Below, in pieces: positions 1 through 64,000 of a stretch of DNA of 64,000 bases (positions are counted from its first letter, which is position 1; each line of letters opens with the position of its first letter). The notes under the pieces were generated by a model that ran no database searches, was not told the DNA's origin, and saw only the letters and a list, made by a program, of their open reading frames with translations. Source of the DNA: Telmatospirillum sp. (GTDB lineage: Bacteria > Pseudomonadota > Alphaproteobacteria > CACIAM-22H2); assembly GCA_020248985.1 (NCBI GenBank), contig JADCGL010000039.1, forward strand, positions 6,645 to 70,644, read 5' to 3'. Position numbers and translations under genes: made by a program.

Positions 1-954
1 TGTTGCTGCCGTGGGCATACACAGGATGGTGCCCGGAATCAGCAGCGCATCCATGTGAGCGCAGATCGCAGCACGCTGTTTCTGGTGTGCTGCGACGGTT
101 GCGGCATCGATCGACTTCGCGAACTTGAAGCGCGCAGCGACGTCGGGGGCAAGGCGCGGCTCCACCTGTTCGATCCATTCGCCGTGGCACGCCCAGGCTT
201 CCGCACCCGACAGCATGCGGAACGTATCCGACCACGCGGACAGTTCCGGCCCCGCAACGTCGATGTCGGCCGTATCTTCGAAGAACGATTTGGCCCGCCC
301 GACCCAGGGCAGCAGTGCGACATGCACGGCCGGGTCGATCAGGCGCATGAGGTCGCTCGCGACGAGTAGGCGCATGGGCTCGGGCGGCGGCGTTTTCGCG
401 TCGAGCAACGCGCGGCCGACGCGCTCGAGCAAGTCGGCGTCGCGCGCGAACCAGCCCACCGTATCGAAGCTAGGGGCAAGCGGCACCACACCTTCGATAG
501 GCACCGCGCCGTGCGTGGGGCGCACGCCGAACAAGCCGCAATAGCTTGCCGGCACGCGGATCGAGCCGCCGGTGTCCGTACCCAGCGCGAAGTCGCAAGC
601 ACGACCAGCGACTGCCGAGGCCGACCCTGACGACGAGCCGCCGGGAACGCGCTCGGGGGCTGCCGGATTGAGCGGCGTGCCGTAATGCGCATTGCGCCCG
701 GTGAGGCCGTAGGCGATTTCGTCCATCGTCGTCTTGCCGAGCAACGTGGCGCCGGCATCGATCAGCAGTTGGAGGGCGGGGGCACTGCGCGTGGCTTTGT
801 TGTGGGTCTGCAGCCAGGTCGGATTGCCGGCCCCCGTGCGCTTGCCGGCCACGTCGAAATTGTCCTTGGCCGAAAACACGGTGCCGCGCAGCGGTCCGTC
901 TTCGATGCCGACGATATGCACGCGCTCGTGGCGGGTGTAGGCGTCGAGATTCAT
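1..954 (-). CDS. Amidase-signature family amidase, partial (3' end runs off the window start)
   Basis: Absent from the ORF track because it has no stop in the window. Hand translation from ATG 954 gives MNLDAYTRHERVHIVGIEDGPLRGTVFSAKDNFDVAGKRTGAGNPTW...PGGSSSGSASAVAGRACDFALGTDTGGSIRVPASYCG, with the Lys and Ser-cisSer motifs. ATGA overlap with the atzF stop. Confidence 0.9.
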   Translation of the reverse strand, partial: MNLDAYTRHERVHIVGIEDGPLRGTVFSAKDNFDVAGKRTGAGNPTWLQTHNKATRSAPALQLLIDAGATLLGKTTMDEIAYGLTGRNAHYGTPLNPAAPERVPGGSSSGSASAVAGRACDFALGTDTGGSIRVPASYCGLFGVRPTHGAVPIEGVVPLAPSFDTVGWFARDADLLERVGRALLDAKTPPPEPMRLLVASDLMRLIDPAVHVALLPWVGRAKSFFEDTADIDVAGPELSAWSDTFRMLSGAEAWACHGEWIEQVEPRLAPDVAARFKFAKSIDAATVAAHQKQRAAICAHMDALLIPGTILCMPTAAT

Positions 955-2774
955 TGCTGGGCCACGCGTTGCGCATCGCGATGCTGGACATAGGCGCGCC
1001 AGCTGCGATGTGATGTGATGTCGGCGGCGTCGGCCAAGGCACCGGGCTCGCATACGAATCCTTTGCACCATGTGCCGTCGTCGAGCTCGAGCGAGCCGAT
1101 TGCCATCGGCGGCGGCACTTCGGTCACAAAGCTGCCGAACGCCGCCATCGACAGTTCCCAGATTTCGACGGCGATGGCTTCGCCTGCACCGTCGACGCGC
1201 ACCAAGCCCGGTTTGGGCGGCGTCGTATTGGCAAGGGCATAGAGCCGGTAGCGCTTTGACGTAGCGGCACTGCGAACGAGCTTGGCGCCGCGTTGCGTGA
1301 GTTGGCTGTTGAGCGGCATGCCGGTGAGATGTGCACCGACGACGGCAAGCCGTACGCTTTCAGCGACTTGTTCGGCGGGCGCTGCGGCTTTTTGCGCAGG
1401 CTGCGGCATGCCCGTGGCGCCGAGCTGCAGGCCCGTATCGCGATGAAAGGCCGCCCCGATCGCCGCAAGCTTGCCGTCGGCGAAAGCTGGGCCGATCAGT
1501 GTGATGCCGCAGGGTAAGCCGTCGGCGCGCATGGCGGCTGGCACTGCAAGGGCCGACATGTCGAGCAGATTGACGAAATTCGTGTAGTAACCTAGCTCGG
1601 TATTGTGGCGCATCGGTTCGGCCGCCAGCTGCTCGAGCGTGAAGATCGTGCCGCTTGTCGGCACGGCGATCACGTCGAACTGTCGCCACAGGCTTGCTGC
1701 ACGGCGCTTCAGCGCTTCGAGGCGGTAGAGCGCTTTGAACGTCGCGACCGCATCGAAGCGCATCGCGTTGGCAATCACGGCGCGCGTGGTCGGATGCAGC
1801 GCCTCGGGCTTGTCGCGCATATATGCTTCGATAGCAGCATAGCGCTCGGCAACCCACGGGCCGTCGTAAAGAAGGGCAGCCGTCTCTTTGAGCGCCGAAA
1901 AGTCGAACGGAACTTCAATGCCGCCAAGTTTCTTGAGCCGCACGCAGGCATCGGCAAAAGCAGCCTTTGCCTGGCCGTCGCCGAAAAATTCGAGGGCCGC
2001 ATTCTGCGGCACGCCGAAACGGAATGCGGCAGGTGCTTCCTGCGGCGCCAGAATCGAAGGGGCTGCCGCCTCGCGCGAATAAGGATCTTCCGCGTCGAAG
2101 GCGGCGGCGACTTGGCCCGCGATGCGTGCGTCTTCGACGGTGAGAGCAAAAATTGAAATCACGTCGAGTGTGCGGCACGCCGGAACAAGGCCGCGCGTGG
2201 AAAACAGCCCCTTGGTCGGCTTCAATCCCACGAGATTGTTGAACCCGGCCGGAACGCGGCCAGAGCCTGCCGTGTCGGTGCCGAGTGCAAACGATACGAG
2301 GCCTGCTGCCACTGCGACGGCCGAGCCCGACGACGAGCCGCCTGGAATGAAGCGCTTGTCGAACGGATTCTCTGGCACGCCATAGGGCGAGCGCACGCCG
2401 ACAAGGCCCGTCGCGAACTGGTCGAGATTGGTCTTGCCTATGGCGATCGCACCGGCGGCGATAAGTCTGGCGACAACAATTGCAGATTCCGCGGCCGTGT
2501 AGCTGAAGTCCGGGCAGGCCGCCGTCGTCGGAGCACCTGCAAGATCGATATTGTCTTTGATCGCAAACGGGATCCCCCACAGCGGTGCGTTGCGTGGGAT
2601 TGTCGCCAGACTGGCGGCCGCGGCCAGAGCCTGTTCGCGCGGAACAAGATGGATCCACGTTTTGTCGCCGACGCGCGCGCCGATGCGGTCGTAGATTTCG
2701 CCGATTATTTCTTGCGGCGTGCGACCGGCCGCGTAGGCGGCGCGCAGGCTGGCAAAGTCGAGACTGAGAGTCAT
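951..2774 (-). CDS. atzF: Allophanate hydrolase
   Basis: 607 aa from ATG 2774. Amidase domain (AIKDNID, PGGSSSGS, GTDTAGSGRVPA) plus the typical C-terminal domain (LAVVGAHLTGMPLNSQL, TTPPKPGL, GFVCE, WRAY). Confidence 0.93.
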   Translation of the reverse strand: MTLSLDFASLRAAYAAGRTPQEIIGEIYDRIGARVGDKTWIHLVPREQALAAAASLATIPRNAPLWGIPFAIKDNIDLAGAPTTAACPDFSYTAAESAIVVARLIAAGAIAIGKTNLDQFATGLVGVRSPYGVPENPFDKRFIPGGSSSGSAVAVAAGLVSFALGTDTAGSGRVPAGFNNLVGLKPTKGLFSTRGLVPACRTLDVISIFALTVEDARIAGQVAAAFDAEDPYSREAAAPSILAPQEAPAAFRFGVPQNAALEFFGDGQAKAAFADACVRLKKLGGIEVPFDFSALKETAALLYDGPWVAERYAAIEAYMRDKPEALHPTTRAVIANAMRFDAVATFKALYRLEALKRRAASLWRQFDVIAVPTSGTIFTLEQLAAEPMRHNTELGYYTNFVNLLDMSALAVPAAMRADGLPCGITLIGPAFADGKLAAIGAAFHRDTGLQLGATGMPQPAQKAAAPAEQVAESVRLAVVGAHLTGMPLNSQLTQRGAKLVRSAATSKRYRLYALANTTPPKPGLVRVDGAGEAIAVEIWELSMAAFGSFVTEVPPPMAIGSLELDDGTWCKGFVCEPGALADAADITSHRSWRAYVQHRDAQRVAQQ

Positions 2775-2969
2775 GAAAACCTGTGTCGGACGAAGCGCCC
2801 GCGACTCGAAGCCAAACCGGCCCAGGCCCGGACATTGCAAAGATAACAAAACATAACAAACGTAGCCAATGCAGGGTCAAATTTCTTCGCCCGCCAGGTC
2901 CCGAAGATTGACAGGACAGGGGCTGGCGAGGCTCTAATCCTCGTAGATGCGGCAATCCGGAGCGGTACG

Positions 2970-4064
2970 ATGGCAAGGTGGTTTTTGGCGGCAGTTGCGA
3001 TGCTTTTTGGCTTGGCGAGCGGCCAGGCAGAGGCACAAGCCGTGCTCAACATCTATAATTGGAACGACTACGTGTCGCCGCAGGCGATCGAGCGGTTCCA
3101 GCGCGAGTCCGGCATTCGCGTGCGCTACGACACCTACGATTCGAACGAGACGCTCGATGCCAAACTGCGCGCGGGCCGCTCGGGCTACGATCTCGTTGTT
3201 CCGACCGCATCGCCGTTTCTGGCGCAGCAGCTGCCTGCGCGGCTCTACCGCGAATTCGATCGCGCGAAGCTGTCGAACTACGCCAATCTCGATCTACAGG
3301 TGATGCGCGAACTCGAGCGCGCCGATCCCGGCAATCGCCACGCGATCCCGCATATGTCGAGCATGACGGGTATCGGCTACAACGCCGAGCGCGTTGCGCG
3401 CGTCATGGCCGATGCGCCGGTCTATTCGCTGCGCATGATCTTCGATCCGGACGTCGCGCGCCGCTTTCAGTCCTGCGGCATCGTGGTGCTGGATTCGCCG
3501 ACGGACGTTTTCCCCGCAGCGCTTGCATATCTCGGCCTGCCGCCGGACTCCAAGGAGCCCGAACATCTGACGCGGGCGACCGAAGCGCTGATGCGCATTC
3601 GCCCGTTCGTGCGTAAATGGCACGGATCGGAATACATCAACGACCTCGCCAACGGCGACGCGTGCGTGGCGTTCGGCTACTCGGGCGACATCAAGCAGGC
3701 GGCCGCTCGTGCGGCCGAAAGCAAGCGCGCCAATGTACGGATCGAGTTTGCCGTGCCGCAGGAGGGAGCATTGCTCTCGCACGACGTTTGGGCGATCCCA
3801 GCCGATGCACGCAATGTCGATGCCGCCCACCGCTTCGTCGATTTCATGCTGCGTCCCGAGATTGCCGCTCTCAACAGCGATGCGGTTGGCTATCCGACCG
3901 CCGTGCCGGCGGCCCGCGCGTTGGTGCGGCCCGAACTGCGCGACGATCCGACCGTGTTCGTGCCGCCCGAGATTCGCGCCAAGCTCTATACGATCACGCC
4001 GGCAGCCCGCGACTACGAGCGGCTGCGCACGCGCGCCTGGACGCGCGTGACGACGGGACGATAG
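2970..4064 (+). CDS. Polyamine ABC transporter substrate-binding protein (PotF/SpuD-like)
   Basis: Signal peptide, LNIYNWNDY, YDTYDSNETLDAKL, SGYDLVVPT, YINDLANGDAC, RAWTRV end. Confidence 0.9.
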   Translation: MARWFLAAVAMLFGLASGQAEAQAVLNIYNWNDYVSPQAIERFQRESGIRVRYDTYDSNETLDAKLRAGRSGYDLVVPTASPFLAQQLPARLYREFDRAKLSNYANLDLQVMRELERADPGNRHAIPHMSSMTGIGYNAERVARVMADAPVYSLRMIFDPDVARRFQSCGIVVLDSPTDVFPAALAYLGLPPDSKEPEHLTRATEALMRIRPFVRKWHGSEYINDLANGDACVAFGYSGDIKQAAARAAESKRANVRIEFAVPQEGALLSHDVWAIPADARNVDAAHRFVDFMLRPEIAALNSDAVGYPTAVPAARALVRPELRDDPTVFVPPEIRAKLYTITPAARDYERLRTRAWTRVTTGR

Positions 4065-4074
4065 GGCGGCCTTC

Positions 4075-5028
4075 ATGATCCGACTGGAAGGCATCGCAAA
4101 ACACTACGGAACGGTTGCGGCGGTCGCCGGCGTCGATCTTGAAATCGCAGCCGGTGAGATTTTCTGTCTGCTTGGCCCCTCGGGCTGCGGCAAAACGAGT
4201 CTGCTGCGCTGCATTGGCGGCTTCGAGCGGCCGGATGTCGGCCGCATTTGGCTCGACGGCATCGATGTGACGGCAATGCCCGCCTGGGATCGTCCCGTCA
4301 ACACGGTGTTCCAGAACTATGCGTTGTTCCCGCATCTCGACGTCGCGGCCAACGTTGGGTTCGGGCTTGAAACATTGCCGATGGACAAGCGCGCGCGCGC
4401 CAAGCGCATCGACGAGATGCTCGATCTTGTGCGCCTCGGCGGGTTTGCCGCTCGAAAGCCTGCCGAGCTTTCGGGTGGGCAGCGCCAGCGTGTGGCGATC
4501 GCGCGCGCCCTTGCGCGCCTCCCCAAGGTGCTGCTGCTGGACGAGCCCCTGTCGGCGCTCGACGCCAAGCTGCGCGAAGAAACGCGTCTCGAACTCGTCG
4601 AGCTTCAGGCGCGATTGGGCATTGCTTTCGTCTTCGTCACGCACGACCAGGACGAGGCAATGGCGATCTCCGACCGCATCGGCGTGATGGAATCGGGCCG
4701 CATCATGCAGATCGCCGCACCGAGCGAGCTTTACGAGCGCCCAGCGACGCGCTTCGTGGCCGAATTCGTTGGCCGCATAAACCTTTTTGCCGGACCCGGT
4801 GGGCGCGGCTTCACGGCCGTGCGGCCTGAGCGCATGGTGCTCGGCCACGGCCCGCATTTGGGGCGCGTGCGCGAATGCGCCTATCTCGGTGAACGGCGCT
4901 TGGTGTTTCTCGACAGCGCGCTCGGCCGCGTGATCGTGAGCCAGCCCGGACAAGCGCCGGTGCCGGACAATGGCGTTGAGATCGCGTTCGGCTGGCCGCC
5001 CGAAGTCGAGCGCTACCTGCCGCAATGA
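4075..5028 (+). CDS. Polyamine ABC transporter ATP-binding protein (PotG/PotA-like)
   Basis: Walker A GPSGCGKT, VNTVFQNYALFPHL, LSGGQRQR, LLLDEPLSALD, VTHDQDEA. Confidence 0.92.
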   Translation: MIRLEGIAKHYGTVAAVAGVDLEIAAGEIFCLLGPSGCGKTSLLRCIGGFERPDVGRIWLDGIDVTAMPAWDRPVNTVFQNYALFPHLDVAANVGFGLETLPMDKRARAKRIDEMLDLVRLGGFAARKPAELSGGQRQRVAIARALARLPKVLLLDEPLSALDAKLREETRLELVELQARLGIAFVFVTHDQDEAMAISDRIGVMESGRIMQIAAPSELYERPATRFVAEFVGRINLFAGPGGRGFTAVRPERMVLGHGPHLGRVRECAYLGERRLVFLDSALGRVIVSQPGQAPVPDNGVEIAFGWPPEVERYLPQ

Positions 5029-5855
5029 ACCGCGCCGTTTTCATTCTTCCGGCTTTTGCATGGCTGTTGGCGGCGATCGCACTGCCGTTTGCGCTCATCG
5101 TGGCCATCAGTTTCGGCGAGGCTACGCAAGGGGCTCCGCCTTTTGACTGGAGCTTTTCGCTCGCCAATTATCGCCTGCTTCTTTCGGACGACCTCTATTG
5201 GGGGGCGCTTGCCAATGCCGCGCGCATTGCGGGCACCTCGACTTTGATTTGTCTGCTGGTAGGCTACCCAATGGCGTTGGCAATCGTGCGTGCGCGTCCG
5301 CAGCGCCGCGCCTTGCTGCTGTTTCTGGTCATGCTGCCCTTTTGGACGTCGTTTCTGATCCGAGTCTATGCGTGGATGGGATTGTTGCGCCCGACCGGCT
5401 TTGTGAACGCGGCTTTGGCGGAATTCGGGTTGATCGATGCGCCGCTGCAGCTGATCGCCAACGAGTTCGCGGTCCATCTCGGCATCGTCTATGCCTACCT
5501 GCCGTTCATGGTTTTGCCGCTCTACGCGACGCTTGAGAAGCTCGATGCCAGTCTGCTTGAGGCTGCACATGATCTCGGGGTCGGGCCGCTGCGCGCTTTC
5601 TGGCGCGTAACGTTTCCGCTGTCGCTGCCTGGTGTGGCGGCAGGAGCATTGCTTGTGTTTATTCCGGCAAGCGGCGAGTTCGTGATCCCCGATCTGCTCG
5701 GCGGGCCGAACTCGCCGATGATCGGCCGCGTCTTGTGGTTCGAGTTTTTCCAGAACCGTGACTGGCCGATGGCGTGCGCGCTTGCGACAGCGCTGGCGGC
5801 CCTACTGGCAGTACCTTTGCTGCTGTTCGACCGGCTGCGCTCGGCGACCAGATGA
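5025..5855 (+). CDS. Polyamine ABC transporter permease (PotH/PotB-like)
   Basis: LPFWTSFLIRVYAWMG, YLPFMVLPLY, EAA loop; overlaps the ATPase stop. Confidence 0.9.
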   Translation: MNRAVFILPAFAWLLAAIALPFALIVAISFGEATQGAPPFDWSFSLANYRLLLSDDLYWGALANAARIAGTSTLICLLVGYPMALAIVRARPQRRALLLFLVMLPFWTSFLIRVYAWMGLLRPTGFVNAALAEFGLIDAPLQLIANEFAVHLGIVYAYLPFMVLPLYATLEKLDASLLEAAHDLGVGPLRAFWRVTFPLSLPGVAAGALLVFIPASGEFVIPDLLGGPNSPMIGRVLWFEFFQNRDWPMACALATALAALLAVPLLLFDRLRSATR

Positions 5856-6658
5856 TGCGCCGACCGACCCTTTCGACCCTACCGACCGTGCTCGCCGCCG
5901 GGTTTGCGTTTCTGTATCTGCCGATCGTGATCATGGCGGCGTTCAGCTTCAACGAGAGCCGCTTGGTCACGGTTTGGGCCGGATTTTCGACGCGGTGGTA
6001 CGGCGAGCTGTTCGGCAATGTCCGCATGCTCGAATCGGCAGGGCTTAGTTTTGCCGTGGCGATGCTTGCCGCGAGCCTTTCGACGACGATCGGTACTTTG
6101 GCGGGCTATGTCCTCGGCCGTTTCGGGCGTTTTCCTGGGCGGGCGGTCTTTGCGTTGCTGCTTCTGGCACCGATGGTCCTGCCGGAAGTCATACTGGGTT
6201 TGGCGATGCTGATGGCGTTTTCCACGCTCGACAGCCTCGTGGGATGGCCTGCCGAGCGCGGGTTTCTTGCCATCGCATTCGCCCATGCCTGTTACGGCAC
6301 GGCCTTCGTGGCCGTGATCGTCGAAGCGCGTTTGCGCGGCATCGATCCGGCGCTCGAGGAGGCGGCGCGCGATTTGGGTGCAAAACCGTGGCGGGCTTTT
6401 GTCCGCGTGACATTGCCGCTTCTGGCACCTGCCGTCGCGGCGGGCTGGCTGCTCGCTTTCACGCTGTCGCTCGACGATCTGGTCGTTGCGAGTTTCGTTT
6501 CGGGGCCAGGTGCGACGACGTTGCCGATGCTCGTTTATGCGAGCGTGCGTCTCGGTCTTTCGCCGCAGATCAACGCACTGGCGACCGTTATGGTCGTGTG
6601 CATCGCATGTTTGGCGTGGGTCGCAAGCCGCATCGGCGCGGCGCGGTCAAAAGCGTAA
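5852..6658 (+). CDS. Polyamine ABC transporter permease (PotI/PotC-like)
   Basis: FLYLPI...SFNESRLVTVWAGFSTRWY, EEAARDLGA, FTLSLDDLVVASF. ATG 5852 overlaps the upstream TGA. Confidence 0.9.
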   Translation: MMRRPTLSTLPTVLAAGFAFLYLPIVIMAAFSFNESRLVTVWAGFSTRWYGELFGNVRMLESAGLSFAVAMLAASLSTTIGTLAGYVLGRFGRFPGRAVFALLLLAPMVLPEVILGLAMLMAFSTLDSLVGWPAERGFLAIAFAHACYGTAFVAVIVEARLRGIDPALEEAARDLGAKPWRAFVRVTLPLLAPAVAAGWLLAFTLSLDDLVVASFVSGPGATTLPMLVYASVRLGLSPQINALATVMVVCIACLAWVASRIGAARSKA

Positions 6659-6675
6659 TGGAATCTCGGGACGAC

Positions 6676-6684
6676 TTATCCACA
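6676..6684 (+). promoter_or_regulatory. Perfect DnaA box in the intergenic region upstream of the M23 peptidase gene
   Basis: TTATCCACA, exact match to the consensus. Single copy; function not demonstrated. Confidence 0.45.
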
Positions 6685-6866
6685 GGCAGGTGCCTTCGAT
6701 GTTTTGGAAATCATTGTGAATCATGCGTTTGCGAGCTGCTCTTGAAGTGATCAAATCGCCTTAATTTCGCGCCCATTTTTTGATCAAGATTCGCCACAGC
6801 TTGCTTGAACCGGCCTTGCTGAATCGGCATCATCGCCGCTTCGTTTTAAGGATGCGGATCGATTGC

Positions 6867-8192
6867 ATGCGGCTTGACGGTTCTAATCGCGGTTTATCGG
6901 CACGGATGCGCGCGCACATGGCGCGTCTTTTCCGGCCGCGCGAAGTGCTGCTGCGCTCCGACGGCGAAGTACGCCTCATCCGAATTTCGAGCTTGGTTCA
7001 AAAATCCGCCGCGGTCGCGATACTCGTAGCGGTAGTTGGCGGGGGTGCTGCAACGAGCGCTTATCGAGCTGCTCTCATCGAGATCGAAACGCGCAGCCTC
7101 GATGTCTCGCGTCTGCAGGAAGACCACCGCGCGCGCATGGAAGAGCTTGGGCAAGCTTTGGTGCGCGCGACCGAGCGCGGGCGCGCGGAAGCTGCCGAAA
7201 CGGTTGCGAGCCTGATCGAGCAGCGCAACATGCTGAGCGCGCGCATGGTCGAGATCGAGCGCGGCCTTGCGACGGCCGAGAGCGAGCGCGAGCGTGCCCT
7301 TGCCACGCACACTGGATTGATGGAACGGCTGCAGCAGGTCGAGGCGCGCCTAGGGGCACGCGTGCCGGATGCCGCCAGTGCCGCCGAACGCGCCGCTGCG
7401 ATCGAGCGATTGCGCATCGAAGCGATGGCCGAGCGCGGCCGCTTGGCGGTCGAAGCGCGGCGTTTGGCGATGGAGCATCGCACTGTTGTCGGCAGCCTCA
7501 ACGGCGTGCGGGCGGCAAACCAAGATGCCGCCAAGGCGCAGGATGCGGCTCTCAGCGAAATCGCCGGATCGACCAAGGCGCAGATCGACGAAATCATGCG
7601 CATCCTGCGCGGTACGGGCCTGCAGCCGGATCGTGTGGTTGCCGCGCGCGTCGCAAATGCGGGCGGCCCCTTCGTGAACGCGGTTGGCGACGAATCGTTG
7701 CCCAATGCCAGCCTCAAGCTCGCCTCGCTTGGCTCGGACCTCGAGCGCCTGCGCGATCTGCGCACGGCGTTGCGCGGCCTACCGGTCCATGCGCCGCTCG
7801 ACGATTTCGCGGTCATGAGCCCCTTCGGCATGCGCCGCGACCCCTTCAACGGGCAGCTCGCCATGCATAGCGGCATCGATCTGCAAGCCCCGCCGCGCAC
7901 GCCGGTTCTGGCCACGGCACCGGGGCGCGTGGTTACCGCGGGCTGGAACGGCGAATACGGCAATATGGTCGAAATCCAGCATGAATTCGGCCTTTCGACG
8001 CGCTATGGTCATCTGACGCGGATCGACGTGCGGGTCGGCCAGCGCGTCGAGCGGCGGCAGACGGTCGGTCTGCTCGGCTCGACCGGCCGCAGCACCGGGC
8101 CGCATGTGCACTACGAAGTTCTCGTCGATGGCCGCGCCGTCGATCCCGTCCGCTTTTTGGAGGCAGCCCGCCATGTTCGGAAAATCGAATAG
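6867..8192 (+). CDS. Membrane-anchored coiled-coil M23 peptidase (LmdC-like); start uncertain (6780-6918)
   Basis: N-terminal RLFRPREVLLRSDGEVRLIRIS segment, TM helix, long coiled coil, M23 motifs HSGID, TRYGHL, GRSTGPHVHYEV. Confidence 0.85.
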   Translation: MRLDGSNRGLSARMRAHMARLFRPREVLLRSDGEVRLIRISSLVQKSAAVAILVAVVGGGAATSAYRAALIEIETRSLDVSRLQEDHRARMEELGQALVRATERGRAEAAETVASLIEQRNMLSARMVEIERGLATAESERERALATHTGLMERLQQVEARLGARVPDAASAAERAAAIERLRIEAMAERGRLAVEARRLAMEHRTVVGSLNGVRAANQDAAKAQDAALSEIAGSTKAQIDEIMRILRGTGLQPDRVVAARVANAGGPFVNAVGDESLPNASLKLASLGSDLERLRDLRTALRGLPVHAPLDDFAVMSPFGMRRDPFNGQLAMHSGIDLQAPPRTPVLATAPGRVVTAGWNGEYGNMVEIQHEFGLSTRYGHLTRIDVRVGQRVERRQTVGLLGSTGRSTGPHVHYEVLVDGRAVDPVRFLEAARHVRKIE

Positions 8193-8628
8193 CAAACCGG
8201 TCGCCGAAACGCGGCCCGTCAAGGCGACCAGTTCGAACGTGCCCTCGATCATCGCGCAGGGTTTTTCGGTCAAAGGCAACATTGCCTGCGACGGCGACAT
8301 TCAGCTCGATGGCACCGTCGAAGGCGCGCTGCACACCTATTCGCTGACGATCGGCGTGAGCGGGGAAGTGCGCGGCGAGGTCACGGCCAAGCGCGTGCGG
8401 GTTCTGGGCAAGGTCGTGGGGCCGATCCGCGCCAGTGCGGTCGAACTCGGGCGCACGGCACGCGTCACCGGCGACATTCGCTACGAAACTTTGACCGTCG
8501 AACCCGAAGCGCAAGTCGATGGCCATTTGCAGCGCGTCGACGACGCGGCGGCGGCCGAAGCGTCGGTACCGGCCGCGCTGGCGCTCGTGCACGACGTCGC
8601 CAAGGTCAGCGAAAGCGCCAAGAAATAG
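8173..8628 (+). CDS. Bactofilin (polymer-forming cytoskeletal protein, BacA-like)
   Basis: MFGK N-terminal membrane-targeting-like motif, PSII...VKGNI...DIQLDGTVEG...LTIGVSGEVRGEV...V.G.I beta-helix repeats. Overlaps the M23 gene 3' end. Confidence 0.9.
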   Translation: MFGKSNSKPVAETRPVKATSSNVPSIIAQGFSVKGNIACDGDIQLDGTVEGALHTYSLTIGVSGEVRGEVTAKRVRVLGKVVGPIRASAVELGRTARVTGDIRYETLTVEPEAQVDGHLQRVDDAAAAEASVPAALALVHDVAKVSESAKK

Positions 8629-8636
8629 CCGGTCGG

Positions 8637-9416
8637 TCAGACCAGCGCTTGCGTGTCGCCGTCGACCGCGAGCGCTTGGCCCGAAATATTGCGCCCGCCC
8701 GAACCCGCCAGAAACAGCGCCATGCGCGCAATGTCCTGCGGATCGACCATGCGGCCGAGCGAAGCTTGCTGCGTGTAGATCCGCTCGAGCTCTTCGACCG
8801 CAACGCCGGTCGAAGCGGCTTTGGCTTGGATCACGCGGCGGATGCGCGGCCCATCCACCGCACCGGGCAGAATGGCGTTCACGCGGATATTGTCGGGCCC
8901 CAATTCGATCGCGAGACTTTTCGTGAAGCCGATCACGGCCCATTTGCTGGCGGCATAGGGCGTGCGGTGGGGAAAGCCGAAGCGGCCCGCAGCCGACGAC
9001 ATGTTGATGATGCTGCCGCCGCCGGCCGCGCGCAGCAGCGGTACGGCGCGCCGCACGCACAAAAATTGGCCGTCGATGTTGATTTCCATTGTATGCCGCC
9101 AATCGTCGGGCGACAGGGATTCGACCGGACCGGTGGGCCCTGCGATGCCGGCATTGTTGACCAGCACGTCGAGCCCGCCGAGCGTGTCGATCACGTCGTC
9201 GAACAGATCGTCGACGTCGTCCTCGTCGGAAACGTCGCATTCGAACGCCTCGTGGCCGGGCAGTTCGGCGCGGAAACGGGCGAGGGCCGCTTCGTCGATG
9301 TCGCAGACGGCCACACGTGCGCCGACGCCCGCGAATGCGCCCGCGATTTCGCGGCCGATGCCGGCGGCACCGGCAGTCACGAGCACGCGCAGATCGCGAC
9401 ACGATTGTTCGGTCAT
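8637..9416 (-). CDS. Classical SDR family oxidoreductase
   Basis: TAGAAGIG, NNAG, YAASK catalytic motif, IRVNAILPG. Confidence 0.9.
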   Translation of the reverse strand: MTEQSCRDLRVLVTAGAAGIGREIAGAFAGVGARVAVCDIDEAALARFRAELPGHEAFECDVSDEDDVDDLFDDVIDTLGGLDVLVNNAGIAGPTGPVESLSPDDWRHTMEINIDGQFLCVRRAVPLLRAAGGGSIINMSSAAGRFGFPHRTPYAASKWAVIGFTKSLAIELGPDNIRVNAILPGAVDGPRIRRVIQAKAASTGVAVEELERIYTQQASLGRMVDPQDIARMALFLAGSGGRNISGQALAVDGDTQALV

Positions 9417-9457
9417 CGGCAACCCCCTAAGCTTATGGAATGGACGAAGGACATAGC

Positions 9458-10279
9458 ATGATCGGGCTGGGGCGTCCCAAGGTTTCGGGGCGTTGTCTTG
9501 CTTCGTTCCTGTGTGGGGCCGACGGCACGACGCGTCTGAGCGATCTCGAACAGCGCGATCCGCTCAAATTGCTGTTTCCGGCACCGCTCGAAGAACCGCA
9601 GCCCGTCGTCGTGTTGGTCAATACCGGCGGCGGCGTGGTCGGCGGCGACGAATTGCAAACCACCATCGATGTCGGGCCAGAGGCGGCAGCATTGGTCGTG
9701 GGCCAAGCGGCCGAGAAGATCTATCGCAGCTGGGGACCTGCGGCCAATGTCGCGAACCGACTGACGGTCGGTGCGGGCGGTCGGCTCGAATGGTTTCCGC
9801 AGGAGACGATCCTTTTCGACCAAGCGCGTCTCAAGCGCCGCTTGACGGTCGATCTCGTAGCATCGGCGCAGTTTTTAGGCGGCGAGATCGTCGTTTTCGG
9901 CCGCCGCGCGCGCGGCGAAACGATCACGGGTGGGGCACTTTTCGACCGCTGGCAGCTGCGCCGCGACGGGCGCTTGCTGTGGGCCGACGCGCTGATCGTC
10001 GACTCGATCGACGATGCATTGCTCGACCGGCCGGCGTTGTTCGGCGGCGCGCGCGCCGTGGCCACGCTCGTTTGCCTGTGCGCGGACCCCGCCGCCGCAC
10101 TGGCGACAGCCCGCGAGCAGCCCGGCGTCTCGTGCGGCCTCGTCGGCGAATTGCTGGTCGTGCGCCTGCTCGATGCCGATACCGCGGCTTTGCGCGCGCG
10201 CTATGTGGCGCTGTGGGGGGCGCTGCGCGCGCGTTTGTTCGGCTTGCCGCAACGGCTGTCTCGCCTTTGGCACGTGTGA
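9458..10279 (+). CDS. ureD: Urease accessory protein UreD
   Basis: VNTGGGVVGGD, QAAEKIYRS, LEWFPQETILF, GRRARGE; first gene of the ure cluster. Confidence 0.92.
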   Translation: MIGLGRPKVSGRCLASFLCGADGTTRLSDLEQRDPLKLLFPAPLEEPQPVVVLVNTGGGVVGGDELQTTIDVGPEAAALVVGQAAEKIYRSWGPAANVANRLTVGAGGRLEWFPQETILFDQARLKRRLTVDLVASAQFLGGEIVVFGRRARGETITGGALFDRWQLRRDGRLLWADALIVDSIDDALLDRPALFGGARAVATLVCLCADPAAALATAREQPGVSCGLVGELLVVRLLDADTAALRARYVALWGALRARLFGLPQRLSRLWHV

Positions 10280-10316
10280 TGCTAGAATTTCGGCCGGAAC
10301 GTGAAGGGGGAATGCG

Positions 10317-10619
10317 ATGAATCTCAGTCCGCGCGAAAAGGACAAGCTGCTTGTCGCCATGGCGGCCCAGGTGGCGCGCCGCCGCCTGGAGCGCGGCGTG
10401 AAGCTCAACCACCCCGAGGCGGTGGCGCTGATCGCCGACTTCGTCGTCGAGGGGGCCCGCGACGGGCGCAGCGTGGCCGACCTCATGCGCGACGGCGGCA
10501 AGGTCGTCACGCGCGACCAGGTGATGGAGGGGATCGCCGAGATGATCCACGAGATTCAGGTCGAGGCGACTTTCCCCGACGGCACCAAGCTCGTCACCGT
10601 CCACAACCCGATCCGCTGA
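10317..10619 (+). CDS. ureA: Urease subunit gamma
   Basis: 100 aa, [12 protein letters not shown]...KLNHPEA...[18 protein letters not shown]. Confidence 0.98.
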
Positions 10620-10629
10620 GGGAGGCCCC

Positions 10630-10965
10630 ATGAAACCCGGTGAGATTTTGGTGGCATCCGGCGAGATCGAACTCAATGCAGGGCGCCCGTCGGTCGCGAT
10701 GAAAGTCGCAAATTCGGGCGACCGCCCCATTCAAGTCGGCTCGCACTACCATTTCTTCGAAACCAATCCCGCCCTGCAGTTCGACCGCGACGCCGCCTAC
10801 GGCATGCGCCTCGACATTCCGGCCGGTACGGCCGTGCGCTTCGAGCCCGGGCAGACGCGCGACGTGGCCCTTGTGGCCTATGCGGGTGCGCGCATCGTGC
10901 ACGGGTTCCGCGGTGCCGTGAACGGACCGCTCGTGCGCGGCAAATCCAAGAAGCGGGGGAAATAG
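10630..10965 (+). CDS. ureB: Urease subunit beta
   Basis: [32 protein letters not shown]. Confidence 0.98.
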
Positions 10966-10966
10966 C

Positions 10967-12676
10967 ATGTCGTTCCGGATTTCGCGCGCGGCCTATGCCG
11001 GCATGTACGGCCCCACGACGGGCGATCGCATTCGCCTTGCCGACACCGATCTCGTGATCGAGGTCGAAAAGGATCTCACGACCTACGGCGAAGAAGTGAA
11101 GTTTGGCGGCGGCAAGGTCATTCGCGACGGCATGGGGCAAAGCCAGCGCAGCCGCCGCGAGGGGGCGGTCGATACCGTCATCACCAATGCCGTGGTGCTC
11201 GATTGGTGGGGCATCGTCAAATGCGACATCGGCCTCAAGGACGGAAAAATCGCAGCACTCGGCAAGGCCGGCAATCCGGATATCCAGCCGGGTGTGGATA
11301 TCGTGATCGGCCCCGGCACGGAAGTGATCGCGGGCGAGGGGCGCATCGTCACGGCCGGCGGCATCGACTCGCACATCCATTTCATCTGCCCGCAGCAGGT
11401 CGAAGACGCGCTCTATTCGGGCATCACGACGATGCTCGGCGGCGGTACCGGCCCTGCGGCCGGTACGTCCGCCACGACCTGCACGCCGGGTCCGTGGCAC
11501 ATGCACCGCATGCTCGAGGCGGCCGAAGGCCTGCCGATCAATCTCGGCTTTTTCGGCAAGGGCAATGCCTCGGCGCAAGCGCCGATGGTCGAAATGGTGC
11601 GTGCGGGTGCGTGCGGCATGAAGCTGCACGAGGATTGGGGCACGACCCCCAACGCCATCGACGCGTGCTTGAAGCTCGCCGAGAAATATGACATCCAAGT
11701 CGCTATCCACACGGACACGCTCAACGAAAGCGGCTTCGTCGAAGACACGATCGCCGCCTTCAAGGGCCGCACGATCCACGCCTTCCATACCGAAGGTGCA
11801 GGCGGGGGCCATGCGCCCGACATCATCAAGGTCGTGGGGCTGCCCAACGTGCTGCCGTCCTCGACCAATCCCACGCGGCCCTTCACGGTCAACACGATCG
11901 ACGAGCATCTCGACATGCTGATGGTGTGCCACCATCTCGATCCGCGCATCCCTGAGGACGTGGCGTTCGCCGAAAGCCGCATCCGCCGCGAGACGATCGC
12001 CGCCGAAGACATTTTGCACGATCTCGGTGCGATCTCGATGATGAGCTCGGACAGCCAAGCGATGGGACGCATCGGCGAGGTGATCACGCGCACTTGGCAG
12101 ACCGCGCACAAGATGAAGCAGCAGCGTGGCCGCCTCGAAAGCGAGACGGGCGACAACGACAACCAGCGCGCCAAGCGCTATCTCGCCAAATACACGATCA
12201 ATCCGGCGATCGCGCAGGGCATCTCGCGTTATGTGGGCTCGATCGAGAAGGGCAAATACGCCGATCTCGTGATCTGGCAGCCTGCGTTTTTCGGCGCCAA
12301 GCCCGAAATGATCCTCAAATGCGGTTCGATCGCGGCGGCTCCGATGGGCGATCCCAACGCCTCGATCCCCACGCCGCAGCCCGTGCATTATCGGCCGATG
12401 TTCGCCTCGTTCGGCAAGGCGCTGGCGTCGTCGAACCTGACCTTCGTGTCGAAGCTCGCCCACGAGGACGATATCGGCCGCAAGCTCGGTCTCGGCCGCC
12501 ATGTTCTGCCGGTTTCCAACACGCGCAAGATCGGCAAGAAGAACATGCGCCACAACGACGCTACGCCCGAGGTGGAAGTCGATCCCGAAACCTACGAGGT
12601 GCGCGCCGACGGCAAGCGCATCACCTGCGAGCCCGCCACGTCGCTGCCGTTGGCGCAGCGCTACTTCTTGTTCTGA
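10967..12676 (+). CDS. ureC: Urease subunit alpha
   Basis: 569 aa, [53 protein letters not shown]. Confidence 0.99.
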
Positions 12677-13125
12677 TGCGCGCGTTGGCGGTCGAACCGG
12701 CGGGGCGTTGGGACATGGCGCTGAAGGCAGGCCACGTGACGCTTGCGTCGGACGCGCGCCATCGTCGCCGTCTGGCGATGCGCGCCGACGAGGGCTTCGA
12801 ATTCCTGCTCGATCTCGTGCACGCAACGCATCTCAAACAAGGCGACGGGCTGGCCCTCGACGACGGGCGCTATGTGGAAGTGCGCGCGGCATCCGAACCG
12901 GTCATCGACATTTCGTGTGCGGATGCGAGCCATCTCGCACGGCTTGCCTGGCACGTCGGCAATCGGCATTTGGCGGTGCAGGTGCTACCCGGCGGCACGT
13001 TGCGGCTTGCTGCCGACCATGTGATTGCCGATATGGCGACCGGGCTTGGGGCAACGGTGCGCCAGCACGCAGCCCCGTTCGATCCCGAGCCCGGCGCTTA
13101 CGCGAGCCACGCCCATGGCAGCTGA
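12676..13125 (+). CDS. ureE: Urease accessory protein UreE
   Basis: ATG overlaps the ureC TGA. RHRRR, LARLAWHVGNRH, PFDPEPGAY; only a short His tail (SHAHGS). Confidence 0.92.
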   Translation: MRALAVEPAGRWDMALKAGHVTLASDARHRRRLAMRADEGFEFLLDLVHATHLKQGDGLALDDGRYVEVRAASEPVIDISCADASHLARLAWHVGNRHLAVQVLPGGTLRLAADHVIADMATGLGATVRQHAAPFDPEPGAYASHAHGS

Positions 13126-13801
13126 CGGGTTGCTGAAGCTTCTGGCGTGGCTGTCGCCGTCCTTCCCAGTCGGCGCGTTCGCCTACAGCCACGCGCTCGA
13201 AGCGGCGATCGACGAAGGGTTCGTCGCCGATCGTGCATCGCTTCAAGCTTGGATCGAGGACCTGCTCGACCACGGCAGCCCGCGCGCCGACAGCGTGTTT
13301 TTCATGTGCACGCATCGCGCCGTAGCGGCTGGCGAGGATGCCGCGTTTCAAGAAGTCGCTGAATGGGCCGCTGCGATGCGCGGAACCGGCGAATTGGCGC
13401 TTGAGTCGATCCAGCAGGGCGAAAGCTTCCTGCGCGCGATCGGCGATGCGTGGCCGGTCGAGATCGCGATCTGGCGCGAACGGCTCGCCGCGGCCGAGAT
13501 CCGCCCCGCTTATCCGGTCGCCGTCGCCTGCGCCGCTGCCGTCGCTAGGATCGACGCAACCCCGGCGTTGGCGGCTTATTTGCACGCGTTTGCTGCCAAT
13601 CTCGTGTCGGCGGCGGTTCGCGCGATCCCGCTTGGTCAGACCGACGGCCAACGCGTTCTTGCCGCCGTCGAATCCGCCGTCGCAAAAGCTGTTGCGGCCG
13701 CACAAACGCGCACGCTTGAGGACGCAGGGACGGCAGCCCCCGCCCTCGACGCGCTCTCATTTCGCCATGAAACCCAATATTCGAGGTTGTTCAGATCATG
13801 A
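13115..13801 (+). CDS. ureF: Urease accessory protein UreF
   Basis: [38 protein letters not shown]. Confidence 0.96.
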
Positions 13802-14427
13802 CAGGACCCCTTCGCGTCGGTATCGGCGGGCCGGTTGGCTCGGGCAAAACGGCGTTGGTCGATGCGCTATGCAAACATTTGCGCGACGTGCTCGAAGTCG
13901 CTGCGATCACCAACGACATCTACACCAAGGAAGACGCGCAGTTCCTGACGCGCTCGGGCGCTCTCGACCCGTCGCGCATCATGGGCGTTGAAACGGGCGG
14001 CTGCCCGCACACCGCCATTCGCGAAGACGCGTCGATGAACCTCGCGGCCTGCGCCGAAATGACCGCGAAATTCCCCGGGCTCGAATTGCTGTTCGTCGAA
14101 AGCGGGGGCGACAATCTCGCTGCGACGTTTTCGCCCGAGCTTGCCGACATCACGCTCTACGTCATCGACGTGTCGGCCGGCGACAAAATCCCGCGCAAAG
14201 GTGGGCCCGGCATCACGCGCTCGGATCTGCTGATCATCAACAAGATCGATCTTGCCCCTTACGTGGGCGCGTCGCTCGAGGTGATGGACCGCGACGCGCG
14301 CAAAATGCGCGGCGACCGGCCCTTCATCTTCGCGCAGATCAAGGCCGGCAAAGCGGTCGCGGAAATCGCGGATTTCATCTGCCAGAAAGGCGGGCTCAAG
14401 CCGCGCCCGCGGGCGGCGGCGCAATAA
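13798..14427 (+). CDS. ureG: Urease accessory GTPase UreG
   Basis: [27 protein letters not shown]. Confidence 0.98.
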
Positions 14428-14944
14428 CCGTCGGGCCGTTTTCGACCGCGACGATGCCGCAATCGCCTGGCGTGCCGTCTTCCCACATCAACAGGGAAAA
14501 CACGCCGGCACGCTCGAGGGCGATCAGCGGAAAATGCCACGTGCCCGCCTTGTAGTTGATGCCTTGGCCCGGCCCGCCGACAAAGGCGCGCAGATTTGCG
14601 ATGTCGGGGGCACCGTCCGGCAGGGTTGGTGCGACGATCGTCAAAAACCGCGCGACATCGAGGGCGACAGACGCCTGCGAGGAAAATTCGTGGCGTTCCA
14701 TCATGTCGATCCGGTAGGGGCCCGTCGACGCTGCGACCTGCACGACGGCAAGGTTGGGTTTGGCGCCGTCGCCGCGCGCATTTTGGAGCGTGGCAGTATG
14801 GTCGAACCGAAGCTGGGCGCCGAAATCGGACGGCCGACCGCCGCCTTTCGGCAGGGCAACCAATTGGCCGAACGGCGCGAAGGCCGCGGCCGTCAACGGT
14901 TGGGCAACGATAGGGCCTGGCTCTTGCATCTCTGGGTCTTGCAT
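14396..14944 (-). CDS. allA: Ureidoglycolate lyase (AllA family); start 14944 or 14929
   Basis: [26 protein letters not shown]...[12 protein letters not shown]. Confidence 0.8.
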
Positions 14945-15005
14945 CCTGGACGTCACCAATGCATGGATGGGGCCAACAGCTCAACTTCCCCCCTGTGGAG
15001 CGACG

Positions 15006-16244
15006 ATGCGCGCGTCTGATAAAATCAACGAAACCCGCCTGTGGCAGCGCCATGTCGATATGGCCCAGCTCGGCGGCTTGCCCAAAGGCGGGGTCAATCG
15101 CCAAGCTCTGTCGGCCGAAGATGCGGCGGCACGCCGTCTTTTGGGGCAATGGGCACAAGCGCGCGGCTACGACGTGTTCAGCGATCCCATCGGCAATTTG
15201 CATGTGCGCCGGGCGGGTACCGAAAACGACGCTGCCCCTGTGCTGACCGGTTCGCATATGGACAGCCAGCCCACGGGCGGCAAATACGACGGCATGTACG
15301 GCGTGCTGGCGGGTTTCGAAGCGCTTGAAGCGCTCGACGATGCCGGCATTCGCACCAAGCGGCCGGTCGGCGTGGTCGCGTGGATGAACGAAGAGGGCAG
15401 CCGCTTCCAGCCGGGTGCGATGGGCTCGGCCGTGTGGGCCGGGCACTACGATCTCGAACGCATGCTCGCGGTCGAAGACCGCGCCGGCGTTAAACTCGCC
15501 GATGCGCTTGCGCAAACGCTCGTCGCGGCCCCATGCCGCACCGTCGGCGAATTCGACCGGCGCTTCCATGCCTATATCGAGGCGCATATCGAGCAAGGCC
15601 CGCGTCTGGAAGCGGAAGCCAAAACGATCGGCGTGGTGACCGGCATCCAAGGCTCGCAGCGCTACACGATCGACATTTTCGGCGAGGAAGCGCATGCGGG
15701 CACCACGCCGCTGCGGTCCCGCAAAGACGCGCTCAAGAGTGCCGTTGCCGCGATCGAGGCGCTCGAGCGGCACATGCACGATCCAGCCGACATCGTGCGC
15801 TTTACGGTCGGCCGTTTCGAATGCCGGCCCGGTTCGCCCAACACGGTGCCGGGGCAGGTGCATTTCACGATCGATTTCCGCCATCCGGAAAGTGCGGTCC
15901 TCGCGCGCCTCGGCGACGCGATCGACAAGGTCGTGCAGGCGAGCGTCGGGCCGTGCACGGCCAAGGTCGAGCGGGTCGTGAATGTTGCGCCGACGGTGTT
16001 CGACGCCAAGATCGTCGATCGCGTGCGCGAAGCAACGGTCGAGCTCGGCTTGCCGCACATGGACATGCCGTCCGGTGCCGGGCACGACGCGATGCATGTG
16101 GCGCCCTTGGGGCCCGCCGGCATGATCTTCGTGCCGTGCGTACGCGGCATCAGCCACAACGAGGCGGAAGCGGCGAGCCCAAGCGATCTTGCGGCCGGTG
16201 CGCGCGTGCTGGCCGACTGCTTGCACGCACTCGCCGATTCCTGA
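15006..16244 (+). CDS. M20 Zn-dependent amidohydrolase (allantoate amidohydrolase / N-carbamoyl-amino acid hydrolase / beta-ureidopropionase family)
   Basis: GSHMDSQPTGGKYDG, NEEGSRF, EAHIEQG, HAGTTP, SGAGHDA, GISHNEAE; GGAG SD upstream of ATG 15006. Confidence 0.9.
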   Translation: MRASDKINETRLWQRHVDMAQLGGLPKGGVNRQALSAEDAAARRLLGQWAQARGYDVFSDPIGNLHVRRAGTENDAAPVLTGSHMDSQPTGGKYDGMYGVLAGFEALEALDDAGIRTKRPVGVVAWMNEEGSRFQPGAMGSAVWAGHYDLERMLAVEDRAGVKLADALAQTLVAAPCRTVGEFDRRFHAYIEAHIEQGPRLEAEAKTIGVVTGIQGSQRYTIDIFGEEAHAGTTPLRSRKDALKSAVAAIEALERHMHDPADIVRFTVGRFECRPGSPNTVPGQVHFTIDFRHPESAVLARLGDAIDKVVQASVGPCTAKVERVVNVAPTVFDAKIVDRVREATVELGLPHMDMPSGAGHDAMHVAPLGPAGMIFVPCVRGISHNEAEAASPSDLAAGARVLADCLHALADS

Positions 16245-17144
16245 TCAGAAATCGACGAAGTTCCAATCGACGGTTTCGCGCGCCATGTCGATGAAAGCGC
16301 GCACCTTCGAGGGAACATACGGGCTTGCCGGATAGACGATCTGGATCGGCAGCGCTGCCGGTTCGAAGTCCGCGAGCACGATGCGCAGGCGGCCCGCACG
16401 CACGGCTTCGGCCGCCTGATAGGCGAGCACCACCGTCAGTCCGCCGCCGCGCTCGGCATGCCAAAGCGCCGCATCGGCGCTGTTGGTGGTGTAGCGCGGC
16501 GCGATCGCCAGCCGCTTCTCGCGCCCGTCTTCGGCAAAGCGCCATTCATTGACGCCGCCGAGTGCGGAGAAGCGCACAAGGCGATGCTGGGCGAGGTCGG
16601 CGGGCGTTTGCGGCGTGCCGTGCGCCGCGAGATAGGCAGGTGCTGCGACGGCAACGCGCCGCGTACTGCCGAGTTTGCGCACGACGAAACTCGAATCGGC
16701 GAGCGTGCCGATGCGCACGGCAAGGTCGATGCCGTCTTCGACGAGATTGACCATGCGGTCCGACAGCATCAACTCGCCGCTCGCTTTGGGGTAGCGCTCG
16801 AGAAAGCTGCACATCAGCGGGCCCACATGCAGCCGGCCGAACATTGCCGGTGCTGTCGCGGACAGGCGGCCCGACGGTTCGTCGCGTTCGGCCCGTGCCA
16901 TCTCGTCGGCCTCGGCAAGGTCGGCAAGCACGCTGCGTGCGCGCGCCAGATAGCGCTCGCCCGCGTCCGTTGGCGTTACCGAGCGCGTCGTGCGTTGCAG
17001 CAGGCGCACGCCGAGGCGCGTCTCCAAGGCCGCCACGGCACGCGTTGCGGCCGACGCGGAAACGCCCAGACGCCGTGAAGCCGCGGCAAAGCTCTTGAGC
17101 TCTGCGACGGCGACAAAGGCGCTGAGATCTTCAAAGCGATCCAT
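16245..17144 (-). CDS. LysR family transcriptional regulator (CrgA/DmlR-like)
   Basis: HTH SFAAASRRLG...LETRLGVRLLQRTTRS, NLVEDGIDLAVRIG, KVRAFID. Confidence 0.95.
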   Translation of the reverse strand: MDRFEDLSAFVAVAELKSFAAASRRLGVSASAATRAVAALETRLGVRLLQRTTRSVTPTDAGERYLARARSVLADLAEADEMARAERDEPSGRLSATAPAMFGRLHVGPLMCSFLERYPKASGELMLSDRMVNLVEDGIDLAVRIGTLADSSFVVRKLGSTRRVAVAAPAYLAAHGTPQTPADLAQHRLVRFSALGGVNEWRFAEDGREKRLAIAPRYTTNSADAALWHAERGGGLTVVLAYQAAEAVRAGRLRIVLADFEPAALPIQIVYPASPYVPSKVRAFIDMARETVDWNFVDF

Positions 17145-17148
17145 ATTG

Positions 17149-17163
17149 TTGCACCTTATGCAA
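17149..17163. promoter_or_regulatory. Probable LysR recognition site (T-N11-A dyad)
   Basis: TTGCA-CCTTA-TGCAA palindrome just upstream of the lysR start, between divergent genes. Confidence 0.55.
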
Positions 17164-17265
17164 TTAACTACGTCATAATCTCTATATTATCACATTATTC
17201 GAAAGAGCGCATCGTCTGGGTGTCGGCGGGTATCGGACCCGCAACAAACCATCGGAGAAGATGCC

Positions 17266-17817
17266 ATGCCGCGTATTGCCCCAACCGCCTCGATCGAAGC
17301 CTCGCCCGCCGCCGCCCAACCCGGCCTTAAGGCCGTGAACGGCAAGTTGGGCTCGGTCCCCAACCTGTTTCGCGTTCTGGCCAATGCGCCGGCCGCCTTG
17401 GATGGCTATCTCGGCTTTTCGGGCGCGCTTGGTGCGGGCACGCTCGACATCAAAACCCGCGAAGCGATCGCGCTGACCGTCGCTGAGGCGAATGGCTGCG
17501 GCTATTGCCTTGCGGCACACAGCTACATCGCGGCAAAAATGGCCAAGATCAGTGCCGACGACATCGCCAAGGCGCGCACGGGCCATGCCTCGGACGCCAA
17601 GACCGACGCAGCACTCGTTTTCGCCAAGAAAATCGTCGAAGCGCGCGGCCATGTGGCCGAAAGCGATCTGGCGGCCGTGCGCGCAGCGGGCTTCGACAAT
17701 GCGGCGATCCTCGAGATCGTGGCGCATGTGGCGCTCAACACGCTCACCAACTACGTCAATGAAGTTGCGGCGACACCGGTCGACTTCCCGGCCGTCAAGC
17801 CCAGCATCGCCGCTTAA
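17266..17817 (+). CDS. AhpD/carboxymuconolactone decarboxylase family peroxidase-related protein
   Basis: EAIALTVAEANGCGYCLAAH (CxxC), VPNLFR, NTLTNYVN. Confidence 0.9.
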   Translation: MPRIAPTASIEASPAAAQPGLKAVNGKLGSVPNLFRVLANAPAALDGYLGFSGALGAGTLDIKTREAIALTVAEANGCGYCLAAHSYIAAKMAKISADDIAKARTGHASDAKTDAALVFAKKIVEARGHVAESDLAAVRAAGFDNAAILEIVAHVALNTLTNYVNEVAATPVDFPAVKPSIAA

Positions 17818-17841
17818 CCGTTCAATCCCGAGGGCCGCGCC

Positions 17842-18435
17842 ATGATCTCGAGCGACATCGCCTTTACGCCTTCCGTAAAAGCAATCCAACAGCAGAAGGG
17901 ATCGCGCGCGGCCTATCGGCGCATCGAGGAAGGGGGCGGCTGGCAGACGGAAGTCACGGCCGATCTGGCCGCCTTCCTCGCCGAGCAGCGCACCGCCTAT
18001 CTTGCGACGGTCAATGCCGACGGCCAGCCCTACATCCAGCATCGCGGCGGGCCTGCGGGCTTCATCCGCACGCTCGATGCGCACACGCTGGGCTTTGCCG
18101 ACTATCGCGGCAATCGGCAATTCATCACGCTCGGCAATCTAGCCGACAATCCCAAAGCGCATCTCTTCGTGATGGACTACGTGCATCGGCGGCGCGTCAA
18201 GATCTGGGGCACGCTCGAGGCGGTCGAGGGCGACGAAGCGTTTGTCAAAAGCCTGATGCCGCAAGGCTACAAGGCGACGCCTGAGCGCGCCTTGCTGTTC
18301 CACGTTGCGGCGTGGGACAGCAACTGCCCGCAGCATATTCCGATGATGATCCCGGCCGACGACGTGGCGGCAGCCTTGGCCGAGCGCGACGCCAAGATCG
18401 CCGCGCTCACGGCCAAGCTTGAGAATATGCGTTAG
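17842..18435 (+). CDS. Pyridoxamine 5'-phosphate oxidase-like FMN-binding protein
   Basis: LATVNADGQPYIQHRGGPAGF, FADYRGNRQFITLGNL, WDSNCPQHIP. Confidence 0.88.
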   Translation: MISSDIAFTPSVKAIQQQKGSRAAYRRIEEGGGWQTEVTADLAAFLAEQRTAYLATVNADGQPYIQHRGGPAGFIRTLDAHTLGFADYRGNRQFITLGNLADNPKAHLFVMDYVHRRRVKIWGTLEAVEGDEAFVKSLMPQGYKATPERALLFHVAAWDSNCPQHIPMMIPADDVAAALAERDAKIAALTAKLENMR

Positions 18436-19478
18436 GCTTTTTCGAAGCGGCGCAGTTCGGCCGCACTCAATCGCCGGTCGGCGGGCAGGCGAATCGTCAC
18501 GGCGGCACCGCCGCCGGGGCCGGCCCCCAATTCGAGCTGCCCGCCATGCAGTTCGACGTAGTGGCGTACGATCGCAAGGCTCATACCCGCGCCCGGCGTG
18601 CGCTGTAGATAGGCATTGTCCGAATTGATCTGCGGCATGCCGAGGCCGCGTTTGTCGGTGGGCGGAATGCCGGGTCCCTGGTCGCCGACCCACAGCGCGA
18701 TGCTGCCCTTGGCACCTTCGCCGAGGCCGATCGTCACCGTGCCGCCGACGGGCGAGAAGCGGATTGCGTTGGCGAGCAGATCGAGCACGGCCTTGGCGAG
18801 TTTGCGCGCATCGCCGCGCATCGGAACGGGTACATCCGGTAGGGCGCTTGCGATCTCGATGCGGCGCGATTGCGCTTCGGCGCGCATCAGATCGCGCTGC
18901 GCGCGCGCGAGGGCCGCAAGGTCGAAGGCGCTGTCGGCCATGCGCTCGCCGACACCGTCATCTTGTGCCGCTTCGAGCAGATCTTCGACGATGCCCATCA
19001 GCAGCATTCCGCCGGCCCTTATCGAGGCTGCATATTCGCGCTGGCGGTCGGTCATCGGGCCCGCCAACCCCTCTTCGAGCATTTGAGCGAAGCCAAGGAT
19101 CGCGTTCAGCGGCGTACGCAGCTCGTGGCTTGCGGTGGCGAGGAACACGTCGCCGGCGCGCAAGGCTTCCGGGTGTTGCGGGCGCAGCACCACCATATGC
19201 CCGTCGTCGCCGGAGAGCATTGCGTCGATCGTGACCATGCACAGCCGGCCCGACGCGTCCGTCAACGGCAATTCTGCTTCCGTGCCGGCGAGAATGGTTG
19301 CAACCAGCGCTTCGCTGTTGGCCCCGTTGGCGGCCAGTTCCATGATATGCGTCGGGGCGGGCCCGAAGTCGCGCGCAAAGGCGGCGTTGGCAAAAAGGAT
19401 GCGCCCGTCGCGTGCCAGTCGCACGACCGGGTCGGCCACGCGTTCTGCGAGCGCGTCAAGTGCAACCTCGACCCGCAT
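18432..19478 (-). CDS. Cytoplasmic PAS-domain histidine kinase with PleC/DivJ-type H box; start uncertain (19478-19568)
   Basis: PAS-like GRILFANAAF, H box FLATASHELRTPLNAILGF, N box LLANAIRF, G1 DQGPGI; F and G2 boxes degenerate. Confidence 0.82.
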   Translation of the reverse strand: MRVEVALDALAERVADPVVRLARDGRILFANAAFARDFGPAPTHIMELAANGANSEALVATILAGTEAELPLTDASGRLCMVTIDAMLSGDDGHMVVLRPQHPEALRAGDVFLATASHELRTPLNAILGFAQMLEEGLAGPMTDRQREYAASIRAGGMLLMGIVEDLLEAAQDDGVGERMADSAFDLAALARAQRDLMRAEAQSRRIEIASALPDVPVPMRGDARKLAKAVLDLLANAIRFSPVGGTVTIGLGEGAKGSIALWVGDQGPGIPPTDKRGLGMPQINSDNAYLQRTPGAGMSLAIVRHYVELHGGQLELGAGPGGGAAVTIRLPADRRLSAAELRRFEKA

Positions 19479-19700
19479 CGTTCTCATTTCCTGATTGCCC
19501 GCATCATTTCTGATCTGCCTGCCTTGGATGCCGACGCAAGAGCGCGCTTGCGCTGAATGCGTCGTCAATGAACCGACTCTAGCGCTATATTAGCGCTATT
19601 GTCCGTTATCATCGCAAAACACGCCGAAAACGGCAAAAGTTTGCCCGAGAAATGTGAACTTTCTATGTACGCAGCCCCGTCGAGTCCCGTCGAGGGGCAG

Positions 19701-20522
19701 TTATTTCTTGGCGCGCACGGCCGAAATCTCGTCGCGCAACCGGTGCACGATGTCCACGAATTCTGGTTTGAACGCGTCTTCCGGCGTCCGGGGGCGTGCA
19801 AAATCGACCGGATTGGTCGAAATGATGCGCCCGGGGCGCGCGCTCATCATGAAGACGCGGTCCGAGAGATACACGGCCTCGCGCAGATCGTGGGTGATCA
19901 GCATCACGGTCGGCCGCTTTTTGATCCAAAGGGCTTGGACGACATCCCACAATTCCTCGCGCGTGAAGGCGTCGAGGGCGGCGAAGGGTTCGTCAAGCAG
20001 CAGCAATTCGGGGCTGTGGATCAAGGCGCGGCACAGCGAGCCGCGCTGCTGCATGCCGCCCGACAATTGCCATGGAAACTTCTCTTCGAACCCCGACAGG
20101 CCAACTGTCGCGAGCAGCTCCTTGGCGGCAGCTACATGCTTATCGCGATCGCGCCGGAAGGTTCGGGCATGCGGTTCGACGATCTCGAGCGGCAGCAACA
20201 CATTGTCGATCAGCGTGCGCCACGGCAGCATGATCGAATTCTGGAAGGCCATGCCGCAAATCTTGAGCGGCCCGGTCACCTCGGTGCCGCCGACTATGAC
20301 ATTGCCGGTGGTCGCCGTGTAGAGACCGGAAACGAGCTTCAGCAGAGTCGATTTGCCGCATCCCGACGGCCCGACCACTGACACGAATTCGCCCTTGGCG
20401 ATTTTGACGTCGGCATCCTTGAGGGCGAGCGTGTCGCCATCTTTGGTGCGATAAACGAGGCTCACGCGGTCGATATCGACAAAATCCTTGGCGCCAATGT
20501 TGTTTGTCGCAATGTCTGCCAC
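19701..20522 (-). CDS. NitT/TauT-type ABC transporter ATP-binding protein (no partner genes adjacent)
   Basis: GPSGCGKST, LPWRT, LSGGMQQR, LLLDEPFAALDAFTRE, ITHDLREAVYLSD. GTG start with GGAGG 9 nt upstream. Confidence 0.9.
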   Translation of the reverse strand: MADIATNNIGAKDFVDIDRVSLVYRTKDGDTLALKDADVKIAKGEFVSVVGPSGCGKSTLLKLVSGLYTATTGNVIVGGTEVTGPLKICGMAFQNSIMLPWRTLIDNVLLPLEIVEPHARTFRRDRDKHVAAAKELLATVGLSGFEEKFPWQLSGGMQQRGSLCRALIHSPELLLLDEPFAALDAFTREELWDVVQALWIKKRPTVMLITHDLREAVYLSDRVFMMSARPGRIISTNPVDFARPRTPEDAFKPEFVDIVHRLRDEISAVRAKK

Positions 20523-20579
20523 GAGATCGAGCCTCCAGCCTGCTGTGTCGCGAACCGTTCGAAAACTTCTCTCTGTTAG

Positions 20580-20594
20580 GCAAGCTTCGTGCCG
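20580..20594 (-). promoter_or_regulatory. Sigma54 (-24/-12) promoter for the ABC ATPase gene
   Basis: Minus strand CGGCACGAAGCTTGC vs consensus TGGCACG-N4-TTGC: one mismatch, correct spacing, ~58 nt upstream of the start. Confidence 0.7.
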
Positions 20595-20714
20595 CCCATG
20601 TGCGGTCTTGCCTTTTCGCTTTTGACGTTCGGTTTGCACAATAAAGAGACGATTTGCAAACAAAATAAGCGTTTCTGGCTGCTCTTGTCGCTGCCGGAAT
20701 GAGCATCTATGGTG

Positions 20715-20756
20715 CGCTGCAGCGAATTGAAGCCAACTTCACCTGCGGAAACAGCG
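20715..20756 (+). promoter_or_regulatory. Structured leader covering the uraH RBS; candidate NMT1/xanthine riboswitch variant
   Basis: CGCTG...CAGCG outer stem and TGAAG-CCAA-CTTCA inner stem, with AGCG on the 5' side and CGGAAA on the 3' side. Ends immediately before ATG 20757. Confidence 0.35.
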
Positions 20757-21110
20757 ATGGCCAAACTCTCAACCCATATTCTCGACACGATGCACGGCAA
20801 ACCCGCTGCTGGCGTGCGCGTCGAATTGTGGCGCGTCGCGGACGCCGCCCCGGTGCTCGTCGCCGACTATCGCACCAACAAAGATGGTCGAACCGACAAG
20901 CTGCTGATGGGTCCGGATGCCTTCAAGGCGGGGCGCTACGAACTGCGCTTCCATATCGGCGCCTATTTTCGCGATATGGGCGTCGCTCTGCCGGATCCGG
21001 CCTTCCTCGACATCGTGCCGATCCCGGTTGGATTCGCCGAGGCGGACGGGAACTATCACGTGCCGCTGCTGGTCAGCCCGTGGAGCTACTCCACGTATCG
21101 CGGCTCCTAA
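20757..21110 (+). CDS. uraH: 5-hydroxyisourate hydrolase (transthyretin-like)
   Basis: LSTHILD...GKPA, TNKDGR, YHVPLLVSPWSYSTYRGS; no signal peptide. Confidence 0.96.
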   Translation: MAKLSTHILDTMHGKPAAGVRVELWRVADAAPVLVADYRTNKDGRTDKLLMGPDAFKAGRYELRFHIGAYFRDMGVALPDPAFLDIVPIPVGFAEADGNYHVPLLVSPWSYSTYRGS

Positions 21111-21125
21111 AGGGAACGGAACAGA

Positions 21126-22037
21126 ATGCTGCAGCTGCTGCCGGAATGGCTCGATATGATCGTGCGCTGGACTCATGTGATCACGGGCATCGCGTGGATC
21201 GGCTCATCGTTCTATTTCAACTGGCTTGAATCAAAATTCCGCGCACCCGAAGTGCCGCGCGACCGTGTCGAAGGCGAAACTTGGCTCGTGCATGGCGGCG
21301 GCTTCTACCGCGTCGAGAAATTCGCCGTGGCGCCGCCCACGCTACCTGCCGAATTGCATTGGTTTAAATGGGAAGCAGCCTTTACCTGGATCTCGGGTGT
21401 GCTGCTGCTGTCGCTCGTCTACTACGTGGGCTCGGGCGGCTCGTTTCTGACGCATCCGTTTTTTGCGCAATTCGGCACGTTGGGGGCTGCCGTCTTTTCG
21501 CTCGGCGTGATCGCGTTTTGTTGGATCCTCTACGACCAGATGTGGAAGACCGCCTGGGCGGAAGGCAATTCATTCGCGGCGACGGTTGCGACGTTTCTGG
21601 GCTTCGTGCTGCTCGCCTATCTGCTCACGCGCGTGATGGCGCCGCACGCCGCCTATATCCATGTGGGGGCGGTCATCGGCACGATCATGACCGCCAATGT
21701 GTGGCTCATCATTCTGCCCAACCAGCGCGAACTGGTCGATTCGACGCGCGAGGGCCGCACGCCGCAGTATCGGTTCGCCAATCAGGCGAAGTTCCGCTCG
21801 CTGCACAACAATTATTTCACGCTGCCGATTATCTTCATCATGCTTTCGAAGAATTACGGCAGCACTTGGGGCCACGAATGGAACTGGGCGCTTTTGGCAG
21901 GTCTTGCCTGCGTCGGGGCAAGCGTCCGCCACGTGTTCAATCTGCGCAACAAAGGCCGCGGCGATGCGGGCTTCTGGATCATGCCCGCCGCCGCCGTCGG
22001 CATGGTGGGTCTGTTCTACGTCGCGGCCAAAATGTGA
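21126..22037 (+). CDS. puuD: Urate hydroxylase PuuD, membrane domain only (no cytochrome c domain)
   Basis: RWTHVITGIAWIGSSFYF, WLVHGGGFY, LHWFKWEA, IGTIMTANV, RSLHNNYFTLP; directly after uraH; 303 aa with no CxxCH. Confidence 0.88.
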   Translation: MLQLLPEWLDMIVRWTHVITGIAWIGSSFYFNWLESKFRAPEVPRDRVEGETWLVHGGGFYRVEKFAVAPPTLPAELHWFKWEAAFTWISGVLLLSLVYYVGSGGSFLTHPFFAQFGTLGAAVFSLGVIAFCWILYDQMWKTAWAEGNSFAATVATFLGFVLLAYLLTRVMAPHAAYIHVGAVIGTIMTANVWLIILPNQRELVDSTREGRTPQYRFANQAKFRSLHNNYFTLPIIFIMLSKNYGSTWGHEWNWALLAGLACVGASVRHVFNLRNKGRGDAGFWIMPAAAVGMVGLFYVAAKM

Positions 22038-22055
22038 TCGCGAATTTCGTCGGCG

Positions 22056-22073
22056 CTGTAACGTTCCTGTAAT
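22056..22073 (+). promoter_or_regulatory. Pho box (PhoB site) upstream of phoX
   Basis: CTGTAAC-GTTC-CTGTAAT, the 7-4-7 direct repeat matching CTGTCAT-N4-CTGTCAY, ~54 nt upstream of phoX. Confidence 0.75.
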
Positions 22074-22126
22074 GCCGGGTTGGTATCCAAGCGGGGTCCA
22101 GATTCCCCCACGTGGAGGCCTCCCCA

Positions 22127-24151
22127 ATGAATCCGAAGGATTATGCAACGCTCGCTGCGCGCCCGGAATATGCCGGGATGACGATGGGCGAACTCTACGA
22201 AGTCTCCGAAGACATCCCGTCGAACCCGACCGCAAACACGACGATCGGCGACGTGATCGCCGCCCGCCTCGGGCGCCGTGATCTGATGGGCGGGCTGCTC
22301 GCGACGACGGCGATAGCCGCCTATGCCGGCTCGATCGAAGGTGCGGCCGCGCAGAGCGCTGCCAAGCCGACCTTCAGCTTCACCGAAATCGAACATGGCG
22401 TCGACGAGAAGCATCACGTCGCCCCAGGCTACACGGCCGACATTCTGATCCGCTGGGGCGATCCCTTGTTTACGATCGCGGCCGATTTCGATCCGGCGAA
22501 CCAGACGGGCGCCAAGCAGCTCACCCAGTTCGGCTACAATTGCGACTATGTCGGCTTGGCTCCGCTGCCGATGGGCGGCAACACGGCCACCCAGGCGTTG
22601 ATGTGCGTTAACCACGAATACACGAGCCCAGAGCTCATGTTCCGAAACGTCATGCAGCCCGACGGCCGCCCCGACATGTCGAAGATGACGAAGGAAATCT
22701 GCGACGTCGAAATGGCCGCCCATGGCGGTTCGATCGTGGAAATCCGCAAGGGCACGAACGGCAAGTGGAGCTATGTGCGCGGCGGCCAGATGAATCGCCG
22801 CATCACGGCCTTGACGCCGATGCGCATTTCGGGTCCTGCGGCAGGCCACGACCGCCTGAAGACGTCGGCCGACACGACGGGCCGTGCCGTCATGGGGACC
22901 ATCAACAACTGCGCTGGCGGCATGTCGCCGTGGGGCACCTACCTGATGGCCGAGGAAAATTTCCACGGCTATTTCAACGGCACGCTCCCGGCAGGCCACG
23001 CCGAAACGGTCAACCATCGCCGCTACGGCGTGCCGTCGGGCTGGTACGCGTGGGGCACGCACTATGACCGCTTCAACGTCGGCAAAGAGCCCAACGAGCC
23101 GAACCGTTTCGGCTGGATCGTCGAAGTCGATCCGTACGACCCGAACTCCGTGCCGGTGAAGCGCACGGCCTTGGGCCGCAGCAAGCACGAAGGTGCCGAG
23201 ACGATCGTTGCGCCCAACGGCCGCGTGGTCGTCTATTCGGGCGACGACGAGCGCTTCGAATACGCGTTCAAGTTCGTAACCGCCGGCCGCTTCGACCGGA
23301 ACAACCGCCAGGCCAACATGAACTTGCTCGACGAAGGCACGCTTTACGTTGCCAAGTTCAATGCCGACGGTTCGGGCGAATGGCTGCCGCTGGTGCATGG
23401 CCAAGGCCCGCTCACCGCGGCCAACGGCTTCAACAGCCAGGCCGACGTGCTGATCGAAGCGCGCCGGGCTGCCGACGTGATCGGTGCGACCAAGATGGAC
23501 CGCCCCGAAGACTTCGAAGCCAATGCGCGCACGGGCAAGGTCTATCTGGCGCTCACCAACAACAACCAGCGTACGGCCGCCCAGGTCGATCCGTCCAATC
23601 CGCGTGCGGAAAACAACTGGGGCCATCTGATCGAGTTCAGCTACGCGAACAACGACCAGACGGCGACGCGCTTCCGCTGGGAAATCCTGGTGCGTTGCGG
23701 CAACCCGGCCAATCCGGCCGTGAATGCCATGTACAATCCGGCCACCAGCAAAAACGGCTGGTTCGCGTGCCCCGACAACCTCGCGATCGATCCGCGCGGC
23801 CGCCTGTGGGTCGGCACCGACCAGGGTACGGCGTGGAAGCCTGCTTCGGGTACGGCCGATGGCGTCTACGCGATGGAAACCGAAGGTCCGCTGCGCGGCA
23901 CGTCGAAGATGTTTTTCCGCGTGCCGGTCGGTGCGGAAATCTGTGGCATCAACTTCACCTCGGATACGCAGGCCATGACGATCGCCGTGCAGCATCCCGG
24001 CACGGACGGTGCGCGCGACTACGCGCCGTTCGGCAAGCTGCCGACCTACGACGAAGTGCCGACCCGTTGGCCCGACTTCCAGGCCAACGTGCCGCCGCGT
24101 CCGTCGGTCGTGATGGTCACCAAAAACGGCGGCGGGCAGATCGGCGTCTAA
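22127..24151 (+). CDS. phoX: PhoX family alkaline phosphatase, Tat-exported
   Basis: Twin-Arg GRRDL, VNHEY, NNCAGG..PWGTYLMAEEN, KRTALGRSKHE, MDRPED, PDN, VQHPG, PRPSV; GGAGG SD. Confidence 0.95.
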   Translation: MNPKDYATLAARPEYAGMTMGELYEVSEDIPSNPTANTTIGDVIAARLGRRDLMGGLLATTAIAAYAGSIEGAAAQSAAKPTFSFTEIEHGVDEKHHVAPGYTADILIRWGDPLFTIAADFDPANQTGAKQLTQFGYNCDYVGLAPLPMGGNTATQALMCVNHEYTSPELMFRNVMQPDGRPDMSKMTKEICDVEMAAHGGSIVEIRKGTNGKWSYVRGGQMNRRITALTPMRISGPAAGHDRLKTSADTTGRAVMGTINNCAGGMSPWGTYLMAEENFHGYFNGTLPAGHAETVNHRRYGVPSGWYAWGTHYDRFNVGKEPNEPNRFGWIVEVDPYDPNSVPVKRTALGRSKHEGAETIVAPNGRVVVYSGDDERFEYAFKFVTAGRFDRNNRQANMNLLDEGTLYVAKFNADGSGEWLPLVHGQGPLTAANGFNSQADVLIEARRAADVIGATKMDRPEDFEANARTGKVYLALTNNNQRTAAQVDPSNPRAENNWGHLIEFSYANNDQTATRFRWEILVRCGNPANPAVNAMYNPATSKNGWFACPDNLAIDPRGRLWVGTDQGTAWKPASGTADGVYAMETEGPLRGTSKMFFRVPVGAEICGINFTSDTQAMTIAVQHPGTDGARDYAPFGKLPTYDEVPTRWPDFQANVPPRPSVVMVTKNGGGQIGV

Positions 24152-24340
24152 GCCAGTCCTGTCTCCGGCCGATCTTGGCGGGCCGACTTCGCAAATCGCG
24201 GGGTTGGCCCGCTTGTTTTCGAAAATATGTTTAATTTCAATAGTTCGAATAGGAAGTGGGCTGGCGCTTGAAATCGACAAAAATCGCACGAAGTTGCTTG
24301 GGCGGCATTCCAGGCCGCTGCGAGCGGAAGGATTGTTGCG

Positions 24341-24964
24341 ATGGATACGTTTGTCGATGCGGTGCAGCCCCAAAGCGAAGGCCGTCCCTGTGACCGCCCG
24401 ACGCGCGCCGAAGCCGAAGCCGCCGTGCGGACATTGCTGCGCTGGACCGGCGACGACGTCGCGCGCGAGGGTTTGATCGACACGCCCGCGCGCGTCGTGC
24501 GCGCCTACGAAGAATTCTTCCAAGGCCACGAGATCGACCCCGTCGATCTGCTGCAGCGTACCTTCGAGGAAACCGACGGCTACGACGAAATGGTCGTGCT
24601 GCGCGACATCGGCTTCGAAAGCCATTGCGAGCACCACATGGTTCCGATCGTCGGCAAGGCGCATATCGCCTATCTGCCGAACAAGCGCGTCGTCGGCATT
24701 TCCAAGCTCGCGCGCGTGCTCGACGCCTATGCCAAGCGCCTGCAGATCCAGGAAAAGCTCACGGCCCAAATCGCCAATGCGATCCAGGACGTGCTGGCGC
24801 CCAAGGGGGTCGCGGTCGTGATCCAGGCGCAGCACCAATGCATGACGACGCGCGGCGTGCATAAGACCGGCGTGTCGATGGTGACGTCGCGCATGCTCGG
24901 CGTGTTCCGAAACAATCCATCGACGCGGCGCGAATTTCTGTCGATGATTGGGCAGGGCGCGTAG
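24341..24964 (+). CDS. folE: GTP cyclohydrolase I
   Basis: [38 protein letters not shown]. Confidence 0.97.
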
Positions 24965-25028
24965 ACGCCGCGAGTCAAGGCCGGTTATTGCGGCCCCTTG
25001 CGCGCGGTTCCGCGCGCGGAGGGATTGA

Positions 25029-25562
25029 ATGGCTGCGCGTCTCGTGGCGCTATTTTTGCTTTTCGTTGCGCTCGATGCTGGCGCGCAGACCCCGTCTGCC
25101 GCACCGCAAGCGGTAACCTACGAGCACGGCCTCAAAGCGTATCTTGAAGGCGACCACGCTGCTGCATGGTTCGCTTGGCTGGGCTTGGCCGAGGCGGGCG
25201 ATGCGGAAGCCCAATTCTCGATGGGGCATCTCTATCGCGCGGGCGAAGGCGTGCCGCGCGATGCGGCGATTGCGGCCGATTGGTTCTCGCGCGCGGCAGC
25301 TCAAGGCCACGGCCATGCGATGCTCAATCTTGCCTTGATGCACGAGCAAGGGGCGGGCGTGCCGCGCGATCTGGCCCTTGCTTACGCCTATGCCGCCAGG
25401 GCCGGGCGCATCCTTGAGGGCGAGAATTTCGAGCGCGCACGCAGTGCGGCCGCCCGTATCGCACTAGGCTTTCAGCCCAGCGACGCCGAGCGCGCACGCC
25501 GTCTGCTGATCGAGATGGATCGCCGCCAGCCGCTGCCCGCGCGCAGCCCCGTACGGCGCTAG
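25029..25562 (+). CDS. Secreted Sel1-like repeat protein
   Basis: Signal peptide; AQFSMGHLYRAGEGVPRD...WFSRAAAQG and AMLNLALMHEQGAGVPRD repeats. Confidence 0.88.
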   Translation: MAARLVALFLLFVALDAGAQTPSAAPQAVTYEHGLKAYLEGDHAAAWFAWLGLAEAGDAEAQFSMGHLYRAGEGVPRDAAIAADWFSRAAAQGHGHAMLNLALMHEQGAGVPRDLALAYAYAARAGRILEGENFERARSAAARIALGFQPSDAERARRLLIEMDRRQPLPARSPVRR

Positions 25563-25566
25563 ACGG

Positions 25567-26358
25567 CTATTTGCCGGCGAATTTCGCCGGGCGCTTTTCG
25601 AGGAAGGCCGCAACACCCTCGCGGAAATCGGCCGTCGCGAACAAGGCGGCGAAGGCCTTGCGCTCGAACAGCAGACCTTGTTCGAGCGGAACGTCGCGCG
25701 CGGCACGCACCAGTTCCTTGCCGAGCCGCACGGCAAGGGCGGGCTTGGCCGCGATCTTGGCGGCAAGTGCAACGGCGCGCGCTTGGCAGGCATCGTCGGC
25801 GACCGTCTCGGCCACGAGGCCGCATTGTTTGGCCTCCGTAGCGTCGATCGTTTCGCCTGCTAATACGAGTTTCATGGCGATCTGCGGGCCTGCCAAGCGT
25901 GCCAGAATCTGCGTGCCGCCCGCACCGGGTACGAGGCCGAGATTGATCTCGGGCTGGCCGAATTTGGCGCCTGTGCCGGCCACGACGATGTCCGCACTCA
26001 TTGCGAGTTCGCATCCGCCGCCCAGCGCCAAACCGTTGACGGCGGCAACGATGGGTTTGGGAAACCGCCGGATGCGTTGCCAATGGCCGACCCGCGCATC
26101 GTCGAGGGCACCAGCCGTGTCGCGGGTGGCGAGTTCTTTGATATCGGCCCCGGCCGCGAAAATCGCAGGCCCGCCGGTCAGTACAACCGCGTGAACCGCG
26201 GGATCGGCGCTGGCTGCGTCGAGCGCATCGGCAACGGCGCCCAGCAAGGCGGTGCTGAGCGCATTGCGCGCCGTCGGGCGGTTTAAGGTGAGGCGCAGAA
26301 CGCCCGGCTCGGGCGTATCGTGCAGCAATTCGGGGGCAGGCGGTTGCGGTGCGGTCAT
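25567..26358 (-). CDS. Enoyl-CoA hydratase (PaaF-like)
   Basis: LNRP..RNAL, FAAGADI, ALGGGCEL, FGQPEINLG, GAGGTQ, EGVAAFLEKR. Confidence 0.92.
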   Translation of the reverse strand: MTAPQPPAPELLHDTPEPGVLRLTLNRPTARNALSTALLGAVADALDAASADPAVHAVVLTGGPAIFAAGADIKELATRDTAGALDDARVGHWQRIRRFPKPIVAAVNGLALGGGCELAMSADIVVAGTGAKFGQPEINLGLVPGAGGTQILARLAGPQIAMKLVLAGETIDATEAKQCGLVAETVADDACQARAVALAAKIAAKPALAVRLGKELVRAARDVPLEQGLLFERKAFAALFATADFREGVAAFLEKRPAKFAGK

Positions 26359-26374
26359 GGATTCAAAGCTAGCA

Positions 26375-26411
26375 CAAAACGAAACCCCCGCTGGGCGGGA
26401 CCCAGCGGGGG
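26375..26411 (-). terminator. Rho-independent terminator closing the small extended-SD transcript
   Basis: 11-bp perfect stem (+ strand CCCCCGCTGGG/CCCAGCGGGGG, 26385-26411), followed on the minus strand by TTTCGTTTTG. Confidence 0.8.
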
Positions 26412-26441
26412 ATGGATCGAATGCCGTAAGGGAGTGACCCT

Positions 26442-26561
26442 TTACGCCACGTCGGAGGCGATCGATTGGTTCGTCGTCCGCACGCGGCCTGCTTCGAATT
26501 TCTCCAAAGCGGTCACGGCAAGCCCCGGCCCGAAGCCGGAATTGAACGATCCTAAGCGCAC
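26442..26561 (-). CDS. 39-aa small ORF with 17-nt extended Shine-Dalgarno and GTG start (rreB-like)
   Basis: Minus strand GAAAGGAGGTGATCCAG-TG, then (M/V)RLGSFNSGFGPGLAVTALEKFEAGRVRTTNQSIASDVA*. Has its own promoter-like sequence and terminator. Confidence 0.65.
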   Translation of the reverse strand: MRLGSFNSGFGPGLAVTALEKFEAGRVRTTNQSIASDVA

Positions 26562-26708
26562 TGGATCACCTCCTTTCGTAGCGGCGCCCGGTCCGCGATC
26601 CCGCGCGGATGTCGTATCGGGGGCCGGAAGGGCGAATTGGGCCGCCCACCCTATCCGGTCAACCGGGTTGCCAAGAGGTCCCGAATCGGCCGGACTATCG
26701 ACTTGAGA

Positions 26709-26739
26709 ATCATGCGGGAATCGGACTCCGGCGGTCAAG
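26709..26739 (-). promoter_or_regulatory. Putative sigma70-type promoter of the small transcript, GANTC-rich
   Basis: Minus strand CTTGACC-N18-CATGAT; GANTC sites at 26683, 26707, 26718, 26724. Confidence 0.5.
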
Positions 26740-26786
26740 CCCCGGATTGTGACAAGTGGTTCCCGGACCGAATTCGGCCGGGTTTG

Positions 26787-27482
26787 TCACACACCCAGAT
26801 AGCGATGCTGGATCGCCGGTTCCTGCGCCAGCGCGGCCGACGTGCCTTGCCAGACGACGCGGCCTTTTTCGATCACGACATGGCGGTCGGCAAGCTTCAG
26901 CAGCGATTCGAGATTCTTGTCGATGACGAGGATCGCTTGGCCTTCGCGCTTGAGGGCCGCCAGGCAGCGCCAGATTTCCTGGCGCACGAGCGGGGCAAGA
27001 CCCTCGGTCGCTTCGTCGAGAATGAGAAGCTTCGGGTTCGTCATCAAGGCGCGGCCGATCGCGAGCATTTGCTGCTCGCCGCCCGACAATTGATTGCCCA
27101 TGTTGCCAGCGCGCTCGGCCAGACGCGGGAAATAGCCGTGCACCTTGTCGAGCGTCCAGCCGCTGTTGCCGAGCCCGCGCGCCGTCGCCACGAGATTTTC
27201 GCGTACCGTGAGATTGGGGAAAATCTGGCGGCCTTCGGGAACGAGGCCAATACCGGCCTGGGCCACGCGATAGGCGGGAAGCCTCGTAACGTCGGTGCCG
27301 TCGAAGCGCACGCGACCCGCCTGTGGCTTCGCAAGTCCCATGATCGAGCGCACGGTCGTGGTCTTGCCCATGCCGTTGCGGCCCAGCAGCGTCACGACCT
27401 CGCCCGCTTCGACCTTGAAGCCGACGCCGAATAGCACCTGGCTTGCGCCGTAGCTGGTTTCGATGGCTTCGAGCTCAAGCAT
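26787..27482 (-). CDS. HAAT/Liv-type ABC transporter ATP-binding protein (LivF-like)
   Basis: GRNGMGKTT, VPEGRQIF, LSGGEQQMLAIGRAL, LDEATEGLAP. Confidence 0.93.
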   Translation of the reverse strand: MLELEAIETSYGASQVLFGVGFKVEAGEVVTLLGRNGMGKTTTVRSIMGLAKPQAGRVRFDGTDVTRLPAYRVAQAGIGLVPEGRQIFPNLTVRENLVATARGLGNSGWTLDKVHGYFPRLAERAGNMGNQLSGGEQQMLAIGRALMTNPKLLILDEATEGLAPLVRQEIWRCLAALKREGQAILVIDKNLESLLKLADRHVVIEKGRVVWQGTSAALAQEPAIQHRYLGV

Positions 27483-28236
27483 CGCCGTCGCCCAAATAGG
27501 CTGCGCGCACGTCGACATTGGCGCGGATCTCGTCGGGCTTGCCGGTCGCGATCACGCGCCCGTAGACAAGTACGCTGATGCGGTCGGCGAGGGCGAACAC
27601 GACATCCATGTCGTGTTCGATGAGCAGGATGGTTTCTTCGCCCTTGAGTTTGGCGAGCAAGGCCGTCATGCGCTCGGACTCGTCCTTGCCCATGCCGGCC
27701 ATCGGCTCGTCGAGCAGCAGCAGGCGCGGGCGCGTGGCAAGCGCCATCGCGATTTCGAGCTGGCGCTGTTCGCCGTGCGCCAGATTGACCGCGCGCACGT
27801 CGGCGCGCGCACCAAGCCCGACGCGTTCGAGGATCGCCGCTGCGGGCTTGCGCAGATTTTCGTCGGCGCGCGCGGGCGCCCAGGCGCGGAAATTGTGGCC
27901 GTCCTGCGCCTGAACGGCCATCGCGACATTGTCGAGGGCCGTGAAGCCTTTGAAGATCTGCGTGATCTGGTAGGAGCGCGCAATGCCAAGGCGTGCGCGC
28001 GCATCGACCGTGAGGCCGGTCACGTCGGTGCCCGCAAAGCGGATCGTGCCGGCATTGGGCAGGATCTCGCCGGCCAACTGGGCGATCAGCGTGGTTTTGC
28101 CGGCGCCGTTCGGGCCGATGATCGCGTGGATTTCGCCCTCGCGAATGCCGAGCGACACATTGTCGGTCGCCAGCAACCCGCCGAAGCGCTTCACGAGCCC
28201 GTCGACGGCCAGCAGCGATTCAGTGGCTGCCGCCAT
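27475..28236 (-). CDS. HAAT/Liv-type ABC transporter ATP-binding protein (LivG-like)
   Basis: KRFGGL, GPNGAGKTT, LLLLDEPMAG, IEHDMDVV, VRAAYLG. Confidence 0.93.
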   Translation of the reverse strand: MAAATESLLAVDGLVKRFGGLLATDNVSLGIREGEIHAIIGPNGAGKTTLIAQLAGEILPNAGTIRFAGTDVTGLTVDARARLGIARSYQITQIFKGFTALDNVAMAVQAQDGHNFRAWAPARADENLRKPAAAILERVGLGARADVRAVNLAHGEQRQLEIAMALATRPRLLLLDEPMAGMGKDESERMTALLAKLKGEETILLIEHDMDVVFALADRISVLVYGRVIATGKPDEIRANVDVRAAYLGDGDA

Positions 28237-29221
28237 GGCGATCCTCCTTGGGCAGGAACCAGCCGAAGATGCCGCGACGCGCGAACAGCACGAGTAGCAA
28301 GAGGATCGGTCCGAAGACGACCATCCAATGCTCGGTATAGTCGGGCAGCGTCTTTTCGAGGAACAGGAACGCAAGGGCGCCCACGACGGGCCCGATCAGC
28401 GTGCCCATGCCGCCCAGAACCACCATCACGATGAGGTCGCCCGAGCGTGTCCAATGCATGATCGAGGGGCTGATATAGCTTTCGTTGGCGGCGAACAAAG
28501 CACCCGCGAGCCCCGCGAGCGCACCCGCCAGCGCAAAGCAGGCGAGCTTGTAGCGGAAGGTGGCGAAGCCGAGCGCTTTCATGCGGCGCTCGTTCTCGCG
28601 GCAACCTTGCACGACCATCCCGAAGCGCGAATTGACGAGGCGGCGCGTTGCGTAGAGCACCGCGCACAGGATGCCGAAGACGAGATAGTAGAACGCGACG
28701 TCGTTTTCCGTGTCGATGAGCCCCAGGATCACCGTGTCGCCGGGGAAGCGCAGCCCGTCGTCGCCGCCATAGGCGCGCAAGCTCACGAAGAAGAAATAGA
28801 CCATCTGCGCAAACGCGAGCGTGATCATGATGAAATAGATGCCGGTCGTGCGCAGGCTCACGAGCCCGATCAGGCCCGCAAGCGCGCCCGACAGCACGAC
28901 TGCCGCAGTCCACGTGACGAGCACGTTGTGCGTGCCCAGCATCATGCCGAACAGCGGCACTTCGCGCGCGGCGTGCCAGTTCAAAATCGCAACGATGTAG
29001 GCGCCGACGCCGAAAAACGCCGCATGGCCGAGACTGACCATGCCGCCATAGCCCAAAATCAAATCGAGACTGACCGCCGCGATCGCGAAGATCAGAATGC
29101 GGCGGAACTGGGCGATCTGGTAGTCGTTGTCGGTCGCGATCGCGACGAGCGGCAGCAGGGCGAGGGCCGCCAGCAGCACGATCACAAACCACGTCCGGCG
29201 GTCGAGTTTGAGGCCCGTCAT
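28220..29221 (-). CDS. HAAT/Liv-type ABC transporter permease (LivM-like)
   Basis: GYGGMVSLGHAAFFGVGAY, GIYFIMITLAF, RENERR, VLGGMGTLIGP. True start ATG 29221 lies inside the longer listed ORF. Confidence 0.9.
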   Translation of the reverse strand: MTGLKLDRRTWFVIVLLAALALLPLVAIATDNDYQIAQFRRILIFAIAAVSLDLILGYGGMVSLGHAAFFGVGAYIVAILNWHAAREVPLFGMMLGTHNVLVTWTAAVVLSGALAGLIGLVSLRTTGIYFIMITLAFAQMVYFFFVSLRAYGGDDGLRFPGDTVILGLIDTENDVAFYYLVFGILCAVLYATRRLVNSRFGMVVQGCRENERRMKALGFATFRYKLACFALAGALAGLAGALFAANESYISPSIMHWTRSGDLIVMVVLGGMGTLIGPVVGALAFLFLEKTLPDYTEHWMVVFGPILLLLVLFARRGIFGWFLPKEDRHGGSH

Positions 29222-30105
29222 GCGCGCGCCGCAAACAGGCCGGTGGGTTTGAAGAACAGCACGAACGCCATCAGGATGTAGATCGCCATTTCGGCGATGG
29301 CGGTCGGCAGGCCGAGCTGGGCGGGCACGATGCGCCCGAACGTGTCGACGAGGCCGACGATCACGGCTGCCACGAAAGCACCGCGGATCGAGCCGATGCC
29401 GCCAATCACGATCACGACGAAGGTCTTGATCAGCATCGCATCGCCCATGCCGACCTCGACCACGTAGATTGGGCCTGCCATGGCGCCCGCAAGGGCCGCG
29501 AGTGCCGCGCCCAGGCCGAACACGAGCATGTAAAGTCGGCTGATATCGACGCCCAAAGCGCCCACCATCTCGCGGTTGGATGCGCCCGCGCGGATCAGCA
29601 TGCCAAGCCGCGTGCGCGCAATCAGCCACCACAGCCCCAATGCGACTGCAAGCCCGACGGCAAGCACGGCCAGGCGGTAGATCGGGTAGGGAGCCCCCGC
29701 GATCAGTTCGACGCGGCCCGAAAGCAAGGGTGGCACGTCCATAAAAATCGAAATCGGACCCCAGATTATTTTGGTGAGTTCGTTGAAAAACAGAATGAGC
29801 CCGAACGTGGCGAGCACCTGGTCGAGATGGTCGCGCGCATAAAGGGTGCGCAGCGCGATCGCTTCGACGAGAACGCCGACGACGAATGTCGCAAGTATGG
29901 CGAGCGGCAAGGCGAGGAAGAAGCTGCCGGTCCATTGCGTGAAGCTGGCGGCGAAAAAGGCGCCGACCATGTAGAGCGAGCCGTGCGCCAGATTGACCAT
30001 GTTCATGATGCCGAACACCAGCGTGAGGCCGGCGGCCATCAAAAACAGCGTCACGCCCAGCTGCAGGCCGTTGAGCGTCTGTTCGAGGAAGAGAAGAAGG
30101 GACAA
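29218..30105 (-). CDS. HAAT/Liv-type ABC transporter permease (LivH-like)
   Basis: GLTLVFGIMNMVNLAHG, RTRLGMLIRA, VIVIGGIGS, KPTGLF; TTG start. Confidence 0.92.
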   Translation of the reverse strand: MSLLLFLEQTLNGLQLGVTLFLMAAGLTLVFGIMNMVNLAHGSLYMVGAFFAASFTQWTGSFFLALPLAILATFVVGVLVEAIALRTLYARDHLDQVLATFGLILFFNELTKIIWGPISIFMDVPPLLSGRVELIAGAPYPIYRLAVLAVGLAVALGLWWLIARTRLGMLIRAGASNREMVGALGVDISRLYMLVFGLGAALAALAGAMAGPIYVVEVGMGDAMLIKTFVVIVIGGIGSIRGAFVAAVIVGLVDTFGRIVPAQLGLPTAIAEMAIYILMAFVLFFKPTGLFAARA

Positions 30106-30171
30106 AGCGAAATCGTTCCGGAAAAGTAGCCCCCCCCGCCGTCTTGCGAACGGCGAGGGGCGGCGTTCAAA

Positions 30172-31356
30172 TCACTTCATCTTGCAGGCGCCGACATAGG
30201 CGTCGGCATGGCCCGAGAAGATGATGCCGCGCATCTGGTTCACGAGGCGGCCCTTCTCGTCCTTGCCGATCTGGGTCAGGTAGTAGTTCTGGATCGGGAA
30301 GTGGTTGGTGTTGAATTTGAAGGGCCCGCGCACCGACTGGAAGTTGGCGGTGCGCAGCGCGTTGCGGAACGCGTCCTTGTTGGCGAGGCTGCCGCCGGTC
30401 GCCTTGAGGGCGGCGTCGATCATCATCGCCGCGTCGTAGCTTTGGGCCGCATAGGGGCTCGGGATGCGGTTGTAAGCCGCTTCGAAATCGGCCACGAACT
30501 TCTCGTTGGCCGGATTGCCGAGGCTTTCGGACCAGAAGGTCGACGAGAACATGCCGATGGCGGCATCGCCCACGCCGGGCAGGATCGTCTGGTCGGCCGA
30601 GAAGGACGGTGCGAACAGCGGGATCTGCTGCATGAGGCCGAGCTGCGCGTATTGGCGGATGTAAGCCACACCCATGCCGCCCGGATAGAAGATGTAGGTG
30701 GCTTCAGGCCGTGCGGCGCGCAAGGCCGCAAGCTCGGCCGCGTAGTCGGTCTGGCCGAGCTGCGTGTAGACTTCGGCTACCACTTCGCCCTTGAAGAAGC
30801 GCTTGAAGCCCGCGAGCGCGTCGCGGCCCGCCGGATAGTTCGGCGCCATGATGTAGGCCCGCTTGATGCCGGCGTTCGTCATGTGCTGGCCCATGGCTTC
30901 GTGCGTATTGTCGTTCTGCCACGAGGCCGAGAAGAAGTTCGGGTTGCAGTCCTTGCCCGCGAGTTCCGACGGACCCGCATTGCCCGACACCAGGAACACG
31001 CCGCGGCGATCTTTGAGGACCGTGTCCGACAGGGCGAGCATGATGTTCGAGAAGATGACGCCCGTCACGATGTCGACGCGGTCGCGCTGCACCATGCGCT
31101 CGGCCAGCGCTTTGCCGGCATCGGGACGGAACTGGTCGTCGCCGACGATGAGTTCGGTCGGCACGCCGCCCAAGCGCCCGCCCGCGTGGCGGATCGCGAG
31201 GTTGAAGCCGTCGACCATGTCGCGGCCGAGGCCGGCATTGGGGCCGGACTGCGTGGTGATCAAGCCGATCTTGACGCCCTGCTGGGCGCTTGCGGGCTGG
31301 GCCAGCACGGCCGAGGCCGTCAGCGCCAGAGCTGCGAAGAGTGTTTTGTATTTCAT
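30172..31356 (-). CDS. HAAT-type substrate-binding protein, aromatic-acid-binding subfamily
   Basis: Signal peptide, SWQND, APNYPAGRD, FQSVRGPFKFNTNHFPIQ; lies in an aryl-CoA ligase operon. Confidence 0.88.
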   Translation of the reverse strand: MKYKTLFAALALTASAVLAQPASAQQGVKIGLITTQSGPNAGLGRDMVDGFNLAIRHAGGRLGGVPTELIVGDDQFRPDAGKALAERMVQRDRVDIVTGVIFSNIMLALSDTVLKDRRGVFLVSGNAGPSELAGKDCNPNFFSASWQNDNTHEAMGQHMTNAGIKRAYIMAPNYPAGRDALAGFKRFFKGEVVAEVYTQLGQTDYAAELAALRAARPEATYIFYPGGMGVAYIRQYAQLGLMQQIPLFAPSFSADQTILPGVGDAAIGMFSSTFWSESLGNPANEKFVADFEAAYNRIPSPYAAQSYDAAMMIDAALKATGGSLANKDAFRNALRTANFQSVRGPFKFNTNHFPIQNYYLTQIGKDEKGRLVNQMRGIIFSGHADAYVGACKMK

Positions 31357-31433
31357 GTCGAGGCTCCCTGTTCTTAGCTATGGGGTTCTTGGTTGTGGGC
31401 GGAGTTTCGCAGGCGGATTATCCGGCGGCAAGG

Positions 31434-33074
31434 TCAGGCTTTTGCCGGTTCGCGCAGGCGGAAGCGCTGCACTTTGCCAGTTTCGGTGCGGGGCAGCGTT
31501 TCGAGGAATTCGATAGCGCGCGGATATTTGTAGGGGGCGATGGTCGCTTTGACGTGGTCCTGCAGTTCTTTGACCGTCGCCGCGTCGGCATGGTTTGCGT
31601 CGCGCAGCACGACGAAGGCTTTGACGATCGTGCCGCGTTCGGCGTCGGCAACGCCCACGACCGCGCATTCGCGCACCTTGGGATGTTCGATCAGCACGCT
31701 TTCGACCTCGGGGCCGGACACGTTGTAGCCGGCCGTCACGATCATGTCGTCGGTGCGCGCCTGGTACCAGAAATAGCCGTGTTCATCCATTTTGTAGGCA
31801 TCGCCGGTGAGGTTCCAGCCGTTCTGCACGTATTTGGCTTGGCGCTCGGGATCGGCCAGATAGCGGCAGCCGGTGGGGCCGCGCACGGCCAAGCGCCCAA
31901 CCTCGCCGGGCGGCAAGGGCGTGCCGTCGTCGCCGAGGATGCAGGCGGCATAGCCCGGAATGGCGCGGCCTGTGGCACCAGCGATCATGTCTTCCGGTGC
32001 TGCCGCCACGAAGATATGCAGCATCTCGGTGGCCCCCAGCCCGTCGATCAGCCGCACGCCGCAGAAACGCTCCCAGGATTCGAACGTCGTCTTGGGCAGA
32101 TGTTCGCCCGCCGATACGCCGCGGCGCAGCGTGGCAAAGGCTTTGGCGTCAGCATTGTCGGCGATCGCGCGATAGGCGGTGGGGGCGGTGAACAGAATCG
32201 TCGCCTTGCCGTCCGACACGATCTGCGGCAATGCGTCGGGCGAGGCGCGCTCGGCCAGCAATGTGGATGCGCCGTAGCGCATCGGGAACGTCACCAAGCC
32301 GCCGAGCCCGAAGGTGAAGGCCAGCGGCGGCGAGCCGGTGAAGATGTCGTCCGGCGTGGGATTCAGCACGTAGCGCGGAAACGCGTCGCAGATCGCCATC
32401 ACGTCGCGATGGAAATGCATCGTGCCCTTGGCCGGCCCCGTGGTGCCCGACGTGAACGCGATCAGCGCCACGTCGTCGGCGGCGGTCGGGCAATTGTCGA
32501 ATAGAGCGGGCTTTGCGGCCATGCGCTTCTCGAGCCCGTCGGCTGCGTCGCCGTTGAAATAGACGATGTCGCGGCAAATGGGGGCAGCCGCTTTGGCCTT
32601 CTCCATCTCGTCGGCCAAGCGCACGTCGCACAAGGCGAGCGCGATCTCCGCCTTCTGCAGGATGTAGGTCAGTTCCTTGGCGCGCAGCAGCGGCATCGTG
32701 GCGACGGCAATGCCGCCCGCCTTCAGAACCGCAAACCAGCACGCGACCATCATCGGGTTGTTCGCACTACGCAACAGCACGCGATTGCCGGGCTTGAGGC
32801 CGCAATCTTCGACGAGAACGCGGGCAATGCGATTGGCCTGCGTCAGCAGATCGGCATAGCTCCACACATGCGCGCCGAAGCGAATGCAGGCGCGCCCGCC
32901 CCAGCCGCGTGCCACGGCCGCGTCGAGCAGTTCGACGGCCGCGTTGAGGCGGGTCGGATAGTAGAGCTCCGGCAACGCAAAGAACATTTCGGGCCAAGCC
33001 GATTGCGGCGGCAGATTGCGGCGCGCGAAATCGTCGAGATGGGCGGAAGGCGACAGGCGCGGCGGCTCAGACAT
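31434..33074 (-). CDS. Aryl-CoA ligase, 2-aminobenzoate-CoA ligase-like (AbmG-like)
   Basis: SAHLDDFARRNLPP N-terminus, FTSGTTGPAKGTMHFHRD, PPLAFTFGLGG, DGLGATEMLHIF, APYKYPR, TETGKVQR. Confidence 0.88.
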   Translation of the reverse strand: MSEPPRLSPSAHLDDFARRNLPPQSAWPEMFFALPELYYPTRLNAAVELLDAAVARGWGGRACIRFGAHVWSYADLLTQANRIARVLVEDCGLKPGNRVLLRSANNPMMVACWFAVLKAGGIAVATMPLLRAKELTYILQKAEIALALCDVRLADEMEKAKAAAPICRDIVYFNGDAADGLEKRMAAKPALFDNCPTAADDVALIAFTSGTTGPAKGTMHFHRDVMAICDAFPRYVLNPTPDDIFTGSPPLAFTFGLGGLVTFPMRYGASTLLAERASPDALPQIVSDGKATILFTAPTAYRAIADNADAKAFATLRRGVSAGEHLPKTTFESWERFCGVRLIDGLGATEMLHIFVAAAPEDMIAGATGRAIPGYAACILGDDGTPLPPGEVGRLAVRGPTGCRYLADPERQAKYVQNGWNLTGDAYKMDEHGYFWYQARTDDMIVTAGYNVSGPEVESVLIEHPKVRECAVVGVADAERGTIVKAFVVLRDANHADAATVKELQDHVKATIAPYKYPRAIEFLETLPRTETGKVQRFRLREPAKA

Positions 33075-34518
33075 GGGCAGGTCCGGCGATTTCGAAGTTG
33101 GGGATGGCTAGATCGACGGCGACGACGTTCGACGGCGCGCTGTGGCGGCCGTTTTCGTCGTAGGCGGTGACGTAGTAGCTGTAGCCAAGCCCGCCCAAGA
33201 CGAGCTTGTCGGCGTGCTTGGTGCTTTTGACGGCCTCGACGATGGCGGTCGCACCGCCCGCTTCCGCGCGGTGGATGTCGTAGCCTGCGATTTTGCCGAG
33301 CGCTTTTTTCCACGCCAGCCGTACGACGCCGTTTTCGACCGTTGCCGACAATGCGGCCCCTTCGGTCGGCCATTGCGGCGCTTCGCGCGCTGGGTCGTCG
33401 ATGGGCGCTTGCGCTAGCCCCTTGGGCCATAGAAAGCAGCTCACAAGTTTGAAATTCTCGTCGAGTTGTTTGCACACATTGCAGTAGATGCAGCGCAGAA
33501 TCGCGTCGCTGCGGCCGGCAGCCACTTTCTTGATCCAGTCTGGATCGGCCAGCAATTGGCGCGCCATGCCGATCATGTCGGCTTGGCCGGTTGCAAGCAG
33601 CCGCTCGGCATCGACGGGATCGCTGATCTTGCCGACCGAAGCGACCGGAATGTCGTAGCCGTGTTTGTTGATGAAGGCTTTGATGCCGGCGGCGAGGTGT
33701 GCATGCGGCAGGGGCGGATAGGCTTCGCCCGGCATGCAGCGATCGCCCGAATAGCCCGTATAGGGATAGAGTGGCGATCCCTCTTTGTGGACGGCGTCTT
33801 CGAACTTGCCGCCGACCGACAGCGAGATGTAGTCGACGCCGAGTTGCGCCATGCGCAGCGCGATACGTTGGCTGTCGGGCAAGGCGTAGCCGTCTTTGAT
33901 CGCTTCTTCGGCGAGGAAACGCACGCCGACAGGCCAATCCTTGCCGACCGTTTCGCGCACGCGCGTCATCACGCGGCCGAACAGGCGCAGGCGGCCTTCG
34001 AGCGTACGGCCGTCATACTCGTCCCGTCGCATGTTGCGCCGCGAAAGGAACGAGGACAGCGTATAGGCGTGCGCCGAGTGCAGTTCTACGCCGTCGTAGC
34101 CTGCTTCGCGTGCGCGTCCCGCAGCGGCAGCGAAGGCATCGACGATCGCGTCTATCTCCTGAAGCGAAAGTTGGTCGATCGTTTGGCGCCAACCGGAGCG
34201 CGCGACCTTCATGAAATGGATGATCTGCGGCACGATCTTGGAGGGGCCCGCATCGTGCACGCGTGCCACGAGATCGCGATGACCCGGCACGAATTCGTCG
34301 CGCGACAGGCGCAAGAGCGGCCCCGATTTCGCCTCGTGCACGGCCATCGCCTCGACCACGATAAGCCCGACATGGCCCTGCGCGTAGCGTACATAGCGCT
34401 CGACGATGCCCTCGTTCACGTAGCCGTCCTCGCCGGACAGACGCGTGACCATGGCGGGCACCAATACGCGATTGGGCAGCGTCATTGTGCCGACGCGCAA
34501 GGGTTCGAGCAGTTTCAT
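33067..34518 (-). CDS. NADH:flavin oxidoreductase (Old Yellow Enzyme family) with a four-Cys motif and C-terminal FN3-like domain
   Basis: LPNR...[47 protein letters not shown]-x11-C; tail VRLAW...GYDIHR...[17 protein letters not shown]. Confidence 0.85.
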
Positions 34519-35684
34519 GGGCCAGCTTCCGCCGCAAAGGCGGCCAAGGTTTGGCCCGCGATCACAAGTTTCTGGATCTCGCTCGTGCCTTCGTAGATGC
34601 GCAGCGCCCGCACCTCGCGATAGAGGCGTTCGACGACATTGCCCGCGACCACGCCCTGGCCGCCATGCAGTTGCACGGCACGGTCGGCCGCGCGCTGGGC
34701 CATCTCGGTCGCGTAGAGCTTTGCCATCGACGCTTCGCGCGTGACGCGGACACCTTGCACGTCCTTAGTCCACGCTGCGCGGTAGACGAGCAGTGCAGCC
34801 GCGTCGATTTCAGTCGCCATGTCGGCAAGAGCCGCTTGCGTGAGCTGGAAATCGGCAAGCTTGCTGCCGAAGGCTTCGCGCGCGCGCGTATAGGTCAACG
34901 CCTCGTCGAGGGCGCGGCGCGCAAAGCCGAGAGCCGCGGCGGCAACCGTCGAGCGGAAGATGTCGAGCGTCGCCATTGCGATCTTGAAGCCGTCGCCGGG
35001 CTGCCCGAGCATTGCGTCAGCGGGCACAAACGCCTTGTCGAAGCGCAGCGTGGCAAGGGGGTGGGGTGCTATCGTCTCGATTCGCGCTTCGATCGCAAGA
35101 CCCTGCTGGTTGGCATCGACGACGAATGCCGACAGACCTTTCGCACCCGGTGCCTCGCCCGTGCGCGCGAACACCACATAGTGCCCGGCAATGCCGCCGT
35201 TCGAAATCCAGGTCTTGCGCCCGTCAAGCACGAAGCCGTTGCCGCTGCGCATGGCTTGGAGCCGCAGGGCCGAGACGTCCGATCCGCCCTCGGGCTCCGA
35301 CAGCGCAAACGCCGCCAAGCTTTTGCCCGTACGCACGGCAGGAAGGTACGCAGCCTTCTGCGCATCGCTGCCGAACAGTAGGATCGGCCCCGTTCCGAGC
35401 CCTTGCATGGCGAACGCAAAATCGGCGAGGCCCGAGCGATAGGAGAGATGTTCGCGCGCCACGCACAGGCTGCGCACGTCGTGTTTTTCGGCGGGCACGG
35501 CAAGATCGAGAAACCCCGCGACAGCCAAAGCCTGCGCAAATTCTTTGGTCAGCGAATCTGGGTCGCCATGGTCGACCGCGCGTGGCTCGAGCGTTTCGCG
35601 CCCGAACGCGTCCAACCGTTTCGCGAGTGCACGGTGGCTTGCGTCGAAAAACGGCCAAGCGAGGTAGGAGCGGTCCGCCATCAA
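34515..35684 (-). CDS. Acyl-CoA dehydrogenase (AbmD-like)
   Basis: WPFFD N-terminus, [43 protein letters not shown]. Confidence 0.92.
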
Positions 35685-36505
35685 TTGCCCTCAAAGACGG
35701 GTTTTTGCTTGGCGGCGAAGGCGCGGTAGGCGCGCGCAAAATCTTCGGTCTGCATGCAGATCGCTTGCGCCTGCGCCTCTGCTTCGATGGCTTGCGACAC
35801 GCTCATGTTCCATTGATGGTCGAGGGCCGTCTTTGTCATCGCATGTGCAAAGGTCGGGCCGTCGGCAAGGTCTTTGGCGAAGGTGCGCGCTTCCGCCAGC
35901 AGCGTCTCGGGCGCGCAGAGACGATTGAAAAAGCCCCAGCGTTCGCCCTCGGGCCCGGCGAGACTGCGACCGGTGTAGAGAAGTTCTGCCGCGCGCCCTT
36001 GACCCACGATGCGTGGCAGGATGCTGCAAGCTCCCATGTCGCAGCCCGCCAAGCCGACGCGCACGAACAGATACGCGACTTTCGTGCGCTCGGTGCCGAA
36101 GCGCAGATCGGCCGCCATGGCGATGGCGGCACCGGCACCCGCGCATACGCCGTCTATTGCGGCCACGACCGTTTGCGGACAGCCGCGGATCGCGCGCACG
36201 AGATCGCCCGTCAGCCGTGTGAAGCGCAGCAGGTCGGGCATCTCCATGTCGACGAGCGGACCGATGATCTCGTGCACGTCGCCGCCGGAACAGAAATTGC
36301 CGCCCGCACCGGTGATCACGACCGCTTTGATCTCGCGGGAATCGACGAGACTTGCGAACAGGTCGCGCAATTCGGCGTAGCTTTCGAAAGTCAGCGGATT
36401 TTTGCGCTCGGGCCGGTTCAGCGTAACGGTCGCAACCTTGCCATCGACCGCCCAAAGAAAATGTGTGGCGCGATAGGCTTTCGCATCGAAGTTCTTGAAG
36501 CTCAT
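35681..36505 (-). CDS. Enoyl-CoA hydratase/hydrolase family protein (AbmC-like)
   Basis: [57 protein letters not shown]. Confidence 0.92.
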
Positions 36506-37008
36506 GGCTGCACCCCGGCGGCGGAGATCTTGAGTTTGGCGAGCAAGGTCAGCAAGCGTTTGAGATCGCCTTCGTCGAGGCCGGCGAATGCCGCATCGAT
36601 CCAGCTTTCGTGCGGTCCCAGCATGGCCTCGAAGGCGCGCAAGCCCTTGGGTGTGAGCTTGACGCGCGCCGAGCGGCGATCTTTGGCTTGCGCCACGCGC
36701 ACGATGAGACGGTCCGCGACAAGACCCTCGACGAGGCCCGTCACGTTGCCCGCCGACACCATCATGCGCTGCGACAACTCGCCCATCGTGAGGCCGTCAT
36801 CGTTGCCTTGGCTCTGTGCGCGCGCGAGCTGCGACAGCACGTCGAAACGCGGCAGCGTGATGTCGAAGCTCTCGCGCAGATTGGCGCGCACGCGCCGCTC
36901 GACCAGATTGGCGCAGGTCAGCAGTCGCAGCCACGCGCGCAGCTGCAGATGCTGCGAGTTTTCGTGCCCCTGTTCGCGGTCGCCCGCGCGTTCGTTGGCA
37001 AGGCTCAT
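36502..37008 (-). CDS. MarR family regulator embedded in the operon
   Basis: [51 protein letters not shown] 37008 overlaps the SDR stop. Confidence 0.92.
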
Positions 37009-37802
37009 ATTTCGCCGCCTGCGACTGTGAGTACCGTCCCGGTGACGGCCGCAGCGGCGGGCGAGCACAGATAGGCGACGGCCGCCGCGACCTCGTCGGG
37101 GGTGATCAGCCGACCCATCGGATTGGCAGCGGCGTATTTGCCTTTGATGCGCTCGGTGTCGCTGCCGGTGCGTGCGGCGACGTCGGCGGCGGCTTGGGCA
37201 AGCATCGGCGTATCGGTGAAGCCGGGACACACGGCATTGACGGTGACGCCGGTGCGCGCGAGTTCGAGTCCGAGTGCGCGCGTGAGCCCAACGAGCCCGT
37301 GTTTGGCAGCGACGTAAGCCGAGACGAACGGGTAGCCCTTGAGCCCGGCGGTCGATGCGATATTCACGATACGGCCCCAGCCGCGCGCTTCCATAGCCGG
37401 CACTGCAAGCTTGGTCGCATCGAAGGCGGCCGTGAGATTGAGGGCGAGTGCCTGCGCCCAATGCTCGGCGCTCGTGTCGGCAAATCGCGCGCTGGTCGCA
37501 CCGCCGGCATTATTGACGAGGATATCGACGGGTTGGCGTGCGCTCGCTTGCGCAAACATGCGCGCGAGCGCTGCCGCATCGGTCACGTCGCAAGCGCGCG
37601 CGTCGCCCGCAATTTCGTCGGCAAGGGCGGCAAGCGGTTTGGCATTGCGCGCGACAAGGGTCACATGCGCGCCGTGTGCTGCGAGGCATCGTGCGATCGC
37701 CGCGCCGATGCCGCGCGAAGCGCCCGTCACTAGGGCGTGACGGCCGACCAGGAACGCTGCAGGCAGAAGCGCTGGGGACGGTGCGGCGGACGGGCGTTGC
37801 AT
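37005..37802 (-). CDS. SDR family oxidoreductase (AbmB-like 3-hydroxyacyl-CoA dehydrogenase)
   Basis: TGASRGIG, NNAG, YVAAK, VTVNAVCPGFTDT, NPMGRLITPDEVA. Confidence 0.9.
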   Translation of the reverse strand: MQRPSAAPSPALLPAAFLVGRHALVTGASRGIGAAIARCLAAHGAHVTLVARNAKPLAALADEIAGDARACDVTDAAALARMFAQASARQPVDILVNNAGGATSARFADTSAEHWAQALALNLTAAFDATKLAVPAMEARGWGRIVNIASTAGLKGYPFVSAYVAAKHGLVGLTRALGLELARTGVTVNAVCPGFTDTPMLAQAAADVAARTGSDTERIKGKYAAANPMGRLITPDEVAAAVAYLCSPAAAAVTGTVLTVAGGEI

Positions 37803-37820
37803 CGAGGCAGCCTCGCGACG

Positions 37821-37846
37821 GAGATATTTTAAGTCTAAAGTATCTC
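37821..37846. promoter_or_regulatory. Probable MarR operator upstream of the aromatic-CoA operon
   Basis: AT-rich imperfect palindrome GAGATATTTTA-AGTC-TAAAGTATCTC, 18 nt upstream of the first gene's ATG. Confidence 0.65.
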
Positions 37847-37896
37847 GGGCCGCTCGGCAAGCCCGTCTGCGGGCGCGCGCGGGAGCGCGGCTTGGT

Positions 37897-39006
37897 TCAG
37901 CCCGGATCGAGGCGGGCGAGCATGCCGTTGCGCGCATCGGTCAGCACGTATACCCGCCCTTGCGGATCGACACGCACGTCGCGGATGCGGGCACCCAGCT
38001 CCGCCAGCAGGCGTTCCTGGCGATGGCTGCCGTCGGCCTGCAATTCGATCCGGTAGAGCCCCTGGCCGCGCAGCGCGCCGATCAGCATCGAGCCATGCCA
38101 ACCTGGAAACGCCGCCCCGGCATAGATCGCAAGTCCGGAGGGTGCGATCGACGGCGTCCAGATCACGCGCGGATCGGCATAGCCCTGGCGCGACGTGGCT
38201 TCGCCGATCTGCGTGCCTGTGCCGTAGTTGCGGCTGTGGGTGATGATCGGCCAGCCGTAATTCTGGCCGCGTACGAGGTTGTTGAGTTCGTCGCCGCCCT
38301 GGGCGCCGTGGTCGGCACCCCAAATCACGCCGTTTGCGTCGAGCGCGATACCCTGGGTGTTACGCAGGCCATGCGCAAAAATCTCGGGCCGCATGTCGCT
38401 GCGGCCGAGATAGGGATTGTCGGCGGGCACTTTGCCGTCGGGCTCAAGGCGCACGAGCTTGCCGTTGAGATCGCGGCCGTCTTGCGAGCGCATATCTTCA
38501 GCGCGATCGCCAGTCGTGAGATAGACCTTGCCGTCGCGCCCGAACAAGATGCGGCCGCCGAAATGGCGTGCCGATGACACGGCCGGCATCGATTCGAACA
38601 AGGTTTCGACATTTTCGAGGCCGGCATTCCCCAGGCGCGCGCGTGCCAAGCGCGTCAACGCGCCGTTGCCGACCGGTGCTGCATAGCTGAAGTAGAGCAG
38701 CCGGTTCGCGGCGAAATCCGGATGCAAGGCCAGATCGAACAGACCGCCTTGGCCGCGCGCCCAGACCTCGGGGACGCCTGCGAGCGGGTTCGGCTGCAAG
38801 CTACCGTTTTCGACGATGCGCAAACGCCCCGGCCGCTCGGTCACGAGCAATCGACCGTCGGGCAGCAGTGCCAGGGCCCACGGATTCTCAAGCCCCTCGG
38901 CCATCCGCACCACGCGATACGTCGCCTTCTCGCTGTGAACTTGCGCCGACACCGGTGCAGCAAAGACGATCGCGACCATGGAAGAAACTGCAGCAATCCG
39001 GCTCAT
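37897..39006 (-). CDS. PQQ-dependent aldose sugar dehydrogenase (Asd/YliI family)
   Basis: Signal peptide, GLENPW, LVTERPGRL, GQGGL, HFGGRI, GLRNTQG, GGDELN, NYGWP, RIRDV. Confidence 0.92.
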   Translation of the reverse strand: MSRIAAVSSMVAIVFAAPVSAQVHSEKATYRVVRMAEGLENPWALALLPDGRLLVTERPGRLRIVENGSLQPNPLAGVPEVWARGQGGLFDLALHPDFAANRLLYFSYAAPVGNGALTRLARARLGNAGLENVETLFESMPAVSSARHFGGRILFGRDGKVYLTTGDRAEDMRSQDGRDLNGKLVRLEPDGKVPADNPYLGRSDMRPEIFAHGLRNTQGIALDANGVIWGADHGAQGGDELNNLVRGQNYGWPIITHSRNYGTGTQIGEATSRQGYADPRVIWTPSIAPSGLAIYAGAAFPGWHGSMLIGALRGQGLYRIELQADGSHRQERLLAELGARIRDVRVDPQGRVYVLTDARNGMLARLDPG

Positions 39007-39122
39007 CGTTACCTCCAATGCCTTCTCTCAGAACCGAATAACCGTACCAGAAACCAAGGATCCCGCGCAGGGACAAGAACATGATCGGCGAATCGATTTG
39101 TCCTGTATTATCGGAAGTACAA

Positions 39123-39154
39123 AACACCATATTTTAGTTGTAAAATATGGTGTT
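39123..39154. promoter_or_regulatory. Perfect 14-bp inverted repeat between divergent genes
   Basis: AACACCATATTTTA-GTTG-TAAAATATGGTGTT. Confidence 0.6.
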
Positions 39155-39182
39155 GCAGCAACGATTTTTGGAGCGTGCAGAC

Positions 39183-40673
39183 ATGGTCGGTTTTTCTTTC
39201 GGTGCGTCCAGTCGCGATCGTGTGGCCAAGCTTGCGGCGGTGGATGCCGCCCTTGCATTCATCGAGTTCAAGCCGGACGGAACGATCCTGACCGCCAACA
39301 AGAATTTTTTGGGCGCCATGGGCTATACGCTCGATGAACTCATTGGCAAGCACCATTCGATTTTCGTTGCAGCCAAAGAGCGCGAAAGCGACGGCTATCG
39401 TACTTTGTGGACCGATCTAAAGAACGGCACGCCTTCGCAAGGCGATATCTGCCGTATCGCCAAAGACGGAAAGGAAGTCTGGCTGAATGCCAGCTACCTG
39501 CCGGTCCGTGATTCGTCCGGCGCCGTGTACAAGGTGGTCAAAATCGCGTCCGACGTGACCGCGCGCAAACTGCGCGACGCCGAACGCGTTGGGCAACTCG
39601 AAGCGATCGATCGCTCGCAAGCCGTAATTGCCTTCGATTTGAAGGGTATCATTCTCGAAGCCAACCGCAATTTTCTCGACGCATTGGGCTATGCGCAGGC
39701 TGACGTTGTCGGTCGCCACCATTCGATCTTTGTCGATCCGACCGAACGCCAATCGGCCGAATACCGCGCCATGTGGGAAAGGCTCGGACGCGGGGAATTC
39801 GTCGCGGGCGAATTCAGACGCATTCATAAAAGCGGGCGCGAGGTCTGGATCCAAGCGAGCTACAACCCGATCTTCGACATGGCGGGCCGTCCCTTCAAGG
39901 TCGTCAAATTCGCATCCGACACAACCGTCCAGGTCGTCGCCCGGCGCAATGCCGAGCGCGCGCGCGAAGTCATCGACACGAGCCTTGGCGAGGTGGACCG
40001 CGCCATCAGCGACGCCAGTGCCCAGTCGACCGCGGCGGCGTCGGCTTCGCGTATGACGGCCGACAACGTCCAGGCCGTCGCGGCCGGTGCCGAGGAGCTC
40101 GACGCGTCGGTTCGCGAGATATCCCAAAGCATGTCGCGTTCGCGCGGGGAGACCGACGGCGCTTACGATCGTGCGGTCGATGCCGACCGCGCCACGCAGC
40201 GCCTGTCAGGCGCGGTGCAGTCGATGGGCGGTATAGTCCAGCTCATCCAAAATATCGCGGGTCAAATCAATCTTTTGGCGCTCAATGCCACGATCGAATC
40301 GGCGCGGGCAGGGGACGCGGGCAAGGGATTTGCCGTCGTTGCCAACGAGGTCAAGAATCTCGCGCGGCAGGCAGCCGACGCGACCGATCAGATCACCAAA
40401 GAAATCAACGATATCCAGAACGTTACGACGGACGTTGTGGGCGGGCTTTCGGCGATCCGTAAATCGATTGAATCGGTGCGTGAATACGTCACAAGCACGG
40501 CCGCTGCGGTCGAAGAGCAAAGTGCGGTGACGCGTGAAATGTCGTCAAATATGCGCGTTGCCGCCAATTCGGTTCAGTCGATCACGCAAAATGTCGATCG
40601 CATTGCGGCGGCTACGCAGCTTGCCGACGAATCGACCAAACGTGTGCGAAACGCCGCCCTTGCGGCGACTTGA
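39183..40673 (+). CDS. Soluble PAS-PAS methyl-accepting chemotaxis protein (BdlA-like)
   Basis: Two PAS repeats (IEF..DG.IL.AN.NFL..GY...GKHHSIF...WL.ASY.P) and MCP tip IAGQINLLALNATIESARAGDAGKGFAVVANEVKNLA; no TM segment. Confidence 0.94.
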   Translation: MVGFSFGASSRDRVAKLAAVDAALAFIEFKPDGTILTANKNFLGAMGYTLDELIGKHHSIFVAAKERESDGYRTLWTDLKNGTPSQGDICRIAKDGKEVWLNASYLPVRDSSGAVYKVVKIASDVTARKLRDAERVGQLEAIDRSQAVIAFDLKGIILEANRNFLDALGYAQADVVGRHHSIFVDPTERQSAEYRAMWERLGRGEFVAGEFRRIHKSGREVWIQASYNPIFDMAGRPFKVVKFASDTTVQVVARRNAERAREVIDTSLGEVDRAISDASAQSTAAASASRMTADNVQAVAAGAEELDASVREISQSMSRSRGETDGAYDRAVDADRATQRLSGAVQSMGGIVQLIQNIAGQINLLALNATIESARAGDAGKGFAVVANEVKNLARQAADATDQITKEINDIQNVTTDVVGGLSAIRKSIESVREYVTSTAAAVEEQSAVTREMSSNMRVAANSVQSITQNVDRIAAATQLADESTKRVRNAALAAT

Positions 40674-40706
40674 AGCTGCGCCTGGGCCCGTCTCAGGCCG
40701 CCCGTC

Positions 40707-41267
40707 TCATGTGGGATGTCCTTTGCCGGGAACGTTGCCGACGAGGAAATGGCGTGCTGCGCCGGTTTCGTCGGCCAGCGGCAACAGGATTCGGCTCCAA
40801 TAGACCACACCGACGTTCGCGGGCGGCGCATGGCGCGTGAAAAGAGGAATCCTTCGCTGCGCGCATGCCCGATAGCAGACGCGAAAGAAAAGCCCGATCG
40901 CCGGATGTGTCGGCACGTCGCGGGTGAATTTGCCGGTCAGATCGAAGCCAGCGCGCTCCGCAATCCGCGAGCCGTACAGTCGATAGCGATAGTCGTTTGC
41001 CGCGTCGTCGGCTTCAAGCAGCATGACGTTGCCGAGCGCGGGGCGCATTTCGAGCGGATCGATCGCGTCGTAGCGCGCCAGTGCGCCGGATCTAGGCAAT
41101 CGAAGCCAATATTCGTGCAGAAATGCAAGCTCCGGCACGTTGAGCGTGGCCGCGTCCGGCGCCCAGCGCAGCATCAGCTTTTCGAAGCCGTGCGATTCGA
41201 GAAAGCGTTCGAGCGGACCGAACGAACCCTCGATCGCCGCGTCCGTAATCGCGGTTTCTTCGCTCAT
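40707..41267 (-). CDS. PAS_5 domain protein
   Basis: EYWLRL...IDPLEMRPALGNVMLLE...YRYRLYGSRI....GFDLTG. ATG 41267 overlaps the upstream stop. Confidence 0.8.
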   Translation of the reverse strand: MSEETAITDAAIEGSFGPLERFLESHGFEKLMLRWAPDAATLNVPELAFLHEYWLRLPRSGALARYDAIDPLEMRPALGNVMLLEADDAANDYRYRLYGSRIAERAGFDLTGKFTRDVPTHPAIGLFFRVCYRACAQRRIPLFTRHAPPANVGVVYWSRILLPLADETGAARHFLVGNVPGKGHPT

Positions 41268-42142
41268 TGCTCGATGCCCCAGGCCGACAAGAGTCGGTAG
41301 CGTTTGGTGTCCATCTGGTCGAGAAGTTCGCGGCCTTCGGGGCCGCCGTCGCCAATCATGTTTTCGCGCGCAATCAGCTGCAGGGCGCCGATATTGGCCT
41401 GCAGTACGGTCTTGAGTTCGACGGCGCGCAGATTGCGACGCGAAAACTCCTGGCGGATCGGACGCAGCAATTCGCACAGCACGTCGGCAAGATCCGTTGC
41501 AAGCGTGTAGTCGAAGGAGCCGGCTTGGCCTTTGAGGTCGTGCGCCTTCTTGAACATCGCATTCCATATGTCGCGATTGTCCCAGTCGCTGGTCAACAGC
41601 AGGCCCATGCCGCGCGCCAGATCCTCGCAGTCCAGTCGCAGTACGTCGCGATAGGCGTCGGCCAAATGCGAAAGGCTGCTTGTTGCGGCAACAATGGCCT
41701 TCGCGGCCGCGCGTGGCTCGGCGGGCGAAACATGTCTGGCGCGCTGGATGATGGTCTCGAGCCGCGCCCAGAGCTGCGAGGCACTTACGGGCTTGACGAC
41801 GTAGGCATCGACGCCTGCGCTGCGCGCGTCGAGTACGTTGCGCATCTCCTTCTGCGCGGTCAGCATCAGGATCGGCAGCGCACGCAGCGCCGCAACGGGG
41901 TGGTTGCGCACTTCCTGGATGAAGGAAAGCCCGTCCATCGGCGTCATCAGCCAGTCGCAGATCGCAACGTCGAAAGTTTGGTCCGCAAGTTTGTCGAGCG
42001 CATCGGCGCCATCGACAGCGGGCACGATCTGCGTCACGCCGAAACCGTTCAGCATCGATTTGAGGATCGAGCGCATTTGCTGATTGTCGTCGACGACGAG
42101 TATGCGTAGGTCCGATGGGTTGTAAGCGACCGTATCGGCCAT
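41264..42142 (-). CDS. Response regulator receiver fused to an Hpt-like domain
   Basis: REC: LVVDDN, CDWLMTPMDG, LT, KP. C-terminal helical domain with AHDLKGQAGSFDY (H-x-x-K-G). Confidence 0.85.
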   Translation of the reverse strand: MADTVAYNPSDLRILVVDDNQQMRSILKSMLNGFGVTQIVPAVDGADALDKLADQTFDVAICDWLMTPMDGLSFIQEVRNHPVAALRALPILMLTAQKEMRNVLDARSAGVDAYVVKPVSASQLWARLETIIQRARHVSPAEPRAAAKAIVAATSSLSHLADAYRDVLRLDCEDLARGMGLLLTSDWDNRDIWNAMFKKAHDLKGQAGSFDYTLATDLADVLCELLRPIRQEFSRRNLRAVELKTVLQANIGALQLIARENMIGDGGPEGRELLDQMDTKRYRLLSAWGIEQ

Positions 42143-42145
42143 GAT

Positions 42146-44338
42146 CTAGCTGCTCTCCGTTGCGCCGCGAAGTTCGGCGGCGAATCCGGCGAGACCCTTG
42201 CGTGCGGCCGCACTTGCAGGCGTGCTTGCTGCGGGCCGCGTATGGGTTGGCTTGGACGCAGCACCCGTAGCATGCTGGAGGGCCGCTGCCAATTCCGCGC
42301 TGCGGATCGGTTTGGCGATGTAGTCGTTCATGCCGGCTTCGAGATATTTTTCGCGGTCGCCGCGCATTGCGTTGGCCGTCTGCGCGATGATCGGGACGGC
42401 GTTGTAGGGGGCTGGCAACGTGCGGATCCAGCGCGTCGCCTCGATGCCGTCGATCTCCGGCATCTGCGCATCCATCAGCACGACGTCGAACCGTTTTGAG
42501 CGCGCCATGGCGATCGCTTCGGCGCCGTCGCGCGCGAAGGTGCAACGATGGCCCATGCGCACCAGCAATTCGCCGACGACGATGCGGTTGACTTCGTTGT
42601 CTTCGGCGACGAGCACGTCGAGTTCGCGGTATGCTTCGCGCTGGGCGCCTAGGAGCCCCGAGATTCGCGGCGCTTCGGGGAGGGCGACGACGAGCGGCAG
42701 GCGCATTTCGAATACGGAGCCGCGCCCCAGCGTTGAACGCACCGTGATGTCGCCGCCCATCAACTGCGCCAGTTCGCGCGAGATCGCGAGGCCCAGGCCC
42801 GATCCGCCGAAGCGGCGCGCGATCGACGCATCGGCTTGGTTGAACCTGTCGAAAAGATGCGCGAGCGCTTCCTGTGCGATGCCGATGCCCGTGTCGGCCA
42901 CGGAAACCAACAGCATCGCCTGCGTGGCGGATGGCGCTTCGACGTCGAGCCGCAGGTCGATGCGGCCGCGCTCCGTGAATTTGACGGCATTTCCGATCAG
43001 ATTGAGCAGCACTTGGCGGAAGCGCGTGGGATCGCCCGCGAGCGGGGCCGGCAGATCGGGGGCGACGGCGACGCTGACGGTAAGCCCCTTGTTCTCGGCA
43101 GCGACCGCCAGCAGGGCGACTGTCTGTTTCAGGATTTCCACCGGATCGAAGGGGACGGTTTCGATCGCCATGTCCCCGGCCTCGAGGCGCGAATAATCGA
43201 GAATGGCGTCGATGATGCCGAGCAGGTCGCTGGCTGATTGGCTGGCGACTTCGACGTAGCTGCGTTGGCGCGCGTCGAGCGGCGTGCCCGCGAGCAGTTC
43301 GACCATGCCGAGCACACCGTTCATTGGCGTGCGGATTTCGTGACTCATCGTGGCCAGGAACCGCGATTTCGCGATATTGGCTTTTTCCGCGGCTACTTTG
43401 GCGCGCTCCGCATCGGTCCGCAGCATTTCGATATCGGTGAGGTCGAGCACCGTCGCGAAGATCCGTTCGATCGTGCCATCAGCACGCCGGTCGATGCGGA
43501 AATCCTCGCGTACAAAGCGTACCTCTCCGTCGGGCAGACCGACTCGATAGAGCCGCCGGCCGACCGATTTTGGGCTGCCCAGGAGGTCGCCGTGCTTGGC
43601 GCGATCTTCGGGATGAAGCGCAGCGACAAAGGTGTCGAAGTCGGGCTCGATTTCCGGCCCGATCCCCCAGATCTGGCGCGCGCGCGGTGACCAGTACTGT
43701 TCGCCGCTGCGCGTGTCGAAATCCCACCAGCCCATTGACGCCGTCTCGAGCGCCAGTTCCAGACGCTCGCGGGTTTTTTCGAGTTCCTCGAGGAGACCGG
43801 TTTGGGCGACGACGGAAAGCCGCAGTTGACGATCGGCCTCGATCTGTGAGCCGATCTCGCGGGCCGTGCCGCGATAGCCTGCAAAAGTGCCGTTCGCCGC
43901 ATAGTGCGGCTTGCCGGACATCGAAATCCAATAGCCGCCGGTTCCGGGCGCCTTCAGGCGGAAGACGAGATCGGCAAAGGGTTCCTGCCGATCGACCGCC
44001 TCAATATGCGCGCCGAAAGCCGCATCGCGTGTCCATTCCCCGTCGAACATGTCCCAACGCGACTTGCCGATCTGGGACGCCGGTTCGATGCCTATGCGGC
44101 GTATGCCGTCAGACAAAAACGTGTGGCGATGGGATGCATCGGTCTCCCAGAACCAATCGGACGAAAGGTCGGCGAACTCTCCAAGACGTGGCTCCCTTGG
44201 CGCTAGCGACGGTGCGTGCAGCTGTTCGAGCTGGGCATAGGTTTGGCTGACGACTTCGCAAAGCTGCTCGATGTCGATCGCGCCGTCGCGCGCGATCTGC
44301 TGCAGCTGCTGGGCGAGAAGAGGATGTCGATCCGCCAT
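42146..44338 (-). CDS. Cytoplasmic hybrid PAS-PAS histidine kinase with receiver domain
   Basis: SSDWFWETD PAS, second PAS, FLATMSHEIRTPMNG, NAVKFT, DTGIGI, GGSGLGL, REC AEDN...MDAQMP...KP. Confidence 0.93.
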   Translation of the reverse strand: MADRHPLLAQQLQQIARDGAIDIEQLCEVVSQTYAQLEQLHAPSLAPREPRLGEFADLSSDWFWETDASHRHTFLSDGIRRIGIEPASQIGKSRWDMFDGEWTRDAAFGAHIEAVDRQEPFADLVFRLKAPGTGGYWISMSGKPHYAANGTFAGYRGTAREIGSQIEADRQLRLSVVAQTGLLEELEKTRERLELALETASMGWWDFDTRSGEQYWSPRARQIWGIGPEIEPDFDTFVAALHPEDRAKHGDLLGSPKSVGRRLYRVGLPDGEVRFVREDFRIDRRADGTIERIFATVLDLTDIEMLRTDAERAKVAAEKANIAKSRFLATMSHEIRTPMNGVLGMVELLAGTPLDARQRSYVEVASQSASDLLGIIDAILDYSRLEAGDMAIETVPFDPVEILKQTVALLAVAAENKGLTVSVAVAPDLPAPLAGDPTRFRQVLLNLIGNAVKFTERGRIDLRLDVEAPSATQAMLLVSVADTGIGIAQEALAHLFDRFNQADASIARRFGGSGLGLAISRELAQLMGGDITVRSTLGRGSVFEMRLPLVVALPEAPRISGLLGAQREAYRELDVLVAEDNEVNRIVVGELLVRMGHRCTFARDGAEAIAMARSKRFDVVLMDAQMPEIDGIEATRWIRTLPAPYNAVPIIAQTANAMRGDREKYLEAGMNDYIAKPIRSAELAAALQHATGAASKPTHTRPAASTPASAAARKGLAGFAAELRGATESS

Positions 44339-44573
44339 CAAATTCTGTCGACTGCGACTGCGAAATCGGCAGTTCGGCATTCCGATGCAGCGTCTGCGTA
44401 TTCGTCGACGCGTCGCTGCCGCCATATGCGAAGACAATTGCCGATCACGTCTGCGCCTCTTCGTCCCTTGCGTCCGTAGGGAGCGCAGTATATCGGGCTG
44501 AAGGAGCGTCGTCATCGCCGTCCAGCGGCAGAAAATTTTGCGGTGCGGCGCTTTTTATTCTGTCGCCAAGACA

Positions 44574-44600
44574 AAGGGCCCCGCGACGTGCGGGGCCCTT
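44574..44600 (-). terminator. Terminator hairpin downstream of flagellin 1
   Basis: AAGGGCCCCGC-GACGT-GCGGGGCCCTT stem; TGTCTTG follows on the minus strand. Confidence 0.6.
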
Positions 44601-44644
44601 GGCCGGCAACGTTCCCCGTCGGCGACGGGGAGGTTGAGAGCGAA

Positions 44645-45469
44645 CTAGCGGAACAGGCCCAACAGCACCGAGGGTTGCTGGTTGGCGATCGACAGCGACT
44701 GGATGCCGAGCTGCTGGCGAACCTGCTGCGCCTGCACCACAGCCGATGCTTTGCCGATGTCGGCATCGACAATGGCGCCAAGGCCGGTCGTCGTCGCATC
44801 CACGATTGCGTTGACGAAGCCGGACTGCAGCGTGAGCGTGCGGGTCTCGGCCGCGTTGGCGCCGAGCGAAGTGGCGACCGCCTGCTGGAAGGTCGAGAGG
44901 CTGCTAAGGCCTGCGGCTGCATCCGAAGCCGTGGCGACGATGTTGGCGGTAGCGGCGAATGCGTTGAAGGCCGCATCGACCGACGACTGCGAGGTGATCG
45001 TGAGCACGGTTGCGTTGGTGTCGGCAAGGAACGTCTTGGCCGTCGAGCCGGCGGAGAGCAGGTTCGTGCCGTTGTAGCTCGCCTGGCTGATGAAGTTTGC
45101 GACCTGCGAGGTAAGCGCGTTGAAGTCGGCCGTGTAGATCGAACGCTGGTTGGCGCTGATCGACCCGTCGGCGAGCTGCGTGATTTTGGCCTGCAAGTTG
45201 CCGATGAGATTCGAAACGTTCGTCAGAGCCGCCTGCGTCACCGTGCCGATGCCAACACCGCTGGCAAGCGAGGCCTGAATGGCGCCGTAGGCCTGCAGGT
45301 TGCCGCGAATGCCTTGCGCAACCGAGAAGGTCGAAGCATCGTCTTGCGCGTCGGCAACGCGATAGCCCGTCTGGACCTGTTTGGATGCGACGTTGAGCGC
45401 GTTTTGCGTCGTGCGCAACGAAGCGAGAGCCGTATAGGCGCCGATATTGGTGTTTACGGAATTCGACAT
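44645..45469 (-). CDS. Flagellin (274 aa, short alphaproteobacterial type)
   Basis: SVNTNIGAYTAL...TGYRVADAQDDAS; C-terminus GAIVDAD...QQLGIQSLSIANQQP..LLGLFR. Confidence 0.95.
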   Translation of the reverse strand: MSNSVNTNIGAYTALASLRTTQNALNVASKQVQTGYRVADAQDDASTFSVAQGIRGNLQAYGAIQASLASGVGIGTVTQAALTNVSNLIGNLQAKITQLADGSISANQRSIYTADFNALTSQVANFISQASYNGTNLLSAGSTAKTFLADTNATVLTITSQSSVDAAFNAFAATANIVATASDAAAGLSSLSTFQQAVATSLGANAAETRTLTLQSGFVNAIVDATTTGLGAIVDADIGKASAVVQAQQVRQQLGIQSLSIANQQPSVLLGLFR

Positions 45470-45774
45470 TGTGAGGTCCCTTTCTGGTTGATCGCTCCGA
45501 CTTCTGTCGAAACTTCGCGCTTATGTTGCAAGACGTCGGTTTTGGACCAACGACTGGCAGTGGCGTCTCCACGCCCACAAACGGATCGTAGGATGAGTAT
45601 ACGCATTTTTAATGGTCATGCAAGTATTTGATTTTTATCAGAAAAGTTCTTATTTTATAAGTATACCATGAAAATTTAAATCAAATTCTTATTTAACTTT
45701 AAATAATTCACTGAGCAAAGCCTTTCTGCAAGTACCGAAGCAGAAAAATCAGAAAACAATCTAAGATTCTATAA

Positions 45775-45812
45775 ACAAAAAAAGCGGAGACGATCCGAAG
45801 ACCGTCTCCGCC
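45775..45812 (-). terminator. Rho-independent terminator downstream of flagellin 2
   Basis: GCGGAGACG...CGTCTCCGC stem followed on the minus strand by TTTTTTTGTTT. Confidence 0.75.
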
Positions 45813-45845
45813 GTTTTTGGAGAATGCGCCCGAAGACGCGGGAAG

Positions 45846-46670
45846 TTAGCGGAACAGACCCAACAGAACCGAGGGCTGCTGGTTGGCGATCGACAGCGAC
45901 TGAATGCCGAGCTGCTGGCGAACCTGCAGGGCCTGCACCGAAGCCGAGGCTTTGCCGATGTCGGCATCGACGATGGCGCCGAGACCGGTCGTCGTCGCAT
46001 CCACGATCGAGTTCACAAAGCTCGACTGCAGCGTGAGCGAGCGCGTTTCAGAGGCGTTGGCGCCGAGCGAGGTGGCGACCGCCTGCTGGAAGGTCGACAG
46101 GCTGCTGAGGCCCGCGGCTGCATCCGACGCCGTTGCGACGATGTTGGCGGTCGTCGCGAAGGTGTTGAACGCCGCATCGACCGACGATTGCGCGCTCAAG
46201 GTGAGCACGGTCGCGTTGGTGTCGGCCAAGAACGTCTTGGCCGTCGAGCCGGCGGAGAGCAGGTTGGTGCCGTTGTAGTTGGCCTGGCTGATGAAGTTTG
46301 CGACCTGCGAGGTCAGTGCATTGAAGTCGGCCGTATAGATGGCGCGCTGGTTGGCGGTGATCGACCCGTCGGCGAGCTGCGTGATCTTGGCCTGCAGATT
46401 GCCGATCAGATTCGAAACGTTCGTCAGTGCCGCCTGGGTCACCGAGCCGATGCCCACGCCGTTGGCGAGCGACGCTTGGATGGCGCCGTAGGCCTGCAGG
46501 TTGCCGCGAATGCCTTGCGCAACCGAGAAGGTCGAGGCATCGTCAGCCGCATCGGCAACGCGATAGCCCGTCTGAACCTGCTTGGAAGCGACGTTGAGTC
46601 CTGCTTGAGTCACGCGCAACGACGCCAGCGCCGTATACGCACCAACATTGGTGTTGATAGAGTTCGACAT
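45846..46670 (-). CDS. Flagellin (274 aa), paralog of 44645-45469
   Basis: Same motifs; 22 aa differences by hand count (~92% identity); GGAAGGA SD before ATG 46670. Confidence 0.95.
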   Translation of the reverse strand: MSNSINTNVGAYTALASLRVTQAGLNVASKQVQTGYRVADAADDASTFSVAQGIRGNLQAYGAIQASLANGVGIGSVTQAALTNVSNLIGNLQAKITQLADGSITANQRAIYTADFNALTSQVANFISQANYNGTNLLSAGSTAKTFLADTNATVLTLSAQSSVDAAFNTFATTANIVATASDAAAGLSSLSTFQQAVATSLGANASETRSLTLQSSFVNSIVDATTTGLGAIVDADIGKASASVQALQVRQQLGIQSLSIANQQPSVLLGLFR

Positions 46671-46990
46671 AGTATATTCCTTCCTTCTGGAATGGATCAA
46701 ACCAGCTTCTGCTGATCTGGAGAGACCATATCCCAGCAATTCGGCAAAGTCACTACAATTTTATAGAAATCTTTTTTGATGGTTTTGATGCAAACGCCAG
46801 CGACTCTCGATCAACTATCTGAACAGAATGCGAAAATTGCACTTTTTTCGATCAAATGCGCAGGTCGCATGTCAATCATGCATTAGGTGCAATGCTGGTT
46901 TTGAGTGCGGCGGGGCGTCTGTCAGATTGACGGCGCCCGGCAAGGCTTGTACGAGAAGCCCCCCGAGAGGGTCCGAACGACGGACGGCGC

Positions 46991-47075
46991 GCGGGCGTGG
47001 TGAAACTGGTAGACACGCGAGATTTAGGTTCTCGTGACGAAAGTCGTGGGGGTTCAAGTCCCTCCGCCCGCACCA
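46991..47075 (+). tRNA. tRNA-Leu (TAG)
   Basis: GCGGGCG/CGCCCGC acceptor stem, anticodon arm CGAGA-TTTAGGT-TCTCG, long variable arm, GGTTCAAGTCC, encoded CCA. Confidence 0.96.
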
Positions 47076-47151
47076 GGGCCGCCCGTACGAAGTTGCCGTT
47101 GCATAAAGAATGTCCTCGAACGTTCCCTGAAATTCTTCCGAGTTGGATGCC

Positions 47152-48477
47152 ATGCAAGTCACCGAAACCCTGAACGACGGTCTCAAGCGCAGCTATAAGG
47201 TCATTGTGTCGGCCACCGACATCGCCGCGAAGCTCGAACTCGAGCTCGACGACCTCTCTAAGAAGGTGCGCTTGCCGGGCTTCCGTCCGGGCAAAGCGCC
47301 AAAAGCGGTGCTGAAGCAGCGCTACGGCCAGTCCGTGATGGGCGACGTGCTGCAGCGCGCCGTGCAGGATTCCTCGAACCAGGCGATCCTCGAGCGCGGT
47401 CTCAAGCCCGCCATGCAGCCAAAAATCGAAGTCGTCGATTTCGCGGAGGGCAAAGACCTCGAATATAATCTGTCCGTCGAGGTGCTGCCCGAGATCGTGC
47501 CGGTCGATTTCAAGACGATCGAACTCGAGCGTTTGAAAGCCGAGCCGGGCGAAGGCGAACTTGCCAAAGCGCTCGAAAGCCTCGCGCGCTCGCAAAAGCA
47601 GACAAAGAAGGTCGAAGAAGACCGCGCGGCCAAGAGCGGCGATACGCTCGTGATCGATTTCGAGGGCTTTCTCGACGGCACGCCGTTTCCCGGCGGCAAG
47701 GGCAGCGACCATGCGCTCGAACTCGGCTCTAATCAGTTCGTGGCCGGATTCGAAGATCAACTGATCGGCAAGCGCGTCGGAGACAGCTGCGACGTCAATA
47801 TCGTGTTCCCCGAGCAGTATGTGAACGACAAGCTCGCCGGCAAGCCGGCGACGTTCAAAGTGACCGTCAAGGAACTGCGCGAAGCGGTGCCGCTCGAGCA
47901 GAACGACGAGTTCGCCAAGGGTCTCGGCTTCGAAGATCTCGAAACGCTGAAGAAGGCTGTCAAGGACCAGCTGTCGCGCGAACTCAACCGCCATTCGCGC
48001 GCGCGCATGAAGCGCCAGCTGCTCGACAAGCTCGCCGACGCGCACATCTTCGAAGTGCCCCCCAGCATGGTCGATCTCGAGTTCAACCAGATCTGGGCCC
48101 AGGTCGAAGAAGACCGCAAGCGCGGCGTACAGGACCCCGCCAATGAGGGCAAATCGGACGACGATCTCAAGGCCGAGTACCGCACCATCGCCGAGCGCCG
48201 TGTTCGCTTGGGCCTGCTGCTGGCAGAAGTCGGCCGCGCCAACAACGTCCAGGTCGCGCAAGACGAGGTCAACCGCGCGCTGGGCGAGCAGGCGCGCCGT
48301 TATCCGGGCCAGGAGCGCGAAGTGGTCGACTATTTCCGCAACAACCCCGACGCGCTGGCCCAGCTGCGCGCGCCGATCTTCGAGGACAAGGTCGTCGATT
48401 TCATCGTCGAACTTGCCAAGGTTTCGGACAAAGACGTGTCGGCCGAAGAACTGACCAAGGAAATGGACGCAGCGTAA
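47152..48477 (+). CDS. tig: Trigger factor
   Basis: MQVTET, LPGFRPGKAP, FKBP domain (IDFEG...LGSNQFVAGFEDQLIG), AERRVRLGLLL. Confidence 0.98.
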   Translation: MQVTETLNDGLKRSYKVIVSATDIAAKLELELDDLSKKVRLPGFRPGKAPKAVLKQRYGQSVMGDVLQRAVQDSSNQAILERGLKPAMQPKIEVVDFAEGKDLEYNLSVEVLPEIVPVDFKTIELERLKAEPGEGELAKALESLARSQKQTKKVEEDRAAKSGDTLVIDFEGFLDGTPFPGGKGSDHALELGSNQFVAGFEDQLIGKRVGDSCDVNIVFPEQYVNDKLAGKPATFKVTVKELREAVPLEQNDEFAKGLGFEDLETLKKAVKDQLSRELNRHSRARMKRQLLDKLADAHIFEVPPSMVDLEFNQIWAQVEEDRKRGVQDPANEGKSDDDLKAEYRTIAERRVRLGLLLAEVGRANNVQVAQDEVNRALGEQARRYPGQEREVVDYFRNNPDALAQLRAPIFEDKVVDFIVELAKVSDKDVSAEELTKEMDAA

Positions 48478-48521
48478 GCGTCCGCGCCGAAATAGGGTCA
48501 TTCGAACAAGACGGGCCAACC

Positions 48522-48563
48522 AGACGGCGATGCCCCCAGGCGGGCGTCGCCGTCTTTATTTTT
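48522..48563 (+). terminator. Rho-independent terminator after tig
   Basis: AGACGGCGATGCCC/GGGCGTCGCCGTCT stem followed by TTATTTTT. Confidence 0.8.
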
Positions 48564-48572
48564 GCCGGATCA

Positions 48573-48602
48573 CTTGATCGTGCGCGCCGCCCCAGCCTAG
48601 AT
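48573..48602 (+). promoter_or_regulatory. Putative RpoH/sigma70-type promoter of clpP
   Basis: CTTGAT-N17-CCTAGAT resembles the alphaproteobacterial CTTGAA...CCTATAT consensus. Confidence 0.5.
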
Positions 48603-48654
48603 ATAGGGAGTGGCCCCGCGCCGTTGCGGGCAAAAATCTCCGGAGATCCGACCC

Positions 48655-49287
48655 ATGTCGTTCGACGCCCAGATGAGCACCCTTATCCCGATGGTCGTCG
48701 AACAGACCGCGCGCGGCGAGCGCTCGTTCGACATCTACTCGCGCCTTCTCAAAGAGCGCATCATTTTCATGGTCGGTCCCGTCAATGACGGCGTCTCGAG
48801 CTTGATCTGCGCGCAGCTGCTGTTCCTGGAGAGCGAAAACCCTAAAAAAGACATTTCGCTCTACATCAACTCGCCGGGTGGCGTGGTCACGTCGGGTCTC
48901 GCGATCTACGACACGATGCAATACATCCGTCCCGACGTTGCGACTGTGTGTATCGGTCAAGCCGCGTCGATGGGCTCGCTGCTGATGTGTGCCGGCGCGA
49001 AAGGCAAGCGCTTTTCGCTGCCCAATTCGCGCATCATGGTCCACCAGCCCTCGGGCGGCACGCAAGGCCAAGCCACGGATATCGAGATCCAGGCGCGCGA
49101 AATCCTCAATCTTCGCAAGCGCCTCAACGAAATCTACGTCAAGCACACCGGCCAGCCGGTCGAGGCGATCGAAGCGGCCCTTGAGCGCGACAAGTTCATG
49201 AGCCCGGACGAAGCCAAGACCTTCGGGATCATCGACGAAGTCGTCGTCACGCGCCCGCCGCGCCCTGAAGAGAGCAAAGCCGCCTGA
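48655..49287 (+). CDS. clpP: ATP-dependent Clp protease proteolytic subunit
   Basis: [46 protein letters not shown]. Confidence 0.99.
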
Positions 49288-49538
49288 AAACGACGTTGCA
49301 GCATACCGTTTGGCACGTTCTTGGCACGGCAAGCCGCTGTGCCCGGGACGTGATCGGGATGCGTGCGACTTGTAACGCTGCTGGCGGAGTTCTATGTTTT
49401 TCGAGGGGGCGGGTCGATTTCCCCCAGCAGCGACGGAATTAGACCGGCGGCTGCGGTTGCCGCAGATGCCGGTGAGGGCTAACATCCAACCATGTCCGGA
49501 TTCCCATGGGGGGAACGACCGGACGGAGCGGTGACGGA

Positions 49539-50807
49539 ATGAACAAGTCCTCGGGCGATTCGAAGAACACGCTTTACTGCTCTTTCTGCGGAAAGAGCCA
49601 GCACGAAGTCCGCAAGCTGATCGCGGGCCCGACCGTGTTCATCTGCGATGAATGCGTCGAACTGTGCATGGACATCATCCGCGAAGAGCACAAGACCACG
49701 CTGGTCAAGTCCCGCGACGGCGTTCCCACGCCCAAAGACATCTGCCAAGTCCTCGACGACTACGTGATCGGCCAGGACCACGCCAAGCGCGTTCTTTCGG
49801 TCGCCGTGCACAACCACTACAAGCGGCTTTCGCACGGCACCAAGGGTGCCGAAGTCGAAATCGCCAAATCGAACATCCTTCTTGTCGGCCCCACCGGCTG
49901 CGGTAAGACGCTGCTGGCCCAGACGTTGGCGCGCATCATCGACGTGCCCTTCACGATGGCCGACGCCACGACGCTCACGGAAGCGGGCTATGTCGGCGAA
50001 GACGTCGAGAACATCATCCTGCGTCTGCTGCAGGCGGCCGATTACAATGTCGAACGCGCGCAGCGCGGCATCGTCTATATCGACGAAGTCGATAAGATCA
50101 GCCGCAAGTCCGAAAACCCGTCGATCACGCGCGACGTGTCGGGCGAGGGCGTGCAGCAGGCCCTGCTGAAAATCATGGAAGGCACTGTCGCCTCCGTGCC
50201 GCCGCAAGGCGGGCGCAAGCATCCGCAGCAGGAGTTCCTGCAGGTCGATACCACGAACATTCTGTTCATCTGCGGCGGCGCTTTTGCCGGCCTCGACAAG
50301 ATCATCGCGGCCCGCTCGCGGGGCACGTCGATCGGTTTCGGCGCCGACGTGCGCGGCCCCGACGAGCGCACGACGGGCCTGATCCTCAAGGACGTCGAGC
50401 CCGAAGATCTGCTGAAATTCGGCCTGATCCCGGAATTCATCGGCCGTCTGCCGGTCGTTGCCACGCTGACCGACCTTTCGGAAGAAGCGCTGGTCGATAT
50501 TCTGCAGAAACCCAAGAACGCGCTGGTCAAGCAGTACCAGCGTCTGTTCGAGATGGAAGGCATCAAGCTCGGCTTCTCCGACGACGCGCTGAAGTCGGTC
50601 GCGCGCAAAGCGATCGCACGCAAAACGGGTGCGCGCGGTTTGCGTTCGATCATGGAAGTGATCCTGCTCGACACGATGTTCGAACTGCCCGGCATGACCG
50701 GCATCGAAGAAGTCGTGATCAACAGCGAGGTCGTCGAGGGTCGGGCCAAACCGCTGCATGTGCATGGCGAGCGAACGCCTGCGGCGCAGGTCGGCACGTC
50801 GGCCTAA
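49539..50807 (+). CDS. clpX: Clp protease ATP-binding subunit ClpX
   Basis: CSFCGK...CDEC zinc finger, [14 protein letters not shown] loop, TGARGLR. Confidence 0.99.
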
Positions 50808-50952
50808 CGCCGACGTCGGCACTTGACCCAAGGTTTGCCGGCGCCCAATTCCTTGAGGAGAGCCGCGGCGGTGTAGATTTTCGGCGCTGGCGTTCCAGTC
50901 TCATTTAGGTCGGCCGAGTTGATCGGCCGAGCAGCAGGAAAGTCGAACTCGA

Positions 50953-53355
50953 ATGGAATCGAAACGCGGCACGCTCTATCCGGTCCTTCCGCTTCGCGAC
51001 ATTGTCGTTTTCCCGCACATGATCGTCCCGCTCTTCGTGGGCCGCGAGAAATCGGTGCGTGCGCTTGAAGACGTGATGAAGGACGACAAGCAGATCCTGC
51101 TCGTCGCCCAGAAGAACGCGGCGCAAGACGATCCGCAAGCCGGCGACATCTACGAAGTCGGCACGATCGGCACGGTTCTGCAGCTGCTGAAGCTGCCGGA
51201 CGGCACGGTCAAGGTGCTCGTCGAGGGCGGCGCGCGCGCGCGCGTCACGGCGTGGGGCGACAATCCGAGCTTCTTCCAGGCCTATGCCGAGCCGATGCCC
51301 GACCGCGCTGGCACGGCTTCGGAGATGGAAGCGCTTGTGCGCACGGTCGTGAGCCAGTTCGAGCAGTACATCAAGCTCAACCGCAAGATCCCGCCCGAAG
51401 TGCTTGTCTCGGTCAACCAGATCGACGATCCGGGCAAGCTTGCCGACACGGTTGCCTCGCATCTGGCGCTCAAGATTCCGGAAAAGCAGGAGCTGCTCGA
51501 GCTCGATACCGTCGCCCAGCGCCTCGAGAAGATCTACGCTTCGATGGAAGGCGAGATCGGCGTGCTGCAGGTCGAAAAGCGCATCCGCAACCGCGTCAAG
51601 CGGCAGATGGAGAAGACGCAGCGCGAGTACTATCTGAACGAACAGCTGAAGGCGATTCAGAAGGAACTCGGCGAGACCGACGACGGCAAGGACGAAGGTG
51701 CCGAGATCGAGGAGCGCATCAAGAAGACGAAGCTCTCCAAGGAAGCGCGCGACAAGGTCTATGCCGAGCTCAAGAAGCTGAAATCGATGAGCCCGATGTC
51801 GGCCGAAGCCACGGTCGTGCGCAACTATATGGACTGGATCCTGTCGATCCCCTGGAAGAAGCGCACCAAGATCAAGCGCGACGTGAAGCACGCCGGCAAG
51901 GTGCTCGACACCGACCATTACGGGCTCGAGAAGGTCAAGGAACGCATCCTCGAATATCTCGCGGTCCAGGAACGTACGATCAAGATGCGCGGCCCCATCC
52001 TGTGCCTCGTCGGCCCGCCGGGCGTGGGCAAGACGTCGCTGGGCAAGTCGATCGCCAAGGCGACCGGGCGCAATTTCGTGCGCATGTCGCTGGGCGGCGT
52101 GCGCGACGAAGCCGAAATCCGCGGCCATCGGCGCACTTATATTGGCTCGATGCCGGGCAAGATCATCCAGGGCATGAAGAAGGCGAAGTCGTCCAATCCG
52201 CTCTTTCTGCTCGACGAGATCGACAAGCTCGGCTCCGACTGGCGCGGCGATCCGTCGTCGGCTTTGCTCGAGGTGCTCGATCCCGAGCAGAACGCGACCT
52301 TCGCCGACCACTATCTGGAGGTCGATTACGACTTGTCCGACGTGATGTTCGTGACGACAGCGAACACGCTGCGCATGCCGCAGCCGCTGCTCGACCGCAT
52401 GGAGATCATCCGCCTTTCCGGCTACACGGAGGAGGAAAAGATCGAAATCGCGCGCGGCCATCTCATCCCCAAGCAGGAAGAGATGCACGGCCTCAAGAAG
52501 GGCGAGTGGTCGATCACCGACGAAGGCTTGCGCGACCTCGTGCGCTACTACACGCGCGAAGCGGGCGTACGCAATCTCGAGCGCGAAATTGCAGGCCTCA
52601 CGCGTAAAGCCGTCAAGGCGATCCTCGTCGAAGGCCTCAAGAAAGTGCAGGTCACGCCGAAAAATCTTGAAAAATACGCCGGCGTGCGCAAGTTCCGTTG
52701 GGGCGAGATCGACGGCGACGACATGGTGGGCCACGTCAACGGCCTGGCGTGGACGGAAGTCGGCGGCGAAGTGCTGTCGATCGAAGCCGTCATGTCGCCC
52801 GGCAAAGGCAAGATGACGATCACCGGCAAGCTTGGCGATGTGATGCAGGAGTCGATCCAGGCGGCACACGCTTACGTGCGCAGCCGGGCCGCGAGCCTAG
52901 GCATCAAACCGCCGATGTTCGAGCGGCGCGACATCCATGTGCACGTGCCGGAAGGCGCCACGCCCAAAGACGGTCCGTCGGCCGGTGTGGGCATGGCGAC
53001 CGCGATCGTGTCGGTGCTGACCGGCATTCCGGTTCGTCGCGACGTGGCGATGACGGGCGAGATCACGCTGCGCGGCCGGGTACTGCCGATCGGCGGCCTC
53101 AAAGAGAAGCTGCTTGCCGCGTTGCACGCGGGCATCAAGACGGTTCTGATCCCGAAGGACAACGAAAAGGATCTGGCGGAGATTCCGGAGAACGCCAAGA
53201 AGGCGCTCGAAATCGTATCTGTCTCGACGGTCGACGAGGTGCTGGCGCGCGCATTGACGCGCGTTCCGCAGGCGATCGAATGGATCGAGCCCGAGATCGA
53301 AAACGTGCCGACTAAAAAGGCCGAGGGCGACGCGACGGGGCTCGTCACGCACTGA
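50953..53355 (+). CDS. lon: Lon protease
   Basis: [47 protein letters not shown]. Confidence 0.99.
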
Positions 53356-53384
53356 GCGTTTTGCGCATGCGAGATGCGCTCAAA

Positions 53385-53440
53385 AAGGGCCGTCGATGAA
53401 AACGAAATTCGTTTTCGTCGGCGGCCCTTCGCGTTTTTTG
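53385..53440 (+). terminator. Long hairpin/terminator after lon
   Basis: AAGGGCCGTCGATGAAAACG/CGTTTTCGTCGGCGGCCCTT ~20-bp stem with G-U pairs, then CGCGTTTTTT. Confidence 0.65.
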
Positions 53441-53574
53441 TCAAGCCGGAAAAATTGTGGATACTCCGATGCGTGCGATTGACGGGGCGGCTTCAAACAC
53501 CTAGAACCGGCCTCTCTCGCGCGCGACTTTGCGTGCCGTTTAGATCGATCCACCCCGCGGAGTGCGCTTCGCCC

Positions 53575-53847
53575 GTGAACAAACATGATCTTATTGCCGC
53601 CGTTGCGGCGAAAACCGAACTGTCGAAAGACCAGGCGGCCCAAGCGCTCGACGCGGCTCTCGAGACGATCGCCCGCCAGCTTCGCAAGGGCGAAGACGTC
53701 AAGCTGTTCGGTTTCGGCACGTTCTACGTTGCCCAGCGCAAGGCGAGTGCGGGTCGCAATCCGCGCACGGGCGAAACGATCAAACTCAAGGCCAGCCGTT
53801 GCCCGAAATTCAAGGCTGGAAAATTTCTGCGCGATGGGTTGAATTGA
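53575..53847 (+). CDS. hupB: DNA-binding protein HU
   Basis: GTG start, 90 aa, NKHDLI...GFGTF...GRNPRTGETI...PKFKAGK; syntenic after lon. Confidence 0.92.
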   Translation: MNKHDLIAAVAAKTELSKDQAAQALDAALETIARQLRKGEDVKLFGFGTFYVAQRKASAGRNPRTGETIKLKASRCPKFKAGKFLRDGLN

Positions 53848-53858
53848 GGCCTTGCTTC

Positions 53859-53933
53859 GGGCGGTTAGCTCAGCGGTAGAGCGCCTCGTTTACACCGAGA
53901 ATGTCGGGGGTTCGATCCCCTCACCGCCCACCA
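53859..53933 (+). tRNA. tRNA-Val (TAC)
   Basis: GGGCGGT acceptor stem, TAGCTCAGCGGTAGAGC D arm, TAC anticodon, GGTTCGATCCC, CCA. Confidence 0.96.
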
Positions 53934-53964
53934 GTCTTTTTCGTTTCATTGCTAAGGTTGCGCC

Positions 53965-55080
53965 ATGAAGATCGACGGCACGCCCTATCGCACGATCTGG
54001 CCGGCCGCCGACGGCCTTGCCGTCGAGGTCATCGACCAAACGCAGCTGCCGCATCGTTTCGTGGTCCAGCGCTGGACCGATCTTGCCGCTGCGGCCGACG
54101 CCATCAAGACCATGGTCGTGCGGGGGGCTCCGTTGATCGGCGCCGCCGCCGCCTACGGCATGGCGCTTGGATTGCGCGCAGATCCGTCCGATCGCGGGCT
54201 GCAGCATGCCTACGACACGCTCGTCGTCACGCGGCCGACGGCGATCAATCTGCGCTGGGCGCTCGACCGCACGCGCGCGGCCCTCGCCCCCATCGACGCG
54301 GCCGCGCGCGCCGTTGCCGCGTGGCGGCTTGCGGCCGAAATCTGCGACGAGGACGTCGCGATCAACGAAGCCATCGGGCGCAACGGTTTGGCAGCCATTC
54401 GAGAGGCTGCCGAGCGCAAAGCCAAAGTGGGCGGGAAGGGGCCCGTCAATATTCTGACCCATTGCAATGCCGGCTGGCTTGCGACGGTCGATTGGGGGAC
54501 GGCGATCGCTCCCATCTACATGGCGCACGATGCCGGCATCGACGTGCATGTGTGGGTCGACGAGACGCGGCCGCGCAACCAGGGTGCGTCGCTCACCGCC
54601 TGGGAACTTGGCCGCCATGGCGTGCCCCACCATATCGTGGCCGACAATGCCGGCGGGCATTTGATGCAGCACGGGCTTGTGGACCTTTGCATCGTCGGCA
54701 CCGACCGTGTGACCGCGCGCGGCGACGTGTGCAACAAGATCGGCACCTATCTGAAGGCGCTTGCTGCCTTCGACAACGGCGTGCCGTTCTATGTTGCTCT
54801 GCCGAGCCCGACGATCGACTGGACCGTTTCGGACGGGGTCAAGGAGATCCCGATCGAGCAGCGCAGCCCGCTCGAGGTCACGCGAATGGCGGGGCGCCTT
54901 GCCGACGGCAGCGTGGTAGAGGTCGATATCGCGGCCCCCGGCAGCCCGGCGCGCAACGACGCCTTCGACGTAACCCCAGCGCGGTTGGTCACTGGCCTTA
55001 TTACAGAGCGGGGGATTTGCGCCGCCAGCCCGACGGGCTTGGCCGGACTTTTCCCGGGCCGCGCTTCGCTAGTCGCTTGA
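53965..55080 (+). CDS. mtnA: S-methyl-5-thioribose-1-phosphate isomerase
   Basis: [56 protein letters not shown]. Confidence 0.96.
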
Positions 55081-55132
55081 CGCGCCTAGTTCGGCCCGGT
55101 ACAAACCGCGGACTTTCGAGCCAAGTCCCCGC

Positions 55133-55209
<77 letters not shown>

Positions 55210-55239
55210 CTTGGCCGAAAGCTCCGATATTCACCATGC

Positions 55240-55274
55240 AAAGCCTGCCATTTCCCAATGGCAGGCTTTTCTTG
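55240..55274 (+). terminator. Terminator after tRNA-Asp
   Basis: AAAGCCTGCCATT-TCCC-AATGGCAGGCTTT perfect 13-bp stem followed by TCTTG. Confidence 0.75.
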
Positions 55275-55450
55275 TTGCGGTGCAGCAACATCATTCGTTG
55301 CAATTTTGACAGCGCGGTGCCTGGTTCTGTTAAGGTTCGGATTGCGGCTCCTTAAATCGTGGCAAAAATCGGCGCTTTGGCCTATAGGAGAAAGACTTAT
55401 CGGATTCGAGCCAGGGGGTCTGGCGGACGGCGCTGGAGTTTGGGGATCCA

Positions 55451-55825
55451 ATGGACGCACATGCGGCATTGCTGCGCGAATATCTGCCGATTCTCATGTT
55501 CTTGGGATTGGCCATTGTCTTGTCGATTTTAATGGTCGCCGCGTCACTGATCATCGCGCGCCAGAAACCGGATACTGAAAAATTGTCCGCATACGAATGC
55601 GGCTTCGAAGCCTTCGACGATGCACGCCGCAAGTTCGACGTGCGCTTCTACCTCGTCGCGATCCTGTTCATCATTTTCGACCTCGAAGTCGCGTTCCTGT
55701 TCCCGTGGGCGGTATCCCTGGGCGAGATCGGCATGTTCGGATTCTGGTCGATGGTCGCCTTCCTGGGCGTACTGACGATCGGCTTTGTGTACGAGTGGAA
55801 AAAGGGAGCTCTCGAATGGGAGTGA
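55451..55825 (+). CDS. nuoA: NADH-quinone oxidoreductase subunit A
   Basis: [35 protein letters not shown]. Confidence 0.98.
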
Positions 55826-56361
55826 TCGAAGCGCATGGTGCGGGGCCCCTGCCGCCCGGCCCTGCGCAAGATGCGCTGTTGAAGGCAGCCGTCGATGACA
55901 TCCAGGAAAAAGGTTTTGTCGTGGCGCAGCTCGACAAACTCGTCGGCTGGGCGCGCACCGGCTCGCTGTGGCCGATGACCTTCGGGCTCGCTTGCTGTGC
56001 GGTCGAAATGATGCACACGGCCGCAAGCCGTTACGATCTTGACCGTTTCGGCATGGTCTTCCGCCCGAGCCCGCGCCAGTCCGACGTTATGATCGTGGCC
56101 GGCACGCTCACCAATAAAATGGCGCCCGCTTTGCGCAAGGTCTACGACCAGATGGCGGAGCCTCGCTGGGTGCTGTCGATGGGCAGCTGCGCCAATGGCG
56201 GCGGCTACTACCATTACAGCTACTCGGTTGTGCGCGGCTGCGACCGCATCGTGCCGGTCGATATCTATGTGCCGGGCTGCCCGCCGACGGCCGAAGCCCT
56301 GCTCTACGGAATCATCCAACTGCAGAAGAAGATCAAGCGCACCACCACGATCCTGCGCTGA
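55816..56361 (+). CDS. nuoB: NADH-quinone oxidoreductase subunit B
   Basis: [28 protein letters not shown]; ATG 55816. Confidence 0.98.
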
Positions 56362-56381
56362 AGGGACAGACGGTTCGCAAC

Positions 56382-57065
56382 ATGGCTGCGTATCTCGATC
56401 CATCGCTCGCCGCCCTTGGCGACAAGATCAAAGCCGATCTCGGCGCCGACATTTTGGCGGTCGAAATCGAAAAGGGCGAATTGTGCGCGACCGTGGCGCG
56501 CGCATCGATCCTGCCCGTGCTCGCCTATCTGCGCGACGCTGCGGACTGCAAATTCGCCGCCCTCATGGATCTGTGCGGCGTCGATTGGCCCGAGCGCATC
56601 GAGCGTTTCGACGTTGTCTACAATCTCCTGTCGATGCGCCACAACCGGCGTATCCGCGTGAAGATCAGCACCGACGAAAACACGCCGGTCGAATCGGCCG
56701 TGGGTCTGTTCCCGTCGGCCGGCTGGTTCGAGCGCGAAGCCTGGGACCTTTACGGCATCTATTTCGCCAACCATCCCGATCTGCGCCGCCTGCTCACCGA
56801 TTATGGTTTCGAAGGCCATCCGCTGCGCAAAGATTTTCCGTTAACGGGCTATGTGGAAGTGCGCTACGACGCGGCCGAGCAGCGCGTGGTCTACGAGCCC
56901 GTGAAGCTCACGCAGGATTTCCGCTCGTTCGATTTCCTGTCGCCGTGGGAAGGTCTCGGTCTGGCGCAGCTCGGCAAATTGCCGGGCGACGAAAAAGCGG
57001 CCGCACCTGCTGCATCCGCACCGGCGCCCGCCGCTCCGGCCCCCGCAGCTCCGGCAAAGGCATAG
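56382..57065 (+). CDS. nuoC: NADH-quinone oxidoreductase subunit C
   Basis: [30 protein letters not shown]; Ala/Pro-rich tail. Confidence 0.98.
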
Positions 57066-57070
57066 ACGCC

Positions 57071-58291
57071 ATGGCTGAACCCATACTTGCCGCACCTGCC
57101 GGCGAACAGACGCCCGGCCAAGTTCGTATCAAGAACTATTCGCTGAATTTCGGGCCGCAGCATCCGGCCGCACACGGCGTGCTGCGCCTCGTGCTCGAGC
57201 TCGATGGCGAAGTGATCGAGCGCGCCGATCCGCATATCGGGCTCTTGCATCGCGGCACCGAGAAGCTGATCGAGTACAAGACGTACCTGCAGGCCGTGCC
57301 CTATTTCGACCGGCTCGACTACGTGTCGCCGATGAACCAGGAGCATGCCTACGCGCTCGCGGTCGAAAAGCTGCTTGGCATCGAAGCACCGCCGCGCGCG
57401 CAATATATCCGCGTGCTCTATGCCGAGATCGGCCGCATCCTCAACCACATCCTGAACGTCACGACCTTCGCCCTCGACGTCGGCGCCATGACCCCGCTGC
57501 TGTGGGGCTTCGAAGAGCGCGAAACGCTGATGGAGTTCTACGAGCGTGTGTGCGGTGCGCGTCTGCACGCGGCCTATTTCCGGCCGGGTGGCGTCAGCCA
57601 GGATCTGCCGCCGGGCTTGGCCGAAGACATGCTCAAATTCATCGCGCACTTCCCCAAAGTGCTCGACGACATCGAAAGCCTGCTCACCGAGAACCGCATC
57701 TTCAAGCAGCGCACGGTCGATATCGGCGTGGTGTCGAAGGCCGATGCTTTGGCCTGGGGCTTTTCGGGGCCGATGGTGCGCGGCTCGGGCATTCCGTGGG
57801 ATCTGCGCAAGGCGCAGCCCTACGACGCCTACGAGGCGATGGAATTTGACGTGCCGATCGGTAAGAACGGCGACTGCTACGACCGCTATCTCGTGCGCAT
57901 GGACGAAATGCGCCAGTCGCTGCGCATCATGAAGCAGGCGATCGAGAAGATGCCGGGCGGGCCGGTCAAGACCGACGACCGCAAAGTGGCTCCGCCGCCG
58001 CGCGCGGACATGAAGCGCTCGATGGAAGCGCTCATCCACCATTTCAAGCTCTACACCGAAGGCTACCGGGTGCCGGCGGGCGAGACCTACACGGCCGTCG
58101 AAGCGCCCAAGGGCGAGTTCGGCGTGTATCTGGTTTCGGACGGCACGAACCGGCCCTACCGCTGCAAGATCCGCGCGCCGGGTTTTGCGTTTCTGCAGGC
58201 GATGGATTTCCTCGCCAAGGGCCACATGCTGGCCGACGTCGTCGCGATTATCGGATCGCTCGACATTGTTTTCGGAGAGATCGACCGATGA
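57071..58291 (+). CDS. nuoD: NADH-quinone oxidoreductase subunit D
   Basis: [37 protein letters not shown]. Confidence 0.98.
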
Positions 58292-58920
58292 GTGGCGGCA
58301 CTGCCCACGCCGAACAGCCTGCGACCTTCGCTTTCACGCCCGAGAACCTCGCCTGGGCGCAGAAGGTCATCGCCAAATATCCGCAAGGCCGCCAGGCGAG
58401 TGCCGTGTTGCCGCTGCTCGACCGCGCCCAGCGCCAGCATCGCAATTGGCTGCCGCGCGCGGCCATGGACTATGTGGCGGGCTTGCTCGACATGGCGCCG
58501 ATCCGCGTCTACGAGGTCGCGACCTTCTATTCGATGTTCAATCTTGCACCCGTCGGCGAATGGTTCCTGCAGGTCTGCACGACCACGCCGTGTTGGCTGC
58601 GCGGCTCGGACGAGGTGATGAAGGCTTGCGAGCGCAAGCTGCATGTGAAGGCGACGGGCGATGCGAGTTTTCTGCATTCGGCCGACGGCAAATTCACCGT
58701 GCGCGAAGTCGAGTGCCTGGGCGCTTGCGTCAATGCACCGGTTATCCAGGTCAACGACGATTTCTACGAAGATCTCGACGGCGCTTCGACCGAAAAGCTG
58801 ATCGATGCTTTGGCAGCCGGCAATCCGCCGCCCAAGGGCTCGATGGCCGGGCGCCAAGTGTCGATGCCGGCGGGCGGGCGCACGAGCCTGTTCCCGGTCC
58901 CTGCAAGCGGAGCCGAATGA
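58288..58920 (+). CDS. nuoE: NADH-quinone oxidoreductase subunit E
   Basis: [25 protein letters not shown]. Confidence 0.97.
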
Positions 58921-60218
58921 TGCTTCAGGACAAAGACCGCATTTTCACCAATCTTTATGCCGACGGCGACTGGGGCCTCGACGGTGCGCGCAAGCGCGGC
59001 GACTGGGACGGCACCAAGGACATTCTCCTCAAAGGCCGCGACTGGATCATCAAGGAGATCCAGGATTCAGGCCTGCGCGGGCGCGGCGGGGCAGGGTTCC
59101 CGACCGGCATGAAATGGTCGTTCATGCCCAAAAAATCCGACGGGCGGCCGCATTACCTCGTGGTGAATGCCGACGAGTCCGAGCCGGGCACCTGCAAGGA
59201 CCGCGAGATCCTGCGCCACGATCCGCACAAGCTCGTCGAAGGCTGCCTGATCGCCGGTTTTGCGATGGGAGCCAACGCCGCCTATATCTATGTGCGCGGC
59301 GAGTTCTACAACGAATCCTCTAATCTCGAGATCGCCGTGCAGCAAGCCTATGCGGCAGGCTTGCTCGGGCCCGACGCCTGCGGTTCGGGCTGGCCGTTCG
59401 ATGTGTATGTGCATCGCGGTGCCGGGGCTTATATCTGCGGCGAAGAAACCGCGCTGATCGAATCGCTCGAAGGCAAAAAGGGCCAGCCGCGCCTGAAGCC
59501 GCCGTTCCCGGCCGGCATGGGCCTTTATGGCTGCCCCACGACGGTCAACAATGTCGAATCGATCGCGGTCGCACCGACGATTATTCGGCGCGGCGCGGCG
59601 TGGTTTGCCGGCATCGGGCGGCCCAAGAATTCGGGCACGAAATTGTTCTGCATCTCGGGCCACGTCAACAAGCCCTGCACGGTCGAAGAAGCGATGAGCA
59701 TTCCGCTCAAAGAACTCATCGAGAAACATTGCGGCGGCGTGCGCGGTGGCTGGGACAATCTGCTCGGCATCATCCCGGGCGGCGCGTCGGTGCCGGTGCT
59801 GCCCAAAGCGATCTGCGACACGGTGCTGATGGACTTCGATGCGCTCCGCGAAGTGCGTTCGGGCCTGGGTACGGCCGCCGTCATCGTCATGGACAAGTCG
59901 ACCGACATCGTGAAAGCGATCGCGCGCCTGTCGCGCTTCTACATGCACGAAAGCTGCGGCCAGTGCACGCCGTGCCGCGAGGGGACGGGCTGGCTGTTCC
60001 GCGTGATGCAGCGCATGGTCAAGGGCGAGGCCGAGCCCAAAGAAATCGACATGCTCGAAGAAGTCACGCGCCAGATCGAAGGCCACACGATCTGCGCATT
60101 GGGCGACGCTGCGGCGTGGCCCGTGCAGGGCCTCATCCGCCATTTCCGTCCCGAGATGGAAATGCGCATCCAGAACTACAAAGCCTCGCGCGCCCAGCCG
60201 CGCGCGGCGGCCGAGTAA
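58917..60218 (+). CDS. nuoF: NADH-quinone oxidoreductase subunit F
   Basis: [46 protein letters not shown]. Confidence 0.98.
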
Positions 60219-60235
60219 AAAGGGACGAACCGAGC

Positions 60236-62299
60236 ATGCCGAAAGTCACCATCGACGGCGAAGCGATCGAAGTCCCGGCCGGGATCACGGTTCTGCAGGC
60301 GTGCGAAATCGCCGGCAAGGAAGTGCCGCGCTTCTGCTACCACGAGCGCTTGTCGGTCGCGGGCAATTGCCGCATGTGCTTGGTCGAGATGGAGAAGAGC
60401 CCCAAGCCCGTCGCGTCGTGCGCGATGCCGGTGGCCGAAGGCCAGGTCATCAAGACCGACACGCCACTCGTCAAGAAAGCGCGCAACGGCGTGATGGAGT
60501 TCCTGCTCATCAACCATCCGCTCGACTGCCCGATCTGCGACCAGGGCGGGGAATGCGATTTGCAGGACCAGGCCATGGCCTACGGCATGGATCGCGGCCG
60601 CTATCTCGAGAACAAGCGCGCCGTGCCGGACAAGGAAATCGGCCCGCTCGTCAAAACCATCATGACGCGCTGCATCCATTGCACGCGCTGCGTTCGCTTC
60701 TCGACCGAAGTGGCGGGCACCGAGGAGCTCGGTGCGGTGTTCCGCGGCGAGCACATGGAAATCGACACCTATATCGAGAAGGCGCTGTCGAGCGAGCTCT
60801 CGGGCAACATCGTCGATCTTTGCCCGGTGGGTGCGCTCACCTCGAAGCCCTACGCCTTCAATGCGCGCCCGTGGGAGCTGCGCAAGACCGAAACGATCGA
60901 CGCGTTCGATGCGCTTGGTGCCAGCATCCGCGTCGACGCGCGCGGGCCCGAAGTGCTGCGCGTCTTGCCGCGCCTCAACGAGGGTACGAACGAGGAGTGG
61001 ATCGGCGACAAGACACGCCACGCGATCGACGGTCTGCGTCGCCAGCGTCTCGACCGGCCCTATGTGCGCAAAGACGGCAAGCTTGTGCCCGCAAGCTGGG
61101 CCGAAGCGCTCGGCGCGGTCGCGGCCAAGCTCAAGTCGACAGCCCCCGCCAAGATCGCCGCGATCGCCGGCGACATGGCCGATTGCGAAGCGATGGCGGC
61201 CCTCAAGGATCTGATGGCCGGGCTCGGCAGCCCCAATCTCGATTGCCGCCAGGACGGGGCGAAGCTCGATCCTTCGCAGCGCGCGGGCTGGCTGTTCAAC
61301 TCGACGGTCGCCGGCATCGAAGAGGCCGACGCGATCCTGTTGATCGGCACCAATCCGCGCTGGGAAAGCCCGGTACTGAATGCGCGCATCCGCAAGCGCT
61401 ACCGTGCCGGCGGCGTCAAGATCGCGGCGATCGGGCCGCAGCTCGATCTTACCTACAAATACGAATATCTGGGCGCGGGCCCCTCGAGCCTTGCCGACTT
61501 GATCGCGGGCAAGATTTCGTTCGCCGAAACGCTGAAAGCCGCCAAGAAGCCGATGCTGATCTTGGGCCAAGGGGCGCTCGCGCGCGCCGACGGCGCTGCC
61601 GTGCTCGCGCTCGCGCGCAAGCTTGCCGACGAATTTTGCTTCGTGGTCGAAGGCTGGAACGGCTTCAACGTGCTGCATACGGCGGCCGCACGCGTGGGCG
61701 GGCTCGAGCTCGGCTTCGTGCCGCAAGCGTTCGGGCGCGACGTCGCCGGCATTCTCGACGGCGCTTCGAACGGCGACATCGAGTTTGTGTATCTGCTGGG
61801 TGCCGACGAACTCGATACGGCGAAACTCGGAAAAGCCTTCGTCGTCTATCAGGGCCATCACGGCGATGCGGGGGCTGCCCGCGCCGATGTGATCCTGCCG
61901 GGTTCGGCCTTCACCGAAAAGAATGCGACCTATGTGAACACCGAAGGCCGCGTGCAGCATGCACGCCTCGCCGTGTTCCCGCCGGGCGAGGCCAAAGAAG
62001 ACTGGAAGATTCTGCGTGCACTGTCCGAACACGCCGGCAAGAAATTGCCCTACGACACGCTCGCCCAAATGCGCGCAAGGCTCGAGGCGATCTCGCCCGT
62101 GTTCGCGACGCGCGACGTGGCCCAGCCGGGAAACTGGGGTGCCTTCGGCAAAGAAGGGCCGGTCGACAATGCCGCCTTCGTGTCGCCGATTTCGAACTAC
62201 TACATGACCGATCCGATCAGCCGCGTGTCGGAAACGATGGCGGCCTGCACGCGGACCTATCTCGAAGCCCGCGCGGGCAGGACCGGCACGCATGGTTGA
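60236..62299 (+). CDS. nuoG: NADH-quinone oxidoreductase subunit G
   Basis: [45 protein letters not shown]. Confidence 0.98.
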
Positions 62300-63305
62300 G
62301 AGCACGTATCTGAGCATGGCGCTGACGGGTGCTTTGATCCTCGGCCAGATCCTGCTGGTCACGATCCCGCTGCTGCTGGCGGTGGCGATGCTGACCTATG
62401 CTGAGCGCAAGGTGATCGGTGCTATTCAGCTGCGCAAAGGCCCGAACGTCGTCGGCCCGTTCGGCCTGTTCCAGCCTTTCGCCGACGCGCTGAAACTGCT
62501 CACCAAAGAAACCATCGTGCCCACGGGTGCGAACCGCATCGTGTTCATGATGGCGCCGATGCTCACGCTATTGCTGAGCCTCGTCGCGTGGGCCGTGATC
62601 CCGTTCGATGCGGGCTGGGTCATTGCCGACATCAATGTCGGCATCCTCTATCTTTTTGCGATCTCCTCGCTCGGCGTTTACGGCATCATCATGGCGGGCT
62701 GGGCGTCGAACTCGAAATACGCGTTCCTGGGCGCCATGCGCTCGGCAGCCCAGATGGTGTCCTACGAAGTCTCGATCGGCTTCGTCATCATCACCGTGCT
62801 GCTGTGCGTGGGCTCGCTGAACCTGTCGGACATCGTGAACGCGCAGAAGAACATGTGGTTCTTCATCCCGCTCTTCCCGATGTTCGTGATCTTCTTCGTG
62901 TCGGCCTTGGCCGAAACCAACCGGTCGCCGTTCGATTTGCCGGAAGGCGAGTCCGAAATCGTCGCGGGCTATTTCGTCGAATACTCCTCGATGAGCTTCG
63001 CGATGTTCTTCCTCGGCGAATACGCGGCGATGATCCTGATGAGCGGGATGACGGCGATCCTGTTCCTGGGCGGCTGGCTGCCGCCGTTCGACATCGTGCC
63101 TTTCAACTGGATTCCGGGCATCGTGTGGTTTGCGCTCAAGACCGCCTTGTGCCTGTTCGTGTTCCTGTGGGTGCGCGCAACGATGCCGCGCTACCGCTAC
63201 GACCAGCTCATGCGTCTGGGCTGGAAAATCTTTCTGCCGTTTTCGCTGTTCTGGGTCGTGGCCACAGCCGGCGTGCTGATGGCGACGGGCTGGATTCCGC
63301 GCTGA
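62292..63305 (+). CDS. nuoH: NADH-quinone oxidoreductase subunit H
   Basis: ERKV...[38 protein letters not shown]. Confidence 0.98.
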
Positions 63306-63319
63306 GAGGGAATGGACCG

Positions 63320-63811
63320 ATGGCAGGCAATCTGAACCAAGGGGCAAAGGCGCTGCTGCTGTCCGAGCTGGTCTCGGGCATGGCGCTCACCTTGAAGTAT
63401 TTCTTCAAGCCGAAGGTCACGCTGAACTACCCTTACGAAAAGGGGCCGATCAGCCCGCGTTTCCGCGGCGAACATGCGCTGCGCCGCTATGCGAGCGGGG
63501 AAGAGCGCTGCATCGCGTGCAAGCTCTGCGAAGCGGTGTGCCCGGCCCAGGCGATCACGATCGAAGCCGAACCGCGCGCCGACGGCAGCCGCCGCACCAC
63601 GCGCTACGACATCGACATGACCAAGTGCATCTATTGCGGCTTCTGCCAGGAAGCCTGCCCGGTCGATGCGATCGTCGAAGGCCCGAATTTCGAGTTCTCG
63701 ACCGAGACGCGCGAAGAGCTCATGTACAACAAGGACAAGCTGCTTTCCAACGGCGACCGTTGGGAAACAGAGATCGCGCACAGCCTTGCTGCCGACGCGC
63801 CCTATCGCTGA
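63320..63811 (+). CDS. nuoI: NADH-quinone oxidoreductase subunit I
   Basis: [12 protein letters not shown] and [12 protein letters not shown] ferredoxin motifs; ATG 63320. Confidence 0.98.
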
Positions 63812-63832
63812 GCCCGGAGACGTTTAAGCCCC

Positions 63833-64000
63833 ATGCTTGCCGCCATCGTCTTCTACGTTTTTTCCGCGATCCTGGTCGCGTCCGCCGCGATGGTCATCGT
63901 TGCGCGCAACCCGGTGCACTCGGTGCTGTTCTTGATTCTGTGCTTCTTCAACGCGGCGGGTTTGTTCGTGCTGATGGGGGCCGAGTTCCTGGCGATGATC
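63833..64000 (+). CDS. nuoJ: NADH-quinone oxidoreductase subunit J, partial (runs off the window end)
   Basis: [56 protein letters not shown]. Confidence 0.95.

Follow-up and report, generated by a model that had tools for sequence, protein, structure and literature searches.

We have analysed a 64-kb stretch of Telmatospirillum DNA (64,000 nt, hereafter the window) and find on its minus strand a small unit that probably encodes a stand-alone, rre-type RNA of about 325 nt, which, like rreB and rreR, would bind the 30S subunit and would be under selection at the level of the RNA. The principle of the rre genes is already known; what is new here is a genus-restricted, enlarged RNA of the rre type. 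The original prediction had implied that the class itself was novel, and in this it went too far, as analogues with 16-17 nt of complementarity had already been reported in four alpha-proteobacterial orders (Hahn et al. 2016, PMC5711450; the names of the orders are absent from the text of the supplement, and a list of analogues may stand in its figures).

In the available text of that paper, rreB of Bradyrhizobium japonicum is described as a free-standing 165-nt mRNA with a 14-codon sORF, its own promoter and terminator, and a conserved genomic context. Its 17 nt of complementarity to 16S rRNA end in the first G of the GTG, and in the predicted layout just five 5' bases are free as a seed, the rest being held in a conserved helix. 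Binding to the 30S subunit (by co-sedimentation) and weak translation were demonstrated experimentally for rreB only. Decay of the RNA depends on the start codon, overproduction had no effect on growth, and the same text gives the function as unknown. The rreR gene of the Rhodobacter/Roseobacter clade has an 18-codon sORF, and the RreB and RreR peptides are each conserved within their clades (PMC5711450). The arrangement given for rreB and rreR when the locus was first described, with its 17-nt complement, GTG, 30S binding and weak translation, agrees with these published accounts. Later work on rre genes was not found in the literature that we searched, where the papers citing PMC5711450 concern another topic.

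The features of the unit and of its neighbours are collected in Table 1, in which the start of the leader is placed from the position of the -10 hexamer.

Table 1. Elements of the unit and flanking genes, in window coordinates
Feature	Position	Strand	Details
Sigma-70-like promoter (predicted)	26709..26738	-	TTGACC (26738..26733), 18-nt spacer, CATGAT (26714..26709)
Structured 5' leader, ~125 nt	26578..26703	-	Predicted start A26703/G26702 to extended SD
Extended Shine-Dalgarno (SD), 17 nt	26561..26577	-	Perfect complement of 16S rRNA 3' end
39-codon ORF	26442..26561	-	GTG 26561..26559, TAA 26444..26442
Local hairpin (helix 7)	26548..26567	-	GAUCC (26567..26563) with GGAUC (26552..26548); GUG in loop
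Covarying hairpin within ORF (helix 10)	26484..26516	-	12 pairs
Internal 16S-like segment GAUCGCCUCC	26454..26463	-	Predicted partner of GGAGGUGAUC in extended SD
Near-invariant 3' box ACGGCAUUCGAUCC	26414..26427	-	Between stop codon and terminator
Intrinsic terminator (predicted)	26375..26411	-	12-bp GC-rich stem, 3-nt loop, then T-rich tail
livF-like ABC ATPase gene	27518..26787	-	Pfam ABC_tran, 3.6e-33; upstream neighbour
Enoyl-CoA hydratase gene	26358..25567	-	ECH_1, 4.5e-71; downstream neighbour

A promoter at about 26709-26739 and a strong terminator at 26385-26411 had been proposed at the outset, and both were found by scan. The consensus TTGACC-18-CATGAT occurs at one site, against 0.1 expected, and 10 of the 12 pairs in the terminator stem (26411..26385) are GC, with a T-run on the minus strand only. 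The heptamer CTTGACC is unchanged in 21/21 loci of the genus, and sequence conservation begins exactly there in the alignment, the conserved block running from CTTGACC through the tail of the terminator. Spacing is held within narrow bounds among these loci: the extended SD lies 156-162 nt past the -35, and the terminator ends 200-211 nt beyond the extended SD. Two pairs of the terminator show changes on both sides in the consensus fold. A scan of 25500-27600 on both strands with the covariance models of Rfam 15, at E values up to 1, gave no matches. On the plus strand, a 128-aa ORF (26320..26706) spans the terminator.

The complementarity to 16S rRNA, and the opening of the 39-codon ORF by the last G of the 17-mer, are borne out as first described. 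Allowing two mismatches or fewer, the 17-mer occurs a single time in the window, against 0.01 expected, and it occurs once in the organism's own assembly (4.30 Mb, 44 contigs), in which a reversed control pattern was found 0 times. Because the 16S gene of this assembly is cut at a contig end, leaving only model positions 9-870, complementarity was checked on the 16S 3' ends of relatives. These are identical over the 17 nt, before ...UCU, in 11/11 other genomes of the genus, among them one (G004) whose copy of the locus is 98% identical to that of the window. Across the 21 genus genomes, a 13-mer core has one or two sites per genome, and every site is either the locus or a 16S end; the genus thus has exactly one extended-SD gene, and none of the canonical rre type at these sites. 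A primer or assembly artefact was considered and is excluded by the sequence past ...CCAG, which is TGCGC here and CCGCA in 16S, and by recurrence in independent assemblies: the locus and its flanks are found again in 20 other genomes and 10 metagenome contigs.

The distribution of the locus fits the expectation of a single-copy, lineage-specific member. A 412-nt DNA query found it in 20/20 other genomes of the genus, in 0/4 genomes of the family's other genera and in 0/16 genomes of other families. The loci of the 20 genomes differ by up to 24% over full-length matches. In 15 of the 21 loci (sub-group 1), the full 17-mer runs into the GTG; the other six (sub-group 2) have a 15-nt core and then GTG, one base having been lost there with the GUG still adjoining the core. 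The extended SD-GTG arrangement is kept in 21/21 loci, that of the window included, and, as described below, the RNA fold is conserved and the peptide is not. The 15-nt core is invariant in all 21 loci, and the GUG in 21/21 genome and 10/10 metagenome loci, in contrast to the six variable bases that follow it. An invariant GUG beside variable bases, kept next to the core despite the loss of a base, does point to a start codon, as judged from the alignment. The 10 loci from the metagenome pattern scan are each 89-100% identical to known members and so add no diversity.

If the GUG is a start codon, one may ask whether its product matters. The original prediction took a longer peptide to be a property of this member, and as a product that peptide is doubtful. 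The ORF has 39 codons in 19/21 loci, 40 in one and 30 in another, and the sole indel within it is a 3-nt insertion (L018). The recurrence of 39 codons in both sub-groups, with the stop (TAA or TGA) at one alignment column, is a hint that translation matters. In the GTG frame, pN/pS is 0.94 for 10 of the 15 sub-group-1 loci (four near-duplicates and the insertion-bearing locus, together L005, L006, L007, L010 and L018, were omitted), and variable columns are distributed 8/14/10 over the three codon positions, with no third-position bias. As a control, the same script applied to the first 33 codons of a protein gene of the sister genus (9 loci) gave a pN/pS of 0.28 and columns of 6/5/16, so the method is able to detect coding constraint where it is present. 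Only the first ~9 residues, at the N terminus, are common to both sub-groups. Pfam has no match to the 39-aa reading, to a 98-aa reading or to the sister-genus protein. The openness of the ORF tells us nothing, since frame +2 is open to the same extent, with 0 stops in 21/21 loci. Frame +2 has a pN/pS of 0.48, which we take as noise, since the translated stretch lacks an ATG (in it, GTG and TTG appear as V and L) and the unit, as it stands in the window, has no other minus-strand ORF of at least 30 aa. The 39-codon ORF may be translated, yet it is without amino-acid constraint. The 98-aa extension of the ORF, suspected from the start of being a mis-call, is rejected as spurious: its TTG start belongs to the -35 hexamer, and in 6/21 loci the frame is closed by a TGA just one codon ahead of the GTG.

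These observations bear directly on the alternative that the locus is a genuine small-protein gene, in which the extended SD merely tunes translation of a 39-aa product. Such a gene would account for the retention of GUG, frame and stop position with a single 3-nt indel; in the sister genus, an extended SD and GTG do head a real protein with a signal peptide, and the RreB and RreR peptides are reported to be conserved in the available text of PMC5711450. We nevertheless consider it quite unlikely, given the lack of third-position excess and a pN/pS far from that of the control, the overlap of the ~9 shared residues with conserved RNA elements, the 30-codon version in one genome, the lack of a Pfam family and an alternative frame that is just as open.

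The RNA fold, by contrast with the peptide, is conserved. Calculated with RNAalifold from 20 sequences, the consensus contains 72 pairs, with 98.7% of cells paired and 15 pairs changed on both sides. Its covariation score is 0.248, compared with 0.135 in shuffles (0/500 reach 0.248) and 0.04-0.07 with slid partners, values to be read in the light of a consensus structure that derives from the alignment used for scoring and of 20 sequences that amount to about five lineages. Helix 10, within the ORF (26516..26484), is best supported, with changes on both sides in 6/12 pairs and 97.9% of cells paired. In the leader, helices 2, 4 and 5 contain pairs changed on both sides, and helix 3 shows one-sided variation, in one pair only. 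Of the leader hairpins originally proposed, GGGCG...CGCCC and TCCGCG...CGCGGA correspond to helices 3 and 5, respectively, and have stood; CCGG-TTGA-CCGG falls in a variable stretch, is not conserved and has to be given up. Helix 7, around the start codon, is invariant at 5/5 pairs in 20/20 sequences, while the loop bases past the GUG vary. Helices 1 and 9 join the ACGGCAUUCGAUCC box to GUCG at the 5' end (26702..26699) and to a UGCC within the ORF; these helices have no both-side changes, and single-sequence folds back them variably.

Partition-function folds of the same 20 RNAs predict that most of the SD core is hidden. Its first four bases, GGAG, are paired with a probability of at least 0.97 in 20/20 folds, and the fifth, a G, with probabilities of 0.42-1.0. 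The three A's of the GAAA at the start of the extended SD are unpaired (pairing probability at most 0.17) in 17/20 folds; in the remaining loci (L015, L018 and L019), one of these A's pairs at 0.94-0.96. The predicted partner in sub-group 1 is the segment at 26463..26454, whose 10 nt differ from the 16S tail by one A-to-G change and form a conserved island in a variable stretch. This segment pairs with the extended SD at probabilities of 0.79-1.0 in 13/14 folded sub-group-1 sequences, and in L018 over only 8-9 positions. With a predicted energy of -19.3 kcal/mol, which 3-8 of 300 shuffles reach, the internal anti-SD duplex of sub-group 1 beats shuffles only modestly. In sub-group 2, the partner of the extended SD is instead a CUCC word together with the local GAUCC/GGAUC hairpin, which is the predicted state there (probability about 1), and the duplex is on a par with shuffles (104 and 152 of 300). 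Covariation is silent on the internal duplex because the duplex never varies. In canonical rre loci, an internal anti-SD has no clear advantage over shuffles (13-48 of 300).

A perfect duplex with the 16S tail is worth -31.0 kcal/mol, and when five representative RNAs were co-folded with a 17-nt tail, 15-17 intermolecular pairs formed at the extended SD, with a predicted net gain of -10.9 to -19.4 kcal/mol in 5/5 cases.

A sequestered SD, a long structured leader, pairing of 5' and 3' ends and a small peptide together recall type I toxin mRNAs of the hok kind. The predicted sequestration fits such an mRNA, as does the long-range helix that closes the two ends in the consensus fold. The peptide does not: its longest hydrophobic run is ~11 residues in sub-group 1, with none in sub-group 2, and amino-acid constraint is absent. 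We regard a type I toxin as extremely unlikely.

Sequence from RNA libraries covers the unit. Six RNA libraries hold 43-67% of the sampled words of 26300-26800, and in four of the six, from four studies, alignment to 25900-27200 placed one contig each on the unit at 99% identity or more, at 26319-26667 (library X14), 26419-26684, 26426-26681 and 26429-26702 (library X19); such contigs show neither strand nor true ends, and RNA libraries may contain DNA. The X19 contig ends at 26702, the start predicted from the -10 hexamer. The stops near 26419-26429 and 26681-26702 that several contigs have in common, in RNA runs only, hint weakly, if at all, at transcript ends. Contigs at 99% identity give no cover of the hydratase and livF flanks in 25900-27200, where missing cover is uninformative, and flank pieces appear at 90-95% identity only, being short and lying in ABC-type words and at 25936-25969.

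One of these contigs bears on a further alternative, in which the unit is a cis-acting leader of the enoyl-CoA hydratase gene and ribosome loading or 30S capture sets passage through the terminator. The X14 contig crosses the terminator and extends 40 nt into the hydratase gene, bridging the two. The hydratase gene, moreover, lies downstream on the same strand in 20/21 loci, although the gene upstream differs (the livF-like gene is there in just 13/21), and its ATG is merely ~17-30 nt from the terminator. We think a cis-acting leader unlikely. The terminator is strong, and no anti-terminator pairing was seen in a non-systematic look. Inspection by eye shows, in every sub-group, a TGn-extended -10-like word 6-7 nt ahead of the ATG of the hydratase gene, which suggests that this gene is transcribed, without a leader, from a promoter of its own. 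No run of regulatory codons in the ORF is conserved between the sub-groups, and rreB, whose genomic context is also conserved, is described as a free-standing small mRNA (PMC5711450, available text).

How closely the locus resembles the known rre genes can be judged from their architecture. With rreB, as far as the available text of PMC5711450 describes it, it shares the identical 17-nt complement ending in the first G of the GTG, a layout in which the 5'-most bases alone are predicted to be free, single-copy occurrence and a context kept within the clade, and it would likewise be free-standing, its promoter and terminator being predicted here. It differs in its predicted size of ~325 nt, its 39 codons and its leader of ~125 nt, against 165 nt and 14 codons in rreB, and in having a peptide that is not conserved, whereas the RreB peptide is. 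A Bradyrhizobium locus (L092) has a -10-like word ~20 nt before the extended SD, which implies a very short leader. Beyond the 17-mer, rreB has no sequence likeness to the Telmatospirillum locus. With rreR, again as described in that text, the likeness consists of a 16-17-nt extended SD fused to GTG, a small ORF and a clade-specific distribution; rreR has 18 codons and a conserved peptide, and its peptide and flanks are unrelated to those here.

We also searched genomes, a single one for each species, with the 15-mer core followed by GTG, which gave at least 120 loci. Among the matches listed, labelled loci are nearly all alpha-proteobacterial, most ORFs have 12-27 codons, and the classes are one of 14 codons (RreB type), one of 18 (RreR type), a large class of 21-27 and a few others; a single locus among them (L094) is of the present type. 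The unnamed alpha-proteobacterial analogues, of which the 21-27-codon class, starting MSHC, is the largest among the matches listed, have the same 19-mer (the 17-mer plus TG) among those matches. They differ from the locus in a CAACAAC-like context before the extended SD, in the second codon (GTG TCT) and in their shorter ORFs. The canonical rre type occurs in two genera of the window's own family, and canonical loci have a -10 word ~20 nt before the extended SD, which makes the 125-nt leader here unusual. A putative member on grounds of sequence, the locus fits the architectural definition of the rre class; it lacks the very short sORF of the known genes (39 codons here) and their conserved peptide (pN/pS 0.94).

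With a covariance model built on the core, 21/21 genomes of the genus score 109-135 bits, and the family's canonical rre loci give no match. In 9/9 genomes of the sister genus (g22), the model finds the extended-SD locus there with 24-38 bits (E 2.4e-4 to 0.2), at the small secreted-protein gene that served as our control. That gene has the same 17-mer plus GTG and a long leader, and by eye it resembles the locus in the bases flanking the 17-mer and in the first four codons. It differs in encoding a protein of 61-65 aa with a signal-peptide-like N terminus under purifying selection (pN/pS 0.28), in lying beside neither a hydratase nor a livF gene and in a leader that does not align. The locus might then be a decaying remnant of an extended-SD-led small secreted-protein gene, without function of its own, as the weak model matches in the sister genus, not seen at the family's canonical loci, and the shared bases around the 17-mer would allow. 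Decay is hard to reconcile with a promoter, compensatory helices, extended SD, GUG and terminator that are kept over 20 genomes at up to 24% divergence, or with the presence of the unit in RNA-library contigs from four studies, and there is no synteny between the locus and the sister-genus gene. A relic is very unlikely.

We therefore return to an rre-type RNA that binds the 30S subunit. In the mechanism we propose, transcription of a minus-strand RNA of ~325 nt would begin at a sigma-70-like promoter of its own and stop at the intrinsic terminator. As long as this RNA is free, the 16S-like segment late in the ORF would hold the SD core and its 3' extension in base pairs, a part taken in sub-group 2 by the local hairpin plus the CUCC word. 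In either case GAAA, the first bases of the extended SD, would be left single-stranded as a toehold. The 16S rRNA of a free 30S subunit, whose 3' tail is single-stranded, could dock by that tail on this toehold and displace the internal partner, yielding a duplex of 15-17 bp with the GUG at a spacing of 6-7 nt. By analogy with rreB, 30S binding would be very tight, escape slow and translation weak. Selection would then act on the RNA (the extended SD, the helices and the GUG) and not on the peptide, and the 39-codon ORF would be a ribosome landing or parking site rather than a protein gene.

Tentatively, this mechanism could be carried a step further, to a self-inhibited riboregulator without a meaningful peptide. 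An internal copy of the 16S tail would mask the extended SD, and a free 30S subunit would open it from the GAAA, such that the RNA would read or buffer the idle 30S pool. Once captured, the RNA would change its fold and thereby set its own decay and, possibly, read-through into the adjacent fatty-acid-oxidation gene. We hold this elaboration to be doubtful, though worth stating. A role for the RNA as sponge, store or sensor is a guess.

In general, rre genes form a widespread class, with at least 120 loci in our survey. For annotation, the immediate consequence is that gene callers will overlook the unit or else report a spurious 98-aa ORF. The genus also provides a natural experiment, in which a drifting peptide goes with an extended SD, a GUG and an RNA fold that are all retained; this argues that selection sees the contact between RNA and ribosome and not the peptide. 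Selection on RNA over peptide becomes a testable hypothesis for the better-studied rreB and rreR. Further, the same 17-nt extended SD heads a normally constrained protein gene in the sister genus, which would be unexpected if such a site simply blocked translation. If the riboregulator reading is true, the occurrence of the same initiation region, able to capture ribosomes, ahead of a secreted protein in the sister genus would show that the module is portable.

In a sister genus (g22), the extended Shine–Dalgarno (SD) sequence precedes what appears to be a true protein gene. In all nine g22 genomes, the 17-mer complementary to the 16S rRNA 3' end, followed by GTG, stands ahead of an ORF of 61–65 amino acids, which carries a clear coding signature (pN/pS 0.28). 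Its N-terminus is signal-peptide-like, an AEGGC-type motif is conserved, and the tail is rich in Ser, Thr, and Pro; a Pfam search with the protein returned no match. The accessible part of the rreB/rreR paper (PMC5711450) gives no account of so long an extended SD preceding a constrained protein gene. One 136-nt contig of the RNA library X19 (record 12) matches the window only over the extended-SD stretch (26545–26578) and continues in a way that, judged by eye, resembles the g22 gene, so this library may contain that gene too.

Signal-peptide-like N-termini are also seen in two other genera of the family, in ORFs of 49 codons (L162, g25) and 63 codons (L167, g4). There, GATG directly follows the 15-nt core of the extended SD, producing an ATG start.

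Among the matches listed in the genome-contig scan, a separate class of extended-SD-led ORFs has 24–32 codons and begins with MRD.QG or MRD.PG. Three of its loci (L055, L062, and L084) lie in metagenome-assembled genomes labeled Burkholderiales or Bordetella, these being the only members given a taxon label (L120, L128, L138, and L145 carry none). Streptomyces, Phycisphaerales, and Bdellovibrionota labels each occur with a single extended-SD match among those listed. The distribution of rre analogues in the accessible text of PMC5711450 is given for alpha-proteobacterial orders only.

Coordinates of features in the window, its own assembly (G000), and related loci
Feature	Location	Strand	Remark
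g22 extended SD	near position 1501 of each locus, L151–L159		oriented loci
MRD-type ORF class	L055, L062, L084, L120, L128, L138, L145		among matches listed
16S rRNA gene, incomplete	G000 contig C13, 273326–274069 (L002, L003)		
TGn-extended -10-like word	26366–26374	minus	read by eye in alignment

The one 16S rRNA gene found in the window's own assembly ends at model position 870, at a contig end, which leaves the assembly without the anti-SD sequence of this genome.

Downstream of the unit, a single locus of the 21 (L013, in G017) has the terminator without the enoyl-CoA hydratase gene, and an AT-rich stretch follows instead. In the window and L005–L024, the alignment, read by eye, shows a TGn-extended -10-like word directly 3' of the terminator; it reads TG-C-TAGCTT in the window and TATAGT, TATACT, or TAAAAT in the relatives. 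This word sits 6–7 nt upstream of the hydratase ATG and suggests that the hydratase gene is expressed from its own promoter as a leaderless mRNA.
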